Assembly: GCA_028873925.1 (NCBI GenBank)
Contig: JAPPNA010000162.1
Location: 2,345 to 66,344 of the forward strand
Source: Bacteroidota bacterium
Lineage (GTDB): Bacteria; Bacteroidota; Rhodothermia; Rhodothermales; Bin80
Direction of reading: 5' to 3'
DNA: 64,000 nucleotides
Made by a program: the position numbers and the translations under genes. Under the pieces are notes generated by a model that saw only the letters and a list, made by a program, of their open reading frames with translations, made no database searches and was not told where the DNA came from. This document shows positions 1-64,000 of the stretch, one piece after another. How positions within the stretch are numbered: the stretch's first letter is position 1; the number at the start of each line of letters is the position of its first letter.

Positions 1-82
1 CCGGAAGCCCGCCGATTGCCCTGGCTGTCTCCAGCGCTATCGGATAGCGCACGGCATGCAATCTTGAGAATTACCAATCAAA

Positions 83-478
83 TCACGGTTGGGCTTTCTC
101 CTCGGTGATCTGGATCAGGTTGCCGCAGGTATCGTCAAAGACTGCGATTACGGCAGGCCCGACATCGGTCGGCGGCTTCACGAATCGCACCCCTTTGGCC
201 ACGAGACGCTCATGCTCGGCTTCAACATCGTCGACCGCGAAGGAGGTATAGGGTATCCCGTCCGCTACGAGCGCCTTCCTGAATGGACCGACAGCGGGGT
301 GTGCAGCAGGCTCAAGCAATAACTCGGTCCCGTCTGGAGCCTCCTCGGATACCACGGTGATCCACGCGTATTCTCCCAGAGAGATGTTGTGCTTGAGTTG
401 AAAGCCAAGCGTTTCCGTGTAGAATCGAAGTGCCTGCTGCTGGTCATCCACGCAGACGCTGGTCAGATTGATTCTCAT
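83..478 (-). CDS. VOC family (glyoxalase/bleomycin resistance) protein
   Basis: 131 aa. Typical VOC sequence: V.DQQQALRFYTETLGF, FAVDDVEAEHERL..KGVRF, AVFDDTCGNLIQI. Confidence 0.9.
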   Translation of the reverse strand: MRINLTSVCVDDQQQALRFYTETLGFQLKHNISLGEYAWITVVSEEAPDGTELLLEPAAHPAVGPFRKALVADGIPYTSFAVDDVEAEHERLVAKGVRFVKPPTDVGPAVIAVFDDTCGNLIQITEEKAQP

Positions 479-1240
479 GTGCTGATGTGTTCACCCGTTG
501 ATGGCCCTCTTCCATTCAGATCGGCCACCGATCCGTGATTGCCTTCACCGGGGGGGCCATATGCCATTCCAAGTCTTACCTTCCCGCACACCGAATGATC
601 CGGTGGCTTCTGAAATCTCCAGATGAGGCGAGATCATCTGCTGCGAAAAACCAATGCCGTGTTTCATAAAATGGCATGCGCTATGCCGGCAGATTCATTA
701 ATTCCGTCGGCAAGGGCGCAGCTGAATTCCTTATGTCGCAGGATTGGGAGCACGGACTTGTCCATCAATTCCTGCGGATATATTGGCGTCGTCAAGCGGC
801 CCGCACACCTGTGCATCGCGGAACAACGATGTCAACCGGCCACAGACGAAAGATTCCGGGCGCACGCAAAAGACTCCATGCCCGATCGTACCGGGTGGAT
901 CACCATGCACCTCCAATCGGACTGGTCACATGAGTTAACCGGCAGGCTGCCCCGGCAGTATCTTGGACCATCCTAATGCCCTGTCACAATTCAAGTATTT
1001 TATTAAGTATACCTCATAAATTCCTGCCATCATTACGCTTTGTCCGCACATCATGGTGAGTAACACTCAAGTTGACCCGATCGCATAGTGGTCATTTAAA
1101 TCCCCGGCGGGTCGGCCCCGGGCGGCCTCTTCAGATGCCGCGGATTGGCCTGTGATAGGGCACCAACAACGAGTCCTGCCCGCTGCGGTATGGAGCGGAC
1201 AGGACATAACTCCGCCCCAGGCCTTCCGCAAGGGGCCCAT

Positions 1241-3988
1241 TCACCCGGTGCTCTGCATCGCCGCTGCAATGCCGTTGACACTCAGCAGCAGCGCGTGCGT
1301 GAGTCGTTTGCGGTCGTCGTCAGACCCGTTGCGGCTGCGTCGCATGAGCTCAATCTGTACCAGATTCAGAACATCCGTATAGGGATTGCGCAGGGCAATC
1401 GACTTAGCTATGACCGGCGAGTTGTCAAGGATTTCCTGCTGACCGGTAATCTGCAGAATCGCGCCTCTGGCCCGGTCAAAATCCGCCGCAATGAGCGCGT
1501 GCATCGCCTGACCATCCTCAGCGTCCGCTGACAAAGCCGCATAGCGCTCCGCCATTTCCAGACGGGCGCGGCCCATTTCGCGCTGTGCGCTGTTGACGAC
1601 CGCCCGAAAAAATGGCCACTGACGGTACATCCGCTTCAGATCTTCACCACGCTCTTCCAACAGAGCCTCCAAACCGGCACCGGCCCCATACCAGCCGGGC
1701 ACAAGGTAGCGGGCCTGGGTCCAGGCGAATACCCAGGGGATGGCCCGCAAATCTTCAAACGCTACCTCCTGCGCCGACGAACGGGACACCGGACGGGAGG
1801 CAATCGGCAGCTGGCTGATCTGCTCAATCGGGGTGACCGATATATACCAGGGCCACAACACCGGATGCTGCACCAGTGACCGATAGGCCGCCATCGAAGT
1901 CTCGGCTATCTCACCGACCCGTGAAAAATCGACATCATCCTGCTGCCCGACCAAGGGGGCAATCAGCATGGCCCGCGTGATCTGCTCCAAATGCCGGTGC
2001 GCTATCGCCGGCAGAGCATATCGGAACGAAATCACCTCTCCCTGTTCCGTGAAGCGGATGCGCCCGTTATGGGTTTCAGCCGGCATCGCCAGGATGGCCT
2101 GACCGGCACGCCCGCCGCCCCGACCGACCGTACCCCCGCGGCCGTGAAAAAAACGCAACTCAACCCCGTGCTCCCGGCAGATGCGGGCAATGCTTCCCTG
2201 TGCCTCATGCAAAGCCCAATTCGCCATCCAGTACCCGCCATCCTTGTTGCTGTCGGAATATCCCAGCATGATTTCCTGGAGCCCCTGGCGGCAGTCAAGA
2301 TGCCTGCGGTAGGTGGGGTGTACGAACAGGTCCCGGAGCAGGGTATCGGCGCGATGCAGGTCTTCCACCGTCTCAAACAGCGGCACCACATCCAGTGGCG
2401 ATCTAACCTCGCCATCAACCAACTGCCAGATCCCGGACTCTTTGGCCAACAGGAGTACCTCCAGAATGTGGCTGGTTTCATGGGTCATGCTGACCACATA
2501 GCTGCCCAAGGCCGCAGGAACAGTACGAACGATTTCCCGAATCACGTCAAAGGTATCCATGACCTCCTGCACTGGTGGAGGTAGTGCAGCACCACGAGGC
2601 ATCAGCGGACGCGGATTCCCCAGCTCACGCGTAAGAATCCCGGTCCTGTCCGACTCCGAAAGCCGCTGGTAGTCTTCACACACATCCGCCATCCGCAGCA
2701 GGGTGGCCACAGCTTCCCCGTGCCGCTGGCTGTGCTGACGTATGTCCAGAGCAGCCATATGGAACCCGAAAATCCGGGCCTGCGTGATCATCCGACCCAA
2801 GTACCCGTGGTTGACCAGATGCCCGTGGCCCATCTGCGTCAGCGCTTCACCGACCAGCGTCAGATCCGCCAGGTACCGCTCTATGTTGTACGCCTGGCTG
2901 TTCATGTCGCGGGCCCGCTTTATACGCTGCATCATAAAGCTGATCTTGCTGCGGAAGGGCTCGCGAACAAACTGTCGTTCTTCATGATCGGACAGTGTTA
3001 GTGTGCGGGCATCTTCCGCAATTGAAGCAATCAGGCGCTCAGGGATTTTGGCAAGGTGCCCGGACACACTCAAATCACGCCGCAGGACGCGCAGGTCCTC
3101 CAGATAGCGGCTCAATACCGCCCGACGCTGCATGGCCAGTGTTGCCCGGGTGACCTCGGCGGTCACATTGGGATTGCCATCCCGGTCGCCGCCGATCCAA
3201 GAGCGGAAACGCGCAAAGATCGGCACCTGGATTTCGGCACCGTAATGCCTAACAACAGCCCGCTCCACATCCCGGTGGATTTGAGGCAAGGTGGTCCAGA
3301 TGGCATTACGGAGATAGTAAAGTCCGTTATAGACTTCGTCGGATACGGTGGGCTTGCTGGCCCGGATATTGTCTGAGGCAACCAGTAGCGCAATCTGGTT
3401 GTGGATCCGGCGAATGGTGGCCTCTCTTCTCTCCGGTGTCAGGTCCTGTCGCAGCAATTCCAGCAGATCAGCCAGATCCTGCTGTTTGTAGAGAATGGTC
3501 CGCCGGCGTGCCTCAGTGGGGTGCGCCGTCAGGGTCGGCTGAATATCCAGCCGCCCAACTGTCGCCAGGGTCTGCTCCAGCGTGCAGCCCGCTGCATGCA
3601 ACATCCCGATAGCTTCATCAATGGATTCCTGACGGGGCGTATCGGGAGACTGGCGGGCCCGATTGCGATTGATTCGGATGATTTCCAGCTGCTCGCACAG
3701 ATTGGCGAGATAGAAGAAGGTGGTAAACGCGCGCAGCACCCATTCAATGTCGTCCAGTTTCAGGCTGGCAATCCGATCGGCCGCCTGCTGCCGCAACTCC
3801 GGCGCGTTCTCGAGGATGGCCCGTTTTGTCAGCAGGCGAAGTTCCTCAATGAGACTGAGCACCCCGTCACCAGCCTGCTCACGGATGACCTGCCCCAGCA
3901 GTCCGCCCGTCAGGTTTATATGCTCACTCAGCGGCACCGAAATCCCGGTCCCTTCAGCCTCCACATCGATCCCTTTCCAGTAATTCAT
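1241..3988 (-). CDS. ppc: Phosphoenolpyruvate carboxylase
   Basis: Motifs [54 protein letters not shown] and C-terminal [10 protein letters not shown]. Confidence 0.97.
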
Positions 3989-4177
3989 CTAAAGGCCCTG
4001 CAGTCACATCCAAATTAGCGCATCCGGCAGGCGCGCATGATTCAGATGTCGATTATTCAACGTTCCTTCTAATTCGGGTCTGATGCAGTTCCGCCTGCAG
4101 ATAGCCGTTCCGCCGGGCCACAGTCGGCACAAACCTGAGGCTGCGGGGTCTAATCGGCAAACAGATTGCTCATTGCC

Positions 4178-4465
4178 GTGACCAAAGCCGATCTGCTGGA
4201 TCAGATAGCCGCCGGAACCGGATTGACAAAGATTGAAGTTTCGGCCGTGATCGAAGGATTCATGTTGCTGGTGGCCAAAGCCCTGGAAAACGGCGAATCC
4301 GTCGACCTGCGCGGATTCGGCTCATTCAAGGTGCGCAAGCGCGCTGCACGCAAATCCCGCAACCCCTCAACCAACGAGGAGATCCATTTGGGCCCGCGAC
4401 ATGTACCGATCTTCAAGCCCTCACGGGATCTGCGGGATTCGGTCAACAACTCGCTGTCTGCATGA
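4178..4465 (+). CDS. HU/IHF family DNA-binding protein
   Basis: MTKADLLDQIA...VDLRGFGSFKVRKRAARKSRNPST...VPIFKPS. GTG start at 4178 chosen. Confidence 0.93.
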   Translation: MTKADLLDQIAAGTGLTKIEVSAVIEGFMLLVAKALENGESVDLRGFGSFKVRKRAARKSRNPSTNEEIHLGPRHVPIFKPSRDLRDSVNNSLSA

Positions 4466-5457
4466 GCCCGCTGACCTGTACCGAATGCGGTGGGCGCGTG
4501 GATCCCGATCAGACGCAATGTGACCTGTGTGGATGGAGTGTAAATGTAACGCCCCGTCAGGCCGCCCGGGCTGAAGCGCTGGTCGCGGCACCGGGTCCGT
4601 TCTGTAACGACTGCGGCGGGGGTAATCCCGCCGGTGCACGGTTCTGCTCCCACTGCGGCAAGGCACTGCAGGTGTTTCCCCCACCGGCCGCGCGACCTCG
4701 GAAGCCTGCAGATAGGCGCAATGCATCCGTAGCCGCCGGTACAGGACGGCAGGTTGCGCTGATATTCGGACTCGCCGCCCTGCTGATCGTGGCTCTGTTC
4801 ATGATTACCGCGATCAGTAAGCAGACGCACCGCCCGGACCTTGCCCTTGCCGCACCGCCGCAGGCATCGCCGGCGGTAGCGCGTGCCCCGCTGAGTGCCG
4901 GTCTGAGCCAGCAGGTGGCGGCGCTGGATAATGCTATCGCTGAAGATACCAGCCTCGCCTTGGAACGCGAAAAAGTCTTTGTGCTGGCCCAGGGAGGACG
5001 GACTGACCTCGCTGCGGAAGCACAGCAGAATATCGCCCGGCGTTCCGGTGAAGCAGAAGACTGGCGCATGGCTGGCAACCTTTACTTTGACTGGATGATA
5101 GTTGAAGAAGATCCGTCCGAACGGAGCCGGGCGGCCGGTCTGGCCGTGACCGCCTATCAGGCGGTACTGACGCGGAATCCCGACAACCACGATGTGCGCA
5201 CCGATATGGCTACCGCATACCTCAGTACCGGCAATCCAATGCTGGGTGTCACCGCCATCAAGCAGGTGCTAGAGGCCGAACCGGATCATCTCAATGCTAA
5301 CTTCAATTACGGGCTCATGCTCGCCCGTATCAATCGGACCGATCAGGCTCTTGAACAGCTGACGCGCGTGCTGGAACTGTCTCCGGACACCGCATCCACC
5401 CATAACCGGCGCGCGCAGGCGCTGATGGCCTCAATCAGGGGACAAGCTGGCTCCTGA
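4462..5457 (+). CDS. Zinc-ribbon, single-TM, TPR protein
   Basis: Four CxxC motifs (CTEC, CDLC, CNDC, CSHC), one hydrophobic segment, C-terminal TPR-like helices (ANFNYGLMLAR). ATGA overlap with HU. Confidence 0.8.
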   Translation: MSPLTCTECGGRVDPDQTQCDLCGWSVNVTPRQAARAEALVAAPGPFCNDCGGGNPAGARFCSHCGKALQVFPPPAARPRKPADRRNASVAAGTGRQVALIFGLAALLIVALFMITAISKQTHRPDLALAAPPQASPAVARAPLSAGLSQQVAALDNAIAEDTSLALEREKVFVLAQGGRTDLAAEAQQNIARRSGEAEDWRMAGNLYFDWMIVEEDPSERSRAAGLAVTAYQAVLTRNPDNHDVRTDMATAYLSTGNPMLGVTAIKQVLEAEPDHLNANFNYGLMLARINRTDQALEQLTRVLELSPDTASTHNRRAQALMASIRGQAGS

Positions 5458-6188
5458 TGCGTGCCGCACTCATTGCCGGGGTGCTGCTGGCAGGATGCAG
5501 CAGCAACGATACGCAGGACCTGGTGGTGTTCGCAGCCGCTTCACTTACCGATGCTCTGGAAGCGGTGGCGGACAGGTTTGAAGAATCCCACCCCGGTACA
5601 CAGGTGCACATCAGCGTAGGCCCCAGCTCACTGCTGGCCCGGCAGATTCAGCATGGTGCCCCGGCCGATGTATTCATCGCCGCCAACCCGGACTGGACCG
5701 ACCTGCTGACCGACAATGGGCTGGCCGTGTCCAGAGGCGACTTTGTGCTCACCAACAGATTGGTGGCCGTAGCACGCTCCGGTGCCAAACCGCTCAGCTC
5801 ACTGGAGGACCTCGTTGGATACGGCCGCATAGCGGTGGCCGATCCCACACATGTTCCGGCCGGCGTGTATGCCCGTCAGTCCCTGACCTGTGCCGGTCTG
5901 TGGGACCCGCTGGCCGCGCAGATTATTCCGACACTTGATGTACGAGCTGCTGCGGTGGCTGTCACCAGCGGCGCAGCCGACCTGGCCATTATCTACGCGA
6001 CCGATGTGATGCTGACACCGCAACTCTCCGTGCTGCTCGCGTGGCCTCAGATCTGCGCGCCGGACATTGCCTATGCCGCATCCGTGGTCAGTCAACGGCC
6101 GACAACTGAAACGGCCGAATCCTTTGTAACCTTTGCAGCAGGTCCGATTACAGATTCCCTCTGGGCGCAATTCGGGTTCAGCCGATGA
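5457..6188 (+). CDS. modA: Molybdate ABC transporter substrate-binding lipoprotein
   Basis: Lipobox LAGC; VFAAASLTDAL, LARQIQHGAPADVFIAAN, VPAGVYA. Confidence 0.92.
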   Translation: MRAALIAGVLLAGCSSNDTQDLVVFAAASLTDALEAVADRFEESHPGTQVHISVGPSSLLARQIQHGAPADVFIAANPDWTDLLTDNGLAVSRGDFVLTNRLVAVARSGAKPLSSLEDLVGYGRIAVADPTHVPAGVYARQSLTCAGLWDPLAAQIIPTLDVRAAAVAVTSGAADLAIIYATDVMLTPQLSVLLAWPQICAPDIAYAASVVSQRPTTETAESFVTFAAGPITDSLWAQFGFSR

Positions 6189-6853
6189 TGCTCACGCCGG
6201 ACGAATGGAGCATTCTGGGGTTATCCGTACGCGTAGCACTGCTGGCCGTAGCCCTGATCGTGGTTCCGGGCGCGGCTACGGCATGGTACCTTTCGCGCCG
6301 CCATACACATACGGCCTTTATAGTGGAGAATCTGGTTCAGCTGCCGCTGGTGCTGCCGCCGGTCGTTACCGGACTGGCACTGCTGGTGGTATTGGGACCG
6401 GAAGGGCCCGTGGGACACCTGCTCGGTCTGCAGATTGCCTTTACCGGGTGGGCCGCCGCGGGTGCCGCTGGCATCATGGCCTTTCCGCTGCTGGTACAAA
6501 CCTTTAGAGTTGCCTTTGAACAAATTGATCCACAATGGGAAGAGGCGGTACTGGTATTCGGCGGCGGGCGCTGGGATGCATTCCGGCTGGTAACAGTGCC
6601 GATTGCCGCAAAAGGGGTCTTGGCTGGTATCGTCCTGGGATTTGCGCGCGCCATTGGTGAATTTGGAGCGACCATGATATTTGCCGGAAATCTGCCGGGA
6701 CGCACGCAGACGATTCCGCTGGCCGTATTTTCAAGGTTGGGCCAGATCGGCGGAGAGGTCTATCTGATCCGGCTGGTACTCATCGCGGTGCTGCTGTCTG
6801 CGCTGAGTCTCACGGCGCATGCCGTCCTGACCCGGCGACTGCACCGAAACTGA
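6185..6853 (+). CDS. modB: Molybdate ABC transporter permease
   Basis: LPLVLPPVVTG and FARAIGEFGATMIFAGNLPGRTQTIPLA; follows modA. Confidence 0.93.
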   Translation: MMLTPDEWSILGLSVRVALLAVALIVVPGAATAWYLSRRHTHTAFIVENLVQLPLVLPPVVTGLALLVVLGPEGPVGHLLGLQIAFTGWAAAGAAGIMAFPLLVQTFRVAFEQIDPQWEEAVLVFGGGRWDAFRLVTVPIAAKGVLAGIVLGFARAIGEFGATMIFAGNLPGRTQTIPLAVFSRLGQIGGEVYLIRLVLIAVLLSALSLTAHAVLTRRLHRN

Positions 6854-6876
6854 ATCTTTTGAAACACAATCAACAC

Positions 6877-7530
6877 ATGAAAAAACTGCTGACTGAATCG
6901 GACCAGACACTCATCAAGGAAGCCGTGGCGGCGGCGGAGCAGCGTACCTCCGGCGAAATCGTACCCTATATCGTGCCGCGCAGCGGAGACTATGAGGTTG
7001 CGCTCTGGCGCGGAGCGGGAATCTGTACGCTGATCGCCAGCACCGTAGTGTTACTGGTATGGCGATTTTACGGGTGGGATGTCCCTATCTGGGTACAGGG
7101 TGTCACTCCGGTACTGGTATTGATGTCTGCCGGTGTACTGGGAGCAATCATCGTGCGTGTGATTCCGGCACTCCACCGATGGCTCGCCGGCAGCGAGCGA
7201 CTCGATCGCACCGTGAACCGGCGTGCGGTGGCAGCTTTTATGGAAAAAGAGATCTTCCTGACAAAAGAACGCACCGGGATTCTGCTGTTTGTGTCCGTGT
7301 TTGAGCATCGGATTCAGGTGATCGGTGACAGTGGCATTAATGCTCAGGTTATGCAGGAGGACTGGGCGGATGTGGTGCGGGCCGTTCGTGAGGGAGTCAG
7401 CAAGGGCAACCTGGCGGAAGGCCTAATCGCCGGCATCGACATCTGCGGCACACTACTGGAGCTTAGCGGGCTGAATATTCGCCCGGATGACGAGAATGAG
7501 CTGCCGGACGATGTGAGCTTCGGCACATAG
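6877..7530 (+). CDS. TPM-domain membrane protein
   Basis: AVAAAEQRTSGEIV, TKERTGILLFVSVFEHRIQVIGDSGIN, C-terminal DDENELPD. Confidence 0.85.
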   Translation: MKKLLTESDQTLIKEAVAAAEQRTSGEIVPYIVPRSGDYEVALWRGAGICTLIASTVVLLVWRFYGWDVPIWVQGVTPVLVLMSAGVLGAIIVRVIPALHRWLAGSERLDRTVNRRAVAAFMEKEIFLTKERTGILLFVSVFEHRIQVIGDSGINAQVMQEDWADVVRAVREGVSKGNLAEGLIAGIDICGTLLELSGLNIRPDDENELPDDVSFGT

Positions 7531-7549
7531 TCCATTTGACCAGGCCGGT

Positions 7550-10500
7550 ATGCAATGGCACCGAGCAGTATGGATTGCACTTCTTCCGCTACTTGTAGAG
7601 GCGGCATCCGCACAGCCGCTGGGGGCTTACAAAGACACACTGCGCGGTCCCCAGCCTTACATCCTGCGCTCATTTGTCGTGCCTGGAACGGTGGCCCTAC
7701 ACGCGCATGGCGCACTGCTGGACACCACCGAATACACGATTGATCACCGGTTCGGACACCTCTGGATCCCCTCATTGGCGGCCGAGGATACCGCCTTTGT
7801 GACTTATCAGGCCTGGGGGCTGGATCTTCAGGAAACCTACCGTCTGGTCCGCCCGCACAGACCGCAGCGAAACGATACCACGCAGGCTGCTGCCGCCGCT
7901 GCCGGACCGCCCCCCAATCCGGCCTATACGCTGAGGCACTCGGGTTCCATCACGCGGGGGGTCCTGGCTGGCAACAATCGGGATGCGATTATTGAATCCG
8001 GATTGCGCCTGCAGCTTTCGGGCCAGGTCGCCAAGAATGTGAGCGTACAGGCAGTCCTGACCGACGAAAGCGTACCTATTGTGCCGGAAGGCACTACCCA
8101 GCGACTTGAAGAACTTGACCGAGTATTCATTGAGATAGCCGCACCGCGCGGCAATGCGCAGCTGGGGGACATTGACATTCGCATGGACGAAACGGTCTTC
8201 GGCAGGCTGACCCGCAAAGTGCAGGGAGTGGGCGTTAATGCCAGCCTTCCAAACGTCACGCTCAAGGCCACCGCTGCTACATCTCGGGGCGTTTTTCACA
8301 GCCTGGATGTACCCATCCTTGATGGCGTGCAGGGCCCCTACATGCTGACCGGTGCCGCCAACGAACCGTTCATCTTTATCATTCCGGGATCAGAGCGCAT
8401 TTATCTGGACGCGCAACTGCTCCAACGCGGTGAAACCCGTGACTATACAATTGATTACGCGACCGCTGAGCTGACCTTTACCGCCAGCCGACTGATGCGT
8501 GATCACCATAGGGTCGTGGCGGAATTTGAGTACCGCACTACGGAGTTTACACGCACCCTGGTGACTTCCGATGCGGAAGCAGCCCTGGCACGCCGGCCCA
8601 ATGGCACAGCCCGCATACGGCTTGGGGCCGCCTTCCTGAGAGAAGCGGATGGCCAGGCCTTTGATCAGCAGTTCGGCCTGACCGAAGAAGACCGAAGAGT
8701 GTTGGAAGCGGTAGGCGACAACGCAGCCGAGCGCAGCGGAGCCATACCGGTCACCTACGATCCCGACAACCTCTTTACGCATTATGAGCAGATTGATACC
8801 GTTATCAGCGGGCAGCCGCAACAGATCTACCGGGCCGTAACCCGTCAGCCGGCCGGTACGGTGTACCGCGTTCATTTTTCGCAGGTCGGGACAAGCCGCG
8901 GTAGCTATGTGCGCCGGGGACTCAGCACCAACGGGATTGTCTTTGAGTACCGCGGAGAGGGGAGGGGTGACTATGCGCCGGTCCGCGTGCTGCCCCGCCC
9001 GATGCGACAGCAGATGGTGGACTTGCGGGGCAGTTTCGCGCTGCTGCGACAGCTTGAAATTTTTGGGGAGTGGGCCGGATCGCTGTATGATCAGAACAGA
9101 TTCTCAAGTCTGGATGCGGATGATGACCACGCTTCGGCCCACCATGGAGGTCTGCGGTTGGCGGAGGTTCCGGTCGGCTGGGGCACCGCAAGTGCAACGG
9201 TGACCCGGCACCACACTGGGGCGAATTTTACCGCCTTCAATCGGATTAAGCCGGTGGAATTTCATCGGCAGTGGCAGTTGCCTGCATCACGCTCTGTGCG
9301 CCAGTCAGTCGGGGAAACTGTTGACGAAGCAGCCATCAGCTGGCAGCCGACCGCACAGTCAAGCGTGGCGGGCACCGTCGGGCGAATTCAGCAGGGCCCC
9401 TTCTTCACCGGAACCCGCCAAGAATACAAAGTACAGACTCAGGAGGCCGGGCTGCCACAGGTTTCCTATCAGCTCCATTCGATTGCCAGCCAGGCCGACT
9501 CGATCAGCGGCACATGGCTGCGTCAGCAGGCTCGTCTGGATGTCCCGATGCTTGATAGCCGCCTTACGCCGAGTCTGAGCTACAAGCAGAACCGGCGACT
9601 TGAGCGAGCCGGCGGAGGGCTGACACCGAAGTCATCGGATTACTGGCAGCTGTCCCCAAGTCTCGCCTGGCAGGGGAGAACGGGATCTCTGGGTGCTGGC
9701 GTGGACTGGCGCAGCAAAAAGCTGTGGGACCGCGGTGACCTCCTGAGCGGCAGCCAGGCCTATACGCTGGGACTTACCTTTGACCTGCGCCCATCCCGCA
9801 CATGGACTACCGAAGGACGGATTGGATGGCGAACACGCGCCTATAGCGAATACTTCCGTACTCGGCGCGGACTGGTCGATGAGCAATCCCTGGTGATGCA
9901 GTGGACCGGTCGTCTGAGGCCCTGGAAGCAGGCCCTGCAGGTAAACTGGCACTATGAAACCCTGGCCGAGCGTGCGCCGGTGATGCAGGAGATCTTTATC
10001 CGCACGGGGCCGGAACTGGGTGAGTATGTATGGGAAGATGCCAACGGCAACGGTGTTGTGGATCTGGATGAACTCATCCCGGAAACCACCCAGGATGAAG
10101 GCATCTACGCCCGCACGCTAATTCCGTCTGATTCCTTCCAGGCGGTTACCGGCGTACAGGCCCGCCTGAGCATAACGGCGGATCCCGCCCGAATCTGGCG
10201 CAACGCCCCTGAAAGATGGAAAAAGCGGCTTTCCGGTGTAGTCTGGCGCATGCGGGTGGATATTCAGGAAAAAAGCCGCACGCCGCGGGCGAGCGACATC
10301 TACCTGATGCGGCTGGGACGGTTTCGTGACGAAGCCTTTTCGGTGAAGGGCCTGCTGAGCGTTGCCCAGGATGTGTGGCTGCTCCGGGCAAATCCGAATT
10401 TCGGAGCCGAAGGCTCCTGGCGGATGCTCCGCAGCCTGAATGCGCTGGCGGCAGGCGTGGAATCCCGAACGGCTGACCACTGGCAGACGCAGGTCCGCTG

Positions 10501-10993
10501 GAAGCCGCACGCTCTGTGGGGCTTGCGAATGAAATGGGCCCGGAGCCATAAGGTCACCGGCAGCGAGTCCTTTGCCTCACGACGCTATGACATTGCCGCC
10601 ACAGAGCTGGCACCGGAAGTGCTGTTCAACCCGCGGGCCCATCTGACCTTCATTATAAGCACGGCCTATTCGTCCAAAAGTGCGCAGACCCTGGGGGATG
10701 CAGCCATCTGGAAAGTGCCGCTGGAGATGCAGTACAGCCGGGCAGGGCGGTGGAACGCATCAGCCCGCATGGAATGGGCGGCCGTGACCGTTGCAGACGG
10801 TACGCCCTCATCCGGCCTGGCCTACTACGAGCTGACCGACGGAAGGGGGGAAGGTCCGTCCATGCTGTGGCGTTTCAATGCATGGCTGCAGATCACGCGC
10901 ATCCTGCGGGCCACGTTTACGTATACCGGCCATCTTCCCCACCAGGCTCCGCCAGTCCATACGGCGCGCATGCAACTGGGGGCGGTGTTTTAA
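7550..10993 (+). CDS. Large secreted / outer-membrane beta-barrel-like protein of unknown function
   Basis: 1147 aa, signal peptide, amphipathic beta strands in the C-terminal half, terminal Phe (LGAVF). Confidence 0.75.
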   Translation: MQWHRAVWIALLPLLVEAASAQPLGAYKDTLRGPQPYILRSFVVPGTVALHAHGALLDTTEYTIDHRFGHLWIPSLAAEDTAFVTYQAWGLDLQETYRLVRPHRPQRNDTTQAAAAAAGPPPNPAYTLRHSGSITRGVLAGNNRDAIIESGLRLQLSGQVAKNVSVQAVLTDESVPIVPEGTTQRLEELDRVFIEIAAPRGNAQLGDIDIRMDETVFGRLTRKVQGVGVNASLPNVTLKATAATSRGVFHSLDVPILDGVQGPYMLTGAANEPFIFIIPGSERIYLDAQLLQRGETRDYTIDYATAELTFTASRLMRDHHRVVAEFEYRTTEFTRTLVTSDAEAALARRPNGTARIRLGAAFLREADGQAFDQQFGLTEEDRRVLEAVGDNAAERSGAIPVTYDPDNLFTHYEQIDTVISGQPQQIYRAVTRQPAGTVYRVHFSQVGTSRGSYVRRGLSTNGIVFEYRGEGRGDYAPVRVLPRPMRQQMVDLRGSFALLRQLEIFGEWAGSLYDQNRFSSLDADDDHASAHHGGLRLAEVPVGWGTASATVTRHHTGANFTAFNRIKPVEFHRQWQLPASRSVRQSVGETVDEAAISWQPTAQSSVAGTVGRIQQGPFFTGTRQEYKVQTQEAGLPQVSYQLHSIASQADSISGTWLRQQARLDVPMLDSRLTPSLSYKQNRRLERAGGGLTPKSSDYWQLSPSLAWQGRTGSLGAGVDWRSKKLWDRGDLLSGSQAYTLGLTFDLRPSRTWTTEGRIGWRTRAYSEYFRTRRGLVDEQSLVMQWTGRLRPWKQALQVNWHYETLAERAPVMQEIFIRTGPELGEYVWEDANGNGVVDLDELIPETTQDEGIYARTLIPSDSFQAVTGVQARLSITADPARIWRNAPERWKKRLSGVVWRMRVDIQEKSRTPRASDIYLMRLGRFRDEAFSVKGLLSVAQDVWLLRANPNFGAEGSWRMLRSLNALAAGVESRTADHWQTQVRWKPHALWGLRMKWARSHKVTGSESFASRRYDIAATELAPEVLFNPRAHLTFIISTAYSSKSAQTLGDAAIWKVPLEMQYSRAGRWNASARMEWAAVTVADGTPSSGLAYYELTDGRGEGPSMLWRFNAWLQITRILRATFTYTGHLPHQAPPVHTARMQLGAVF

Positions 10994-11057
10994 GTTGAAC
11001 CTACGGTTTCCGGTCCGTATCTTGATTGGTTGCATTCATTGCTAAGACTTGACATAG

Positions 11058-11696
11058 ATGCCGATGCGCGCACTGGTACTGGCAGGCGGGTTGCTGACGA
11101 TGTCAACAATCTGCCCAGCCCAGAACACGGAAGATCTGGAGGCCTTGTTCTGGGCACGCCAGGACAGCGTGATTGACCGGTTCTCTGAAGCGGATGTGGC
11201 GTTTATGACCGGCATGATCGGACATCACGCCCAAGCGCTGATCATGTCCCGGCTGGCACCCGAAAACGGAGCGAGTCCGGCCGTACAGACGCTGGCAGCC
11301 CGAATCATCAACGCGCAGAATGACGAAATCAGGATCATGCAGCGGTGGCTGGAAGACCGCGGTCAGTCGGTGCCGCAGGTCCACATTGAGGGTCTCAATC
11401 TGATGATTCATACCAATGGGCATCATGATGGGCATCACGATATGCCCGGAATGCTGACCATGGAACAGCTGCAGGAATTGGAACAGGCTCAGGGAGCAGA
11501 CTTTGACCGGCTGTTTTTGCGGTACATGATCCAGCATCATCGGGGAGCCGTAACCATGGTTCGTGACCTCCTGGCTACCGATGGGGCCGTACGGCATGAT
11601 GCCACCTACAAACTGGCCACCGATATTCATGTGGACCAGATTACTGAAATCGAACGTATGCAGCAGATGCTTGCTGCGACGATCACCGGCCAATAG
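11058..11696 (+). CDS. DUF305 (ferritin-like) secreted protein
   Basis: ADVAFMTGMIGHHAQA, MPGMLT, FDRLFLRYMIQHHRGAVTM, DQITEIERM. Confidence 0.9.
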   Translation: MPMRALVLAGGLLTMSTICPAQNTEDLEALFWARQDSVIDRFSEADVAFMTGMIGHHAQALIMSRLAPENGASPAVQTLAARIINAQNDEIRIMQRWLEDRGQSVPQVHIEGLNLMIHTNGHHDGHHDMPGMLTMEQLQELEQAQGADFDRLFLRYMIQHHRGAVTMVRDLLATDGAVRHDATYKLATDIHVDQITEIERMQQMLAATITGQ

Positions 11697-11728
11697 GCCA
11701 ATCTTTACCCCCTAACGCAATATTTGGA

Positions 11729-13600
11729 TTGAAAATGCGATTCGTACGCGGAGCATTCGCGGTCATGCTGATGGCCGCAATCGGGCACACAGCTGTGGCC
11801 CAACAGCAGATGGTGCATGACGACCCCCGTGTCGGCCTGGAAGCGGGCCTGTTTGATGCGGGAGAAGTCATGTGGAACATGCGCAAAGTGGCAACGGTGC
11901 AGCCGCCGGAGCAGTTTATCGGTGTCACCAACAGCGATCTGGCCTTCCAGGGTGATCTGGTTTTTCAGGGCAACTACAACGGGATCATTATCTGGGACAT
12001 CTCGGATCCCGGTGATCCCCAGATCGTGGCGGATTACCTCTGCCCGGCCTCACAGAGTGACGTATCAGTGTACGGACATCTGATGTTCGTCTCCGGCGAA
12101 GGATTCGGCGGCCGGCTGGACTGCGGTACCGAAGGGGTGGAAGAGGCCATCAGTCACGACCGTCTGCGGGGAATCCGAATCTTTGATATTTCTGATGTCA
12201 CTGATCCCCAGTATGTACATAATGTGCAGACCTGCCGGGGCTCCCATACACACTCGCTGCTCAAGGACCCCGACGATGACGAGAACGTCTACATCTATGT
12301 GTCCGGCTCCGCGCCGGTCCGTCCGGCTGAAGAGCTGCCCGGTTGTTCATCCATGCATCCGTCTGAGGATGAAGGATCGGCTCTTTTCCGGATTGAAGTG
12401 ATCAAAGTGCCGCTGGCGGATCCGACGCAGGCCGCTATCGTGAGTTCGCCGCGCATCTTTGAAGACTTGGAGGCACCGCCGACCCATGGCCCTACCGAAG
12501 CCGAAAGAGCGCAGATGGCCAAGGCCATTGAGGAGGGTGCTTTTGTCGCGCAGATCTTCGGCCAGCCCCAGATCTTGCCGGATCAGTTTGCTTTCGTATT
12601 GATGGCGAACTTCTTTGAGGCCGAAGGCATCACCGAGCCGACCGCCGCTGATACCACTCTTTTCCGGGATAACCTGAGCAGATTAGTGATGGAGTATATC
12701 GGGGCGGCCAGCGGTGATGCGGAGCGCAGGAACGAAGGGCCGAATCAGTGTCACGACATCACGCTGTACCCTGAAATAGGTCTCGCCGGCGGTGCCTGTG
12801 AGGGCTACGGCATGCTATTGGACATTCGGGATCCCATCAACCCGGTTCGGATCGATGCCGTAGCGGACAGCAATTTCTCGTACTGGCACTCCGCCACCTT
12901 CAGCAATGACGGAAGCAAAGTGCTCTTTACTGACGAGTGGGGCGGCGGCGGCGGTCCCAAATGTCGCGCCACAGACCCGATGGAATGGGGGGCCAATGCG
13001 TATTTCACCATCGGTGAAGATCAGACGATGGACTTCAAGAGCTACTATAAGCTTCCGGTGCCGCAGACGGACGAGGAAAACTGCGTCGCCCATAACGGAT
13101 CCCTGATTCCGATTCCCGGTCGGGATATTTTTGTGCAGGCCTGGTATCAGGGGGGCATTTCCATTACGGACTGGACCGATCCCAGCAATGTGATGGAGAT
13201 CGCTTATCACGACCGCGGCCCGGTCAATGCTGAGCGCATGGCGATGGGGGGAAGCTGGTCAGTGTACTGGTATAACGGGCTGATTATCAGCAGTGAGATT
13301 GCCCGCGGGCTGGACATTTTTGAGCTGGTTCCCAGTGAGCATCTGACCGCGAATGAGATCGCCGCAGCGAACACGGTGCAGTTGCACGAGCTCAATGCGC
13401 AGGGCCAGCCCATGTTCACCTGGCCTCAAAGTTTTGCGCTGGCACGTGCGCATCTGGATCAGGCCGAGCGGAATGGCTCAATGCCATCGGATCAGATTGA
13501 ACAGCTCCGAGCGCAGCTCAACGAGGCGGAATCCAACAGTGATGCCGTAAGGGATGTCCTCAATCAATTCTCCCCGCCAAGTGTGCGCGAGTCCAATTAA
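11729..13600 (+). CDS. LVIVD-repeat beta-propeller secreted protein
   Basis: Signal peptide; NSDLAFQG, VQTCRGSHTH, CHDIT, YWHSATF, ENCVAHNGS, WYQGG. Adjacent to the DUF305 gene. Confidence 0.85.
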   Translation: MKMRFVRGAFAVMLMAAIGHTAVAQQQMVHDDPRVGLEAGLFDAGEVMWNMRKVATVQPPEQFIGVTNSDLAFQGDLVFQGNYNGIIIWDISDPGDPQIVADYLCPASQSDVSVYGHLMFVSGEGFGGRLDCGTEGVEEAISHDRLRGIRIFDISDVTDPQYVHNVQTCRGSHTHSLLKDPDDDENVYIYVSGSAPVRPAEELPGCSSMHPSEDEGSALFRIEVIKVPLADPTQAAIVSSPRIFEDLEAPPTHGPTEAERAQMAKAIEEGAFVAQIFGQPQILPDQFAFVLMANFFEAEGITEPTAADTTLFRDNLSRLVMEYIGAASGDAERRNEGPNQCHDITLYPEIGLAGGACEGYGMLLDIRDPINPVRIDAVADSNFSYWHSATFSNDGSKVLFTDEWGGGGGPKCRATDPMEWGANAYFTIGEDQTMDFKSYYKLPVPQTDEENCVAHNGSLIPIPGRDIFVQAWYQGGISITDWTDPSNVMEIAYHDRGPVNAERMAMGGSWSVYWYNGLIISSEIARGLDIFELVPSEHLTANEIAAANTVQLHELNAQGQPMFTWPQSFALARAHLDQAERNGSMPSDQIEQLRAQLNEAESNSDAVRDVLNQFSPPSVRESN

Positions 13601-13611
13601 GGCAGTAGATT

Positions 13612-13650
13612 AAGCGCCACAGGAGCTGTCTTCTGCGGCGCTTTTTCATT
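13612..13650 (+). terminator. Probable Rho-independent terminator
   Basis: AAGCGCCACAGGAG-ctgt-CTTCTGCGGCGCTT stem followed by a T-rich tail, just after the stop at 13600. Confidence 0.65.
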
Positions 13651-13668
13651 TTGCTACTGACTGTTGAC

Positions 13669-14946
13669 ATGGATTCAAATCAAGTGATACGGATCGGGCG
13701 GCTCAGCCTGATGATGTTTGTGCAGTATCTGATCTGGGGTGCCTGGGCACCCACGCTCGGCAATTACATGGGATCTATCGGCTTGGGGGATCAGATCTCG
13801 TTTGCCTATGCGCTTCACCCGATTGCCTGCATAATCGGCCCGTTCTTCCTGGGCATGGTTGCTGACCGGTTTTTTGACTCGGAAAAACTGCTCGGCATAC
13901 TGATGCTGATCGCAGGGGTCTCCATGCTCGCCATGCCGTATGCAGCGGGCACCGGCCTTTTCATTCCGCTGCTGGCTTTGCATGCGATCTGTTACTTCCC
14001 AACGCTGGGACTGACCGCTTCCCTCGCATTCCATCATCTGAAAGATCAGGAAAAGGAATTTCCCTGGGTGCGCGTATTCGGCACACTTGGCTGGGCGGCG
14101 ATCGGGCTCTTCATGGGCTATATACTCCAGGATGATGCTTCTACCACGCCGCTGTTTATCGGAGGCGGAGCTGCGGTGTTTCTGGGGCTGTACAGCTTTA
14201 CGCTGCCGTATACGCCACCGCCCTCCAGGGGACAGAGCACCAACTGGCGCCAGATTGTCGGGGTTGACGCGTTTGCGGCCCTTAGGGACCGGTCGTTTGT
14301 GGTCTTCCTGGTGGCGGCCATGCTGATATTCATCGCGTTCGGTACTTACTTCCCCTTTGCGCCGCGCTACTTTAGCGCCTTGCACGAAGGATTCTTTCAG
14401 GGAACGAATCTGTTTGCCAACCCGAGCGGCGAGATGGCCTGGGGGCAGGTGAGTGAAATCGTGTTCATGCTCCTGATCCCGTTCTTTTTCCGGCACCTGG
14501 GTGTCAAGTGGATGCTGCTGCTGGGAATGCTGGCCTGGGTTGCCCGTTTTGCCATATTTGCCGTTGGTGCCTCGGCGGGCATGTTTTACTTCGTGATGAT
14601 CGGGATTCTGATTCACGGAATCTGTTACGATTTCTTTTTCGTGACCGGCCAAATCTATATAGACAAGAAGACCGCACCCGAGGTGCGCGGTCAGGTACAG
14701 GGTCTGCTGGTGTTGCTGACGCAGGGGATCGGCTTTCTGCTGGGTACCCAGCTCTCCGGCTGGTATGTCAACACGCAGGGTCTCAACGGAACGCTGGAGC
14801 TGACCGGTTGGACAACGTTCTGGCTGCTGTTCGCCGGTGGAACGCTTGTGTTCTCGGTTGTGTTTGCTGTCCTATTCAATGATCGGGTGGCAGATTACAG
14901 GGCACCATCTGCCGATGACTCCACATCGCCACCCTCATACGACTGA
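13669..14946 (+). CDS. MFS nucleoside permease family (NupG/YegT-like)
   Basis: RLSLMMFVQYLIWGAW, GMVADRFF, FPWVRVFGTLGW, GQVSEIVFMLLIPFF, HGICYDFFFVTGQIYID. Confidence 0.9.
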   Translation: MDSNQVIRIGRLSLMMFVQYLIWGAWAPTLGNYMGSIGLGDQISFAYALHPIACIIGPFFLGMVADRFFDSEKLLGILMLIAGVSMLAMPYAAGTGLFIPLLALHAICYFPTLGLTASLAFHHLKDQEKEFPWVRVFGTLGWAAIGLFMGYILQDDASTTPLFIGGGAAVFLGLYSFTLPYTPPPSRGQSTNWRQIVGVDAFAALRDRSFVVFLVAAMLIFIAFGTYFPFAPRYFSALHEGFFQGTNLFANPSGEMAWGQVSEIVFMLLIPFFFRHLGVKWMLLLGMLAWVARFAIFAVGASAGMFYFVMIGILIHGICYDFFFVTGQIYIDKKTAPEVRGQVQGLLVLLTQGIGFLLGTQLSGWYVNTQGLNGTLELTGWTTFWLLFAGGTLVFSVVFAVLFNDRVADYRAPSADDSTSPPSYD

Positions 14947-14957
14947 ACCAATCCCTA

Positions 14958-15674
14958 ATGCGGAAAGAAATCTTGGTAGTAATGATGGGGCTGGGAGTTC
15001 TGCTTGCGGCCTGTCAGACGGGTGATGAAGCTGCGACGGAAAGCGAACCTGAAATGATCCTTTCGGATGGCTGGCAGGTCCTCGGCGTGGATCAGTGGCG
15101 CCGGTACAACGGGGAAGGGCTGCCGGAAGCCTGGGCGGTTGAGGCGGATGGTACGCTGCACTTCACCGGCGAAGGCGTTGGGGGCGATATTGTAACGCTT
15201 GAACAGTACGACAATTTTGAGCTGGAGTTGGAGTGGAAGATATCCCCCGGTGGCAACAGCGGCATCATGTTCAGGGTCAGTGAGGCCCACGATTATCCCT
15301 GGCGTACCGGGCCGGAGTACCAGATTCTTGACAACGGCGCGCATCCTGACGCGCTGGAAGGCGAAGACCGGCATGCCGGTGCCAATTACGATATGCATGC
15401 ACCTTCGGAATCAGCCGTCAGACCGGTCGGAGAGTGGAATAAGGCGCGTATCGTGGTAAACGGGGCGTTGGTGGAACACTGGCTCAACGATGTCAGGATT
15501 GTTTCCTACGAGTTGTGGAATGACGACTGGGAGGCCATGATTGCCGCTTCCAAGTGGATTGATATGCCGGATTACGGACGGGAAGTTACCGGCCACATCT
15601 GCCTACAGGATCACAGTGACCCCGTGTGGTTCCGCAATATCCGGATCCGCCTGCTGGAGGTGGCTGACGCTTAG
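14958..15674 (+). CDS. DUF1080 (3-keto-disaccharide hydrolase-like) lipoprotein
   Basis: Lipobox LAAC; YDNFELELEWKISPGGNSGI, GPEYQILD, GEWN, GHICLQDH, VWFRNIRIR. Confidence 0.92.
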   Translation: MRKEILVVMMGLGVLLAACQTGDEAATESEPEMILSDGWQVLGVDQWRRYNGEGLPEAWAVEADGTLHFTGEGVGGDIVTLEQYDNFELELEWKISPGGNSGIMFRVSEAHDYPWRTGPEYQILDNGAHPDALEGEDRHAGANYDMHAPSESAVRPVGEWNKARIVVNGALVEHWLNDVRIVSYELWNDDWEAMIAASKWIDMPDYGREVTGHICLQDHSDPVWFRNIRIRLLEVADA

Positions 15675-15778
15675 GCTCAGCCTTTACTGGCAGGTGCGGC
15701 TCGCCGAACCGGCATTTACAGGTCCGTAGCATAATCGCTCCCGGCACCTCTGCCGGGAGCTTCAGCAGCGGACATCTA

Positions 15779-17665
15779 TTGGTTAAAGCCAATCTAAAAT
15801 CATTCATGCAAGACACCATTTATTCAGCCGTATTCGTTGATTTTGACAACATATTCCTGGGGTTGACCCGAACCAAGGGAGCCGCTTCGGCCCATTCGTT
15901 CGCCTCGGACCCGGGAGGCTGGCTGAGCTGGCTCACCCGGTACACGGGATCCGAGGGAGATTCGGACGAGAAGGCCAGTTCCTGGCTGAGCTGGCTCAGT
16001 TTGAACCGAAGCAGGACTTCTCCACCGGATTCCGTAGGGGTTCGTGAGATTATTGTGCGCCGGTGCTACCTCAATCCGACTTCCTTCTGGCGTTACCGCC
16101 AGCCGTTTGCGCAAGCCGGATTTGAAGTTGTTGACTGTCCGTCTCTGACCCAGAAGAACAAGAGCGGTGCAGATATCCGTATTGTATTGGACATCATGGA
16201 TCTTCTGCAGCAGCGTGATCCGTTGATCAATGAATTCATCATCATGTCCGGGGATGCGGACTTTACGCCTGTGGTGCTTCGCCTTCGTCAGCGGGGACGT
16301 CGGATCATGGTGATGATGACTCGAAACGCCGCGAATGCTTATCTCGCGGCCGCGAACGCGGTCATCGACTCGGACGAGTTTGAGTCCAAAGCATTGAGTG
16401 ATGTACCGATGCCGGAACCTAAGGCGGTCCCGGTCCAAAAGCCTGCAGAGGACCACGCCGACAAGGATCTAAGTGCGGTGGATGTGCTGATCAAATCTGA
16501 GCTGGTTGAATCAGCCTCCCCTGTTCGGGGGGCCGTTGTGGCGCAGCAGATTGCTAACCGATTTGATACTTCTGACTGGTTCGGCTATGGGAGCTTCAGG
16601 TCCTTTATTGAAGTCCGACTCAAGCCGATGGGATTCAAATACGCGGTGCAGGGCACCCGCGATTACATTTATGATCCGACCCGACATGCAAATCCATTCC
16701 GGGAATTGTCCAAACCTGCGACACGTACGAATCGGAGTTCCAGTCTGCTTCCACGCATTGATGCCTTTATTGCGGACACTGTTTCCGAGTCCGCTTCAGG
16801 TATGGTTGGCGGCGGGAAGATGGCCAAACTGCTGCGGGACCGATTCGGCTCCGGTTGGTACGGCTACGATTCATTCAAGGACTTTATCAACGCGCGCGCG
16901 GCGGAATTGGGACTGGAATTCCATGTTGCGGGGAGCCTCAATCAGGTCTTCGACCCCAATCGCTACAATCCTGCTGATGGCAACGGCCAGGGCACGGATG
17001 CAGGTGCGCAGTTTGAGGTCGCCGAAGTGGACCGGTGCATAACAGAGGCTCTGGGCAGATCCGAAACCCCCATTCTTGGCGTTCGGATGGCGCAGATTAT
17101 TCAGGGCGAATTTGATACCGATGACTGGTTCGGATACGGGAAATTCAAGATTTTCCTTACCGATCGCGCCCAAAACCTCCAACTGACCTACATAACGACC
17201 GAAGATGGCCGCACCTGGATATTCGATCCGGCCCGCCATGAAGATCCGAGGTCAAAAGCCGTTCCTCACCTGCTTAGCGAAGAGAAGCACTCCGAACTGG
17301 TGGCGCTGGTGACCCCCGTTGCCGAGGCCTCGGGACTACCGCTGTTCAGCGTAGCAGTGTACAGAAAACTCTTCCGCATTATGGCCGAGGAATACAAGAA
17401 AGACGGATACGAATACGGGCGCATGGTGCAGTCGGTAAGCGGGCGGTTGAATGCGGAACTGATTCCAGTAACAGATTTTGAGGTGAGCTGGATCTTGGAC
17501 GCGCTGGAGCAGGTCGGCTTTTCATTTGCCAATCCCAATCAGGTTACCGCTGGCAACCTGTCCTTCTACTACCACTATTATGTCAGTGAGGATGTCAAGG
17601 CCCGGTGGGGCAGCCTTAATGAAGATCAGGAGGAACTGCTCCGATTCTGGCTGCGCACCGGGTAG
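15779..17665 (+). CDS. NYN-domain RNase with three OST-HTH/LOTUS-like repeats
   Basis: NYN motifs FVDFDNI, KSGADIRIVLD, MSGDADFTP. Three ~75-aa repeats with W(F/Y)GY..F..F and DP.R. Start may instead be ATG 15806. Confidence 0.85.
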   Translation: MVKANLKSFMQDTIYSAVFVDFDNIFLGLTRTKGAASAHSFASDPGGWLSWLTRYTGSEGDSDEKASSWLSWLSLNRSRTSPPDSVGVREIIVRRCYLNPTSFWRYRQPFAQAGFEVVDCPSLTQKNKSGADIRIVLDIMDLLQQRDPLINEFIIMSGDADFTPVVLRLRQRGRRIMVMMTRNAANAYLAAANAVIDSDEFESKALSDVPMPEPKAVPVQKPAEDHADKDLSAVDVLIKSELVESASPVRGAVVAQQIANRFDTSDWFGYGSFRSFIEVRLKPMGFKYAVQGTRDYIYDPTRHANPFRELSKPATRTNRSSSLLPRIDAFIADTVSESASGMVGGGKMAKLLRDRFGSGWYGYDSFKDFINARAAELGLEFHVAGSLNQVFDPNRYNPADGNGQGTDAGAQFEVAEVDRCITEALGRSETPILGVRMAQIIQGEFDTDDWFGYGKFKIFLTDRAQNLQLTYITTEDGRTWIFDPARHEDPRSKAVPHLLSEEKHSELVALVTPVAEASGLPLFSVAVYRKLFRIMAEEYKKDGYEYGRMVQSVSGRLNAELIPVTDFEVSWILDALEQVGFSFANPNQVTAGNLSFYYHYYVSEDVKARWGSLNEDQEELLRFWLRTG

Positions 17666-17672
17666 GCCGGGT

Positions 17673-19817
17673 TCACCGTGCGGGGAGGGCAAAAGCCAGA
17701 TAGGTGTCGCCTGATCGGGTCCCCATCTTGCCGCCGCCGGCGGCAATGACTACATACTGGCGGCCGTCCACCGCGTAGGTCGCCGGTGTCGCATATCCGC
17801 CTGCGGGCAGATGTGCTTCCCAGAGAACAGTTCCGGTATCTTTGTCAAAGGCGCGTAACCGTTCATCCTGGGAGGCCGCAATAAACAGCAACCCGCCGGC
17901 GGTCACCACCGGACCGCCATAATTCTCTGTCCCGGTCGGCGGAATCCCGCGCTCCGTCAGCTCCGCAAATTCACCCAGCGGCACCGTCCACTCGTACTCA
18001 CCGGTGTTGAGATTGATGGCATTGAGGGTACCCCACGGCGGCTTTACGGCCGGATAGCCATCCTGGTCAAAAAACCGATTGTACCCGGTATGACCATACG
18101 GCGAACCGGCAAAGGACTCGCTCATTCGGGCGGCATCTTCACTATCGGGGGTAGCGGCAGCTTCCATAGTCTCCCCAAACAGGAATCCGACCAGGGCCGA
18201 CACTTCCGCCTCATTCAGGAAGCCGAAGGATGGCATAAATCCGGTGCCGCGCATAATCTGCGAGCGCACCTCATCCATGGTAAATCGGGCACCGAGTCCG
18301 GCCAGCGCAGGCATGGACTGATCGGAACTGCCCTCCAGCGCCGCGCCGTGGCACCCCGCGCAGTAGCGGGCATAGAGACCATCACCCGACGAGGCATTGT
18401 CAGGATTGAGCTCGACCATGGTGAGAATCCACGGCATTTCGTTGCTGTTGACATAGAGAATGCCGGTGGTTGGATCATAGCCTGCACCGCCCCATTCCGC
18501 ACCGCCATCGAAGCCTGGAAAGATCATCGTACCCTGTGTACTCGGCGGCACGAACTGGCCGTTGGAGCGCGTGGTTTTGAATCGCTCCAGCACATAGGCA
18601 TGAGACTCCGGCGAGAGGTCGGTAATGTCTTCTTCATCAAACTGCTGCCGGGCAAAGGGTGCCGGTTTGAGCGGGAGGATCTGGGTGGGCCAGGCTTCTT
18701 CACCACGCAGGTCTGATGCGGGGAATGACCGCTCTTCCACTGGAAACAGCGGCTCACCGGTCTCCCGGTCCAGCAGAAAAACATGCCCGCTCTTGGTAAC
18801 CTGGGCAACCGCATCAACCTGCTCACCATCATGTTCCACCGTGACGAGATTCGGCGGCGCGGGCAGATCCCGATCCCAGATGTCATGGCGCACGATCTGA
18901 TAGTGCCAGATGCGTTCTCCGGTCAGCGCATTCAAGGCGAGCACGGAATTGGCGAACAGATTTTCTCCGATACGATTGCCGCCCCAAAAGTCAAATGCTG
19001 CCGAACCGGTGGGCAGATACACGATACCGCGCACTACATCAAGGCTCAGCCCTGTCCATGCGTTGGCCCCGCCGCTGTACGTGTACGCTTCTGGGGGCCA
19101 TGTTTCGTAGCCGAATTCTCCGGGGTGGGGGATCGTGTGGAATATCCATTCAATATCACCTGTGCGCAGGTCGTACGCGCGGATATGTCCGGGCGCTGAA
19201 CGGATTCCTTCCGACAGTGAACTTCCCTGAATCAGCAGGTTTCGGTAGATGATACCCGGCGTGCGCGCGGTTACGGAGAGCCCCGTGACATCCCGGTCCA
19301 AGCCCAGCCGCAAATTCACAAATCCCTCTTCCCCGAAGTCGGCTATCGGCATTCCGGTAGCCGCATCCAGCGCGAAAAGGCGCGCTCCGGCCACCATCAT
19401 GATTTGGGGCCGATGGGTGGCATCCCCTTCCCAGTAGGCAACGCCCCGATTGATGCCGGGGCCTTCCAGCACCGCTCCGGCTTCAAAAGGGTCAAAGGTC
19501 CAGATTTCCTCTCCTGTCGCCGCGTGCAGCGCAAAGACCGCCAGCCGGGGTGATGTCCCGTACAGCACGGTATCGACAACGATTGGGTTGCACTGGATTT
19601 GAGTGCGTCCAGAGGTGTCCGCATCGTTCGTACTGAACGTCCAGGCCAATTCCAGCTCAGCCACATTGCTGCGGTTGATGTTCTCCAAGGTGGAATAATG
19701 ACTGCTGGTAGGGTCCCCCAGATACACCGACCAGGACGTATAGGGATCGTCGGGCGGTGGGGTTGGACGCGGCTGGCAGGCAGCCATAAAAACAAACAGC
19801 AATAGTGGCCAGCGCAT
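17673..19817 (-). CDS. PQQ-dependent glucose dehydrogenase-like lipoprotein with internal cytochrome c domain
   Basis: PQQ propeller motifs (GHIRAYD, HYQIVRHDIWDRD, PPWGTLNAINL, GRQYVVIAAGG) and haem motif CAGCH. Confidence 0.9.
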   Translation of the reverse strand: MRWPLLLFVFMAACQPRPTPPPDDPYTSWSVYLGDPTSSHYSTLENINRSNVAELELAWTFSTNDADTSGRTQIQCNPIVVDTVLYGTSPRLAVFALHAATGEEIWTFDPFEAGAVLEGPGINRGVAYWEGDATHRPQIMMVAGARLFALDAATGMPIADFGEEGFVNLRLGLDRDVTGLSVTARTPGIIYRNLLIQGSSLSEGIRSAPGHIRAYDLRTGDIEWIFHTIPHPGEFGYETWPPEAYTYSGGANAWTGLSLDVVRGIVYLPTGSAAFDFWGGNRIGENLFANSVLALNALTGERIWHYQIVRHDIWDRDLPAPPNLVTVEHDGEQVDAVAQVTKSGHVFLLDRETGEPLFPVEERSFPASDLRGEEAWPTQILPLKPAPFARQQFDEEDITDLSPESHAYVLERFKTTRSNGQFVPPSTQGTMIFPGFDGGAEWGGAGYDPTTGILYVNSNEMPWILTMVELNPDNASSGDGLYARYCAGCHGAALEGSSDQSMPALAGLGARFTMDEVRSQIMRGTGFMPSFGFLNEAEVSALVGFLFGETMEAAATPDSEDAARMSESFAGSPYGHTGYNRFFDQDGYPAVKPPWGTLNAINLNTGEYEWTVPLGEFAELTERGIPPTGTENYGGPVVTAGGLLFIAASQDERLRAFDKDTGTVLWEAHLPAGGYATPATYAVDGRQYVVIAAGGGKMGTRSGDTYLAFALPAR

Positions 19818-20321
19818 GAGTAAACGGTTTTCACGGTGCCAATATAATCGTTCAACTCACATCGGTCCGTGCGAATCACCCAATCTGATACAGCCTTGAC
19901 CCAACAGACCGCTGAACAGGCCGGGAAAGCCAGTGCTTGAATCAATACTTCAATGCCAGCTCTTCATAGTGGCCGCGGATTCAGCTGCGCAAGCTGGCCA
20001 GCCCCACCATTGATTTTCCGCTTGGAGCCTGTAGCCGCCGCAGAAGATGGATTTGTCTGGAGCTGCGAGGCAGCAGCTCTGATTAAGGGCTTCTTGGAGG
20101 CGAGCTTGGTTCAAGATCATCCGGGGAAAGTCATGGAACGGTGCCCTAACCCTGGGCTTGGCAGAATTCTTCAGCGGATCTTACACGCCAAACCGAGTGG
20201 CGGTCCTGGCAATTCAGCAACAGCCCTTGGGCAGGGACAGATTCGGCAGTTCACACCGTCCTACACTATTGACCGATGAAGTACAAACCGATTGGGATCC
20301 TCTAATCTCTTGATATCCGGC

Positions 20322-20650
20322 TCACCTGCATCGGAAACACTTTGGCCAATTTTCCATCTTGGTGAGATCCGCAACCATCGTGGTCGTACCAGGTCGGTTC
20401 ATCCAATCCTTTCCATAACATGTCGGACGAAGCTTAGCGCGGCAAATGGCCATTTGAATTCGAAGTGCAGTAGGAGCCAGCATTACAAACGTTGGGTTGT
20501 AGAAACCCAGTCCGAGCCGATCATCAGACTGCCCCCACTGACGTAAGTCATTGAGAGCTTCAATTGGCCAGCTATTGCGGTCTACGACAATCCAAGCTCC
20601 ATCAATTGCTCCCAATGGTTCCTGCCCAAGATACTGGCGCATTTTGCTGA
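20322..20650 (-). pseudogene. RloB-like protein, C-terminal fragment (frameshifted)
   Basis: KMRQYLGQEPLGAIDGAWIVVDRNSW...GLGFYNPTF. Removing one base at 20485 restores the RloB signature NPTFECWLLLHFE. The 3' boundary is approximate. Confidence 0.75.
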
Positions 20651-21587
20651 CCGTCATCCTGGAGGCAGTTTGAATCGGTGCCTTATGCCGGAAACGCCGG
20701 ATTGTCGGGACCGGACATACGCAGCCACCATTCCTGGCAGGATCCGATGCCGACATCCCGGAACTGCCCGTGCAGACACCGCCCGGCTGGACAGTTCCCT
20801 TAAGCACGCCGGAACCGTGCGACACCGGGGCGCTTATTGGTTACGATTAAAGCCTGGCTACTTGAATTGAACCTTCAGGCCGGTCTCCACCTGATTGTGC
20901 GACAAGTAACCGGCCTTATGAACTGCGAAACGCAACACCCCTGAAATTAGCGTTAGGGTGCCGATGGATGAGGAATTCGTGAAGGGGTGGTGTTCGGCCC
21001 AGGTAATGACGATAATAGGTGTGCACAAAAACCGGATTATCCCTAGCCAAGATCAGGCAACGAGCTGGCTCCGCACCCAGGAGAAGGGTGTCTCCCTATT
21101 GTGGATTTATCAGCTGGTCATCGAGGACCGGGCCCGCGGCGGCGATTTGCGCTTGCGCCGGAAGGGGAAGACGCGCCGTATGATGACGGACGAGGACAGG
21201 ATGCCGAACCGGGTGGGGATTGCGTCACGCCCAGCGATAGTGGAGGAAAAGTCACGCATGGGAGACTGGGAGGTGGATTTTGTTGCGGGTATAATGGCTA
21301 TGTGCTTACGCTGTGAGAGCGTAAGAGGAAGCTTTTGTTGATGAGCCAACTGGCCAATAAGCAGGCCGACACGGTAAGGCGGGCCATTGTATGGCTGCTC
21401 GAGCCACACAAGCGGTGGGTACACAAGGTTACCACGGATGGCGGGGCGGAATTTGCGAAGCACGAAGTGTTCGCCAAGCGGCTGGGCGCTGCCGTGTATT
21501 TTGCGGATCCCTGTGCTTCGTGGCAGCGTGGACTGAGCGAGCATACCGTCAAGTCGCCCGGGGGTGAGATTCACCGGGCGATTCAGC
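20651..21587. mobile_element. Composite insertion containing an IS30-family remnant
   Basis: GCTGA direct repeats at 20646-20650 and 21588-21592. Removing the insert rejoins rloB as KLLS|KMRQYL. Confidence 0.65.
20958..21548 (+). pseudogene. IS30-family transposase remnant
   Basis: WIYQLV..DRARGGDL, RPAIVEEKSRMGDWEVD, TTDGGAEFAKH, VYFADPCASWQRGLSEHT. Frameshifted, with an internal stop, and truncated at both ends. Confidence 0.88.
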
Positions 21588-21781
21588 GCTGAGCAATTTA
21601 CCTGGTGACTCCCTGTGTGCCCGTAGATCTAAGGATTTTGACGGAAACTGCACTTTCGGGTCCTCCAAATCATAAGGAAATACTCTGGCTCGGCGACTTT
21701 GCCCTCGCAGGCGATGATGAACAAAGGTTTAGGCTCACGTAACTTCGGGGACCTGTGCGTAGAACTTCGGTGTCGGAGCAT
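21588..21781 (-). pseudogene. RloB-like protein, N-terminal fragment
   Basis: MLRHRSS...LFIIACEGKVAEPEYF (TOPRIM-like CEG..E..YF motif). The ATG overlaps the upstream ATPase stop (TGATG); further frameshifts follow. Confidence 0.75.
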
Positions 21782-22988
21782 CAGGGGGTAACTGGCAGGG
21801 AATCGTCTTGTTGGGCCATTGATGTGAAACCAAAGTGTGGCACGCCCCCAAGCTGACCATTGATGTAGGCTCTGCGCAAATCGGTATCTGCCCGAAGACC
21901 TTTGAACTCGTTGAAGGAGTAGAGACGGGTCCCTCCACTGGACAGGCGTTCCGTAACCCACATTTCGTCACGTCTGAGCAACAACTGATCCATGAGGTGA
22001 ATGTCATGGGTGGTGAAAATAAGCTGCGAGCGACCATGCTCATTACATCTCTCCAGGAACGCTTCCACCAACTCGCGTGTCAGCGCAGGATGCAGGCTGC
22101 GCCCCAGCTCATCTATCACGCAGATAGTCCCCTGCTTGGGATCCGACAACTCAACCAGAAACGGCAACAATTCTATTAGATGCCGGGAGCCAGCTGACTC
22201 CATTACGATGTCAAAGGTGATAGCCGTTCCGTCGGCGTTTCGGTGGTTGGCCACTAGTTTTGCGGCACGCAATCGGACATCGTCCCGAGTGATAGAGAAC
22301 AGCTGGCCAGTTGGTCCAGAAATAGTCACCCAATGATCCTCCCTAAGGGTGGCGATAATGTCGCTTCTGACTTCCCCGAGCATTGGAACTGATTCAAGCG
22401 GGATCTCGGTGCTATTGAGATCTTCTATACCCGTGTTAAATTGTCTCAGCAAATGGCTGACTCGCCCTTTCAGTTGATTATCATGAGAAATTCGATGAGT
22501 GATGCCGATAGCCGGGCCGCCCAGTCGCAAATGCTCCCGGAACCAGTCGCTCACAGGGCGAAAGTGATCCACATTCTGAGATACCGAGTTAGTCAGAAAA
22601 AGCTCATTCTCCCGCGTGCCCTCAAATGCGAAACGCAAGAACTGAAGACGTTTCATACCCGGGGCGAATTCAATCCGGCCCCCATCGCGGGCAAACAATA
22701 CTCTTTTACTCGCGCTGGTGACCCTAACGAGCTTCTCCGAGATCACCGCATCGGCTGCGACGCTAAAGCTGTCTCAAGAATGGTGTCGTCGATCAGCAGC
22801 TCAAAGGTGAAATGTGTCGGCAGGCGAATTGAATCGGAATCAAGCAGGAAGGGCTGCACCGGTATACGTTCGCCAAGCCGTGTACCATTCACCACAAGAC
22901 TACGTGCGAGAGCGAGCGCAGCAACTAAGTTGGGCGCCTTGTGAAGTGCAGACCTCGCCAACCCGGCCACTCCCGTTCTTCCGAGCAA
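21781..22988 (-). pseudogene. RloA/AbiEii-like AAA_21 ATPase pseudogene
   Basis: ESAGSRHL, VIDELGRSLHP, QLIFTTHD, LRRDEMWVTER, AYINGQLGGVP. Split into two ORFs (21781-22746 and 22743-22988); no intact Walker A. Confidence 0.82.
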
Positions 22989-23505
22989 AGGCTGGCTTTG
23001 AAGGTGGCTTGTGAATCAGAGCTGCGGTCAGTCCGCTAACGGCTGCAATCCAGGTCGCTAACATTTTGCTGCCATCCACATCACACGCATCCCAATTCCC
23101 CATCGTTCACTTATCCGACCCATCTGACCCCGGTAACCGGCGCACACCGGCCAAAGCGGCCATTCGGACCTGGATGCGAATGCTGGTGAGGTACGCGTTC
23201 GGTTCGAAATTCAATCCCCGTGCGGGTATTTGTACCCCGGTTGCACAGTCTCCAGGGATTCGATTGAGGATTACGTCAGGATTGCCGAGGAGTCAATGGC
23301 AGCGAGTCGGCCCCAACGGAGCCATGACCCACCATTGCCTCTACCATTCTGTCGGACACATTATCCATCGGACCGAGCGAGTCCAAGGGGAATGTGCTCA
23401 AACTGCAGGATAACGCAAACCGGATCGCCGAATGACGCGCTTGATGGTAACCGACGTGGCCCGCTTAAGTCGGCATCGGCAGTCCGCAACTTCGGAGAAA
23501 GCATA

Positions 23506-24198
23506 CTACTGCTGACCGGAATCCGCCGACTCGGGGGACAACTTGACATCCCCGCACAGGTACTGCAGAATCGCGGAAGCGCTCTTGAAGGTCCGATGTG
23601 CTCCCACCTGTGTCAGTTCCCTGGCGCCGAAACTGCTGGTAAAGCCGATGACCGTGCAACCGGCCGCTGCTGCTGAGGCTACCCCGTACTTGGAATCCTC
23701 GATCACAAGACAGTCCGCAGGACGCGCATTCATACGGCTCGCGGCAAACTGGTAGGGCTGGGGGTTGGGCTTGGGATGCCTGATGTCTGCCGCCGTTACG
23801 ACCATCGGGAAATATTTCCCGAGACCAAATCGCTGGAACGCGCGCACCTGATCCTTCTTGGCGGCAGACGTGACCAGTCCAAGCGGCCATTCTCGCCGGT
23901 GCATGAACTCAATCAGCTCCAGCATGCCCGGTATCAGTTCCACTTCCTGTGACAACTCGGCGTATGCAGCAAACTTAGCATCCATAAGCGTGTCTGCATC
24001 CACCAGTCCCGCACCCCAGCGTTTGACAACCATCCGGCAGATTTCCTTCTCCGTCAGGCCCCGAAACAGCGGCGAGGCAGAAGCCGGAATCTCAATTTTG
24101 TAGGAACGCAGCGCCACCTGCAAGGCACGCTCATGGATGGGCTCAGAATCCAGAATCACGCCATCCATATCAAACAATACGGCCTTGAATCCCGGCAT
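23506..24198 (-). CDS. HAD-family phosphatase (beta-PGM-like)
   Basis: FDMDGVILDSE, VTSA, KPNPQPY, VIEDSKYGV. Alternative start at 24231. Confidence 0.92.
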   Translation of the reverse strand: MPGFKAVLFDMDGVILDSEPIHERALQVALRSYKIEIPASASPLFRGLTEKEICRMVVKRWGAGLVDADTLMDAKFAAYAELSQEVELIPGMLELIEFMHRREWPLGLVTSAAKKDQVRAFQRFGLGKYFPMVVTAADIRHPKPNPQPYQFAASRMNARPADCLVIEDSKYGVASAAAAGCTVIGFTSSFGARELTQVGAHRTFKSASAILQYLCGDVKLSPESADSGQQ

Positions 24199-24620
24199 AT
24201 CGGTAGCTGAATGTGTCACTCTCGCAGTCATATCATTGAATTTCAGATCCGATTCGCCTCAATAATAGTCATCTGCGGCGATTCCGCCCCCTGTTTTTGG
24301 CGACTGTTAGAATTGGGAGTCGCGACAAATAGAATTTGGGGGCTTCAAGCCGCTTTGTGCGTGAACGGGCCGTATGTGTTGCCCGCGCCCACGATCAACT
24401 CGCTGCGGCATTCAAGATACGGTCGCCGGATTGTTTGGCCTTAACTTCGCGAAAGATGCGGCAGGTTGCGCAGTCAGCCGGCCGGCCTATCCATGCGCCT
24501 CCGGCTGGCCCGGATAGCACTTTGCGACTCAGCACCATAATCAGCGAGTGCGCTGGGAAGCGAACGCGTAATGTCGCGCGCGCACAGGACCGGCGAACTC
24601 TTCGTCAATATTCAACCGAA

Positions 24621-25679
24621 TTACACCACCACACGCTCACCCGAGGCAGTACGCCGGACACCGTAAGCATGATCAGCTGTGATCACTTGCAACGCGAGAT
24701 CTTTGGGCAGTACGAATTCACCAACCAATTCGCCGGCGGAATCAAGCACCTGCCACAGACGATCGCCGGCAACATCCTCCGGGGGATTCCCCCGCCAGAC
24801 ATGTCCCCGCGAATCCACTGCAAGCCGGTCATAGACGGGCTTGAACTCAGGCGTAGCCCTGCGCACATCTTCGCTCATTCTGGAGGGAAGATCAGCACGA
24901 ATTACGGGCACTGGTTCGTGCGGATGTCGGATAGTACGTACCGAATCACCGGTAGGTGATGTTACGCAAATGGCAATTTCCCCGGACCACCCGGAATACA
25001 GAGGGTATCGGGGCTCATAATAAAGCGAAGAGCCCGGGCAAAACTGACTAACGATACAGCCGGGCGGCCATCTTTGAGGAAGACTGCGAGATCAATGTTA
25101 GGCAGGCGGGCGAGCTCGCGCACGACATCTCCAGACCAGGAGGTCTGAACGGTAGATCAATAGCGATCCTGGCCTACATTGCTGGTGCGGAGGCCCATGG
25201 AGTAAGTCATGATGGGGCCAATGCCGGAAACCCCCAATAATTTTCCAGGAAACCGTAGTACATCGTCTCCGGCATAGCGAATCTCCCGCACATAGCCTCG
25301 ATCAGACAGACGAAAGATGTGCACCCGGTCACGCGTGCCATCAGCAACTTAAACTGAATCGGAAGGGCCAACGGCTACTCCGTTCACTTCAACGAACTCA
25401 CCGGGGCCCTCGCCCTCGCGGCCGACGCTGCCGAGCAGTGACTCTTGAGCCGAGAACACCACTACCTCGGGGGCGAATCAGCCGATACCACGATCCGACC
25501 CTGTGAATCCACCGCCAGTCCCCGTATCCGTCCGAATATATAGCCATCCGCCCCTCTTCACCAATGCGTCGTACTGCGCTAAACCGAAATTCCGGCGCAC
25601 TGACCTGAGCTTGCCCGAAGGTCGCCCAGGGCAACACTATGCAGGCAGCAAACAGCGCAGCAAGGGGCTGACATTCCAT
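24621..25679 (-). pseudogene. 6-bladed beta-propeller secreted protein pseudogene
   Basis: Pieces in different frames: signal peptide MECQPLAALFAAC, GSVGREGEGPGEF (~25395-25433), and C-terminal KPVYDRLAVDSRGHVW...WQVLDSAGELVGEFVLP. Confidence 0.7.
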
Positions 25680-26003
25680 GCCCATGCGGCCTCTATTCAT
25701 CGTCTCTCCCAATCCCGATTTCAATCTGACATTCATCGCCCATCGTATTAGGTGCTTGATGGGGTTCAAAAGAAAACGATTCATCACGAATTGTGATTGG
25801 TTGGCGCATCGCCCACGCCACGCGATCGACTTCACGCAATGAGATTACAGGCCAAATGATCCATCCAGTCAAGTCAGCCCACTTGGTGCAAGTCACACGG
25901 GGAAACAACATGCAGCGTAGCACGGCATGGCGCAGCAGGATGGTTCAAGCGGATGTACAGCCCGGGTAACCGGTATACCCACCCCCTATTTGGTCCATTT
26001 TAC

Positions 26004-26030
26004 CCGGATCAGTGCCTCGCACTGATCCGG
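26004..26030. repeat. Perfect 12-bp inverted repeat
   Basis: CCGGATCAGTGC-ctc-GCACTGATCCGG. Confidence 0.85.
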
Positions 26031-26234
26031 ATACGTACTTGATCCGAATGGATCGGGTGCTCCGGCATGAATTTGGTATTTTTCCTGCTCACAGAGATAG
26101 GACCTTGATGTGATGGGAGGTTTGCAGACTGGGGCGCATCCGGCAATACTGGGCAGCGCCGCGCCTCAACACTTCAATGCGATCGGCGTATCAGCGTCTG
26201 ACCCGCAGGATGAATAGGGCAGGGAGGTGAATGC

Positions 26235-27653
26235 ATGAATTATCAGTCTGACCCGAAGACGGAGCGTGCCAAGCTGTTTCAGCATGCGCTGTTTGAGTCA
26301 CTTGAGAAATCCTTGAAGGCTCACGAAACCCAGCAGTCCAGATTGGAAGGCTCGGTCAAAATAAAAGAAAAAGACCTCAAGTCAATTCAATGCCGGATGG
26401 AATATCTGGCTCACGCATATAAGCCGGATGAGCCCGACCTGGAGGTTGTATCCGTCTTCACGCGGCTGCAGGCAGCGGACCGACATGTACGGAGTACCCC
26501 CGCCGCGTCAAAGGATACGGATGATGACTGGGTTTTCTGTTCGGGTCATCTGGCTCCATACCTGGATGGCTGGGGCGTACAGGCCGATGAGGCTCCTCTG
26601 CTACAGCTGCTGCCATCCAGACTCACCGACGAACTCAAAGAGAACTTTGCACGCTATCATCTTGCCGCTCCATGGACGAAGTGGGATTATGGTGCCGTGG
26701 CTGTTGCCGTGCTGGTCGCCTCGCTCTCAGACTATTTTCTCAATGTGGCTCCACCGGGCAGTTTCCGAGGCGAACGTCGCTCCAGAACAGCCATCTCCAG
26801 TTGGCTGAAAGCACAGGCCAGTCCGCTGGCACATCATCACAGCCTAAGCCCCATACCCCAAAACGCTTTCCAACAATGGGTCCAAAAAGTACACCTGCTG
26901 GCCCGGCACTGGTCGCCGACGGCATTCGATGTGCTTGACCCTAACGAGGCCCTGACCGACAACCTCAGAGCCGCGCTCCGTCTGACATCCGATCCGGTAT
27001 TGGGTCTGGTGGTGAGCCTGGTAGATGTCGCGTCCGGCAGATTTGTTTTCCGCACCTGGAATGGAACATGGACTGAGATAAACCGGCTGCCCGGCCAGAC
27101 ATCCACGCTAAACATCCCCGAGGCCATTCTGAAACTGATTCTGTACGGGCTGGCGGATGTGCTCGCGCCGAAGGGCCTACCTGTCGTGTACAACGGACTC
27201 CCCCATCTGCTGGGATTTGCCTCGTCACCCGAGGAATATCCTGATCCCGGATCCATGCCGCTTAAGGAGGTGACCGCACACATGACCGATTATGGCTACA
27301 GACTGGTCGATTTTACGCGGCAGCCCTTCCATTCCGCCATAGTTGAGCTCCTTCTGGCTGCCTATCATGCCGCCCAGGCCATCAGAGGAATCGGCAGTAC
27401 CGGAGGGAATGCCGAGTACGAATGGTTGAAGAGAGAACAGATGCGGCAACTTGCCCTTACCATGATGTCGTCGGCCAGTGTCGTCGGAAGCGGGCTGTAC
27501 GGCTGGAATCCGTTGAATCCCAATCCGGATGACTTCGCCGCTCTGTCCACGAGGATGATGACGGTGATGGGATCGGTGAATGAGCGGAATAAAAAGGTGA
27601 ATAAAGGTCTGATCCAAGGCTGGAAGGATGTTGAGACCGACCTGTTCTTCTAA
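26235..27653 (+). CDS. Hypothetical protein (472 aa)
   Basis: Long ORF with strong RBS (GGAGGTG), N-terminal coiled-coil-like segment and hydrophobic stretches (WDYGAVAVAVLVASLSDYFL). Confidence 0.75.
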   Translation: MNYQSDPKTERAKLFQHALFESLEKSLKAHETQQSRLEGSVKIKEKDLKSIQCRMEYLAHAYKPDEPDLEVVSVFTRLQAADRHVRSTPAASKDTDDDWVFCSGHLAPYLDGWGVQADEAPLLQLLPSRLTDELKENFARYHLAAPWTKWDYGAVAVAVLVASLSDYFLNVAPPGSFRGERRSRTAISSWLKAQASPLAHHHSLSPIPQNAFQQWVQKVHLLARHWSPTAFDVLDPNEALTDNLRAALRLTSDPVLGLVVSLVDVASGRFVFRTWNGTWTEINRLPGQTSTLNIPEAILKLILYGLADVLAPKGLPVVYNGLPHLLGFASSPEEYPDPGSMPLKEVTAHMTDYGYRLVDFTRQPFHSAIVELLLAAYHAAQAIRGIGSTGGNAEYEWLKREQMRQLALTMMSSASVVGSGLYGWNPLNPNPDDFAALSTRMMTVMGSVNERNKKVNKGLIQGWKDVETDLFF

Positions 27654-28672
27654 GATGCCCCCGCTGTAGACAGCCGTACACGCATTAGGTACATGTCGGC
27701 GGTGATGTACAGCACGCTGCCATCGTTGCCAAACGCACAGTTGGATGTGGCCTGTCCGGTCATAAGCGTACCCAGATGCCGCCCCACCGGGGTGAGCACC
27801 AAAACGCCCCCGGGACCGGTGGCAAACAGGATACCCGCCGGGCTCACCTTCAACCCGTCCGGCAGCCCGCTGCGCCCGGCAGCCACCAGGTGAGAGGCAT
27901 CAAAGAGTACGCGCCCACTGCCCAGCGTGCCATCTTCCAACACATCAAAGGCCATCCATACCGGATGGTCGGGGTCGGAATTCGCCACATACAAAGTAGA
28001 CTCATCCGGAGAAAACGCAATACCGTTCGGACGGGACATGCCGGACTCCAAGAGCTTCACCGTTCCGTCCGGGGCCAGCCGGTATACCCCCTGAAAGTCA
28101 AGCTCCTTCAGCGGATCGGCCATATTCATCTCCAATCCGTAGGGCGGATCGGTGAAATACAACGCGCCGCTGGAGTGATATACCAGGTCGTTCGGGCTGT
28201 TGAAACGCTTCCCGTCGTAGCGGTCCGCGAGAGTTCCATATTCGGGCAGCGGGCTGCCGAACACCGGTTGTGTCAGTCGCGCAATGCGCCGATCACCATG
28301 CTGCGCCAGTACCAGATGCCCCTGGTGATCCAGCGTCAGACCGTTGGATCCAACCTCGCCGCCCCGTACAGCAGTGCCCGTATAGCCGGAAGGCTCCAGA
28401 AAGACCTCCGATCCCCCATCTTCCCGCCATCGGTAGATGCGATTGGGCGGAATGTCTGAGAAAATCAGGAAGTCTCCGTCAGGAATCCAGAGCGGCCCCT
28501 CGGTCCATTGATGACCCTCTGAAAGGATCTCCAGGCGGGCATCAGCAGGCACCAGTGCGCGCAGGGCCTCATCCAGCACTTCAATAGATCCGGTCATAGG
28601 GTAGGGCGGGTCCGGCATCTGACACATGGTCAGGCTAATCAGAAGCAGGGGGCTCCAGCGGCAGCATATCAT
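27650..28672 (-). CDS. SMP-30/gluconolactonase family protein
   Basis: WTEGPLW, FSDIPPN, GSNGL, RFNSPNDL, YFTDPPYG, RPNGIAFSPD, GLPDGLKV. Confidence 0.94.
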   Translation of the reverse strand: MICCRWSPLLLISLTMCQMPDPPYPMTGSIEVLDEALRALVPADARLEILSEGHQWTEGPLWIPDGDFLIFSDIPPNRIYRWREDGGSEVFLEPSGYTGTAVRGGEVGSNGLTLDHQGHLVLAQHGDRRIARLTQPVFGSPLPEYGTLADRYDGKRFNSPNDLVYHSSGALYFTDPPYGLEMNMADPLKELDFQGVYRLAPDGTVKLLESGMSRPNGIAFSPDESTLYVANSDPDHPVWMAFDVLEDGTLGSGRVLFDASHLVAAGRSGLPDGLKVSPAGILFATGPGGVLVLTPVGRHLGTLMTGQATSNCAFGNDGSVLYITADMYLMRVRLSTAGAS

Positions 28673-28678
28673 GGCTAG

Positions 28679-29287
28679 TTATGAGTCTGTGGAGTCCGCG
28701 GGCGCTACCAGGAATCCGAAGGCACCGGGGATGCCCTGATTGGTCTCATCCATGAGCTCGTCCGCTGTCCAGGGGGTCGTACGGTCCGCCGTGGCTTCGC
28801 GAACCAGCCTGACTTCCTCAGCCATTACCGGAGAGGCATCGTTTTCCCAAGCACTGCGCATATAGGTCAGCAGGGCCGCTACCTCTTGGTCATTTAGGTA
28901 TCCTCCCCAGGGTGGCATCGCACCGCTGTACGTCACATTGCCGACCTTCATCGGTCCCATGATTCCGCCCAGCACAATGCGGATGAGCCGCCCTTTGTCT
29001 CCGGTGACCCACTCAGTGTCATTTACAGGAGGAAACACCCCCGGAATGCCGTTACCATCCACCTGGTGGCAGGACATGCAACGGGACAGGTACAATGCCT
29101 CCCCTTCGTCGGCCAATCCGGGCGGACCTTCCGCCCCCAGGAGCCACGCCGTAGCCAGCACAAGAGCACAGACAATCAACAGCCCCACCGGCCCGGTAAG
29201 GGAAGCCGGATGCCCAGCCCCGCAGCAGCAGTGGCTTGTACGCGAATCGGCTGCATCCAGCCGGCCTTCGTTCTGGCAGCAGTTCAT
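28679..29287 (-). CDS. Cytochrome c
   Basis: CMSCHQ haem motif, GVFPP, YSGAMPPW, LLTYMRSAWEN. Confidence 0.9.
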   Translation of the reverse strand: MNCCQNEGRLDAADSRTSHCCCGAGHPASLTGPVGLLIVCALVLATAWLLGAEGPPGLADEGEALYLSRCMSCHQVDGNGIPGVFPPVNDTEWVTGDKGRLIRIVLGGIMGPMKVGNVTYSGAMPPWGGYLNDQEVAALLTYMRSAWENDASPVMAEEVRLVREATADRTTPWTADELMDETNQGIPGAFGFLVAPADSTDS

Positions 29288-29289
29288 GG

Positions 29290-32200
29290 TTATTGATCCC
29301 TGATCCAGCGGTAGCGTGTCACTCTGGCATTCGGGCCGGGGTCCCAGAATCCGTCGAACTCGGCGACATACAGGCTGCCATCCGGTGCCAGCTCCATCGA
29401 AATCGGTGCGGTTCGCCTAAGCTGGTCGAACGTTCGGATGTCCGTCAGACGCAGCGCTGGCAGGGTAATCGCGGGCGGATCCATACGCACATCGGCATCC
29501 CGGTCGCTGACGAAGGTGCCCTCTGTCAGCCTGCCGTATTTGATCCACCGACGCGCCCAGTCATAGACAAAGACCGTGTTCTGGAGCTGCGGGAAAGCGT
29601 ACGGCCCCTCACTGCGATACACCGGACCAATTGTGGCTGACCGACCCCCATGCTCGTACGTGTAGTCCCAGAATGGAGGGACAAAGTCGGGTATCATTTC
29701 CGGTGTCCATTCATTGTAGAACAGCCGCCCGAGTGTTCGGGGCCAGCCGAAATTCTCACCACCCCGGGCCGCAACATTGTATTCGTCATAGTCAAAAGAA
29801 GCATCCGGGCCGACCACCCCGATGTAAAGGGCTCCGCTTTGATCGTCCACCTTGAAACGGTAGGGATTGCGCAGGCCGTACGCATAAATCTCCCAGCGTA
29901 CGCCCGGCGTGCCGAAAAAGGGATTGTCTTTCGGAATGGATCCGTCACGGTGAATACGGAGAATTTTGCCGCGCAGATCCTGGAGATTCTGGGCCGACCG
30001 TTCCGAATCCACCAGACGTGACCAGTGGTAGTCCTTCAACCTGTGGGTCTGCATGAAGGTGTCCAGCTGCTCCTGAGACAGCTTCCATCCGGGGCGGACC
30101 TCGGACATGCCGGTATCTCCGGTGGACAGAAACAGGGTGGAATCCAAGCCCCATTCCAGATCGCCGCCCTGGTGGCAGCACTGAGGCTCGGTCGGTACCC
30201 GCAGCAGCACATGCTCGCTGCCCAAATCAAGCGCGCCATCACGATACGTGAAACGGGACAGCGTATTGATGAAGGTGTGCGGCTCCGCGTAGTACAGATA
30301 GATGTACGGTGCTCCCGCGTAAAACTCAGGATCCACCTCAATGCCGTACAGCCCGTGCTCCACATTGGTGGGGTCCGTAACGGGAAGTGCCGCAATCTGC
30401 GTGACCGCGCCGGATTCGGCATCGTAATGATGAACTTTGCCGCGCAACTCCGCAATCCATACATTGCCCCGATCATCTACGGCAATGTCGTCCGGCCAAA
30501 CATCGTCGGCGATTACCTCCTTTTCGCGATATCCGCCGAAACTCGCCTCGATCCGACCGGCCGCCATGCGCAGCCCCTGCACCACATGCTCAACAAAGGC
30601 GGGAGTCTTCCAGACTTCTGCAAAATGACCGAGCTTGGTTACAAATACGCGGCCACCGTTATGCCAGCGAATCCATGAAATCGGATAGTCATTGCGCTCA
30701 TTGCCGGTGGTGGCCTCCTGCAGCTCCACAGATTTCGTGTCCAGGGACATGAGGACCCGCGCGTTCCAGCGCGGATTCTCATCCAGCACATAGATCTCGT
30801 CGTGAATGCGGAAGTCATCCCCAAAGTGCCGCGTGGCCGGGCTGTCCTTATCTTCAATCAGGATGCGCACTTCCTGCGTCCACGGATGGCTGACAAACAG
30901 TCCACCGCCTACCGCCTCCCGATATTCATCCCAGTTATAGAAGGCATCCAGCCCTGCATGGGCGACCGCCAGTCCCTTGCCATCCTCAAGAAAGTCCCGA
31001 ACGGCCTGCATCTGCTCTTCACTGATGACGGGGCCTTCATGTCGGTTGATCGTGGCGGATTCCTCGCGAGCCTCAAACGACATCGTGACCCCGCTGCCGG
31101 TGATCGTGCCCGACCAAGTCGCAGCATCCATCGTACCCGCCGCATGAAAAACACCGTACGTACCGGTATCAAACATGAAGGTCACCTCGGTACTGTCGTA
31201 CACCAGATCGGTAACCGACACGGTTCCCTCAGGAAACGCAATCATACTCGCTTCCCCATCCAGCCTGAGCCGTGCCTGAACAATGCCCTGAGGTCCGTCC
31301 AGCTCCAGTGCATAGGTCCTGGCAGGTGGAGCACTTGGTCCGCCTGCAACAGGTACCTCATTGCCTGCCAGCCGGAGCATTCCGGACAGAGAATCACCGG
31401 CAATCCCCAATTCGGCGCGGGCCATCCCCATACCGCCGGTATCCCAGACCAGAATCAGTGAGTCCGCGGAATGCTGTATCCGTTCAAAGACGGCCGGTGT
31501 GGGAAACACACTGAACCGAATGGACCCGATAAGTGAATCGGTCTCTTCACTGAGTGCAATGGTACCGGTAATGGCATTATCTGGGATAAGCAGCGCTAGG
31601 TCGTAATTGGCGAACGTCCCCCAGGGTTCCTCTGCCACTTCCGGCTCGGGTACTCCTTCCGGTCGAGGTGCCCGCAGTGTTGAATTCGCCAGAAAGAGCA
31701 CATCGTAATCGGCCAGCACATCAGCGCGCAGCCGGGATAAGTCCTCGGTAGTATCCACGCGCAGTTCAGTCGTTTCGCTGAGCGCCAGCATGACTTCCTT
31801 CTGAGCCTCAATGGCGGGCCCGTGGCGGAAGCCGTGCGTTGTGGTTACCATCAGCACATTGACCGGATCTCTGAGGCCATCGGTGGCCAGCTGTTGTGCA
31901 ATCAACTCCGCGTCAGTGGGTGCACGCGTGTGCGCAGGGGCCTCCAGGAGGCCGTGCCCAACACTCTGCTGCCCGATGCGGCCCGTCAGGGGCCGGTCGC
32001 CCGCAAACTCATTAACCTGAACCTCAACCTGATCAGCGGTGGCACCGCTATGCTGGACACTCAGCGGGTGGGGGCCCAAGGCGGACGGGGCGCATAGGCG
32101 CGCGGAAGGGTGTTTTGGATCGTGCGAAGATCGGATCGCATTGCTGCCATCACGGGTCACCCCAGGCTTTTCCCTTACGAAGTTACTGCGGGCGGCGGCC

Positions 32201-32397
32201 CAGCCTTCCGCACACACCGGCCTGCAGTCATCAGGATGCTTCGCTGTACTATTAAGTGGGGAGTGGCCCGCGAGCGAGCCAATGCTACGGATTGCGATAT
32301 GGCCGGACAAGGCCGTGCAAGCGTCTGCTGCAGGCTGGGCTTGAGAGGATCCGGCCAAAAGAGCCAACAGCCCCCAGGCGGCAAAACGTATGTTCAT
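29290..32397 (-). CDS. ThuA-like + PQQ-dependent sugar dehydrogenase (GSDH) fusion
   Basis: ThuA motifs (THGFRH, FVSHP, DEIY, PISW, FVTKLGH) then GSDH motifs (CCHQGG, STGD, LRGKILRI, YAYGLRNPYR, NFGWP). Confidence 0.88.
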   Translation of the reverse strand: MNIRFAAWGLLALLAGSSQAQPAADACTALSGHIAIRSIGSLAGHSPLNSTAKHPDDCRPVCAEGWAAARSNFVREKPGVTRDGSNAIRSSHDPKHPSARLCAPSALGPHPLSVQHSGATADQVEVQVNEFAGDRPLTGRIGQQSVGHGLLEAPAHTRAPTDAELIAQQLATDGLRDPVNVLMVTTTHGFRHGPAIEAQKEVMLALSETTELRVDTTEDLSRLRADVLADYDVLFLANSTLRAPRPEGVPEPEVAEEPWGTFANYDLALLIPDNAITGTIALSEETDSLIGSIRFSVFPTPAVFERIQHSADSLILVWDTGGMGMARAELGIAGDSLSGMLRLAGNEVPVAGGPSAPPARTYALELDGPQGIVQARLRLDGEASMIAFPEGTVSVTDLVYDSTEVTFMFDTGTYGVFHAAGTMDAATWSGTITGSGVTMSFEAREESATINRHEGPVISEEQMQAVRDFLEDGKGLAVAHAGLDAFYNWDEYREAVGGGLFVSHPWTQEVRILIEDKDSPATRHFGDDFRIHDEIYVLDENPRWNARVLMSLDTKSVELQEATTGNERNDYPISWIRWHNGGRVFVTKLGHFAEVWKTPAFVEHVVQGLRMAAGRIEASFGGYREKEVIADDVWPDDIAVDDRGNVWIAELRGKVHHYDAESGAVTQIAALPVTDPTNVEHGLYGIEVDPEFYAGAPYIYLYYAEPHTFINTLSRFTYRDGALDLGSEHVLLRVPTEPQCCHQGGDLEWGLDSTLFLSTGDTGMSEVRPGWKLSQEQLDTFMQTHRLKDYHWSRLVDSERSAQNLQDLRGKILRIHRDGSIPKDNPFFGTPGVRWEIYAYGLRNPYRFKVDDQSGALYIGVVGPDASFDYDEYNVAARGGENFGWPRTLGRLFYNEWTPEMIPDFVPPFWDYTYEHGGRSATIGPVYRSEGPYAFPQLQNTVFVYDWARRWIKYGRLTEGTFVSDRDADVRMDPPAITLPALRLTDIRTFDQLRRTAPISMELAPDGSLYVAEFDGFWDPGPNARVTRYRWIRDQ

Positions 32398-33182
32398 TCG
32401 ATCAGTCCACCATAGCGGGCGTGTTCAAGGGCCGTGTCCAGACCACCCTCCATCATGACCGGGGCCACCGTTCCATCGCCATCTTCATCCATGCCGGCGC
32501 GGCAGCGCTCAATCAGGGCGGTCATGGCCTGCGCGTGCGATTGTGCCAGACCCACATTCGCCCCGTAGTTGGTCTTGATCAGGTTGGTCGCCTGCGCGAA
32601 CACCTCATTGAGCCAGCCCGTGTCAGCGGTGGTGTTCCAAAATCGGCTGGGAGCATCCCATACATGCGTCAGGTCAATCCGCGGTTGGCGCTCGCCCTTG
32701 GTAACGCCATCATCAAGGCGCATCCAGCCGATCACATTGCTGAGCGACACAATCACATGCTCCATATGCGGTTCATCGGACCGCTCAAGCATCAGAGCCA
32801 CCGCAGCGCGCCCGCGTCCCATGATGCCAAGTAGGGCCGGATTATCAATGACGGGGGGCAGATTGCCATGCCTGGCGACGTGATTCTCGTCAAATTCCTC
32901 CCCGGTAGTCTGCCAGCGCGTCTTCCATCCATGCATCTGGGCCGCACCGCCGGACGCGCCTAACAGACCGGAGGACTGCCCCCACACCATCGCAAATACC
33001 GCGTCGGCATGCTGCTTAATCAATTCAACCGTATTGGCGGTTTCTGCGGCCTTACTCTCGCGATAGGCATCTGCGAGCAGCTGATCGATAGACAGGAGAT
33101 GCCCGCCAATGGCAGTTTCCTGCCCATGGGCGGCCTGGGGCACCCCCAGCATGAGAGCCAACAGCAGGGCAGACGTTCGCAT
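32394..33182 (-). CDS. Secreted hypothetical protein
   Basis: Signal peptide, helical character, DEDGDGTV loop. ATGA overlap with the downstream gene. Confidence 0.75.
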   Translation of the reverse strand: MRTSALLLALMLGVPQAAHGQETAIGGHLLSIDQLLADAYRESKAAETANTVELIKQHADAVFAMVWGQSSGLLGASGGAAQMHGWKTRWQTTGEEFDENHVARHGNLPPVIDNPALLGIMGRGRAAVALMLERSDEPHMEHVIVSLSNVIGWMRLDDGVTKGERQPRIDLTHVWDAPSRFWNTTADTGWLNEVFAQATNLIKTNYGANVGLAQSHAQAMTALIERCRAGMDEDGDGTVAPVMMEGGLDTALEHARYGGLIE

Positions 33183-33184
33183 AA

Positions 33185-33943
33185 TCAGGTCAAATACAAA
33201 TTATCGCACCGGGCCAGTTCTACCATGAATCCGGCAATTTGGTGCGTCAGAGCCTGCAGAAACCTGCGGCCCTTCTCCGGCGTAGCTGCACTCGGATCAC
33301 CGACTCCGGTATCACGGGTAACCTGGGACCACTGGCGCTCCGCCCAAGCCCATCCCTCCTGGAATCCCCGGATGCGAAACGGAACGGCGCGGCCATCGCC
33401 GGCCTTCTCCAGCGGCAGCACCAGTTCTGGGGAAATATGCATCATGCAGCTGGTTTCCAGCTCTCCGGCGTGATCGCCCGGCTCGTCAAAAAATTCCGTG
33501 CCGTCCAATACCCTGAACCAGTTGATTTCGCAGAGGAACAGGTCGGGGAAACGGGATCCCACCTCCCGGATCATCTGCCTGAAATTATTACCGCCATGTC
33601 CGTTCAGGATCACCAGCTTTGTCACACCCTGCCCCGAGAGACAGTGCGCTACATCCCGGAGCACGGCCATCTGGGTGCTGGGCATCATGTTGATATCCAG
33701 CGGAATGTCCAGCTGCCCGGTATTGACACCGAACGGAATCGTCGGCAGCACCATCACGCGCGCGCCATCCTCCCATGCAATACGGGCGGATTCTGCCGCA
33801 ATATGGTCGAGCTGCATATTGTCGGTAGCATAAGGCAGATGCAGGTTGTGGGCTTCCGTGGCCCCCCAGGGCAGTACGGCCAGTTCCACCTTCAGTGACC
33901 GTACCGCGGTCCAGTTGGTTTCCGCCAGGATGTACGGACGCAT
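33185..33943 (-). CDS. Creatininase family amidohydrolase
   Basis: LPWGATEAHNLHLPYATD, LNGHGGN, DHAGELETS, GVGDP. Confidence 0.93.
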   Translation of the reverse strand: MRPYILAETNWTAVRSLKVELAVLPWGATEAHNLHLPYATDNMQLDHIAAESARIAWEDGARVMVLPTIPFGVNTGQLDIPLDINMMPSTQMAVLRDVAHCLSGQGVTKLVILNGHGGNNFRQMIREVGSRFPDLFLCEINWFRVLDGTEFFDEPGDHAGELETSCMMHISPELVLPLEKAGDGRAVPFRIRGFQEGWAWAERQWSQVTRDTGVGDPSAATPEKGRRFLQALTHQIAGFMVELARCDNLYLT

Positions 33944-33949
33944 CGCGCC

Positions 33950-34417
33950 TCAGGGCGTAACAATCAGTTCCAGATCATATTCATGATCCACAATCCGAAT
34001 CGGGCCGGAATAGAACGGGATCATGAATCGGCCTTTTCGGTCCTGAGACAATTCGGTGGTCGTAAAGGTAAGCATGCCCCCGTCTACCGATCCGCGAAAG
34101 CTGTAGTCCATCATTACGCGACTGGCGGTGCGGACCCGCTCAATCTCGTAGTGGCGGACCTTTTCAAAGGAAGCCCCGACATGAAGGGATACGTTGGTGA
34201 CTTCAAACTCGCGGCGGATGGTAACGGTAGCCGGCGTGGTGCTCTGCTGCACCCCTTCCACAAAAATCCAGGCACGCTTGGGCAGCGGAGGACCAGGGGC
34301 TGCCGTAGTATCGGCGGGTGCCCGCGAAGTAATCCTGACCCCTAGGGGTGTGGTCACACAGCCCGCGATCAGAATCAGAACCAGTACGGGCGCAAAGCGG
34401 AACATTATGTGCGGCAT
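33950..34417 (-). CDS. Hypothetical lipoprotein
   Basis: Lipobox IAGC; co-oriented 6 bp upstream of the creatininase gene. Confidence 0.65.
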   Translation of the reverse strand: MPHIMFRFAPVLVLILIAGCVTTPLGVRITSRAPADTTAAPGPPLPKRAWIFVEGVQQSTTPATVTIRREFEVTNVSLHVGASFEKVRHYEIERVRTASRVMMDYSFRGSVDGGMLTFTTTELSQDRKGRFMIPFYSGPIRIVDHEYDLELIVTP

Positions 34418-34563
34418 TGATCAAAGTATACGGCATTACGCATGATTTGTGCACCGGTTCGGAGCCGGAAGGCACACCGGGATACGCGGCGGGCCGGGGG
34501 CAGATTTGTACCGCTGAAGCCGCTGCAAATCGTAAATTGCGGCTGAGATCATTATGGGAGTAC

Positions 34564-35931
34564 ATGTCCAGAACTTTGGTTTCTGCAGCCCTGATTGCCG
34601 CGTTGGGCGGGTTGCTGTTCGGCTTTGATACGGCGGTGATTTCGGGCGCGGAAGGTACATTGCGGGTGCTGTTTGCCGATACGTACGCTCAGTGGAGCCT
34701 GACCCTCGGCTCGCCGGCGTTCTGGCACGGGGTGCTGGTGGCGAGCGCACTTGCGGGCACGGTGGTCGGATCGCTGGTTTTTGCGAAGCCGGCCGACCGC
34801 TACGGTCGCCGTGTAACACTGATGCTGATGGGCCTATTGTATCTGGTATCCGCACTAGGTAGTGCGGCAGCTTGGGATGCCCTGTCGTTCACCCTTTTCA
34901 GGTTCATCGGCGGACTGGGGGTAGGAGGGTCTTCCGTGATTGCACCGATGTATGTGGCGGAAATTGCCCCTGCGCGCCTCCGGGGCCGGCTGGTGGCCAT
35001 GGTTCAGCTCAATATTGTACTCGGCATCCTGGTGGCGTATCTGTCCAACTATGTGATTGCCCAACTGGGATTTGCCGAAGCCGAGTGGCGTTGGATGGTG
35101 GGTATTGAGGCGGTGCCGGCGGCGGCCTTCACGCTGCTGCTCTTTACAAATCCCCGCAGTCCGCGCTGGCTGATTGCCTCGGGTCGGGACCGTGAGGCCG
35201 CCGGGGTACTGGAGCGCCTGGGAACGCGCAAAGCTGCAGTGGAACGCGAAGTCGCCGCAATTCGCGCGTCGCTGGCCGCTGCCGGGCAGCATCTGACCGA
35301 GCGCTTCTTCCAGAAGAAATACCTCAAGCCGATTCTGCTCGCCGTTGCCATCGCCGCCTTCAATCAGCTCTCCGGCATCAATGCGATCATCTACTATACA
35401 CGCCGCATCTTTGAAATGGCCGGATATGCCGGGACCTCCGCGCTGCTGCAGGCGGTGATCATCGGGGGCATCAATCTGGTGGCTACGGCGATTGCGCTGA
35501 GTGTGATTGATCATTTCGGGCGCAGGAAACTCATGATAGTCGGATCCATCGGCTACATCCTGAGCCTCAGTGCTACGGCATGGGCATTTTCGACCGAAAC
35601 AACAGGACCGGTCATACTGTTCTGCATGATCGTATTTATCGCGTCCCACGCCTTTGGTCAGGGAGCCGTTATCTGGGTGTTCATCGGGGAAATATTTCCG
35701 AACAGTGTCCGGGCACGGGGACAGAGTCTGGGCAGTTTCGTTCACTGGATCATGGCAGCGCTTATCTCGCTGACCTTCCCGATGATCGCTGAGGTATCTT
35801 CGTCCGGCATTTTCGTCTTCTACGCAGGCTGTATGGTCGTGCAACTGATATGGGTGCTCACCGTTATGCCTGAAACCAAGGGGGTCCCGCTGGAGGAAAT
35901 GGAACAGAAACTGGGTATTACCGATACCTGA
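34564..35931 (+). CDS. MFS sugar porter (XylE-like)
   Basis: ALGGLLFGFDTAVISG, DRYGRR, PMYVAEIAP, FNQLSGINAIIYY, PETKG. ATG 34564 chosen as start. Confidence 0.94.
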   Translation: MSRTLVSAALIAALGGLLFGFDTAVISGAEGTLRVLFADTYAQWSLTLGSPAFWHGVLVASALAGTVVGSLVFAKPADRYGRRVTLMLMGLLYLVSALGSAAAWDALSFTLFRFIGGLGVGGSSVIAPMYVAEIAPARLRGRLVAMVQLNIVLGILVAYLSNYVIAQLGFAEAEWRWMVGIEAVPAAAFTLLLFTNPRSPRWLIASGRDREAAGVLERLGTRKAAVEREVAAIRASLAAAGQHLTERFFQKKYLKPILLAVAIAAFNQLSGINAIIYYTRRIFEMAGYAGTSALLQAVIIGGINLVATAIALSVIDHFGRRKLMIVGSIGYILSLSATAWAFSTETTGPVILFCMIVFIASHAFGQGAVIWVFIGEIFPNSVRARGQSLGSFVHWIMAALISLTFPMIAEVSSSGIFVFYAGCMVVQLIWVLTVMPETKGVPLEEMEQKLGITDT

Positions 35932-35935
35932 TAGG

Positions 35936-37492
35936 ATGCTGACGCTGGTGGACTATATCGTCATTGTGGTATATCTGGTCGGCGTGGCCGCCCTGGGCAT
36001 TTACATGGGCGGGCGTCAGCGGTCCACCTCGGACTACTTCCTGGGCAGCCGCAATCTGCCTTGGTGGGCGGTCTGCTTCTCCGTGGTGGCTACCGAAACC
36101 AGCACCCTGACCATCATCAGCGTCCCGGCGATCGCCTACGGCGGCAGTATGACTTTTCTGCAGATAACCGGGGGTTATCTGCTGGGGCGCCTGGCGGTTA
36201 GCGTGTTCTTTCTGCCAGAGTACTTTAAGGGCAATCTGACGACCGCCTACGCCTTTTTGGGCCGGCGATTCGGCGATCGAATGCGCATGACTGCCTCGGT
36301 GACCTTCATGGTGACCCGCCTGCTGGCCGATGGTGTGCGTCTGTTTGCTACGGCGATCCCCCTCAAAGTGATAGCCGACAGCGCGGGACTCACCCTGTTC
36401 GGCGCGCCGGTTACCTATCTGCAGATCATCGTACTGCTCGGGATCGTCACCGTGATTTACACCATGATCGGCGGCATTCGGGCGGTCGTATGGATGGATG
36501 TCATCCAGATGATCCTCTATCTGGGGGGCGGGTTGCTGGCCATCGTGCTGCTGGTACAGATCATCCCCCAAGGCGGATGGAGCGAGGCGGCTGCGGCCGG
36601 TAAGTTCAGGATACTGGATTTCGGAATGGGCGGATCCTTTGCGGACTGGATCACCCAGCCCTATGTGTTTATCACGGCGCTGGTGGGCGGCGGAATTTTT
36701 TCGATGGCATCGCACGGGACCGATCAGCTGATCGTCCAGCGGCTGCTGACCTGCCGGAATGTACAGGACAGCCGGAAAGCACTGGTCGGCAGCGCCGTGG
36801 TCGTGGCCGCACAGTTCGCGCTGTTTCTGATGGTGGGGGCCCTACTGTGGGTCCATTACGCCGGACAGTCTCCGGATGCATTAGGGCTCAGTCGGGCGGA
36901 TGAGATATTTCCCAAATACATGATTGAGGGGCTCCCGGCCGGCCTCTCCGGCCTGCTGCTGGCCGGAATCCTCGCGGCCGCCATGAGCACCCTGTCGTCG
37001 TCGCTCAATTCACTGGCCTCGTCTACGATGATGGACCTGTATGAGCGGCTCATCAGGCGGCCCCTCGCCGACACGCGTGCGCTGCGGCTGTCCCGGTGGA
37101 TGACGCTGGCGTGGGGGGGCCTGTTTGTGGTGTTTGCGAGCCTGTTTGAGGACACGCAGAATCCGATCGTGGAGCTGGGCCTGGCGATCGCCTCCTTCAC
37201 GTACGGCGGGCTGCTCGGAGCCTTCCTGCTGGGACTGCTGGTTGCGCGCGCACGTGAGTCGGACGCAATCCTGGCATTTATCGTTACCATCGGCGCGATG
37301 GTAGGGATCATTTTCGGCCTTTGGCACCATCCGGAGCAGGGCTGGATCTTCACATTCATGCCCGGTGACGCGTACATTGCGGCCGAAGGACTGCGTCAGG
37401 TGGCGTGGCCCTGGTATACGGCGCTGGGAAGCGGACTGGCGGTGGGGATGGGGACGCTGCTGTCTGCCCGGTACAGACTAAGACAGGGATGA
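35936..37492 (+). CDS. Sodium:solute symporter
   Basis: DYFLGSRNLPWW, SVVATETS, GGIRAVVWMD, GTDQLIVQR, AAAMSTLSSSLNSLA. Confidence 0.93.
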   Translation: MLTLVDYIVIVVYLVGVAALGIYMGGRQRSTSDYFLGSRNLPWWAVCFSVVATETSTLTIISVPAIAYGGSMTFLQITGGYLLGRLAVSVFFLPEYFKGNLTTAYAFLGRRFGDRMRMTASVTFMVTRLLADGVRLFATAIPLKVIADSAGLTLFGAPVTYLQIIVLLGIVTVIYTMIGGIRAVVWMDVIQMILYLGGGLLAIVLLVQIIPQGGWSEAAAAGKFRILDFGMGGSFADWITQPYVFITALVGGGIFSMASHGTDQLIVQRLLTCRNVQDSRKALVGSAVVVAAQFALFLMVGALLWVHYAGQSPDALGLSRADEIFPKYMIEGLPAGLSGLLLAGILAAAMSTLSSSLNSLASSTMMDLYERLIRRPLADTRALRLSRWMTLAWGGLFVVFASLFEDTQNPIVELGLAIASFTYGGLLGAFLLGLLVARARESDAILAFIVTIGAMVGIIFGLWHHPEQGWIFTFMPGDAYIAAEGLRQVAWPWYTALGSGLAVGMGTLLSARYRLRQG

Positions 37493-39843
37493 GTTTACTG
37501 ACGAAAATCCGGCGTGTGCTTCGGCTCAACCGCGTCCCTGAGGGCCGGTGGTTCCGAATCGTCGTGCTCGCTGCGCTGGTGAGCCTGACGGCCCTGGCCT
37601 TTTATCATGAGAATGTGCGGGAATTTGCGGTGGAGGAGGGGGAGATGTGGAGTGGGCGGACGATACAGGCACCGTTTGATTTTCCGCTGAGAAAATCGGA
37701 AGACTCGCTGCGGGCCGAGCGCGCGCGTGTGCGGCAGACTGTGGAGCCGATCTTCTACCGCGTCCCCGACGCGGCCGGACGGATGCAGCGCAATCATGAT
37801 GTGGTCGGCCGGGAACTGGACCTGGTCTTTGCGCGGTATGCAAACTATCTGATGCGCGCCAAGCGGGACAGCCTTGCGGTCAGTGAAGAAGAAGGCCCGG
37901 TCCGCCTCTCACCGACCACAGTTCAGGACTCGCTGGCCTACCTGGAGGCTCGGCAGGGTGTGACGGTACGATTCACCGAGGACCAGTGGCGTTGGCTGGG
38001 CTGGGACTACGCGCAGCGACTGCCATCGATGCCGGATGCGCAGCGCGGTGACTTTGCGCCCGCGCCGCCGATGTATGAGTCCATCCTGGAGGCGGTCTAC
38101 ACCCGCAGCGGGCGGCTGCAGGCCGGCGTGCTGAGCATACCGATTGACAGCATCCATACCCGCGAAATCAGTCTGCGGGACACTACGGACAGCTCGTTTG
38201 AGATCGTTTCCAAAAGCGAGCTGATCGGACTCAATGCGCTATACGAACGGATCAGCGACTATGCGGAGGACTATCTGAGCCTGGATACGGCCGAAAGGCT
38301 GAATGTGGGTGAACAGCTGCTGGCCGCCATATTCGTGCCCGGGCTTGAATATCAGCGGGCCTCTACGGAGCTGCTGTGGCAGGAGGCGGAGGCGGGTATT
38401 TCAGAAGTCCGCGGCATGGTGTCACAGGGGGAAGAGATCGTTCGACGCGGGGAACAGGTTAGCGCCGAAACCCGCCAGAAGCTGCAATCACTGGCCACAA
38501 CGCGGCTGGAATTTCAGCGGACCGGCGATTCCCGGCTGATCGTTTCGGAGCTGATCAGCTGGCGCACGCTCGGCAAGATCCTCATTGCGCTCGCCACTTT
38601 CATGGTGTTCTGCCTGTATCTGCTGATGGCCCGTCCTGCGGTGGTGAGGGACAACAATCTGGTGCTGCTGATCGGACTGGTGTATGCAGGGGTCATTCTG
38701 CTGTTTTATGCGGCGGTTCGCGAAGATCCGGACTTCCTGTATGTGGTTCCGGTCGTGGTGGCCTCGGTGCTGTTTACGATTGTGTTTGATTCGCGTGTGG
38801 GGCTCGTCGGTACGCTCACGCTCGCGCTTATTGGGGGGCTGATCCTGGACTTTGATTTTCAATATACTTACGCCACACTGGCCGCCGGCGGCTGCGCGGT
38901 CTACAGCGTCCGGGACATCCGAAACCGGGGACAGCTGTTCTACAGCGCTGGCTTCGCCCTGGTCGGCTACGGCATCGTGCTGGCCTCATTCTGGCTGCTG
39001 GACTACAGCTCTACGCTTACTCTGGGGAAGTACGCGGTACTCGTAGGTATCAGCTCATTTTTGCTGGTGACGACCTACCCGTTCTTGTGGGTCCTTGAGC
39101 GTCTCTTCGGCATTACAACGGATCTGCGCCTGATGGAGCTGGCAGACACCAACCAGCCGCTGCTCAAACTGCTCAGCAATCAGGCACCAGGCACATTCAA
39201 TCACGCTGTTCAGGTGTCCAATATTGCGGAAACAGTCGCAGAAACCCTCGGGGCCAATGCGCTGCTTGCCAGGCTGGGCGGGCTGTATCATGATATAGGG
39301 AAGTCGTACAAGCCGGAAGCCTTTACCGAAAACCAGCGCGGTGGCATCAATCTTCACGACCAGCTGACACCACGTCTCAGTGCCCGGCTCATTATTGCCC
39401 ATGTGGAGGAAGGGGTCAAACTTGGGCGTGAACACGAACTGCCCCGGCCGATCATTGATCTGATCGCGACGCATCATGGTACCACAACCACCGCCTACTT
39501 CTATCACAAGGCCAAGTCAGCCAAGCGGGAGGGGGCCGAGCCCGTCAACGCGGATGATTTCCGGTATCCCGGACCTCGACCCCAAACAAAAGAGGCGGCG
39601 ATCCTGATGCTCACCGACAGTACGGAAGCCGCCAGCCGCAGCCTCCAGACCCAGGACGAAAAGACGCTCCGCAGCCTGATTGACAACATCGTGGCGGCCC
39701 GCATTAGGGAGGGAGAACTGGACGATTGCGGTCTGACGTTCAGGGACATCCGCCTGATTAAAGCCACACTGCTCAAGCAGCTGTGCGCCATCTACTACAT
39801 CCGCCCGGAATACCCGGATCAGAGGCCGCCCCGGTCGAAGTGA
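37489..39843 (+). CDS. 7TM-HD phosphohydrolase (PgpH-like)
   Basis: Extracellular domain, 7 TM segments, APGTFNH, LYHDIGK, THHGT, FRYPGPRP. ATGA overlap with the symporter gene. Confidence 0.9.
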   Translation: MSLLTKIRRVLRLNRVPEGRWFRIVVLAALVSLTALAFYHENVREFAVEEGEMWSGRTIQAPFDFPLRKSEDSLRAERARVRQTVEPIFYRVPDAAGRMQRNHDVVGRELDLVFARYANYLMRAKRDSLAVSEEEGPVRLSPTTVQDSLAYLEARQGVTVRFTEDQWRWLGWDYAQRLPSMPDAQRGDFAPAPPMYESILEAVYTRSGRLQAGVLSIPIDSIHTREISLRDTTDSSFEIVSKSELIGLNALYERISDYAEDYLSLDTAERLNVGEQLLAAIFVPGLEYQRASTELLWQEAEAGISEVRGMVSQGEEIVRRGEQVSAETRQKLQSLATTRLEFQRTGDSRLIVSELISWRTLGKILIALATFMVFCLYLLMARPAVVRDNNLVLLIGLVYAGVILLFYAAVREDPDFLYVVPVVVASVLFTIVFDSRVGLVGTLTLALIGGLILDFDFQYTYATLAAGGCAVYSVRDIRNRGQLFYSAGFALVGYGIVLASFWLLDYSSTLTLGKYAVLVGISSFLLVTTYPFLWVLERLFGITTDLRLMELADTNQPLLKLLSNQAPGTFNHAVQVSNIAETVAETLGANALLARLGGLYHDIGKSYKPEAFTENQRGGINLHDQLTPRLSARLIIAHVEEGVKLGREHELPRPIIDLIATHHGTTTTAYFYHKAKSAKREGAEPVNADDFRYPGPRPQTKEAAILMLTDSTEAASRSLQTQDEKTLRSLIDNIVAARIREGELDDCGLTFRDIRLIKATLLKQLCAIYYIRPEYPDQRPPRSK

Positions 39844-39848
39844 TTTAT

Positions 39849-41435
39849 TCACTCAGCTGAATGAATGATTGAATAGGCTGTGGACCTGGCTTTTCCGACG
39901 GACTGAAGACGTCCCTGGTTCACGAGTGCCTGCAGCAGTCGGGTAGCTTTTGAGCCGTTGAGTCCCAGCAGATTGATGACATCGCGTCGGCGGATCCGGC
40001 CATGTTTCCGGGCAAAGTTCAGGAGTGCTTCCGTATCCTGCCGGCCGATCGTGGCGGCTGATGGAGCGCGGATGGGGGGCGGATCCGCAGGCAGGTCGGC
40101 GGGGGCGTGATCCAGCATGGACAGGAGCCTGCGGGCCTGCCGGGTATCGCATTGGGCGAGGCGGGCGGCTTCGTACACATCCATGGGATCGTTCGGAGGC
40201 AGCTGGGAAAGCAGCAGGAGGGCCTGGGTGGGCAGCGCATAGCCCAAGCGGTCTTTCGCGCGGGTGATGCGAGTCAGCAGCGACAGGCTGGCCGGTCGAG
40301 TGCTCAGTTCAACCACCACCTTATGAGCGGTAGACTGCGTGAAGGAGGGGGCCATACGGCCGTGCTTCAGCAGCCCCCCGTAGATGTGGTCTAGTCCGCG
40401 ACCGGAGCGTCGGGTCAGTCCGATACGCATCATCGCGGTGGCCAGGACCGGGTTGCGCGTCACTGGATCCGCATTCAGCAGTCGGGAAGGATCGATATCC
40501 GGCAGGAAGCCGCCCGGGCTGGTGATGGTAACCGAGTTGAGACCCCACTTGATCTGAATAGGGCCAAACCGCCCGTAATCGCGGTGGATAAAAGCATTGG
40601 TTACGGATTCTTTCAGGCACGCCCGGGCCAGGCTGGGTACCCGGATCAGATGTTGATCCACATGTATATTGACCGCGGTCACGCGTTCCTGATAGTATTG
40701 CTCAATCAATTCATACAGCATCAGCAGCGGCGAGCGGTGGTATTGGTGTCCGTCAGGGTCGCCGATGGCCAGTTCGTGCGCCGGTACATGGCGCGTCAGG
40801 GCTTCCGGTGTCCCGGCAAGCAGCAGGCCCGCAACGGTAGGCACGCGCCTGCCGCCATAGTCCACCGTCAGCTGCAGTGTCTCGTCCAGCTCCGCATTGG
40901 TGAGCGCCTGCAGGTCAGGCTCACCCCCGAATCTCAAGACTGCCTGGCGAATTCTGGCGCGTTCCAGATCGGACAGGTCCCCCAACCCAGCCTCCGGCAC
41001 CGGCTGGGCGGTGACATCCAACACGCCACTACCGGCGAGCCTGGAAGCAAAGTGATAGGGCAGTAGAGGGCGGTTTTCAAAACCGCCCTTAAACGTTTTC
41101 CGCCGCCCGTAAATCCTTCCGTCGTCGGTGGCAACCAGTTGGGCGGACCTGGGCACCTCAAGCCGGAGCACACGCGTCTGCTGAATCCTGTGCGACCCAG
41201 CCCGGACCGCAACCGCCGGATGCGTCCCCTGGGCAATACGCCGTACAAGCCGCGTTCCGTCATCCCGATGAGGACGCAGTCCGCTGACCCGACCATCCGG
41301 CTCAATGCCGAGATAGATCAGACCGCCATCCGTGTTGGCCAGACTGGCTGCGGCTAAGGCTAAGGATTCGTCGCCATGCCCATTGTAATCACTCACGTAC
41401 ATAACAGTGAGTGATTCCATTTCTAATTCACTCAT
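39849..41435 (-). CDS. AlbA_2 (Schlafen-like) / RecG-C ATP-binding protein with C-terminal wHTH
   Basis: LANTDGGLIYLGI, PTVAGLLL, ESVTNAFIHRDY, ITSPGG, RNPVLA, GRGLD, C-terminal wHTH. Confidence 0.85.
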   Translation of the reverse strand: MSELEMESLTVMYVSDYNGHGDESLALAAASLANTDGGLIYLGIEPDGRVSGLRPHRDDGTRLVRRIAQGTHPAVAVRAGSHRIQQTRVLRLEVPRSAQLVATDDGRIYGRRKTFKGGFENRPLLPYHFASRLAGSGVLDVTAQPVPEAGLGDLSDLERARIRQAVLRFGGEPDLQALTNAELDETLQLTVDYGGRRVPTVAGLLLAGTPEALTRHVPAHELAIGDPDGHQYHRSPLLMLYELIEQYYQERVTAVNIHVDQHLIRVPSLARACLKESVTNAFIHRDYGRFGPIQIKWGLNSVTITSPGGFLPDIDPSRLLNADPVTRNPVLATAMMRIGLTRRSGRGLDHIYGGLLKHGRMAPSFTQSTAHKVVVELSTRPASLSLLTRITRAKDRLGYALPTQALLLLSQLPPNDPMDVYEAARLAQCDTRQARRLLSMLDHAPADLPADPPPIRAPSAATIGRQDTEALLNFARKHGRIRRRDVINLLGLNGSKATRLLQALVNQGRLQSVGKARSTAYSIIHSAE

Positions 41436-41865
41436 GCGTTTGAATGTAATTATTCGTACGGATCCAGATGGCTGAATGAAGATGCTGTATGAATGAGTTA
41501 ACGTTCGTGCGCGCGAAAGGTGCGCGTGAATAAATGATGGCGGTCATGCTGTCCGTATGTGCAGGGCGGGTGGGGCTCGCGTTATGTTCATGTCGGTCGT
41601 GCCGGGTGAGTCAGGGGGTGAGGCGGTCTTGTCATCCGGGTCGTATCAGCGGGCTGGCTGGCCGGAAGAGGCGCTGATTCCCTGCAGCAGCGGAATTCCC
41701 ATGACAGCAACGGCAACCGAACGGCGCAGATCACCGGCGGGGCTCAGCCAGGGTCGGGATAACCGGGTGCTGCCCGAATCTTTGCCGGTGCTGTTTACTC
41801 AAACCGGTCCGTGTACTGTGGAGATTTGACGGATCGGCTGCGATGTCGGGGGATTGGGCCCGTCA

Positions 41866-42690
41866 CTATAAATCCCGATGACGCTGGGACAGCCAGCCAA
41901 CGCCTACGAATACGACAGCATAAATCAGCGCGATCAGGACCAGCTCCTCAACAGGGCGAAAGGCATACGGAGCCGCCCCCTCACTAATAAGGTCAGCGTT
42001 GACGGATTCAAGCAGGTCAGGATACCACGCCAGGTCATCCCTCAGCTCCTCCGACACATGCATGGGCAGGTACTCAGCCAAATGCCGCAGCACGGTGTCT
42101 GACAATCTCAACAAGACCGCAATGATTTCCTCCAGGATCATGTACAAAAACAGGATACCCAGTGCCGGCCCCGCGGACCGTACCAAGGTAGCAATCATCA
42201 GCCCCATTCCGCCGCCCTGTAACAGCGCTGCCGTTAATCCGGCACAATACGCAAGATCAGCCAGGCGCACGAATTGGGGGCCGGAATCGTCCCCACTCAC
42301 CAACGCGCCGATACCACCGATCAGAATCGGGATCAGCAGAAACAGCCCGGTCAGCACGCCCAACAGGAGGACCTTACCACCGTAAGCCTGGTCCCTGCTG
42401 AGACCGTTTATAACCATTTGACGACCCGTGCGCCAGGTATACTCGGGCGCACAGAGCAGAATCATGAGCACGGGAACTAGGAATATCCCGCCCCCCTCGT
42501 GGAAGCCCAAAATCTGCGGCCAGCTGTCCGGCAAAGCAAAAGTCCGACCAGGGAACTGCGCTGTTCGCACGGAGATGACCGTGAAGATCGTGTTGAGCGC
42601 TACTGCTAACAGGAGAATCACCCAGAAGGCGACCCGACTTCTGGTCTTGAGCACCTCTATCCTGAAGAGAATCTGCAGCTTCCCGCTCAT
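41866..42690 (-). CDS. ABC-2 type transporter permease
   Basis: About six hydrophobic segments, EYTWRTGRQMVINGLSR; overlaps the ATPase gene. Confidence 0.85.
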   Translation of the reverse strand: MSGKLQILFRIEVLKTRSRVAFWVILLLAVALNTIFTVISVRTAQFPGRTFALPDSWPQILGFHEGGGIFLVPVLMILLCAPEYTWRTGRQMVINGLSRDQAYGGKVLLLGVLTGLFLLIPILIGGIGALVSGDDSGPQFVRLADLAYCAGLTAALLQGGGMGLMIATLVRSAGPALGILFLYMILEEIIAVLLRLSDTVLRHLAEYLPMHVSEELRDDLAWYPDLLESVNADLISEGAAPYAFRPVEELVLIALIYAVVFVGVGWLSQRHRDL

Positions 42691-43616
42691 GAATCCTCCG
42701 GCACGGGCTTACCGTCAGTCAGATCCATGAAGATGCTCTCCAAGCTGTCGCGATACGGTGCGAGATGGGACAGATAGATGCCCTGTCGGGCGAGGAATCG
42801 GTTTACGCCGACCAGATCTCCGTCTGTCAGCGTCACAATGACCCCTTCCTCCGTCTGGCGCACGACTGCCGCGGCCGCGTAGCCCTTCAGTGCGTTCAGT
42901 ATTTCATCGTTGGTGTCCGCCCGGAGCAGGGCGCGCGTCCCCTGACTGACCACTTCTTCCACCGACCCCTGCGTTAGGATTTTTCCCTTATGGATAATTG
43001 CGACATGGGAGCAGACCCGCTCAACCTCCCACAACAGATGGCTTGACAGGAAAATGGTCCTGCCGCGGGCGGCCAGCGAGCGGATGATTCGGCGAATGTC
43101 CCGCATTCCCTGCGGGTCCAACCCATTCGCCGGCTCGTCAAGGATAATGAGCTCTGGATCATTCAGCATGGCAGCCGCAAGCGCGAGCCGCTGCTTCATC
43201 CCCATTGAGTAGGCGCGGAAACGCCGATGCCCCTGGTCGGCCAGGTCAACTAGACTGAGACATTCTTCCACCCGGGCGTGACCGACCCCCTTAATGGTCG
43301 CGGCAATACGAAGGTTGTCGCGCCCGCTCAGGTAAGGGTAGAAATTGGGTGTCTCTATGGTGGCTCCAATACAGGAACGGGCGGCCAATACGTCCTTGGG
43401 GGCGGAGGATCCGAAAAGCGAAAACCGGCCGCCGGTCGGACGAATGATGCCCAGGAGCATGCCAATGGTGGTCGTCTTGCCACTCCCATTGGGGCCCAGA
43501 AAGCCGAAAACCTGACCCTGCTCAACCGAAATGGATACGCTGTCTGCCGCCATGACGGACTTCCCCCTGAGACTTCGGTAGCGTTTGCTCAGGTCGTGGG
43601 TCGCAACTATCGGCAT
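42687..43616 (-). CDS. ABC transporter ATP-binding protein (BcrA-like)
   Basis: GPNGSGKTT, YSMGMKQRL, ILDEPANGLDP, LSSH. Confidence 0.95.
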   Translation of the reverse strand: MPIVATHDLSKRYRSLRGKSVMAADSVSISVEQGQVFGFLGPNGSGKTTTIGMLLGIIRPTGGRFSLFGSSAPKDVLAARSCIGATIETPNFYPYLSGRDNLRIAATIKGVGHARVEECLSLVDLADQGHRRFRAYSMGMKQRLALAAAMLNDPELIILDEPANGLDPQGMRDIRRIIRSLAARGRTIFLSSHLLWEVERVCSHVAIIHKGKILTQGSVEEVVSQGTRALLRADTNDEILNALKGYAAAAVVRQTEEGVIVTLTDGDLVGVNRFLARQGIYLSHLAPYRDSLESIFMDLTDGKPVPEDS

Positions 43617-43850
43617 GGATCAGGCAGGGCGGGATTCAGGAGCTGGCGGAATTGAATGCGGATGCAGACGCATTCGGCATTCCCCCAATACCGCCGTGCC
43701 GCCACCCGGTTGCACACGCAGAAAACATACGCAATCAGCAGCCTGGACTTCACGGCCATTGCCGGCAGCCCGCCTGACGCTGAATGCAGCTCGTCTGAAA
43801 ACAGCGCAAACTATCATTGCCTCGTTTTGCGGGGAATAAGCGCGACCATC

Positions 43851-44861
43851 TCAAGGCAAAAAGCAGCGGGGGATCGGCATGTCCAAGGCCGAAATCAGTC
43901 CCGCCTCACTTGCTGAAACCAGCGGGATCGCATTAATCAGTGCGCCCACCGTGGCCGTATCCCCGTGAATTCCTCCCTCAATCTCCATTCGGATGGGCGG
44001 GTCTCCATCTACCATGATCAGATCTGTGGGGTTATCGGCCCCAACATACATGTACAACTCCAATGAAACCACCTCACGACCATACTTGTGCGCAACGGCA
44101 ACCTGATGAATGCCCGCGACCTGCCCCCGTTGGATGGTCAGATCAGATGTTTCCACGGTGGCCGTCGCAATGACGGGTTTCACTGTCTGGCGTACATAGC
44201 CTTCTTCGATCCCAAGTCCCTTCATCACCATCAGACAGGACTCCTGGAGTCCGGCATGACCTATCTCCATCTTATCCGCCAGTGCCTTAAAATCTTCGCA
44301 CGACAGGCCCGCACCAACCTTCTTTTGGAGAGGGAGCCGGCGCTTGCCAGCATCCACGCGTCGGACCACCTTAACGGAGTTGACGCGCGTGCACACCCCG
44401 GTAGCCGTCAAGGCGAGCACATCCATGGCATAGCCCGGATTGACACCGGTGCCGAACAGGGTTACGCCAAAATTAATGGCCGCTTGGTCAAGCTCGTATC
44501 CAACCAGGAAATTCTGCTCGGTCAGGTGGGAGAGCTCCTCGCAACTTGACACGACATCCGCTCCAGCCAGAATACACTGCAACAACTGCGACTGAACCTG
44601 CTCCAGGGACGAACCGGTCGTGTGCAGAACTACATCCGGCTGAAGATTGTGAAGCGTGCTTTTGGCCTCGTCTGAGACAACCTCATCGCAGGATACGCCG
44701 GCCAGCTCACCCACCGTTCGGCCAAACTTGTCCGGATCATTATCAATGGCCCCCACCAGCTCAATGGCCTCGGCAGGCTTCCTAAACAGCGCCCGAATGC
44801 ATTCCAGTCCAATCGGACCCAGGCCGTATTGAACGACGCGGATTCTGCCAGGGTAGTTCAT
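43851..44861 (-). CDS. NAD(P)H-dependent amine dehydrogenase / 2,4-diaminopentanoate dehydrogenase-like (DapB-N Rossmann) protein
   Basis: GLGPIG, VSSCEEL, GTGVNPGYAMD, RRLPLQKKVGAG, GIHGDTAT. Confidence 0.8.
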   Translation of the reverse strand: MNYPGRIRVVQYGLGPIGLECIRALFRKPAEAIELVGAIDNDPDKFGRTVGELAGVSCDEVVSDEAKSTLHNLQPDVVLHTTGSSLEQVQSQLLQCILAGADVVSSCEELSHLTEQNFLVGYELDQAAINFGVTLFGTGVNPGYAMDVLALTATGVCTRVNSVKVVRRVDAGKRRLPLQKKVGAGLSCEDFKALADKMEIGHAGLQESCLMVMKGLGIEEGYVRQTVKPVIATATVETSDLTIQRGQVAGIHQVAVAHKYGREVVSLELYMYVGADNPTDLIMVDGDPPIRMEIEGGIHGDTATVGALINAIPLVSASEAGLISALDMPIPRCFLP

Positions 44862-46495
44862 CAGTTGTCAGGCTGATGGAACGGATAGCCGAAATGACTC
44901 GGCGGCACGAAGGTCTCCTTTATGGTCCGGGCCGACACCCAGCGCAACAGGTTCAGGGGCGAACCCGCCTTATCATTGGTACCCGACGCGCGGGCACCCC
45001 CGAAAGGCTGCTGTCCTACCACGGCACCGGTGGGTTTATCGTTGATATAGAAATTGCCGGCGCAATCGCGCAGCGCGTCGCTCGCCTGAACAATGATCTT
45101 ACGATCCGTGGCAAAGAGCGCACCCGTGAGGGCGTATGGCGATGTCCGGTCGACGATTTTCAGGGTCTCCGCAAACTTAGCGTCTTCATAGACAAAGATG
45201 GTCACGACCGGACCGAAGATTTCCTCGCACATGGTCAGGTAACCCGGATCCGATGCCACAATGACCGTCGGCTGAATGAAATAGCCCTCTGCATCCGAAA
45301 ATCCGCCGCCGGCAATGACAGTCGCCTCGGGCGCATCCTGCGCATGTCTGATATAGCCGGTGATGCTGTCATAGGCTTTTTGGTCAATGACCGCGTTGAC
45401 AAAGTTTGAGAAGTCTTCCACCGTACCCATCCGGATTTCGGCCAATTGGTCCAACAGGGACCGGCGCGTGGCATCCCACCGGGAAGCCGGCACATAGACC
45501 CGGGAGGCCGCGGAGCACTTCTGCCCCTGATACTCAAAGGCACCGCGCACAATGGCCGTCGCAACCACCTCTGGATTCGCCGAAGCATGCGACACAATGA
45601 AATCCTTGCCGCCGGTTTCGCCTACAATGCGCGGATACGAATGGTAATGGGCGATATTGGCCCCAATCGTGCGCCACATATGCTGGAATGTTCCCGTGGA
45701 GCCGGTAAAGTGCAGGCCGGAAAAATGCCGGGAGGCCAGCACCGGATCGCCAATTACAGGGCCGGGACCCGGCACCATGTTGATCACGCCCGGCGGGAGC
45801 CCCGCCGCTTCCAGCAGGCGGTAAACATGGTACGCCGAGAAAATTGCGGTTGAGGCGGGCTTCCACAGCACTGTGTTGCCCATAATGGCGGGGGCCACCG
45901 GCAGATTCGCCCCAATGGCCGTGAAGTTGAAGGGGGTCACCGCAAACACAAAGCCCTCCAGCGCCCGGTATTCCAGCCTATTCCACATGCCGGGAGAGGA
46001 ATAAGGCTGATCGGCGTACAGGTCGTTAAGGAATTCAGCGTTGAACCGGTAGAAATCAATCGTCTCACAGGCGGCATCGATTTCAGCCTGGAAGGCATTT
46101 TTGCTCTGCCCCAGCATCGTGGACGCATTCAGCGTGTCCCGCCACGGTCCCGACAGCAGCTCGGCAGCTTTCAGGAAGATGGCAGCCCGGTCGGTATAGT
46201 GCATTCCGGACCAGTCGTGCCTCGCCTCCCGGGCCGCTTCAATGGCTCGGCTGACTTCTGCGGTACCGCAGTGGTGGACCTGGGCCAGCGTATGGGCATG
46301 CTCATGCGGCGGACGCACGGCCGCAGTCCGGCCTGTTCGGACCTCTTCGCCGCCGATAAAGGCTGGAATGTCCACCACCGACTCCTTCATGGAGGCCAGC
46401 TTAGCCTGTAGTGACCGGCGCTCCGGGGATCCGGGTGCGTAGCTCAAGACCGGCTCATTGATCGCATCAGGAATCGGAGCAATACTGTTGTTCAT
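44861..46495 (-). CDS. pruA: L-glutamate gamma-semialdehyde (P5C) dehydrogenase
   Basis: NEPVLSYAPGSPER, TPFNFTAI, FTGST, GETGGKDF, FEYQGQKCSA, QQPFGGARASGTNDKAG. ATG 46495 chosen as start. Confidence 0.95.
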   Translation of the reverse strand: MNNSIAPIPDAINEPVLSYAPGSPERRSLQAKLASMKESVVDIPAFIGGEEVRTGRTAAVRPPHEHAHTLAQVHHCGTAEVSRAIEAAREARHDWSGMHYTDRAAIFLKAAELLSGPWRDTLNASTMLGQSKNAFQAEIDAACETIDFYRFNAEFLNDLYADQPYSSPGMWNRLEYRALEGFVFAVTPFNFTAIGANLPVAPAIMGNTVLWKPASTAIFSAYHVYRLLEAAGLPPGVINMVPGPGPVIGDPVLASRHFSGLHFTGSTGTFQHMWRTIGANIAHYHSYPRIVGETGGKDFIVSHASANPEVVATAIVRGAFEYQGQKCSAASRVYVPASRWDATRRSLLDQLAEIRMGTVEDFSNFVNAVIDQKAYDSITGYIRHAQDAPEATVIAGGGFSDAEGYFIQPTVIVASDPGYLTMCEEIFGPVVTIFVYEDAKFAETLKIVDRTSPYALTGALFATDRKIIVQASDALRDCAGNFYINDKPTGAVVGQQPFGGARASGTNDKAGSPLNLLRWVSARTIKETFVPPSHFGYPFHQPDN

Positions 46496-46644
46496 TCTGC
46501 CTCTTGAACGGTGATAGAGCAAGCGTACGTAATCTGGCGCTCCATGTTCGCGTTCAACTTTGCAGATTTGCTGAATTCGCCGGGGTCCGACAGAACATTG
46601 GTGCCGGCGATCCGTCTTACCTGATCCACCCTTCAATCCCGAAT

Positions 46645-47892
46645 TTGGCCTCGTTTCATTCCTTCGTCGCCTGGCGCTATTTGCGGGGGGTACAGGGCCG
46701 CGATGGTGATCGCCGGTTCCTGCGCTTTATTCTGATCATTGCCGTAGGCGGGGTCGCCATCGGTGTCGCTGCACTGCTGCTGGCCTTGGCCATCGTCCGC
46801 GGGTTCAGTGAGGAGATCGAAGCTAAGATCATCGGTTTCGGAGCCCACATCCAGATCGAGAATGTGCGCAACGAGCCCCTTGATCAGGCCGAAGCGCTGA
46901 CTGCCCATGTCATCCGGCACGAGGCGGTAGCTTATGTCCAGCCGGTCGTAAGCGAGTTCGCGCTGCTGCGAAGGTCCGCCCGGGAAATTGATGGGGTCAA
47001 CCTGTGGGGCACAGACATGCTGCCCACATACCTTCAGGGGGCCATAGTTGATGGCAGCCGCGCACTTGGAGAGGACTCCAGCGGAGCCACCCGTCTGATT
47101 ATGGGCCGCAGCTTGGCCGATCGCCTTCAACTGGAGATTGGCGAAACGGTGACCATGCTTTCCACGCGAACGCTCAGCGGGTCGGCAGCTGAGCTGGTTC
47201 GGGCACGCCCCAGATTCAAGCAGCTAACGGTCACGGGTATTTTTGAAACCTCCCTGGCGGATTTTGACGAGACGTATGTATTCACCCATATCGATGCCGC
47301 ACGCCAGTTCCTGGCCTATGCGTCGGATGAGGTCACGCGCCTGGATGTGATGCTCCATGATGCGGCGCAGGCCCCGGACATAGTTCGGGATCTGGACGGT
47401 GAACTGGGGCTGGGTGTGCTCTCACGAACGATTTATGAGATCTATCGCGGGCTATTTGCGTGGGTGAGCCTGCAGGAAGCCATCATCCCGCTGGTGATCG
47501 GCATCCTGATCGTCGTTGCCGCCTTCAATATTATGGGCATTCTGCTCATGGTGGTGCTGGAGAAAACCCGCGAAATAGGCATCCTGACCGCCATGGGTAC
47601 CACCAGGCGCGGCATCCGGCACCTGTATATGCTGCTGGGCGGGCTGATCGGCGGAGCGGGCACGGCAGCCGGAATTTCGCTGGCGCTCGTGTTGTGCCTG
47701 CTGCAAATGCGTTTCGGCATCATTCCACTGCCGGCCGAGGCATATTATATTTCGGTGGCACCTGTTTCCCTACGCTGGACTGATTTTGTGCTCGTCGGCA
47801 TGATTGCGCTGGTACTGTGCACGGCTTCTTCCTATTTTCCGGCCCGTTACGCATCCCGTATTGATCCAATCCGCGTGATCCGATTCAACTGA
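46645..47892 (+). CDS. LolC/E-family ABC transporter permease
   Basis: AWRYLR, GVAIGVAAL, VAAFNI, EKTREIGILTAMG, YFPARYASRIDP. TTG start inferred. Confidence 0.88.
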   Translation: MASFHSFVAWRYLRGVQGRDGDRRFLRFILIIAVGGVAIGVAALLLALAIVRGFSEEIEAKIIGFGAHIQIENVRNEPLDQAEALTAHVIRHEAVAYVQPVVSEFALLRRSAREIDGVNLWGTDMLPTYLQGAIVDGSRALGEDSSGATRLIMGRSLADRLQLEIGETVTMLSTRTLSGSAAELVRARPRFKQLTVTGIFETSLADFDETYVFTHIDAARQFLAYASDEVTRLDVMLHDAAQAPDIVRDLDGELGLGVLSRTIYEIYRGLFAWVSLQEAIIPLVIGILIVVAAFNIMGILLMVVLEKTREIGILTAMGTTRRGIRHLYMLLGGLIGGAGTAAGISLALVLCLLQMRFGIIPLPAEAYYISVAPVSLRWTDFVLVGMIALVLCTASSYFPARYASRIDPIRVIRFN

Positions 47893-47903
47893 CCGCACCG
47901 CCC

Positions 47904-48440
47904 ATGCTGCAGCAGAAGCTGACACCTACCCTGGAACGCAGATTTGTGCGGACACTGGATTTTCTGCAGGAATCCATGCCCGCACCCGCCCGCATTCTTG
48001 ACCTGGGTGGTCCCAACCTGTTGGCCGAGCGCATGCGTGCTGTAGGCTATGAAGTCAGCAATACGGAGGGAGATCTGGATGACCCTCCGTCCGGAGTGCG
48101 TCAGTCCGGCCTGGATGCCGTAACGGCGTTTGAAATACTTGAGCACCTGGTGGCTCCGTTAAATGTGCTTCGCGCCATTGAAGCCCCCAGGCTCTTTGCC
48201 ACGGTGCCGCTTCGACTGTGGTTTGCAACGGCCTACCGCAACCCGAACGATCCGCTCGACCAGCATTTTCATGAATTTGAGGACTGGCAGTTTGATTGGC
48301 TGCTGGAACGTGCCGGCTGGACCATAGTCAGGCGAGCAAAATGGACGAGCACGTTTTTCGGGATAGGCCTACGTCCGCTGCTTCGCACCGTTACGCCGCG
48401 ACTGTATGCTGTAGAGGCTGTGCGCTGGAGGGATGACTGA
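47904..48440 (+). CDS. Class I SAM-dependent methyltransferase-like protein
   Basis: ILDLGG, VTAFEILEHL, HFHEF. Confidence 0.8.
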   Translation: MLQQKLTPTLERRFVRTLDFLQESMPAPARILDLGGPNLLAERMRAVGYEVSNTEGDLDDPPSGVRQSGLDAVTAFEILEHLVAPLNVLRAIEAPRLFATVPLRLWFATAYRNPNDPLDQHFHEFEDWQFDWLLERAGWTIVRRAKWTSTFFGIGLRPLLRTVTPRLYAVEAVRWRDD

Positions 48441-48696
48441 GCGGAGTGTTGCGGCCGTTGAAGTTCAGCTATTCAGCGTTCTCAAAGAGCGCATGAAGTC
48501 GCGGTCGGTGCGCGTGATGGTGTCGGGGCCGCTGACAGCCGGGGGGCTCTTGGATGCCCTGTGTGCGGAGTATCCCCAACTGGGGCCGTACCGCGGCCTC
48601 ATGGTGCTGGCGGTGAATCAGGCATATGCCCGTTCGGAAGACCCGGTGCGGCCCGGCGATGAAGTGGCGGTCATTACTCCGGTAAGTGGTGGATAA
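48433..48696 (+). CDS. moaD: Molybdopterin synthase sulfur carrier
   Basis: AVNQAY, GDEVAVITPVSGG with C-terminal GG; adjacent to moaE. Confidence 0.92.
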   Translation: MTERSVAAVEVQLFSVLKERMKSRSVRVMVSGPLTAGGLLDALCAEYPQLGPYRGLMVLAVNQAYARSEDPVRPGDEVAVITPVSGG

Positions 48697-49141
48697 GCAA
48701 GCGGACAATTGGCGGGTACTGCTGACCCAGGCACCCCTGGATGTGCAGGCGGCCTATGACTTTCTGCTGTCTCCCTCGGCCGGAGCAGCAGTTGTTTTTG
48801 CCGGCACGACGCGCGAGTGGACCCGGGGCCGCCAAACCGTTCATCTGGAGTATGAGAGTTACGAGCCGATGGCACTGAAGGCCATGCGCGATCTCCTGGC
48901 GCACGCCGCGTCAGAATGGCCCGTCCTTAAGGCCTGTCTCATACATCGGCTGGGCGTGGTCCCCGTCAGCCAAGCCAGCGTTCTGGTGGGCGTTTCCTGC
49001 GCACACCGGCAGGACGCATACGAGGCATCCCGCTTTCTCATAGACTCCCTGAAGGTCCGAATCCCGATCTGGAAACGCGAACACTGGGCCGATGGAGGCC
49101 AGGAGTGGATCACCGGCGATCATACACCGAACACCCCGTAA
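48686..49141 (+). CDS. moaE: Molybdopterin synthase catalytic subunit
   Basis: GAAVVFAGTTR, LEYESYEPMA, HRLG, SCAHR, IPIWKRE. Confidence 0.94.
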   Translation: MVDKQADNWRVLLTQAPLDVQAAYDFLLSPSAGAAVVFAGTTREWTRGRQTVHLEYESYEPMALKAMRDLLAHAASEWPVLKACLIHRLGVVPVSQASVLVGVSCAHRQDAYEASRFLIDSLKVRIPIWKREHWADGGQEWITGDHTPNTP

Positions 49142-49142
49142 C

Positions 49143-50105
49143 CTACGCGCCGTAGGACGCAAGGGCCCCCTGGATGCGATCCTTTGGGTTCGGATGGGTA
49201 TCCGGGTTGAATGACCGGCCGGAAACCTTTTCGAACAGCTCAATGTACCGGGCTGACACCTCCATCCGGACCTCATCGCTCAGATCGGGCAGGGTCTGAC
49301 CTTCCTTCCCCGCAAAACCGTGATCCATCAACCATTCCCGGACGAACTCCTTGGAGAGCTGGCGCTGGGATTTACCCTGACTCAGCAGCTCTTCATAAGG
49401 CTCCTTGTAGAAATAGCGGGAGGAATCCGGGGTATGGACTTCATCAATAAGCAGGTACCGGCCATCTGCCGTGCGTCCGAATTCATACTTAGTGTCCACC
49501 AGTATGAGGCCTTGTGCGGCTGCCATTGCCGTACCGCGCTCAAACAGCAATAGTGAGATGGCCTCAAGGGTATCAAATGTACCCGCGTCCATAAGGCCCT
49601 GCGCAATAACTTCGTCACGGGTGATGTCTTCATCGTGGCCTTCATGCGCCTTGGTCGTCGGTGTCATGATGGGCTTGGGCAGACGCTCATTCTGCCGCAG
49701 ACCCTCGGGAAGTGTCTTGCCACAGAGCACACGCGCCCCGGTCCGGTATGTGCGCCAGGCGTGTCCGACCAAGTAGCCGCGCACGATAAATTCCAGCGGT
49801 GAAGGGTCCAGTTTCCGGGCCACCGTTACATTCGCATCCGGGACCGCGACGATATGATTCGGCACGATGTCCTGTGTCGCCTCAAAAAAGTAGGCTGCCA
49901 ACTGGTTCAGCACCTGTCCCTTAAAGGGGATGGTTTGGCGCAGCACAAAGTCAAAAGCGGATATCCTGTCCGTCGTAATCAGGATGAGCTGGTCTTCCTG
50001 GGTGTACGTGTCCCGTACCTTGCCCTGATAGCGGGTGCCCAGTTGCGGAAAGTCCGTCACCCGAAGGGACCGGCTGAGTTGGGTGCGGATTTGTTCAGTG
50101 TGCAT
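49143..50105 (-). CDS. purC: SAICAR synthase
   Basis: GKVRDTY, TDRISAFD, IPFKGQVL, TPTTKA, LVDTKYEFG, DEVHTPDSSRY. Confidence 0.96.
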   Translation of the reverse strand: MHTEQIRTQLSRSLRVTDFPQLGTRYQGKVRDTYTQEDQLILITTDRISAFDFVLRQTIPFKGQVLNQLAAYFFEATQDIVPNHIVAVPDANVTVARKLDPSPLEFIVRGYLVGHAWRTYRTGARVLCGKTLPEGLRQNERLPKPIMTPTTKAHEGHDEDITRDEVIAQGLMDAGTFDTLEAISLLLFERGTAMAAAQGLILVDTKYEFGRTADGRYLLIDEVHTPDSSRYFYKEPYEELLSQGKSQRQLSKEFVREWLMDHGFAGKEGQTLPDLSDEVRMEVSARYIELFEKVSGRSFNPDTHPNPKDRIQGALASYGA

Positions 50106-50120
50106 ATTGAATGAATAGAC

Positions 50121-51146
50121 TCATCTCTGGTGGTTACTGGAGTAGCGGATACGCAGGGTCGGGGTGACTCTCTGGTCCACCCGCTCCTTTGTGCCCGGAT
50201 TGTCAAGGCGGTACATCAGCCGCTCTGCTGCGGCCTGTCCGGTGCCTTCAATTCGTTGATCCACGCTGCTGAGCCCAATATAGTAGCTGGTTTTGATGTC
50301 ATCGTACCCGACCAGTGCAATGTCTTGCGGCACAGACAGTCCGGCATCCCGAATCGACTTCCAGGCACCAATGGCCTGGACATCGCTGCTGGCCAGTACC
50401 CCGGTTGGGCGGGGCTCGGACTCAAGCAGTCGCTGCATGGCTTCAAAGCCATGCTCCTCACTGAAGCCGGCATGTTTGGCGGTCGTACCGCTCTGGAGTA
50501 GTTGCGGGTCAAAGTCTATCTCATGAGCCGTTAACGCGTCCTGATAGCCCCGGATACGCTGCAGCTGGAGATAGCCATCCGTGTACGCACGGATCATGCC
50601 GATCCGCACATGCCCCGCCATTATCAAATGCGTGGCCGCTATGCGGGCCCCTTCGGTGTCATCCCAGAAAAATGAATCGAACTGCGTATGGTGATTGCCG
50701 ATAAGGATGACCGGTGCGCGTAACGCCTTAAGCTCCCGTGCCAGTGGAGGATCCACCGGAATGCCCGCCAGAATCAGGCCATCCACGGTACCGCCTTTGA
50801 GCTTGCTGCGGAGCCGCTGCAGCGGATCGCTGCTGCCGAGATCGAATAGGAGCAGATCATGTTCCCTGCCGGCCAGCACGGTACGCAGGCCCTTCAGGAG
50901 CTCGTTGTGAAACGGCGTGGTGAAGGTGGGAATGGCAATGGCGATGACTGTGGACCGGGGCTGGGCGAGCGATTTGGCCACACGATTAGGCCGGTACTTG
51001 AGCGCATCTATGGTTTCCAGCACATGCGCCCGAGTGGCCGCCGCCACATCCGGCGACTCGTTGAGCACCCGGGACACGGTGGATATAGCGACACCGGCCT
51101 GTTGGGCGACATCATAGATCGTCACGCGGGAAGCCTTACGGGCCAT
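50121..51146 (-). CDS. LacI family transcriptional regulator
   Basis: TIYDVAQQAGVAISTVSRVLN, YRPN, VPQDIALVGYDD. Confidence 0.95.
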   Translation of the reverse strand: MARKASRVTIYDVAQQAGVAISTVSRVLNESPDVAAATRAHVLETIDALKYRPNRVAKSLAQPRSTVIAIAIPTFTTPFHNELLKGLRTVLAGREHDLLLFDLGSSDPLQRLRSKLKGGTVDGLILAGIPVDPPLARELKALRAPVILIGNHHTQFDSFFWDDTEGARIAATHLIMAGHVRIGMIRAYTDGYLQLQRIRGYQDALTAHEIDFDPQLLQSGTTAKHAGFSEEHGFEAMQRLLESEPRPTGVLASSDVQAIGAWKSIRDAGLSVPQDIALVGYDDIKTSYYIGLSSVDQRIEGTGQAAAERLMYRLDNPGTKERVDQRVTPTLRIRYSSNHQR

Positions 51147-51220
51147 CTGGCAATTCGACCGGAAAATTTCAACGGCACCCTTGTACTATATTTGGGCGAT
51201 ACCTGTTCAGGAGCGCAGCG
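51147..51220. promoter_or_regulatory. Divergent promoter region between lacI and malK-like genes
   Basis: 74-bp gap between divergent starts. TATATTTG at 51187-51194 fits the Bacteroidota -7 consensus TAnnTTTG; AGGAG lies before ATG 51221. Confidence 0.35.
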
Positions 51221-52336
51221 ATGGCCAGTGTAACGCTGAAGAATGTGAGCAAGACGTACGAAAACGGACAGGAGGCCGTGCGAGAGGCCAGCTTCACGGT
51301 AAACGACGGGGAATTCATGGTACTGGTGGGCCCCTCCGGCTGCGGCAAGAGCACAACATTGCGCATGCTCGCCGGTCTGGAATCGGTCACCGCGGGCACG
51401 ATTGCGATTGATGGCGATGTGGTCAATGATATGCCGCCCAAGGATCGGGATGTGGCCATGGTATTCCAGAACTATGCGCTCTACCCTCATATGTCCGTCT
51501 TTGACAACATGGCCTTTGGCCTGAAGCTCAGGAAGTACTCTAAGAGGCAGATTCAGGAACGTGTCCATCAAGCCGCGGAAACCCTTGGCTTAACCGAAAT
51601 TCTCAAGCGGAAGCCGAAGCAGCTTTCCGGCGGTCAGCAGCAGCGAGTAGCGGTCGGACGCGCGATTGTGCGCAAGCCTAAGGTGTTCCTGTTTGATGAG
51701 CCGTTATCAAATCTGGATGCTAAGCTCCGCGTCCAGATGCGCGCTGAAATCGCCCGGCTGCACCGGGACCTGGCGGCGACCATGGTGTATGTAACACATG
51801 ACCAGACGGAGGCCATGACCTTGGGGGACCGGATTGTGGTGATGAAGGATGGGGTAGTGCAGCAGATTGATGCGCCGCTTGCGTTGTACCGCAGGCCTGC
51901 CAACCTGTTTGTTGGAGGATTTATCGGCAATCCCGCCATGAATTTCATTGAGGGCACCCTAACCGGCGCTGATCAGATCTTTGAATCTTCGTCCGGCAGC
52001 GTCAGAATCCGCATAGAGGGCAGGGGGGATGATCAGGTCCGGCCCGTAACTGCGGGTATCCGGCCGGAAAGTCTGAAGCTCATCGGAAACGCGTCAGACG
52101 CTGATATCCGTGCGGAACGACTGCTGGTGGAGCACTTGGGGGCTGAAACACTGATTCATGCGCGCACCGGAACGGACCCATTCATTGCGCGCGTCAAGGC
52201 GGAAGAGGCCACCGACCTCGGCACCACGCTACACTTCAGGCTCGGCCCTGAGGATGTGCACCTTTTTGACACAGATACCGGACAGGCGTGGCCTTCGGCT
52301 GACCCGGATGTAACGGGTGGGGTTAAGGGAGCGTGA
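51221..52336 (+). CDS. MalK/UgpC-type sugar ABC ATP-binding protein
   Basis: GPSGCGKST, VFQNYALYPHM, LSGGQQQRVA, FDEPLSNLDAKLR, YVTHDQ. Confidence 0.95.
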   Translation: MASVTLKNVSKTYENGQEAVREASFTVNDGEFMVLVGPSGCGKSTTLRMLAGLESVTAGTIAIDGDVVNDMPPKDRDVAMVFQNYALYPHMSVFDNMAFGLKLRKYSKRQIQERVHQAAETLGLTEILKRKPKQLSGGQQQRVAVGRAIVRKPKVFLFDEPLSNLDAKLRVQMRAEIARLHRDLAATMVYVTHDQTEAMTLGDRIVVMKDGVVQQIDAPLALYRRPANLFVGGFIGNPAMNFIEGTLTGADQIFESSSGSVRIRIEGRGDDQVRPVTAGIRPESLKLIGNASDADIRAERLLVEHLGAETLIHARTGTDPFIARVKAEEATDLGTTLHFRLGPEDVHLFDTDTGQAWPSADPDVTGGVKGA

Positions 52337-52680
52337 GGCAGGAGTCAACCCGGGTGGAACTTTTGGCTGGCTGTCGATCTTGCGCAAGGCCAATTGCGCC
52401 CCAAGAGGGTTAAACGGCTTATTGGGCATCCTCCTTAAGCGTAAACAACCGCGGACAATTGCCGGATGGCAGGTTGCGCCAAAGTCATGGTTGCGACCCG
52501 ATGCGGCCATTTGTGATCTAAAACATGGTGCCTTGAGGCTAAGGCTGCCGTAGATTCCCCGGCACTCCTGCATGTTTCAGGGAAGGTCGGAAGGGGAACG
52601 AAGGATGGCAATTTGCCGTAGGAGCTTTGCGCGCAGGAATGGCATTTGGGGTGGCTGTAACCGATTGAACTGACAGCAGT

Positions 52681-53829
52681 ATGACCGAGATAGATCTCCG
52701 GTCGGATTCTCCACGCTCCAAGGATCACCTCAAAATTATTTTTGATGTGGACGACCGGGGGAAGGCGCGGTATTTTCATGGCCGCCAAACTGTGATTGAG
52801 TCATTTGACAGACTGCGTCGCAGCGCAAGTGAGCGAGGAAATGGGACAATCTTTGTCGTCCAGGGCGCGCCCGGTGCAGGCAAAACGGCGTTACTGCATG
52901 TTCTCAAGGCGCGGGCTCGGAAGGACAGGTGGCGTGTAGGGACGATTAATCCAAGTGCGCTGGGTGATCCGGTGGAGATGGCCGACAGCCTTGGGGTTAG
53001 GCTCAAGAGACACATCCGCAGCCATATTGAAGGAGGATTCCAGGGTGTGAAGGCTGGACTGACAAGTACCCGACCCGCGAAGGAATCCGTACGTCATGTT
53101 CTTAAGTCGGCATCACGATTTAAGCGTGGAGTGCTCCTGGTGCTTGATGAGGCACAGACCATCGCTTGGGAAGCGGAGCAGCGCACGGTCCTTTACACGC
53201 TGAATTCCATCCTCAATGGTGAATGGAATCGACCGGCGATCTTGTTGGCTGGTGGGCTCAGTACCACCCGCCAGGCTTTTCAAACGTTGGGGATTTCCCG
53301 GCTGCGGGGAGACTGCCTCGTCAATCTGGCCCGGCTGAATGCAGACGCTGAAAGGGCTGTAATCCGAGATTGGCTGGTCAAGGCAGGCCGGGCCAAGGGG
53401 GAAGTTGCGGAATGGATTGACGCTATTGCCAGCGAAACCGATGGCTGGCCGCAACACATTGTCAGTTTTGCCGAGCCCGCCAGTCAGTTACTGAGGGCTA
53501 CCAATGGGGTTCTAACAGCGCAAGGGCTTAGCGCCGTGATATCAGAAGGTGTGCGGCGCAAGAACCAATACTATTATGGCCGCATGGACGGGGTGTCACG
53601 CAAGAACCGCACTGCTCTGGCTGGCTTTCTCCGTGGAAGGCCGCCCGATGCGGCCTTCACCCGGGATGAGGTATGGTCAGTCCTGGAAAGTGCGAATCCG
53701 CCAGAAGAGGTCGTGATGATGTTTGAGGCATTCTTAAGGAAAGGCATACTTGCGTGGACTCGCGACGCTGACTTAGCAGTGCCTATCCCTTCAATGCGAA
53801 GGTGGTTGGTCAGCACCTACGGCCCGTAG
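52681..53829 (+). CDS. Standalone AAA/STAND-like ATPase
   Basis: FHGR, GAPGAGKT, LVLDEAQ, DGWPQH (GxP-like), C-terminal wHTH-like IPSMRRWL. Confidence 0.85.
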   Translation: MTEIDLRSDSPRSKDHLKIIFDVDDRGKARYFHGRQTVIESFDRLRRSASERGNGTIFVVQGAPGAGKTALLHVLKARARKDRWRVGTINPSALGDPVEMADSLGVRLKRHIRSHIEGGFQGVKAGLTSTRPAKESVRHVLKSASRFKRGVLLVLDEAQTIAWEAEQRTVLYTLNSILNGEWNRPAILLAGGLSTTRQAFQTLGISRLRGDCLVNLARLNADAERAVIRDWLVKAGRAKGEVAEWIDAIASETDGWPQHIVSFAEPASQLLRATNGVLTAQGLSAVISEGVRRKNQYYYGRMDGVSRKNRTALAGFLRGRPPDAAFTRDEVWSVLESANPPEEVVMMFEAFLRKGILAWTRDADLAVPIPSMRRWLVSTYGP

Positions 53830-54105
53830 CTGCCGGTGCGTAGCCCACTGCGGACGCATTTGGCTCCTTATCCGCGATGATTCGCACCCTTCGGAGTCCT
53901 TCTCGGAGTTCTGCGCCGCCGGTGCCGGGGCCTGGCGAAACTGGCTGCGCAGAGCCCGTCAATGTCGTCATCAGGTCAGCTCTGACTGGCGGGCAGCGAC
54001 AACTGAACGGGGGCTTGAGGCCGCTAAGTCCAAAACGCCCGCGCAGACCAGGAACCCGCCGTTGGACTGCTGCATGTACCCCACCTTTTAAGCAGTTGAG
54101 GAACC

Positions 54106-54309
54106 ATGAAATCACCGGATCTAGGCAAGAGGGACTCAGAGGCTGGCAGGAGGGACATCGCACTCCTGAAAAAGCTGGCTGAAGGTGGCCGCAAGATGAC
54201 ACCGGCGGACTACCGGGCGCAACGCAGATCGTATGCGCTCACGGCTGCGACGACATCTGAAGAAAGGGGAATGTTGGCGAAACATTATGATAGCATCCAT
54301 GGCGATTAG
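54106..54309 (+). CDS. Small hypothetical protein upstream of Fic
   Basis: 67 aa, RBS GAGG, KMTPADYRAQRRSYA; stops 3 bp before the Fic start. Confidence 0.6.
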   Translation: MKSPDLGKRDSEAGRRDIALLKKLAEGGRKMTPADYRAQRRSYALTAATTSEERGMLAKHYDSIHGD

Positions 54310-54312
54310 TCC

Positions 54313-54901
54313 ATGATCGTTCATGAGCTTGCAGGCGGTGCACGAAAGTCATGCGGCCTATAGAAAATTAGATGCAGAGAATCGGTTAAGGCAGCTCGAT
54401 CGATTGACATCTCTCGTCAATGCAGCCATCCAGATCTCGTTTCTGTCGCAAACTGAAATCAAGGCTCTGAATTTCCACGCCATCGGATGACGGCATGCGC
54501 ATGCGGGCCAGTATCGGCCTGTTGATGTACGTGTCGGCGAACACATGCCGCCTCAGCATTTCCGGGTCGCGTCGCTCATGTATGACATGGTTAACCGCGT
54601 CAATCGCCGTTGGACCGAATTCAGCCCGATGAGTATGGCTGCATACGTGTTGTGGCGGACCATTTGGATCCATCCGTTTGTCAACGGCAACGGCAGGACT
54701 GCCAGAACCGCGTGTTACTTTGTCATCTGCTTGCACGCAGGATTCTGAGTAAGCGGCGATCCTGTTCTACCGGTGCGTTTGAAGGGACACCCCGAGTACA
54801 TTCCCGCTCTCAAAACAGCTGACCGAACCGGGGATCTGCTGCCGTTGGAAATGCTTATTGGTCGTCTATTGATCGAGCAGGCAGGCATCCCATCAGAGTA
54901 G
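54313..54901 (+). pseudogene. Fic-domain protein pseudogene
   Basis: HPFVNGNGRTAR motif and AGQYRP. Frameshift near 54340; in-frame TGA at 54488 and 54746; terminal TAG at 54899-54901. Confidence 0.85.
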
Positions 54902-55755
54902 AATTACCCAAGGCTATCTGCACCGAACCTGTCGGTGCCTGGGCGGGTTCTTGCGCCACCATCCCGCAATTCTTGCGTTTTTCCGGTCGTGGGAAAGGCA
55001 GAACTGGCTACGGGCTCCGGACAGCAAGAATCGCATAGACCCTCGTGCAGAATTCGGAGTCCGGTTCTATCGGCGAATCACTGACGGATGGTGGGGACGA
55101 TATTCGCCAGGTGGGTGCCAGAAGGCAGTTTGGAGCAAGTCAGGACAGGATGGCTGGCCCGGCTGCTACCCGATTGCAGTCTGCAGGAGTGATGGCCACA
55201 TACGAGAGGGCCTGGATCGGCGGATCGGAATAGTCGTCATGACCGTAGTACCTTGGTGGCGCGCCTCGCTGGCTGTTCAGTCGGTGTCGATCACCCAGCA
55301 GCTCGGGCAACCGGGACTACAACGCCCAAAGTGTGGTACATATTGGAGGCTGCGTTTCCGTGGCGGTAATCCAATCGGCAGGGTTGTCAAAATTGAGCAG
55401 AAATTGTGTGGAACCCTCCGACCAAAACGCGGATGTCGCATAAGCGCAGCATCAACGAATTCGCCCTTCTGGACGCGTCATGTACTTGATGATCACCGGC
55501 TGTGCACAGGAAGGAACCTTACCCATATGACCCGCATCGGATTCAACGCTGCCTGAGCGGCCCTTGCGGTCCAGTGGATACCCGGCGTGGATCTGGGCTC
55601 AGAACCCGCACAATTCTTACGATTTATTGTAGATTATGCCCGGTTGAATGGCCCCGAACATGATCTTGCTGGAGCATATTAAGGCCGAAAGCTACCGTGT
55701 CTGCTTGACTGCCGCCGGGCACTACGAGCGTGGCATCACCGGCTCCATCGGGTAA

Positions 55756-58700
55756 ATGGACGTATTCGCCTTCCGTAAGAAACTGGTTGAAGAGTACGGG
55801 CGCTTCACGCGATCGTTCTGCGAGATCCGTGCCGAGGACATTAAGAAATTTGTGGACGAAAAATATGCGGCGGAGAATTTTTGGCCCTCGCCCATCATTC
55901 AGCTCAACCCCAACTTCAAGTCAGGGGGCAGGGTGGACGCGCTGGTGGGAGAGGGCCTGCTTGAGCCTCCATGTGCGGAGATCTTCGCGGAGGCCGGCGA
56001 GCCTTATACACTTTACCAGCATCAGGTTGCGGCCATCAAGGTAGCGCAGAGTGGGGGCAGTTATGTGCTTACCACCGGCACCGGCTCAGGCAAGTCGTTG
56101 GCGTACTTTATCCCAATCGTAAATGATGTGCTTCGCAGGAAACGGGAGCAATCAGGTGGCCCACAAACCACGGCCATTGTTGTTTATCCGATGAATGCCC
56201 TCTGCAACAGCCAATTGGAAGAGCTGGAGCGATTCTTCGGCAAGTGTGATAAGGACCACACGCCACCTGTGACCTTTGCGCGGTACACAGGACAGGACCC
56301 GGATGACCACAAAGACTGGGTAGCGGCAAACCCTCCAGACATTCTGCTAACCAACTATGTCATGCTGGAACTCATCATGACCAGGTTCCTGCCGAATGAC
56401 AAGCGTATTCGGCACCACGCCCAGGGCCTGCGCTTTCTGGTGTTGGATGAGCTGCATATCTATCGAGGACGACAGGGAGCGGATGTGGCCATGCTGGTCC
56501 GGCGCGTGCGGGAGCGCTTCAATATGGACCTACAATGCGTGGGGACATCCGCCACGATGTCATCCGGTGAAGAGAGGCCTGCGGAACGCAATAGGGTTGT
56601 TGCAAACGTAGCATCGCGGCTGTTCGGCTCCACCGTTAAGCCGGAGCATGTGATAACCGAAACCCTTACTTCGGTCACGGAAAGGTCCAGCGTTCCGACG
56701 GGAGCAGCACTGAAGGCATTGATTGAGAGGAGCATACCCGCGGTAGTGTCCTACAACAGGTTGAAGCGAGACCCGTTTACGGCTTGGGTGGAGTGGACGC
56801 TAGGGTTAGAAATCGTTGATGGTAAACTGATTCGCGTATCACGCCCGCTCTCGGTTAACGCGGCTGCGGTAAAGCTCTCGGAATCTACTGGACTTAGAGT
56901 TGATACCTGCATGCAGTACCTGCGCGAATATCTGCTGAGAGCATCCCGTTCGCAGAATGAGCGTGGTCGCAACCTGTTTGCTTTTCGGCTGCACCAGTTC
57001 ATCAGCGGAGCATGGAGCGTGTTCACTTCGCTGGAGCCACCAGGGGATCGCCACCTTACCCTTTCTGGACAGCGATTTGTGCCTGATGATGGCGAGCGGA
57101 AGCGCAGATTGTTTCCACTATGCTTCTGCAGGGAGTGCGGACAGGAGTATATCCCGGTGTGGGCCACCAAAGAAGGCCAGCGGATCGAGTCCCTTGATCC
57201 TCGGGACCTTACTGAGCGTTCCAACGATGATGAGACCATTCAGTCAGGCTTTCTGCTATTGGACCCCGAACGAGTGTTCCGGGCGGATGTAGTCGAGGGA
57301 AACTACCCGGAGGACTGGGTTGAGATATTCCATGGCGCTTGGCGACTCAAGAATTACTACCGCAAATACCGCCCCATCGCCATTCATGTAGATACCCTTG
57401 GTGGGGCAGATGAATCAGGGACTCCCGGCTGGTATATCCCCGGTCCGTTCCGATTCTGCCTTAACGGTGAGTGTGGTGCCGTGTATTCCGGGCATGTGCG
57501 AAGTGATCTTTCTAAGCTTTCAAGCCTTTCGGGCGAAGGCCGCAGCTCAGCCACGACGATACTAACGCTATCTGTTCTTAAGCGGCTGATCGAGGGGGAT
57601 CTGGATGATGAGGCGAAGAAGCTCTTGGCCTTTACCGATAACCGTCAGGATGCCAGCCTGCAGGCCGGGCATTTCAACGACTTCATCCAGGTGCTACTGC
57701 TGCGGAGCGCCCTCATAGCGGCCGTAAAACAATCCCCAAGCCAATCACTCTCGGACGAAACCATTGCTCTGGGTGTCCTTAATCAGCTCCGACTGACCAA
57801 CGATCAGTTCGCTGCTAATACTCAGCTTCGGGGCCCGGCGCGAGAACGAACGCGCCAGACTCTGTTGAATGTGCTTGGGTACCGGATTTACAGAGATCTG
57901 GAACGCGGGTGGCGCATCAACAACCCCAATCTTGAGCAGCTGGGCCTACTTGGCATCCGATACCTGGGGCTGAAAGCCTGTTGCAGCGATGAAGAGGTGT
58001 GGGGCGAAGGGCCAGAGCTCCTGACGAGTGCAACTGCTGCAAACCGTGAGAATATTGCGCATGACCTATTGGAGCGGATGCGACGGGCCCTGTGCATCAA
58101 GACAATCTACCTTGACCGTAATCGCATTGAGAGACTGCGCAACCAGAGTTATAACGACTTAAAGGAGCCTTGGGGGCTTTCAGAGGGCGAGAATGTTTGG
58201 GGGGCCAGAACTATGGTGCCGGAATCAAGACGGGGCAGGGGGCCGAGCGACCATATGTATCTGTCCAGTCGGTCCGAGTTCGGACGCAAGCTTAATGCGG
58301 ATGATCGCTGGGGGGAAGATAATCCGTACTTCACCGGCAACCTCAGCAAGGACGAGTACAGCCAGGTGATCAACGCCTTGCTAACCGCGTTGGGACGGTA
58401 CGGCCTGATTGAAGTGGTACCGCTGGCCAACAGACAGTCAGGGTATCAGATCAACAGCAGCGTGATGGAGTGGCACCTACCATCGAACGAGGATGCCCAA
58501 CGGTCCAACCTGTTCTTCCGCAGACTTTATCGGGACACAGCGAATCTCTTGTCTGACAACAACAATTTCCTCCATCGGATTGCCGCCAGAGAGCATACGG
58601 CTCAGGTTGAGTCCGAGGATAGAGAAGAACGTGAGAAACGATTCCGGCAGGGCCTCAAGAAGGACGGACTGCCGGTGCTTTATTGCTCACCAACCATGGA

Positions 58701-60963
58701 ATTGGGTGTGGATATCGCCACGCTCAATACGGTGTATATGCGGAATGTGCCACCGACCCCGGCCAATTATGTCCAGCGCGGTGGCCGGGCCGGCCGAAGT
58801 GGTCAGCCTGCCCTGGTGGTTACCTACTGTGCCGCCAGATCGCCGCACGATCAATATTTCTTTCAGGATCCTCGGCGCATGGTGTCGGGGGAGGTGAATC
58901 CGCCATCCATTGATCTGGCCAATGAGGAGCTCATCCGCAGCCATTTGCATGCGGTGTGGCTCGCGGAGACGGGCGTTAGGCTGGACTCAACTGTAAAGGA
59001 TTTACTTGACCTGGAGGATAACCAACAACCCGTGTATCAGGAACTCCATGCACAGTTGGATCGAAGCCTTGTGCGCGAACAGGCGATGCTGCGGTCAGGC
59101 AGGATTCTTGAGACCATCCACAGCGATCTTACGACGACAGCCGCCCCGTGGTATTCAAATGACTGGGTCAATTCCGCAGTACAGACTGCCTGGAGGCGCT
59201 TTGACACGTCGTTTGAGCGCTGGCGGTCACTTTATCGGGCCACGACGACACAAATGGATGTAGCCAACAGGGTAATTGGCAATCCTGCGGCAAATGCAAC
59301 CGATCGTGATCGAGCCAAGAACCAGCACGACGAAGCTTTCCGGCAGCAGAAGCTCCTGCTTTCTGCAACTGATCGAAGGCAGTCAGATTTTGCAACATAT
59401 CGCTATTTGGCGGCGCAGGGATTCCTCCCAGGGTATAACTTTCCACGACTGCCACTTATGGCTTTCATCCCCGGCAGCAGACTCACCGGATCAAGACAGT
59501 CCGTGCTGAACAGACCGAGATTTATTGGGTTGGCGGAGTTTGGCCCCCAGTCATTCATCTACCATGAGGGGAATACGTTCCGCGTAGCGAAGGCCATGTT
59601 ATCCATTGATGAGGTGGCAGACGCGTCTTCCAGAAGGATGCTCCCTGTTCGAGAGGTTGCCATTTGCTCAAGGTGCGGGTACGGACATTTTGGAGCGGAG
59701 AAAGACAGCGAGTGCTGCGTGCGGTGCGAAGGTCGCCTGACGGATGCTCGAATAATTTCAAATCTATTCAGAATTGAGCAGGTGTCCACCCGGCGGGTGA
59801 ATCGAATCACCTCTGACGCTGAAGAGCGACAGCGTCAGGGCTACGAAATGATCACGACCTACAAATTTGCGACCAAGGATGGCACGCCTCTAGTGGACTC
59901 CTTCCAGTATGTGGTGGATGGCGAGGTTTTGATTGAGTTGGAATTCGGGCCGACAGCCACTCTCTGGAGAGTAAATCTCGGCTGGCGCCGACGGCGGGCA
60001 AAAACCATCTATGGTTTCAATGTGGATCCCAACACGGGCATATGGGCGAAAAATGAGCAGGCACCGACTGATGCGGAAGATGATCGGATAGAGAATACCG
60101 CCTACACTGAGCGCATTACCCCGTATGTCCAAGACACCAAGAATGTGCTGATCATCAAACCCTCGCCCGAACTGGACGACACGGCCGTTACAACCCTGCA
60201 GTACGCGTTTAAGCGCGGCATAGAGAAGGTTTATCAACTGGAGAATTCCGAGTTAGCCGCGGAGCCGCTGCCGGATGCCTCTAATCGCAGGGCTATCCTG
60301 CTGTATGAGGCCTCAGAGGGAGGGGCTGGTGTTCTGAATCGTATTGCCCGTGATGCCAGCGCGCTCGGGCGCGTGGCCCGGGCGGCACTTGAAATTTGCC
60401 ACTACGAGGCTCAAGCAGACCGGTGGAGCAGCCACAAGGCACTTACAGATCAGTTGAAGAACTGCGAGGCAGGATGTTACAAATGCCTCCTGAGCTATTA
60501 CAACCAATTGGATCACGACAGGATTGACCGGAAACACGAGGCGGTCATAGCCATCCTGTGCCAGCTAACAGCCGCCAAGCAGGAACGCACCCGTCACATA
60601 GAGATCCGTTCGCCATCACTTGACGCGCTGATTGAGCGCTGCGATTCCGATTTAGAAAGGGACTGGCTCCGATTCCTCTCAGACAACGATTATGTGCTGC
60701 CTGATCGTGCCCAGCCGCTGTTGAAAGGATACAAGACGCGCCCAGACTTCCAATATTTTGACCATCAAGTCATTGTGTACGTAGATGGCATTCATCATTT
60801 TGGCGAGCAAAAAAGGAAGAAAGACGCAGAGATCAGGGCCTCGCTTGCGGCTGCGGGGTATACCGTCATATCGTTTGCGCACCGGAAAAAAGATTGGCCC
60901 AAGACCATAGATCGGTTTGCTTGGGTATTCAGGCCCTCAAGTGTATGTGCCTTACATGGGTAA
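55756..60963 (+). CDS. YprA/DUF1998-type SF2 helicase with Zn motifs and C-terminal DUF559/Vsr-like nuclease domain
   Basis: LYQHQ, TGTGSGKS, YPMNAL, DELH, TSAT, TMELGVDI, QRGGRAGR; DUF1998-like EASEGGAG...CEAGCYKCLLSYYNQ; tail DSDLER...RPDF...VYVDGIHH. Confidence 0.92.
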   Translation: MDVFAFRKKLVEEYGRFTRSFCEIRAEDIKKFVDEKYAAENFWPSPIIQLNPNFKSGGRVDALVGEGLLEPPCAEIFAEAGEPYTLYQHQVAAIKVAQSGGSYVLTTGTGSGKSLAYFIPIVNDVLRRKREQSGGPQTTAIVVYPMNALCNSQLEELERFFGKCDKDHTPPVTFARYTGQDPDDHKDWVAANPPDILLTNYVMLELIMTRFLPNDKRIRHHAQGLRFLVLDELHIYRGRQGADVAMLVRRVRERFNMDLQCVGTSATMSSGEERPAERNRVVANVASRLFGSTVKPEHVITETLTSVTERSSVPTGAALKALIERSIPAVVSYNRLKRDPFTAWVEWTLGLEIVDGKLIRVSRPLSVNAAAVKLSESTGLRVDTCMQYLREYLLRASRSQNERGRNLFAFRLHQFISGAWSVFTSLEPPGDRHLTLSGQRFVPDDGERKRRLFPLCFCRECGQEYIPVWATKEGQRIESLDPRDLTERSNDDETIQSGFLLLDPERVFRADVVEGNYPEDWVEIFHGAWRLKNYYRKYRPIAIHVDTLGGADESGTPGWYIPGPFRFCLNGECGAVYSGHVRSDLSKLSSLSGEGRSSATTILTLSVLKRLIEGDLDDEAKKLLAFTDNRQDASLQAGHFNDFIQVLLLRSALIAAVKQSPSQSLSDETIALGVLNQLRLTNDQFAANTQLRGPARERTRQTLLNVLGYRIYRDLERGWRINNPNLEQLGLLGIRYLGLKACCSDEEVWGEGPELLTSATAANRENIAHDLLERMRRALCIKTIYLDRNRIERLRNQSYNDLKEPWGLSEGENVWGARTMVPESRRGRGPSDHMYLSSRSEFGRKLNADDRWGEDNPYFTGNLSKDEYSQVINALLTALGRYGLIEVVPLANRQSGYQINSSVMEWHLPSNEDAQRSNLFFRRLYRDTANLLSDNNNFLHRIAAREHTAQVESEDREEREKRFRQGLKKDGLPVLYCSPTMELGVDIATLNTVYMRNVPPTPANYVQRGGRAGRSGQPALVVTYCAARSPHDQYFFQDPRRMVSGEVNPPSIDLANEELIRSHLHAVWLAETGVRLDSTVKDLLDLEDNQQPVYQELHAQLDRSLVREQAMLRSGRILETIHSDLTTTAAPWYSNDWVNSAVQTAWRRFDTSFERWRSLYRATTTQMDVANRVIGNPAANATDRDRAKNQHDEAFRQQKLLLSATDRRQSDFATYRYLAAQGFLPGYNFPRLPLMAFIPGSRLTGSRQSVLNRPRFIGLAEFGPQSFIYHEGNTFRVAKAMLSIDEVADASSRRMLPVREVAICSRCGYGHFGAEKDSECCVRCEGRLTDARIISNLFRIEQVSTRRVNRITSDAEERQRQGYEMITTYKFATKDGTPLVDSFQYVVDGEVLIELEFGPTATLWRVNLGWRRRRAKTIYGFNVDPNTGIWAKNEQAPTDAEDDRIENTAYTERITPYVQDTKNVLIIKPSPELDDTAVTTLQYAFKRGIEKVYQLENSELAAEPLPDASNRRAILLYEASEGGAGVLNRIARDASALGRVARAALEICHYEAQADRWSSHKALTDQLKNCEAGCYKCLLSYYNQLDHDRIDRKHEAVIAILCQLTAAKQERTRHIEIRSPSLDALIERCDSDLERDWLRFLSDNDYVLPDRAQPLLKGYKTRPDFQYFDHQVIVYVDGIHHFGEQKRKKDAEIRASLAAAGYTVISFAHRKKDWPKTIDRFAWVFRPSSVCALHG

Positions 60964-63817
60964 GGCACTCGCGTATAGACCGGGAGATCTGGTGCGTGCT
61001 CGAGGGCGGGAATGGGTCGTGCTACCGGAGTTGCGGCCGAATTTGCTCAAACTGCGCCCGATGGGTGGGACCGACAGAGATTCCACGCTCATATACCTGC
61101 CGCTTGAACCCGAGCCTCCCAAGCCCGCCACATTCAGCTTGCCGGACCCCAATCAGTCTGGTACGCTGGAGGCCACTTGGCTCCTGATGACCGCCTGCCG
61201 CCTGAAGCTCCGCGCCGGGGCTGGGCCTTTCAGGAGCTTTGGGCATCTGAATTTTGAACCGCGTGCTTATCAGCTGGTCCCGTTAATGATGGCGCTCAGG
61301 ATGGATACCATCCGGCTCTTGATTGCTGACGATGTCGGAATTGGCAAGACGATAGAGGCGGGCCTGATTGCCCGCGAGCTGCTGGATCGCGGTGAAATTA
61401 CTAAGTCAGCGGTAATCTGCCCGCCCCATTTGTGTGACCAGTGGCAGCAGGAATTGGAGACAAAGTTCAGCATTCAGGCAGACATTGTCAGCGCCGGAAC
61501 GGCGCGTCGGCTGGAGCGGAATGTGCCCGCTGGGGAGTCCATTTTTGAAGTTTACGATCATACGGTCGTATCGCTGGATTACATCAAATCGAATCGTCGC
61601 CGGGACGAATTTGCGCGAGTCTGTCCTGACTTTGTGATCGTCGATGAGGCACATACGTGCGTTCGCGCCTACGATGGCTCCCGGCATCAGCGCCACGAGC
61701 TATTGATCAAACTGGTAGAATCCGAACGCGGACGCCACTTAATATTGCTTACTGCTACGCCCCATTCGGGAAACGATCGGGCCTTTCACAATTTGCTGGG
61801 ACTGCTGGACAGTCGGTTTGAGGAACTCCAAGATCTGAACACACAGCCGGAGCGAATTCACCTTCGTGAAGAGCTGAGTGCTCATTTTGTCCAAAGGCGC
61901 CGGGGCGATATCGCTGAATGGAACGATTCAGCTCAATTCCCAGTGCGCGAGAGTCGGGAAGCAACCTACCGGCTGACCGGTCAATGGGGACAGCTCTTTT
62001 GGGATGTTCTCAAGTATGCTCGCACTATGGTGGCAGGGGCGGCATCTGGGACACATTTGGAGCAACGGATGTCATGGTGGGCTGCGTTGGCCCTAATGCG
62101 CTGTATTTCGTCAAGTCCAGCAGCGGCTTCGATGGCACTTAGAACCCGAATGGAGGCTGTAGAAGGTCGCGCTGCTGCTGAAACACTTGAAAAGTTGGAA
62201 CAGACGGCAGTAGCAAGGGTCATGGATATGGAGGAGGACGACTTCGTAACCGCCAATGAATTGGTACCCGCAGGAACAATTGAGTCTGAGGGTGCCAGCA
62301 CCCAACTTAGCCAGCTCATTGCTACGGCTGATTCCCTGCGAGGCCCCAGGACGGATCCGAAACTAAAGCTCCTGATCAGGCAGGTCCGGGAATTAATCAG
62401 AGATGGATTCCGCCCTGTGATCTTCTGCCGCTATATCGCTACCGCCCATTACGTGGGAGAGAATCTTGAACGCGTGCTGCCCGCAGCCGGCACCCGGGTT
62501 GAAGTGATCACCGGAGAACTAACGCCGCAGGAGCGTGAAGCGCGCGTGGAGACATTTGGTGACTTGGACCCAGATGTAACGCCCGTCTTGGTAGCCACGG
62601 ACTGTCTGTCCGAGGGAATCAACCTGCAGAATTACTTTGACGCGGTGATCCATTATGCCTTAACCTGGAATCCCACTCGGCATGAACAGCGCGAAGGTCG
62701 CGTTGACCGGTTCGGACAGATGAACCGCACCGTGCGAACTGTAATGATCTACGGCCAAGACAATCCGGTGGACGGTGCCGTGCTTCGCGTGATTCTGCGC
62801 AAGGCTAAGCAGATTCGTAAGGAATTGGGTGTAGCTATTCCAATACCCAGTGACAATAGCGCGGTTGTGGAGGCCATCATGAAGACCGTATTGCTCCGGG
62901 CGGGCAGTACGCAGCAGGACCAGAAAGAACTGGATTTTGGAGAGGTTGAATCGGAATTGGATGCGGGATGGGAACGAGCCAGCACCAAGATCAGCCGAAC
63001 GATTTTTGCCCAGCGCAAGCTGCGACCGAAAGAAGTGCTCAATGAGTGGCGAAAGGTCGTGGACATCTTGGGCGGACCGGAAGACGTAAAGCGTTTGCTT
63101 CATGTCACGGCGAGACAATTGGGCACACCAATGCAGGGTCACAAGGGCACCTTAAGGCTGCCCACCGTGCATCTACCTCCTTCACTGCGCGAGCAGCTCA
63201 CAGCCATCGGCGTGACGGAAAATACCCGGATTGCTGCTGAAATGCCCGTACCGGCAGGCTGCATTCATGTACATCGGGCTCACCCGCTTGTAGCGATTCT
63301 GGCCGACTATGTGACAGAGCAGGGCCTGGAGGCGGATGGTGACTTTGTGCGTGCAAGATCAACGGCGATTTTCACGTCCGATGTCAGTGTGCTCACTTAT
63401 CTGTTTCTGCTGCGTCTGCGTTGCCATATCCATGTCAGAAAACAGGCAGGGAGTCAAGCACACATGTCCCACAAACAGTTGCTGGCGGAAGAATGCCTCA
63501 CAATGGTTCATGAATCCGGCAATAAGTCCGCGCAAGTGCTAAGTGCATTGGAGGTCCAAGAATTCATGCGGATAACGCCGAGTCGCAACATGCATAGTGG
63601 CCAAAAATCTCTGCATATTAGGCAGGCACTTGACTGGTATCGGAACAATGGGCAAATTCTCAAGAGAATCGCGCAAGGGCGGGGCCAAGAGCTCTTGCAG
63701 GACCACCGCCGAGTCCGAACGGCAAGTGGGATAAAAGGGATCATGTACGAGGTGGAGCCAGCGTTTCCGATGGATGTGATTGGCATAGCCGTGCTGGTTC
63801 CGGTCACTACCGACTGA
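60956..63817 (+). CDS. SNF2-family helicase (DrmD-like)
   Basis: PGDLVRARGREW, LLIADDVGIGKT, DEAH, LTATPHSG, SEGINLQ, WNPTRHEQREGRVDR. 8-bp overlap with the upstream helicase gene. Confidence 0.92.
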   Translation: MGKALAYRPGDLVRARGREWVVLPELRPNLLKLRPMGGTDRDSTLIYLPLEPEPPKPATFSLPDPNQSGTLEATWLLMTACRLKLRAGAGPFRSFGHLNFEPRAYQLVPLMMALRMDTIRLLIADDVGIGKTIEAGLIARELLDRGEITKSAVICPPHLCDQWQQELETKFSIQADIVSAGTARRLERNVPAGESIFEVYDHTVVSLDYIKSNRRRDEFARVCPDFVIVDEAHTCVRAYDGSRHQRHELLIKLVESERGRHLILLTATPHSGNDRAFHNLLGLLDSRFEELQDLNTQPERIHLREELSAHFVQRRRGDIAEWNDSAQFPVRESREATYRLTGQWGQLFWDVLKYARTMVAGAASGTHLEQRMSWWAALALMRCISSSPAAASMALRTRMEAVEGRAAAETLEKLEQTAVARVMDMEEDDFVTANELVPAGTIESEGASTQLSQLIATADSLRGPRTDPKLKLLIRQVRELIRDGFRPVIFCRYIATAHYVGENLERVLPAAGTRVEVITGELTPQEREARVETFGDLDPDVTPVLVATDCLSEGINLQNYFDAVIHYALTWNPTRHEQREGRVDRFGQMNRTVRTVMIYGQDNPVDGAVLRVILRKAKQIRKELGVAIPIPSDNSAVVEAIMKTVLLRAGSTQQDQKELDFGEVESELDAGWERASTKISRTIFAQRKLRPKEVLNEWRKVVDILGGPEDVKRLLHVTARQLGTPMQGHKGTLRLPTVHLPPSLREQLTAIGVTENTRIAAEMPVPAGCIHVHRAHPLVAILADYVTEQGLEADGDFVRARSTAIFTSDVSVLTYLFLLRLRCHIHVRKQAGSQAHMSHKQLLAEECLTMVHESGNKSAQVLSALEVQEFMRITPSRNMHSGQKSLHIRQALDWYRNNGQILKRIAQGRGQELLQDHRRVRTASGIKGIMYEVEPAFPMDVIGIAVLVPVTTD

Positions 63818-64000
63818 TTTATGCCAGCGATGCAACGGGCGACCATGACAGGCCGCAACGAAGGCCCAAGGAAACCTGCTACGGCGGAATTGAGAAAAGC
63901 AGAGGCGGCTGGTCCTGCCACATGAGGGATCAGACATTGGCAACAGAAGTTCCGCAGCGATTAGAATCGTCGGCTGCGGGATGGCTGAGCAGCAGGTGCG

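Follow-up and report, generated by a model that had tools for sequence, protein, structure and literature searches.

A probable ARMADA Type I helicase pair with a separated methylase gene and a candidate phase-variable repeat tract

Two adjoining genes were identified in a 64,000-nucleotide stretch of DNA (hereafter the window) from a Bacteroidota bacterium, and they very probably represent the two helicase components of an anti-phage system of ARMADA Type I, in which an ArmC-like and an ArmA-like gene are followed by a PglX/DrmMI-like methyltransferase gene, with the methylase here separated from the pair by an insertion sequence (IS) and probably altered at a repeat tract. The relatives of this methylase further suggest, with reasonable though clearly lesser likelihood, that ARMADA Type I contains a subclade, spread across phyla and including this bacterium, in which the methylase is placed under a hypermutable linker repeat that would act as a three-state switch. 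In the genome studied here, the operon is apparently in a disabled state, with an IS that divides the helicase genes from the methylase gene and a methylase frame that ends short of a recognition-like module.

The helicase gene pair

The locus occupied positions 55756..63817 of the forward strand and consisted of a gene for a YprA-family helicase-nuclease (gene 1) and a gene for an SNF2 helicase (gene 2), where the gene 2 ATG at 60956 produced an 8-bp overlap with the stop codon of gene 1 (60961-60963). Both genes were intact, as the initial annotation had described them, with open reading frames (ORFs) of 1735 and 953 amino acids. They are not chance ORFs, because 6,945 of 8,000 scored candidates matched gene 1 at E<=0.001. 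The source bacterium originated from a sponge metagenome.

Gene 1 (55756..60963, forward strand) was assigned as an ArmC-like YprA-family helicase-nuclease of 1735 amino acids from its ORF, translation, Pfam domains, and homologues. Its RecA1 lobe (DEAD, residues 88-270, positions 56017..56565; PF00270, 3.3e-25) contained a Walker A motif GTGSGKS and a DELH box, both invariant in 13 homologues, and its RecA2 lobe (Helicase_C, residues 930-1016, positions 58543..58803; PF00271, 1e-11) contained the motif VI QRGGRAGR. The two lobes were separated by an insert of approximately 660 amino acids, which held two cysteine motifs recognized in the translation and alignments, CRECG (residues 458-462) and CLNGEC (residues 568-573), together spanning 57127..57474. 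The residues C458, C461, C568, and C573 were invariant in an alignment of 13 full-length homologues, with which a second alignment agreed. The insert also had a weak colinear profile match to 9wae, a large chain named "Helicase" (E 0.005).

Toward the C-terminus, an MZB/DUF1998 zinc-binding domain (residues 1481-1578, positions 60196..60489; PF09369, 2.6e-10) scored 41.3 bits (cut-off 24.2), followed by the core of a Vsr/DUF559-type PD-(D/E)xK nuclease (residues 1664-1709, positions 60745..60882) at 23.0 bits against the DUF559 cut-off of 20.6. Within this nuclease tail, D1664, D1677, G1678, H1680, H1681, and D1690 were invariant among the 13 homologues, the residue pattern was kept in 18 C-termini, and the profile match to 3hrl reached only an E value of 0.29. 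All of these features lie on the forward strand. These features of the 1735-aa ORF agree with the initial description of an SF2 helicase, zinc motifs, a DUF1998 part, and a nuclease tail fused into one chain.

Gene 2 (60956..63817, forward strand), in a reading frame open from 60917, encodes an ArmA-like SNF2 helicase (RapA/BrxHII/DrmD-like) of 953 amino acids. Its previous identification as an SNF2 helicase was supported by the Pfam domains SNF2-rel_dom and Helicase_C, and RapA was its best solved relative.

Two ORFs upstream of the pair were considered as further parts of the system, one of 201 amino acids (54951-55556) and one for an AAA ATPase of 382 amino acids (52681-53829). Both were rejected, as neither had a tblastn match in any of 88 related loci. 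No tRNA gene was found in the window, and promoter-like and terminator-like sites showed no excess over shuffled expectation.

The methylase gene beyond the window

Full-length homologues of gene 1 were found in 80 loci at 39-56% identity, and the best 120 matches were 1732-1778 amino acids long with 99-100% query cover. In 62 of the 80 loci, the gene 1 homologue was followed by a homologue of gene 2. Gene 2 was full-length in 53 loci, of which 38 had an ORF of at least 1000 amino acids starting no more than 25 nt after the gene 2 stop codon, and the Eco57I and N6_Mtase domains were present in all five such long ORFs tested beside gene 2 homologues. While the methylase starts directly after gene 2 in the relatives, gene 2 and the methylase are here 635 nt apart, with an IS66-family insertion inside the spacer.

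An adenine methyltransferase gene had been predicted past the window edge, and such a gene was found at the end of a second contig of the same assembly, C141 (13458-16907, reverse strand; genome G000), linked to the gene pair through the target duplication of the IS66 element. The inspection proposed at the outset for such a gene revealed no methylase ORF in the 616-nt stretch behind gene 2, and the methylase was recovered on C141. It was classified as a PglX/DrmMI-like N6-adenine methyltransferase with Eco57I/N6_Mtase domains, contained the motifs DPACGSG and NPPW in an intact catalytic core, and matched the PADLOC DrmMI model at 8e-67.

The spacer starts at 63818..64000 of the window and continues past its end, as delimited by the IS end and the target duplication. 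It runs for 563 nt to the left end of the IS66-family element at position 66725 of contig C182, 381 nt beyond the window, and on the C141 side a further 72 nt would separate the element from the methylase start. No Rfam family was found in the spacer, and an 81-aa ORF within it had no Pfam family. An inverted repeat of IS66 type (GTAAGCG...) closed contig C182, the matching right end opened C141 when read as its reverse complement, and the 8-bp target duplication ATTCGGAC flanked the IS end on both contigs. From this shared duplication together with the gene content, we infer a link between C182 and C141. Two further contig-end pairs each had their own common 8-mer, and the linking of contigs by target duplications therefore works in this assembly. 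The break between C182 and C141 was attributed to the IS66-family insertion, and a related IS copy carries the Pfam domain IS66_C. The body of the element was not found in the assembly, no exact overlap existed between the C182 end and any contig start, and no read or contig, the contigs from four sequencing runs included, bridged the IS between gene 2 and the methylase. In runs X4 and X9, the two loose ends ahead of the methylase matched repeats from elsewhere in the genome and not gene 2.

The methylase-free 616 nt behind gene 2 would also suit a self-contained two-helicase system without a methyltransferase, which would be a new system and would leave the C141 methylase as part of something else. 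Similarly, no long ORF was found right after gene 2 in the five related loci L011, L028, L058, L059, and L062. However, a tblastn search recovered methylase-like sequence in four of these five, all except L062, and the common 8-bp target duplication ties C182 to C141. Additionally, the C141 methylase shared 50-53% identity with methylases encoded immediately behind gene 2 homologues (53% with that of L004), a level like that of genes 1 and 2, whereas three further PglX-like genes in this genome were far less similar, at 31-40% and in pieces. A system of two helicases only is thus very improbable. In L058, the methylase-like sequence lies 85 nt into the locus and thus upstream of its gene 1.

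Assignment to ARMADA Type I

According to Bell et al. (2025; 10.1101/2025.09.15.676423, PMC12458937), ARMADA Type I is ordered as a YprA helicase, a BrxHII-like SNF2 protein, and a PglX-like methylase, and its YprA protein combines a fused OB-CON-DUF1998 part with a C-terminal Vsr-type nuclease. The ARMADA/Druantia lineage is marked by an insert that separates RecA1 from RecA2 and has BrxA-like, beta-barrel zinc, and MarR-like parts, for which the insert of gene 1, with its cysteine motifs and weak profile match, is a candidate. The locus studied here has the same gene order, fused DUF1998 part, and Vsr-type tail, and the C-terminal nuclease of gene 1, which conforms to the Type I definition, is predicted from its residues to be active. 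ARMADA Type I comprises 5,428 rows of the published table, and Table S1 lists proteins on the contigs of three related loci as "ARMADA Type I helicase" (PMC12458937). These relatives were 56% (L002, full-length), 43% (L051), and 39% (L068) identical to gene 1.

The earlier suspicion that ARMADA may cover this arrangement was therefore well founded, as was the observation that the layout fits neither DISARM class I nor Druantia. The accompanying claim of a distinct new anti-phage system falls because the system has already been catalogued as ARMADA Type I, and the locus as a system adds nothing new. It differs from the published Type I in the IS66 element and 635-nt spacer that split gene 2 from the methylase, and in the repeat tract of the methylase with its three frame outcomes.

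The experimental proof of ARMADA defence concerns Type II only, as far as the available parts of the two reports describe it: Type II protects E. coli directly, with all genes, the Walker motifs, and NPPW being required (PMC12458937; mBio 2026, PMC13463889). The E. coli armABCD system has homologous SNF2, methylase, and YprA components, but it follows the order ArmA-ArmB-ArmC-ArmD with an extra RelE-GajB helicase, whereas the YprA gene comes first here. The Type II layout was also absent in that no UvrD-like gene was found beside the gene pair. Type II ArmC has 2113 amino acids and extra nuclease-like domains, compared to the 1735 amino acids of gene 1, to which it aligned only in local pieces at 23-34% identity, and the Type II SNF2 protein was 25% identical to gene 2. 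In a 63-row tree, gene 1 was placed within a supported clade of 27 rows, apart from E. coli ArmC and DruE as long-branch outgroups. Together with the Table S1 entries, this groups it with catalogued Type I helicases rather than with Type II or Druantia.

A search with PADLOC 2.0, which is older than ARMADA, gave "DruE" for gene 1 and "DpdE" for gene 2 as its best names. DruE was the best PADLOC match of gene 1 (1e-94), followed by DpdJ (1.5e-24) and DrmA (9e-14), the DrmA models matching in the RecA2 region only. E. coli DruE was also its best solved relative (PDB 9tu7, 1.2e-45), and Druantia III DruE is likewise a large YprA-family helicase-nuclease. It is nevertheless highly unlikely that gene 1 is the DruE of a Druantia-type system: DruE aligned piecewise, at 22-32% identity in two to five separate stretches, Pfam reported a DUF559/Vsr-type nuclease and no PLD-type domain in gene 1, and no DruH-like protein, the partner of DruE in Druantia III, was present among the neighbours scanned, where the partners are instead an SNF2 protein and a methylase.

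For gene 2, the PADLOC model PDLC02853 ("DpdE") matched end to end (3e-200), ahead of DrmD (3e-86) and BrxHI/BrxHII (1e-58). With the DrmMI match of the methylase, the locus resembles DISARM class I in its SNF2 partner, its methylase, and its methylation-linked logic, and might be read as a variant of that system or of the Dpd (7-deazaguanine) system. Against such a variant, which we consider highly improbable, the NCBIfam scores remained below the cut-offs (DpdE 180 vs. 500, DpdJ 76 vs. 800, and DrmD 336 vs. 610 bits), and no DpdA-K, DrmB, or PLD protein and no 7-deazaguanine gene was found among seven neighbouring ORFs scanned. DISARM class I is composed of DrmA, DrmB, DrmC, DrmD, and DrmMI, whereas here the helicase and DUF1998 share one chain with no separate DrmB and no PLD-type DrmC. 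Finally, MrfA/YprA is a solved relative of gene 1 (6znp, 3.9e-20), but a housekeeping pair of DNA-repair helicases from that branch, with no defence role, is extremely unlikely given the patchy distribution (long matches in eight of 24 same-family genomes and none of 16 from other families in the order), the approximately 55% identity across at least eight phyla, the methylase linkage and nuclease tail, and a GC content of 0.54-0.57 at the locus compared to 0.57-0.63 upstream.

If the ARMADA Type I system here works as its family suggests, the methylase would mark host DNA at its recognition motif. Incoming DNA that lacks the mark would then be engaged by the SNF2 and YprA motors and cut by the Vsr-type tail of gene 1, with an immunity that may be direct and non-abortive.

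The repeat tract of the methylase

A slippage-prone poly-C(10) tract (C141 13616-13625) was found in the methylase gene, after the catalytic part and just upstream of a TRD-like C-terminal module. A Foldseek search of the PDB with a model of this module returned no match at E<=0.001, and a wider structure search with the model returned methylase recognition domains. As assembled, the frame stops 51 codons past the tract and the TRD-like module lies in a separate overlapping ORF, so the system is probably switched off or altered in this genome. A change of +1 or -2 nt in the tract could restore it, provided that the IS in front of the methylase has not stopped its transcription. In the nearest relative, P0125, a single ORF of 1402 amino acids was found.

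The repeats were not limited to this genome. When repeats were counted up to 90 nt away from a shared anchor peptide, units of 1, 4, 5, 7, or 8 nt were found at the tract site in 21 of 23 assessable close loci and in none of 16 distant loci; E. coli armB of ARMADA Type II also had no repeat tract. The repeats reached up to approximately 100 copies, lay in a single, fixed linker ahead of the TRD-like module, and were found in uncultured bacteria of at least eight phyla. The methylase genes of the relatives occurred in all three reading-frame states. Tract lengths also differed: a contig of run X9 had 10 additional nt at the tract, and the loci L009 and L012 carried tracts of 398 and 79 nt, respectively, built on one common repeat unit. 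Run X4, in which no contig covered the tract, was left out of account. These states were read from assemblies and contigs, which are prone to miscounting repeats, and they compare strains with each other.

Judged from these sequences, the tract looks like a phase-variable switch of the methylase. A duplicated TRD-start motif would yield long, short, and off products depending on the frame: the long state would fuse the methylase core to the TRD-like module, the short state would join the core to a conserved 35-aa copy of the first motif of the module, and the third frame outcome would be the off state. In a test of codon positions, the short frame gave values of 0.82, 0.77, and 1.09 for positions 1, 2, and 3 (control 0.95, 0.58, and 1.51), a mild third-position excess that is suggestive but not decisive.

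Phase-variable methylases are known from the Streptomyces coelicolor Pgl system, where pglX carries a G-tract, and from the "phasevarions" of Type III mod genes. In both, as here, a simple repeat in the ORF of a defence methylase sets the frame, whereas the repeats described here have units of 1-8 nt in a fixed linker upstream of a TRD-like module, with long, short, and off products. Populations could in this way switch a helicase-nuclease defence system on and off or adjust it, comparable to the action of phasevarions in host-adapted pathogens. The methylase repeat switch was not described in the ARMADA literature searched, and the main text of Bell et al. (2025) makes no mention of phase variation, frameshifts, or simple, tandem, or homopolymer repeats.

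The generality of the tract in the subclade offers a testable idea for how uncultured symbionts may switch a costly methylation-linked defence between active and inactive states. It also serves as a warning for annotation, since gene callers will split or truncate repeat-bearing methylases. Among the best 120 methylase homologues in the database, 34 had the long form and 86 a short form, and repeat-encoded peptides were present in 62 of the 120.

The helicase gene pair and its relation to ARMADA Type I

An ORF scan and translation of the window confirmed the intact gene pair of the initial annotation. Gene 1 (55756-60963, forward strand) is an unbroken ORF of 1735 aa, and gene 2 (60956-63817, forward strand) starts at an ATG at 60956, overlapping the gene 1 stop by 8 bp. 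Pfam domains in gene 1 included DEAD (residues 88-270), Helicase_C (930-1016), MZB/DUF1998 (1481-1578), and DUF559 (1664-1709, above its cut-off). Both cysteine strings noted earlier, CRECG and CLNGEC, were found in the translation, and their cysteines were invariant in an alignment of 13 full-length homologues. Gene 2 contained the SNF2-rel_dom and Helicase_C domains, with RapA as its best match among solved structures. Both are real genes; for gene 1 this follows from its thousands of homologues, the best 120 of which are full-length and of near-equal length.

PADLOC 2.0 matched gene 1 piecewise to DruE (1e-94) and gene 2 either to DpdE, for which one model aligned over its whole length (3e-200), or to DrmD (3e-86). 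All NCBIfam scores fell under the curated cut-offs (DrmD, 336 vs 610; DpdE, 180 vs 500; DpdJ, 76 vs 800), and hence, strictly speaking, the pair is not a DISARM, Dpd, or Druantia system. This agrees with the earlier reading that the layout is that of neither DISARM nor Druantia. In the available text of Bell et al. (2025; PMC12458937), ARMADA Type I is ordered as a YprA-like helicase, a BrxHII/RapA-like helicase, and a PglX-like methylase, with a Vsr-type nuclease, predicted to be active, fused at the C-terminus of the YprA homologue. The layout at this locus is ARMADA Type I as described there. The "ARMADA Type I helicase" entries of their Table S1 include proteins on the contigs VXYT01000111.1, CP042425.1, and BAAARY010000023.1, which correspond by contig, not protein accession, to our related loci L002, L051, and L068 (identical to gene 1 at 56%, 43%, and 39% of positions over the full length). 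The suggestion that ARMADA may cover the arrangement was thus well founded, and the proposal of a distinct new anti-phage system is withdrawn: the locus had been described correctly, but the system is already catalogued.

The ARMADA II system of E. coli O157 Sakai, which adjoins a Druantia III system, differs in its order of SNF2, methylase, YprA, and UvrD-like genes, and its ArmC and the DruE of the same strain align with gene 1 only in local stretches, at no more than 22-34% identity. In a FastTree phylogeny of 63 proteins, the E. coli ArmC and DruE formed a long-branch outgroup, and gene 1 was one of 27 rows that made up a supported clade. The nearest solved structure to gene 1 was E. coli DruE (9tu7), consistent with the statement that the ARMADA YprA proteins are nearest to those of Druantia (Bell et al., 2025, in the text available).

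A gene 2 homologue was found downstream on the same strand in 62 of 80 related loci; many of the other 18 end within or just past gene 1. In nine of the 62, an insert of 0.8-2.1 kb separates the two homologues. Genes observed between the YprA and SNF2 genes encoded a GmrSD-type restriction enzyme (L011:5670-7577, L032:15430-17388, and L046:9281-11245) or a UvrD-like helicase (L043:7823-9892 and L055:12207-14279). Gene 2 was full-length in 53 loci, and in 38 of these an ORF of at least 1000 aa began no more than 25 nt past its stop; all five such ORFs scanned carried Eco57I and N6_Mtase domains. Additionally, an ORF of about 890 aa follows the methylase in the actinobacterial ARMADA I loci L076 (22055-24739), L069, and L071; that of L076, the one scanned, has Mrr_N and AAA_5 domains and is McrB-like.

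The separated methylase and its IS66-family junction

No methylase ORF was present in the 616 nt between gene 2 and the end of its contig, C182. A search of the whole assembly located the gene on contig C141 (13458-16907, reverse strand), 262 nt from the contig end and 53% identical to the methylase query from the related locus L004. It encodes an Eco57I/N6_Mtase domain with DPACGSG and NPPW motifs, and it matched the PADLOC DrmMI model (8e-67). The adenine methyltransferase predicted past the window edge therefore exists, on a contig whose join to C182 is inferred.

The C182 and C141 ends both terminate in multi-copy repeats, recognized as ends of an IS66-family element at C182 66725-66777 (381 nt past the window end) and C141 16988-17169. 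C182 terminates in an inverted repeat starting GTAAGCG, and the reverse complement of C141 opens with a matching right end; the terminal repeats agree at 18 of 40 positions, clustered in the first 17 nt. Both ends are flanked by the identical 8 nt ATTCGGAC, and two other contig-end pairs each have an 8-mer of their own in common. A diverged right-end copy on contig C100 is preceded by a remnant with the Pfam domain IS66_C. IS66 elements typically have GTAAGCG termini and generate duplications of 8 bp. From the matching ends, the shared ATTCGGAC, the IS66_C remnant, and these termini, we conclude that a single IS66-family element joins C182 to C141, lying 563 nt past gene 2 and 72 nt ahead of the methylase start. 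No contig spanning it was found in four public runs. The same left end terminates at least five further contig ends. In contigs of related strains from the public runs X4 and X9, other multi-copy repeats of the genome take over ahead of the methylase start, from C141 16956 and 16977, so the gap between gene 2 and the methylase may have been hit repeatedly by mobile elements.

A repeat tract and its frame states in the methylase

The methylase ORF stops at 1149 aa and is overlapped in a different frame by an ORF of 293 aa; in distant relatives, whose methylases are single ORFs, the homologue of this second ORF is the methylase C-terminal part. The frame changes at a poly-C(10) tract (C141 13616-13625) directly after a conserved peptide ending in ILPRYWVSEGEVLHKM, hereafter the anchor. 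Raw sequence and a TRF check revealed a simple repeat within 90 nt of the anchor in 21 of 23 assessable close-clade loci (a 24th, ending 25 nt past the anchor, was not counted); the 16 distant loci had no repeat there. Repeat units were 1, 4, 5, 7, or 8 nt long. Close-clade tracts comprised C or G (9-43 copies); AGGC, AGCC, ACCG, CGAC, or CAAC (14-54 copies); GCCGA/AGCCG, GAGCA, or TCACC (13-50 copies); ACCGAGA (31 copies); and CGCCGAAC (six copies), while a two-block tract in L009 held about 100 copies of ACCG. Examples are L018:21485-21648 and, near 21430-21700, L029, L019, and L016. Repeat-bearing methylases tracked one clade of the YprA tree (two changes vs a shuffled mean of 12), which spans at least eight phyla.

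Three frames lie behind the tract: a long one of 290-315 codons into the C-terminal module, a short one of 51-101 codons that repeats the first motif of the module in conserved form before it terminates, and an off frame of 17-45 codons. The upstream frame was in phase with the long, short, and off frames in four, five (including this genome), and ten of 19 assessable loci, respectively; three of the 19 carry additional damage. Among the best 120 database homologues, 34 had at least 250 aa after the anchor and 86 had fewer, near the one third of long forms expected under random frames, though lengths alone are no proof of cause in any one case. Peptide repeats followed the anchor in 62 of the 120, with periods of 1-8 aa, predominantly 5 or 7, which is what translation of nucleotide repeats should give. 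The methylase of the nearest relative, 79% identical over the searched C-terminal 550 residues, is a single ORF of 1402 aa reading straight into the module. An X9 contig has 10 nt more than this genome exactly at the tract, which by arithmetic puts the long frame in phase. PADLOC also aligned the module to the C-terminus of its Type IIG model.

The five phase-variation terms looked for were absent from the main text of Bell et al. (2025), as was "phase vari" from a related paper (mBio 2026; PMC13463889), and among the entries listed by full-text literature searching no paper dealt with the methylase repeat switch.

In the pairs L009/L012 and L002/L007, the 600-nt flanks of the tract reach an identity of only 79-93%; their YprA proteins are near-identical, with end branches of 0.01-0.03 changes per column in the tree. 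Evolution is faster in the methylase than in the helicases. The tract unit also differs between L002 (AGGC) and L007 (AGCC). Across this assembly, 71 long tracts were counted (homopolymers of at least 9 nt, or repeats of other units with a total length of at least 24 nt). Every one of the 60 listed is a homopolymer, usually poly-G or poly-C; some lie where a contig ends and could be artefacts of sequencing.

Proposed working and genomic context

The available text of Bell et al. (2025) reports that ARMADA Type II immunity is direct and non-abortive and depends on every gene as well as on the Walker and NPPW motifs, and that of PMC13463889 names unmodified DNA as the probable target. At this locus, the methylase would mark self DNA, and the two motors with the Vsr-type nuclease would act on unmarked DNA; by analogy with the Type II experiments, immunity would be direct and non-abortive. 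Catalytic motifs are intact in all three genes, and the methylase has both an IS insertion ahead of it and the truncated short frame state. As the methylase frame ends ahead of the recognition-like module and an IS separates the gene from the operon, the system is probably off in this genome. Since Type II defence needs the methylase, its loss should silence the system instead of provoking self-attack. Two features of the locus merit further work, its IS-split state and the repeat switch.

Eight of the 24 same-family genomes had long matches to gene 1; the 16 genomes representing other families within the order had none. The genes flanking the pair were not shared with relatives' loci, and GC at the pair is slightly below that upstream. 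Runs with this DNA were mostly labelled sponge metagenome (two studies), plus one coded organism.

Between sugar-transport genes and gene 1 lie a 382-aa AAA/STAND-like ATPase (52681-53829), for which only AAA_22 and AAA_16 reach Pfam cut-offs, and a 201-aa ORF without a family (54951-55556); neither was found beside relatives' systems. A 1.1-kb stretch shortly upstream of gene 1 (53984-55117), overlapping small ORFs without a family, recurs on contig C28 at 83% identity and in part on C45. Three further PglX-like methylases are encoded on contigs C29, C33, and C93. Contig C163 (3939-12037, reverse strand) carries a second YprA-like gene (1982 aa, with DruE-model matches) followed by a GajB-like UvrD helicase (717 aa) and the contig end, a pair that is ARMADA Type II-like.
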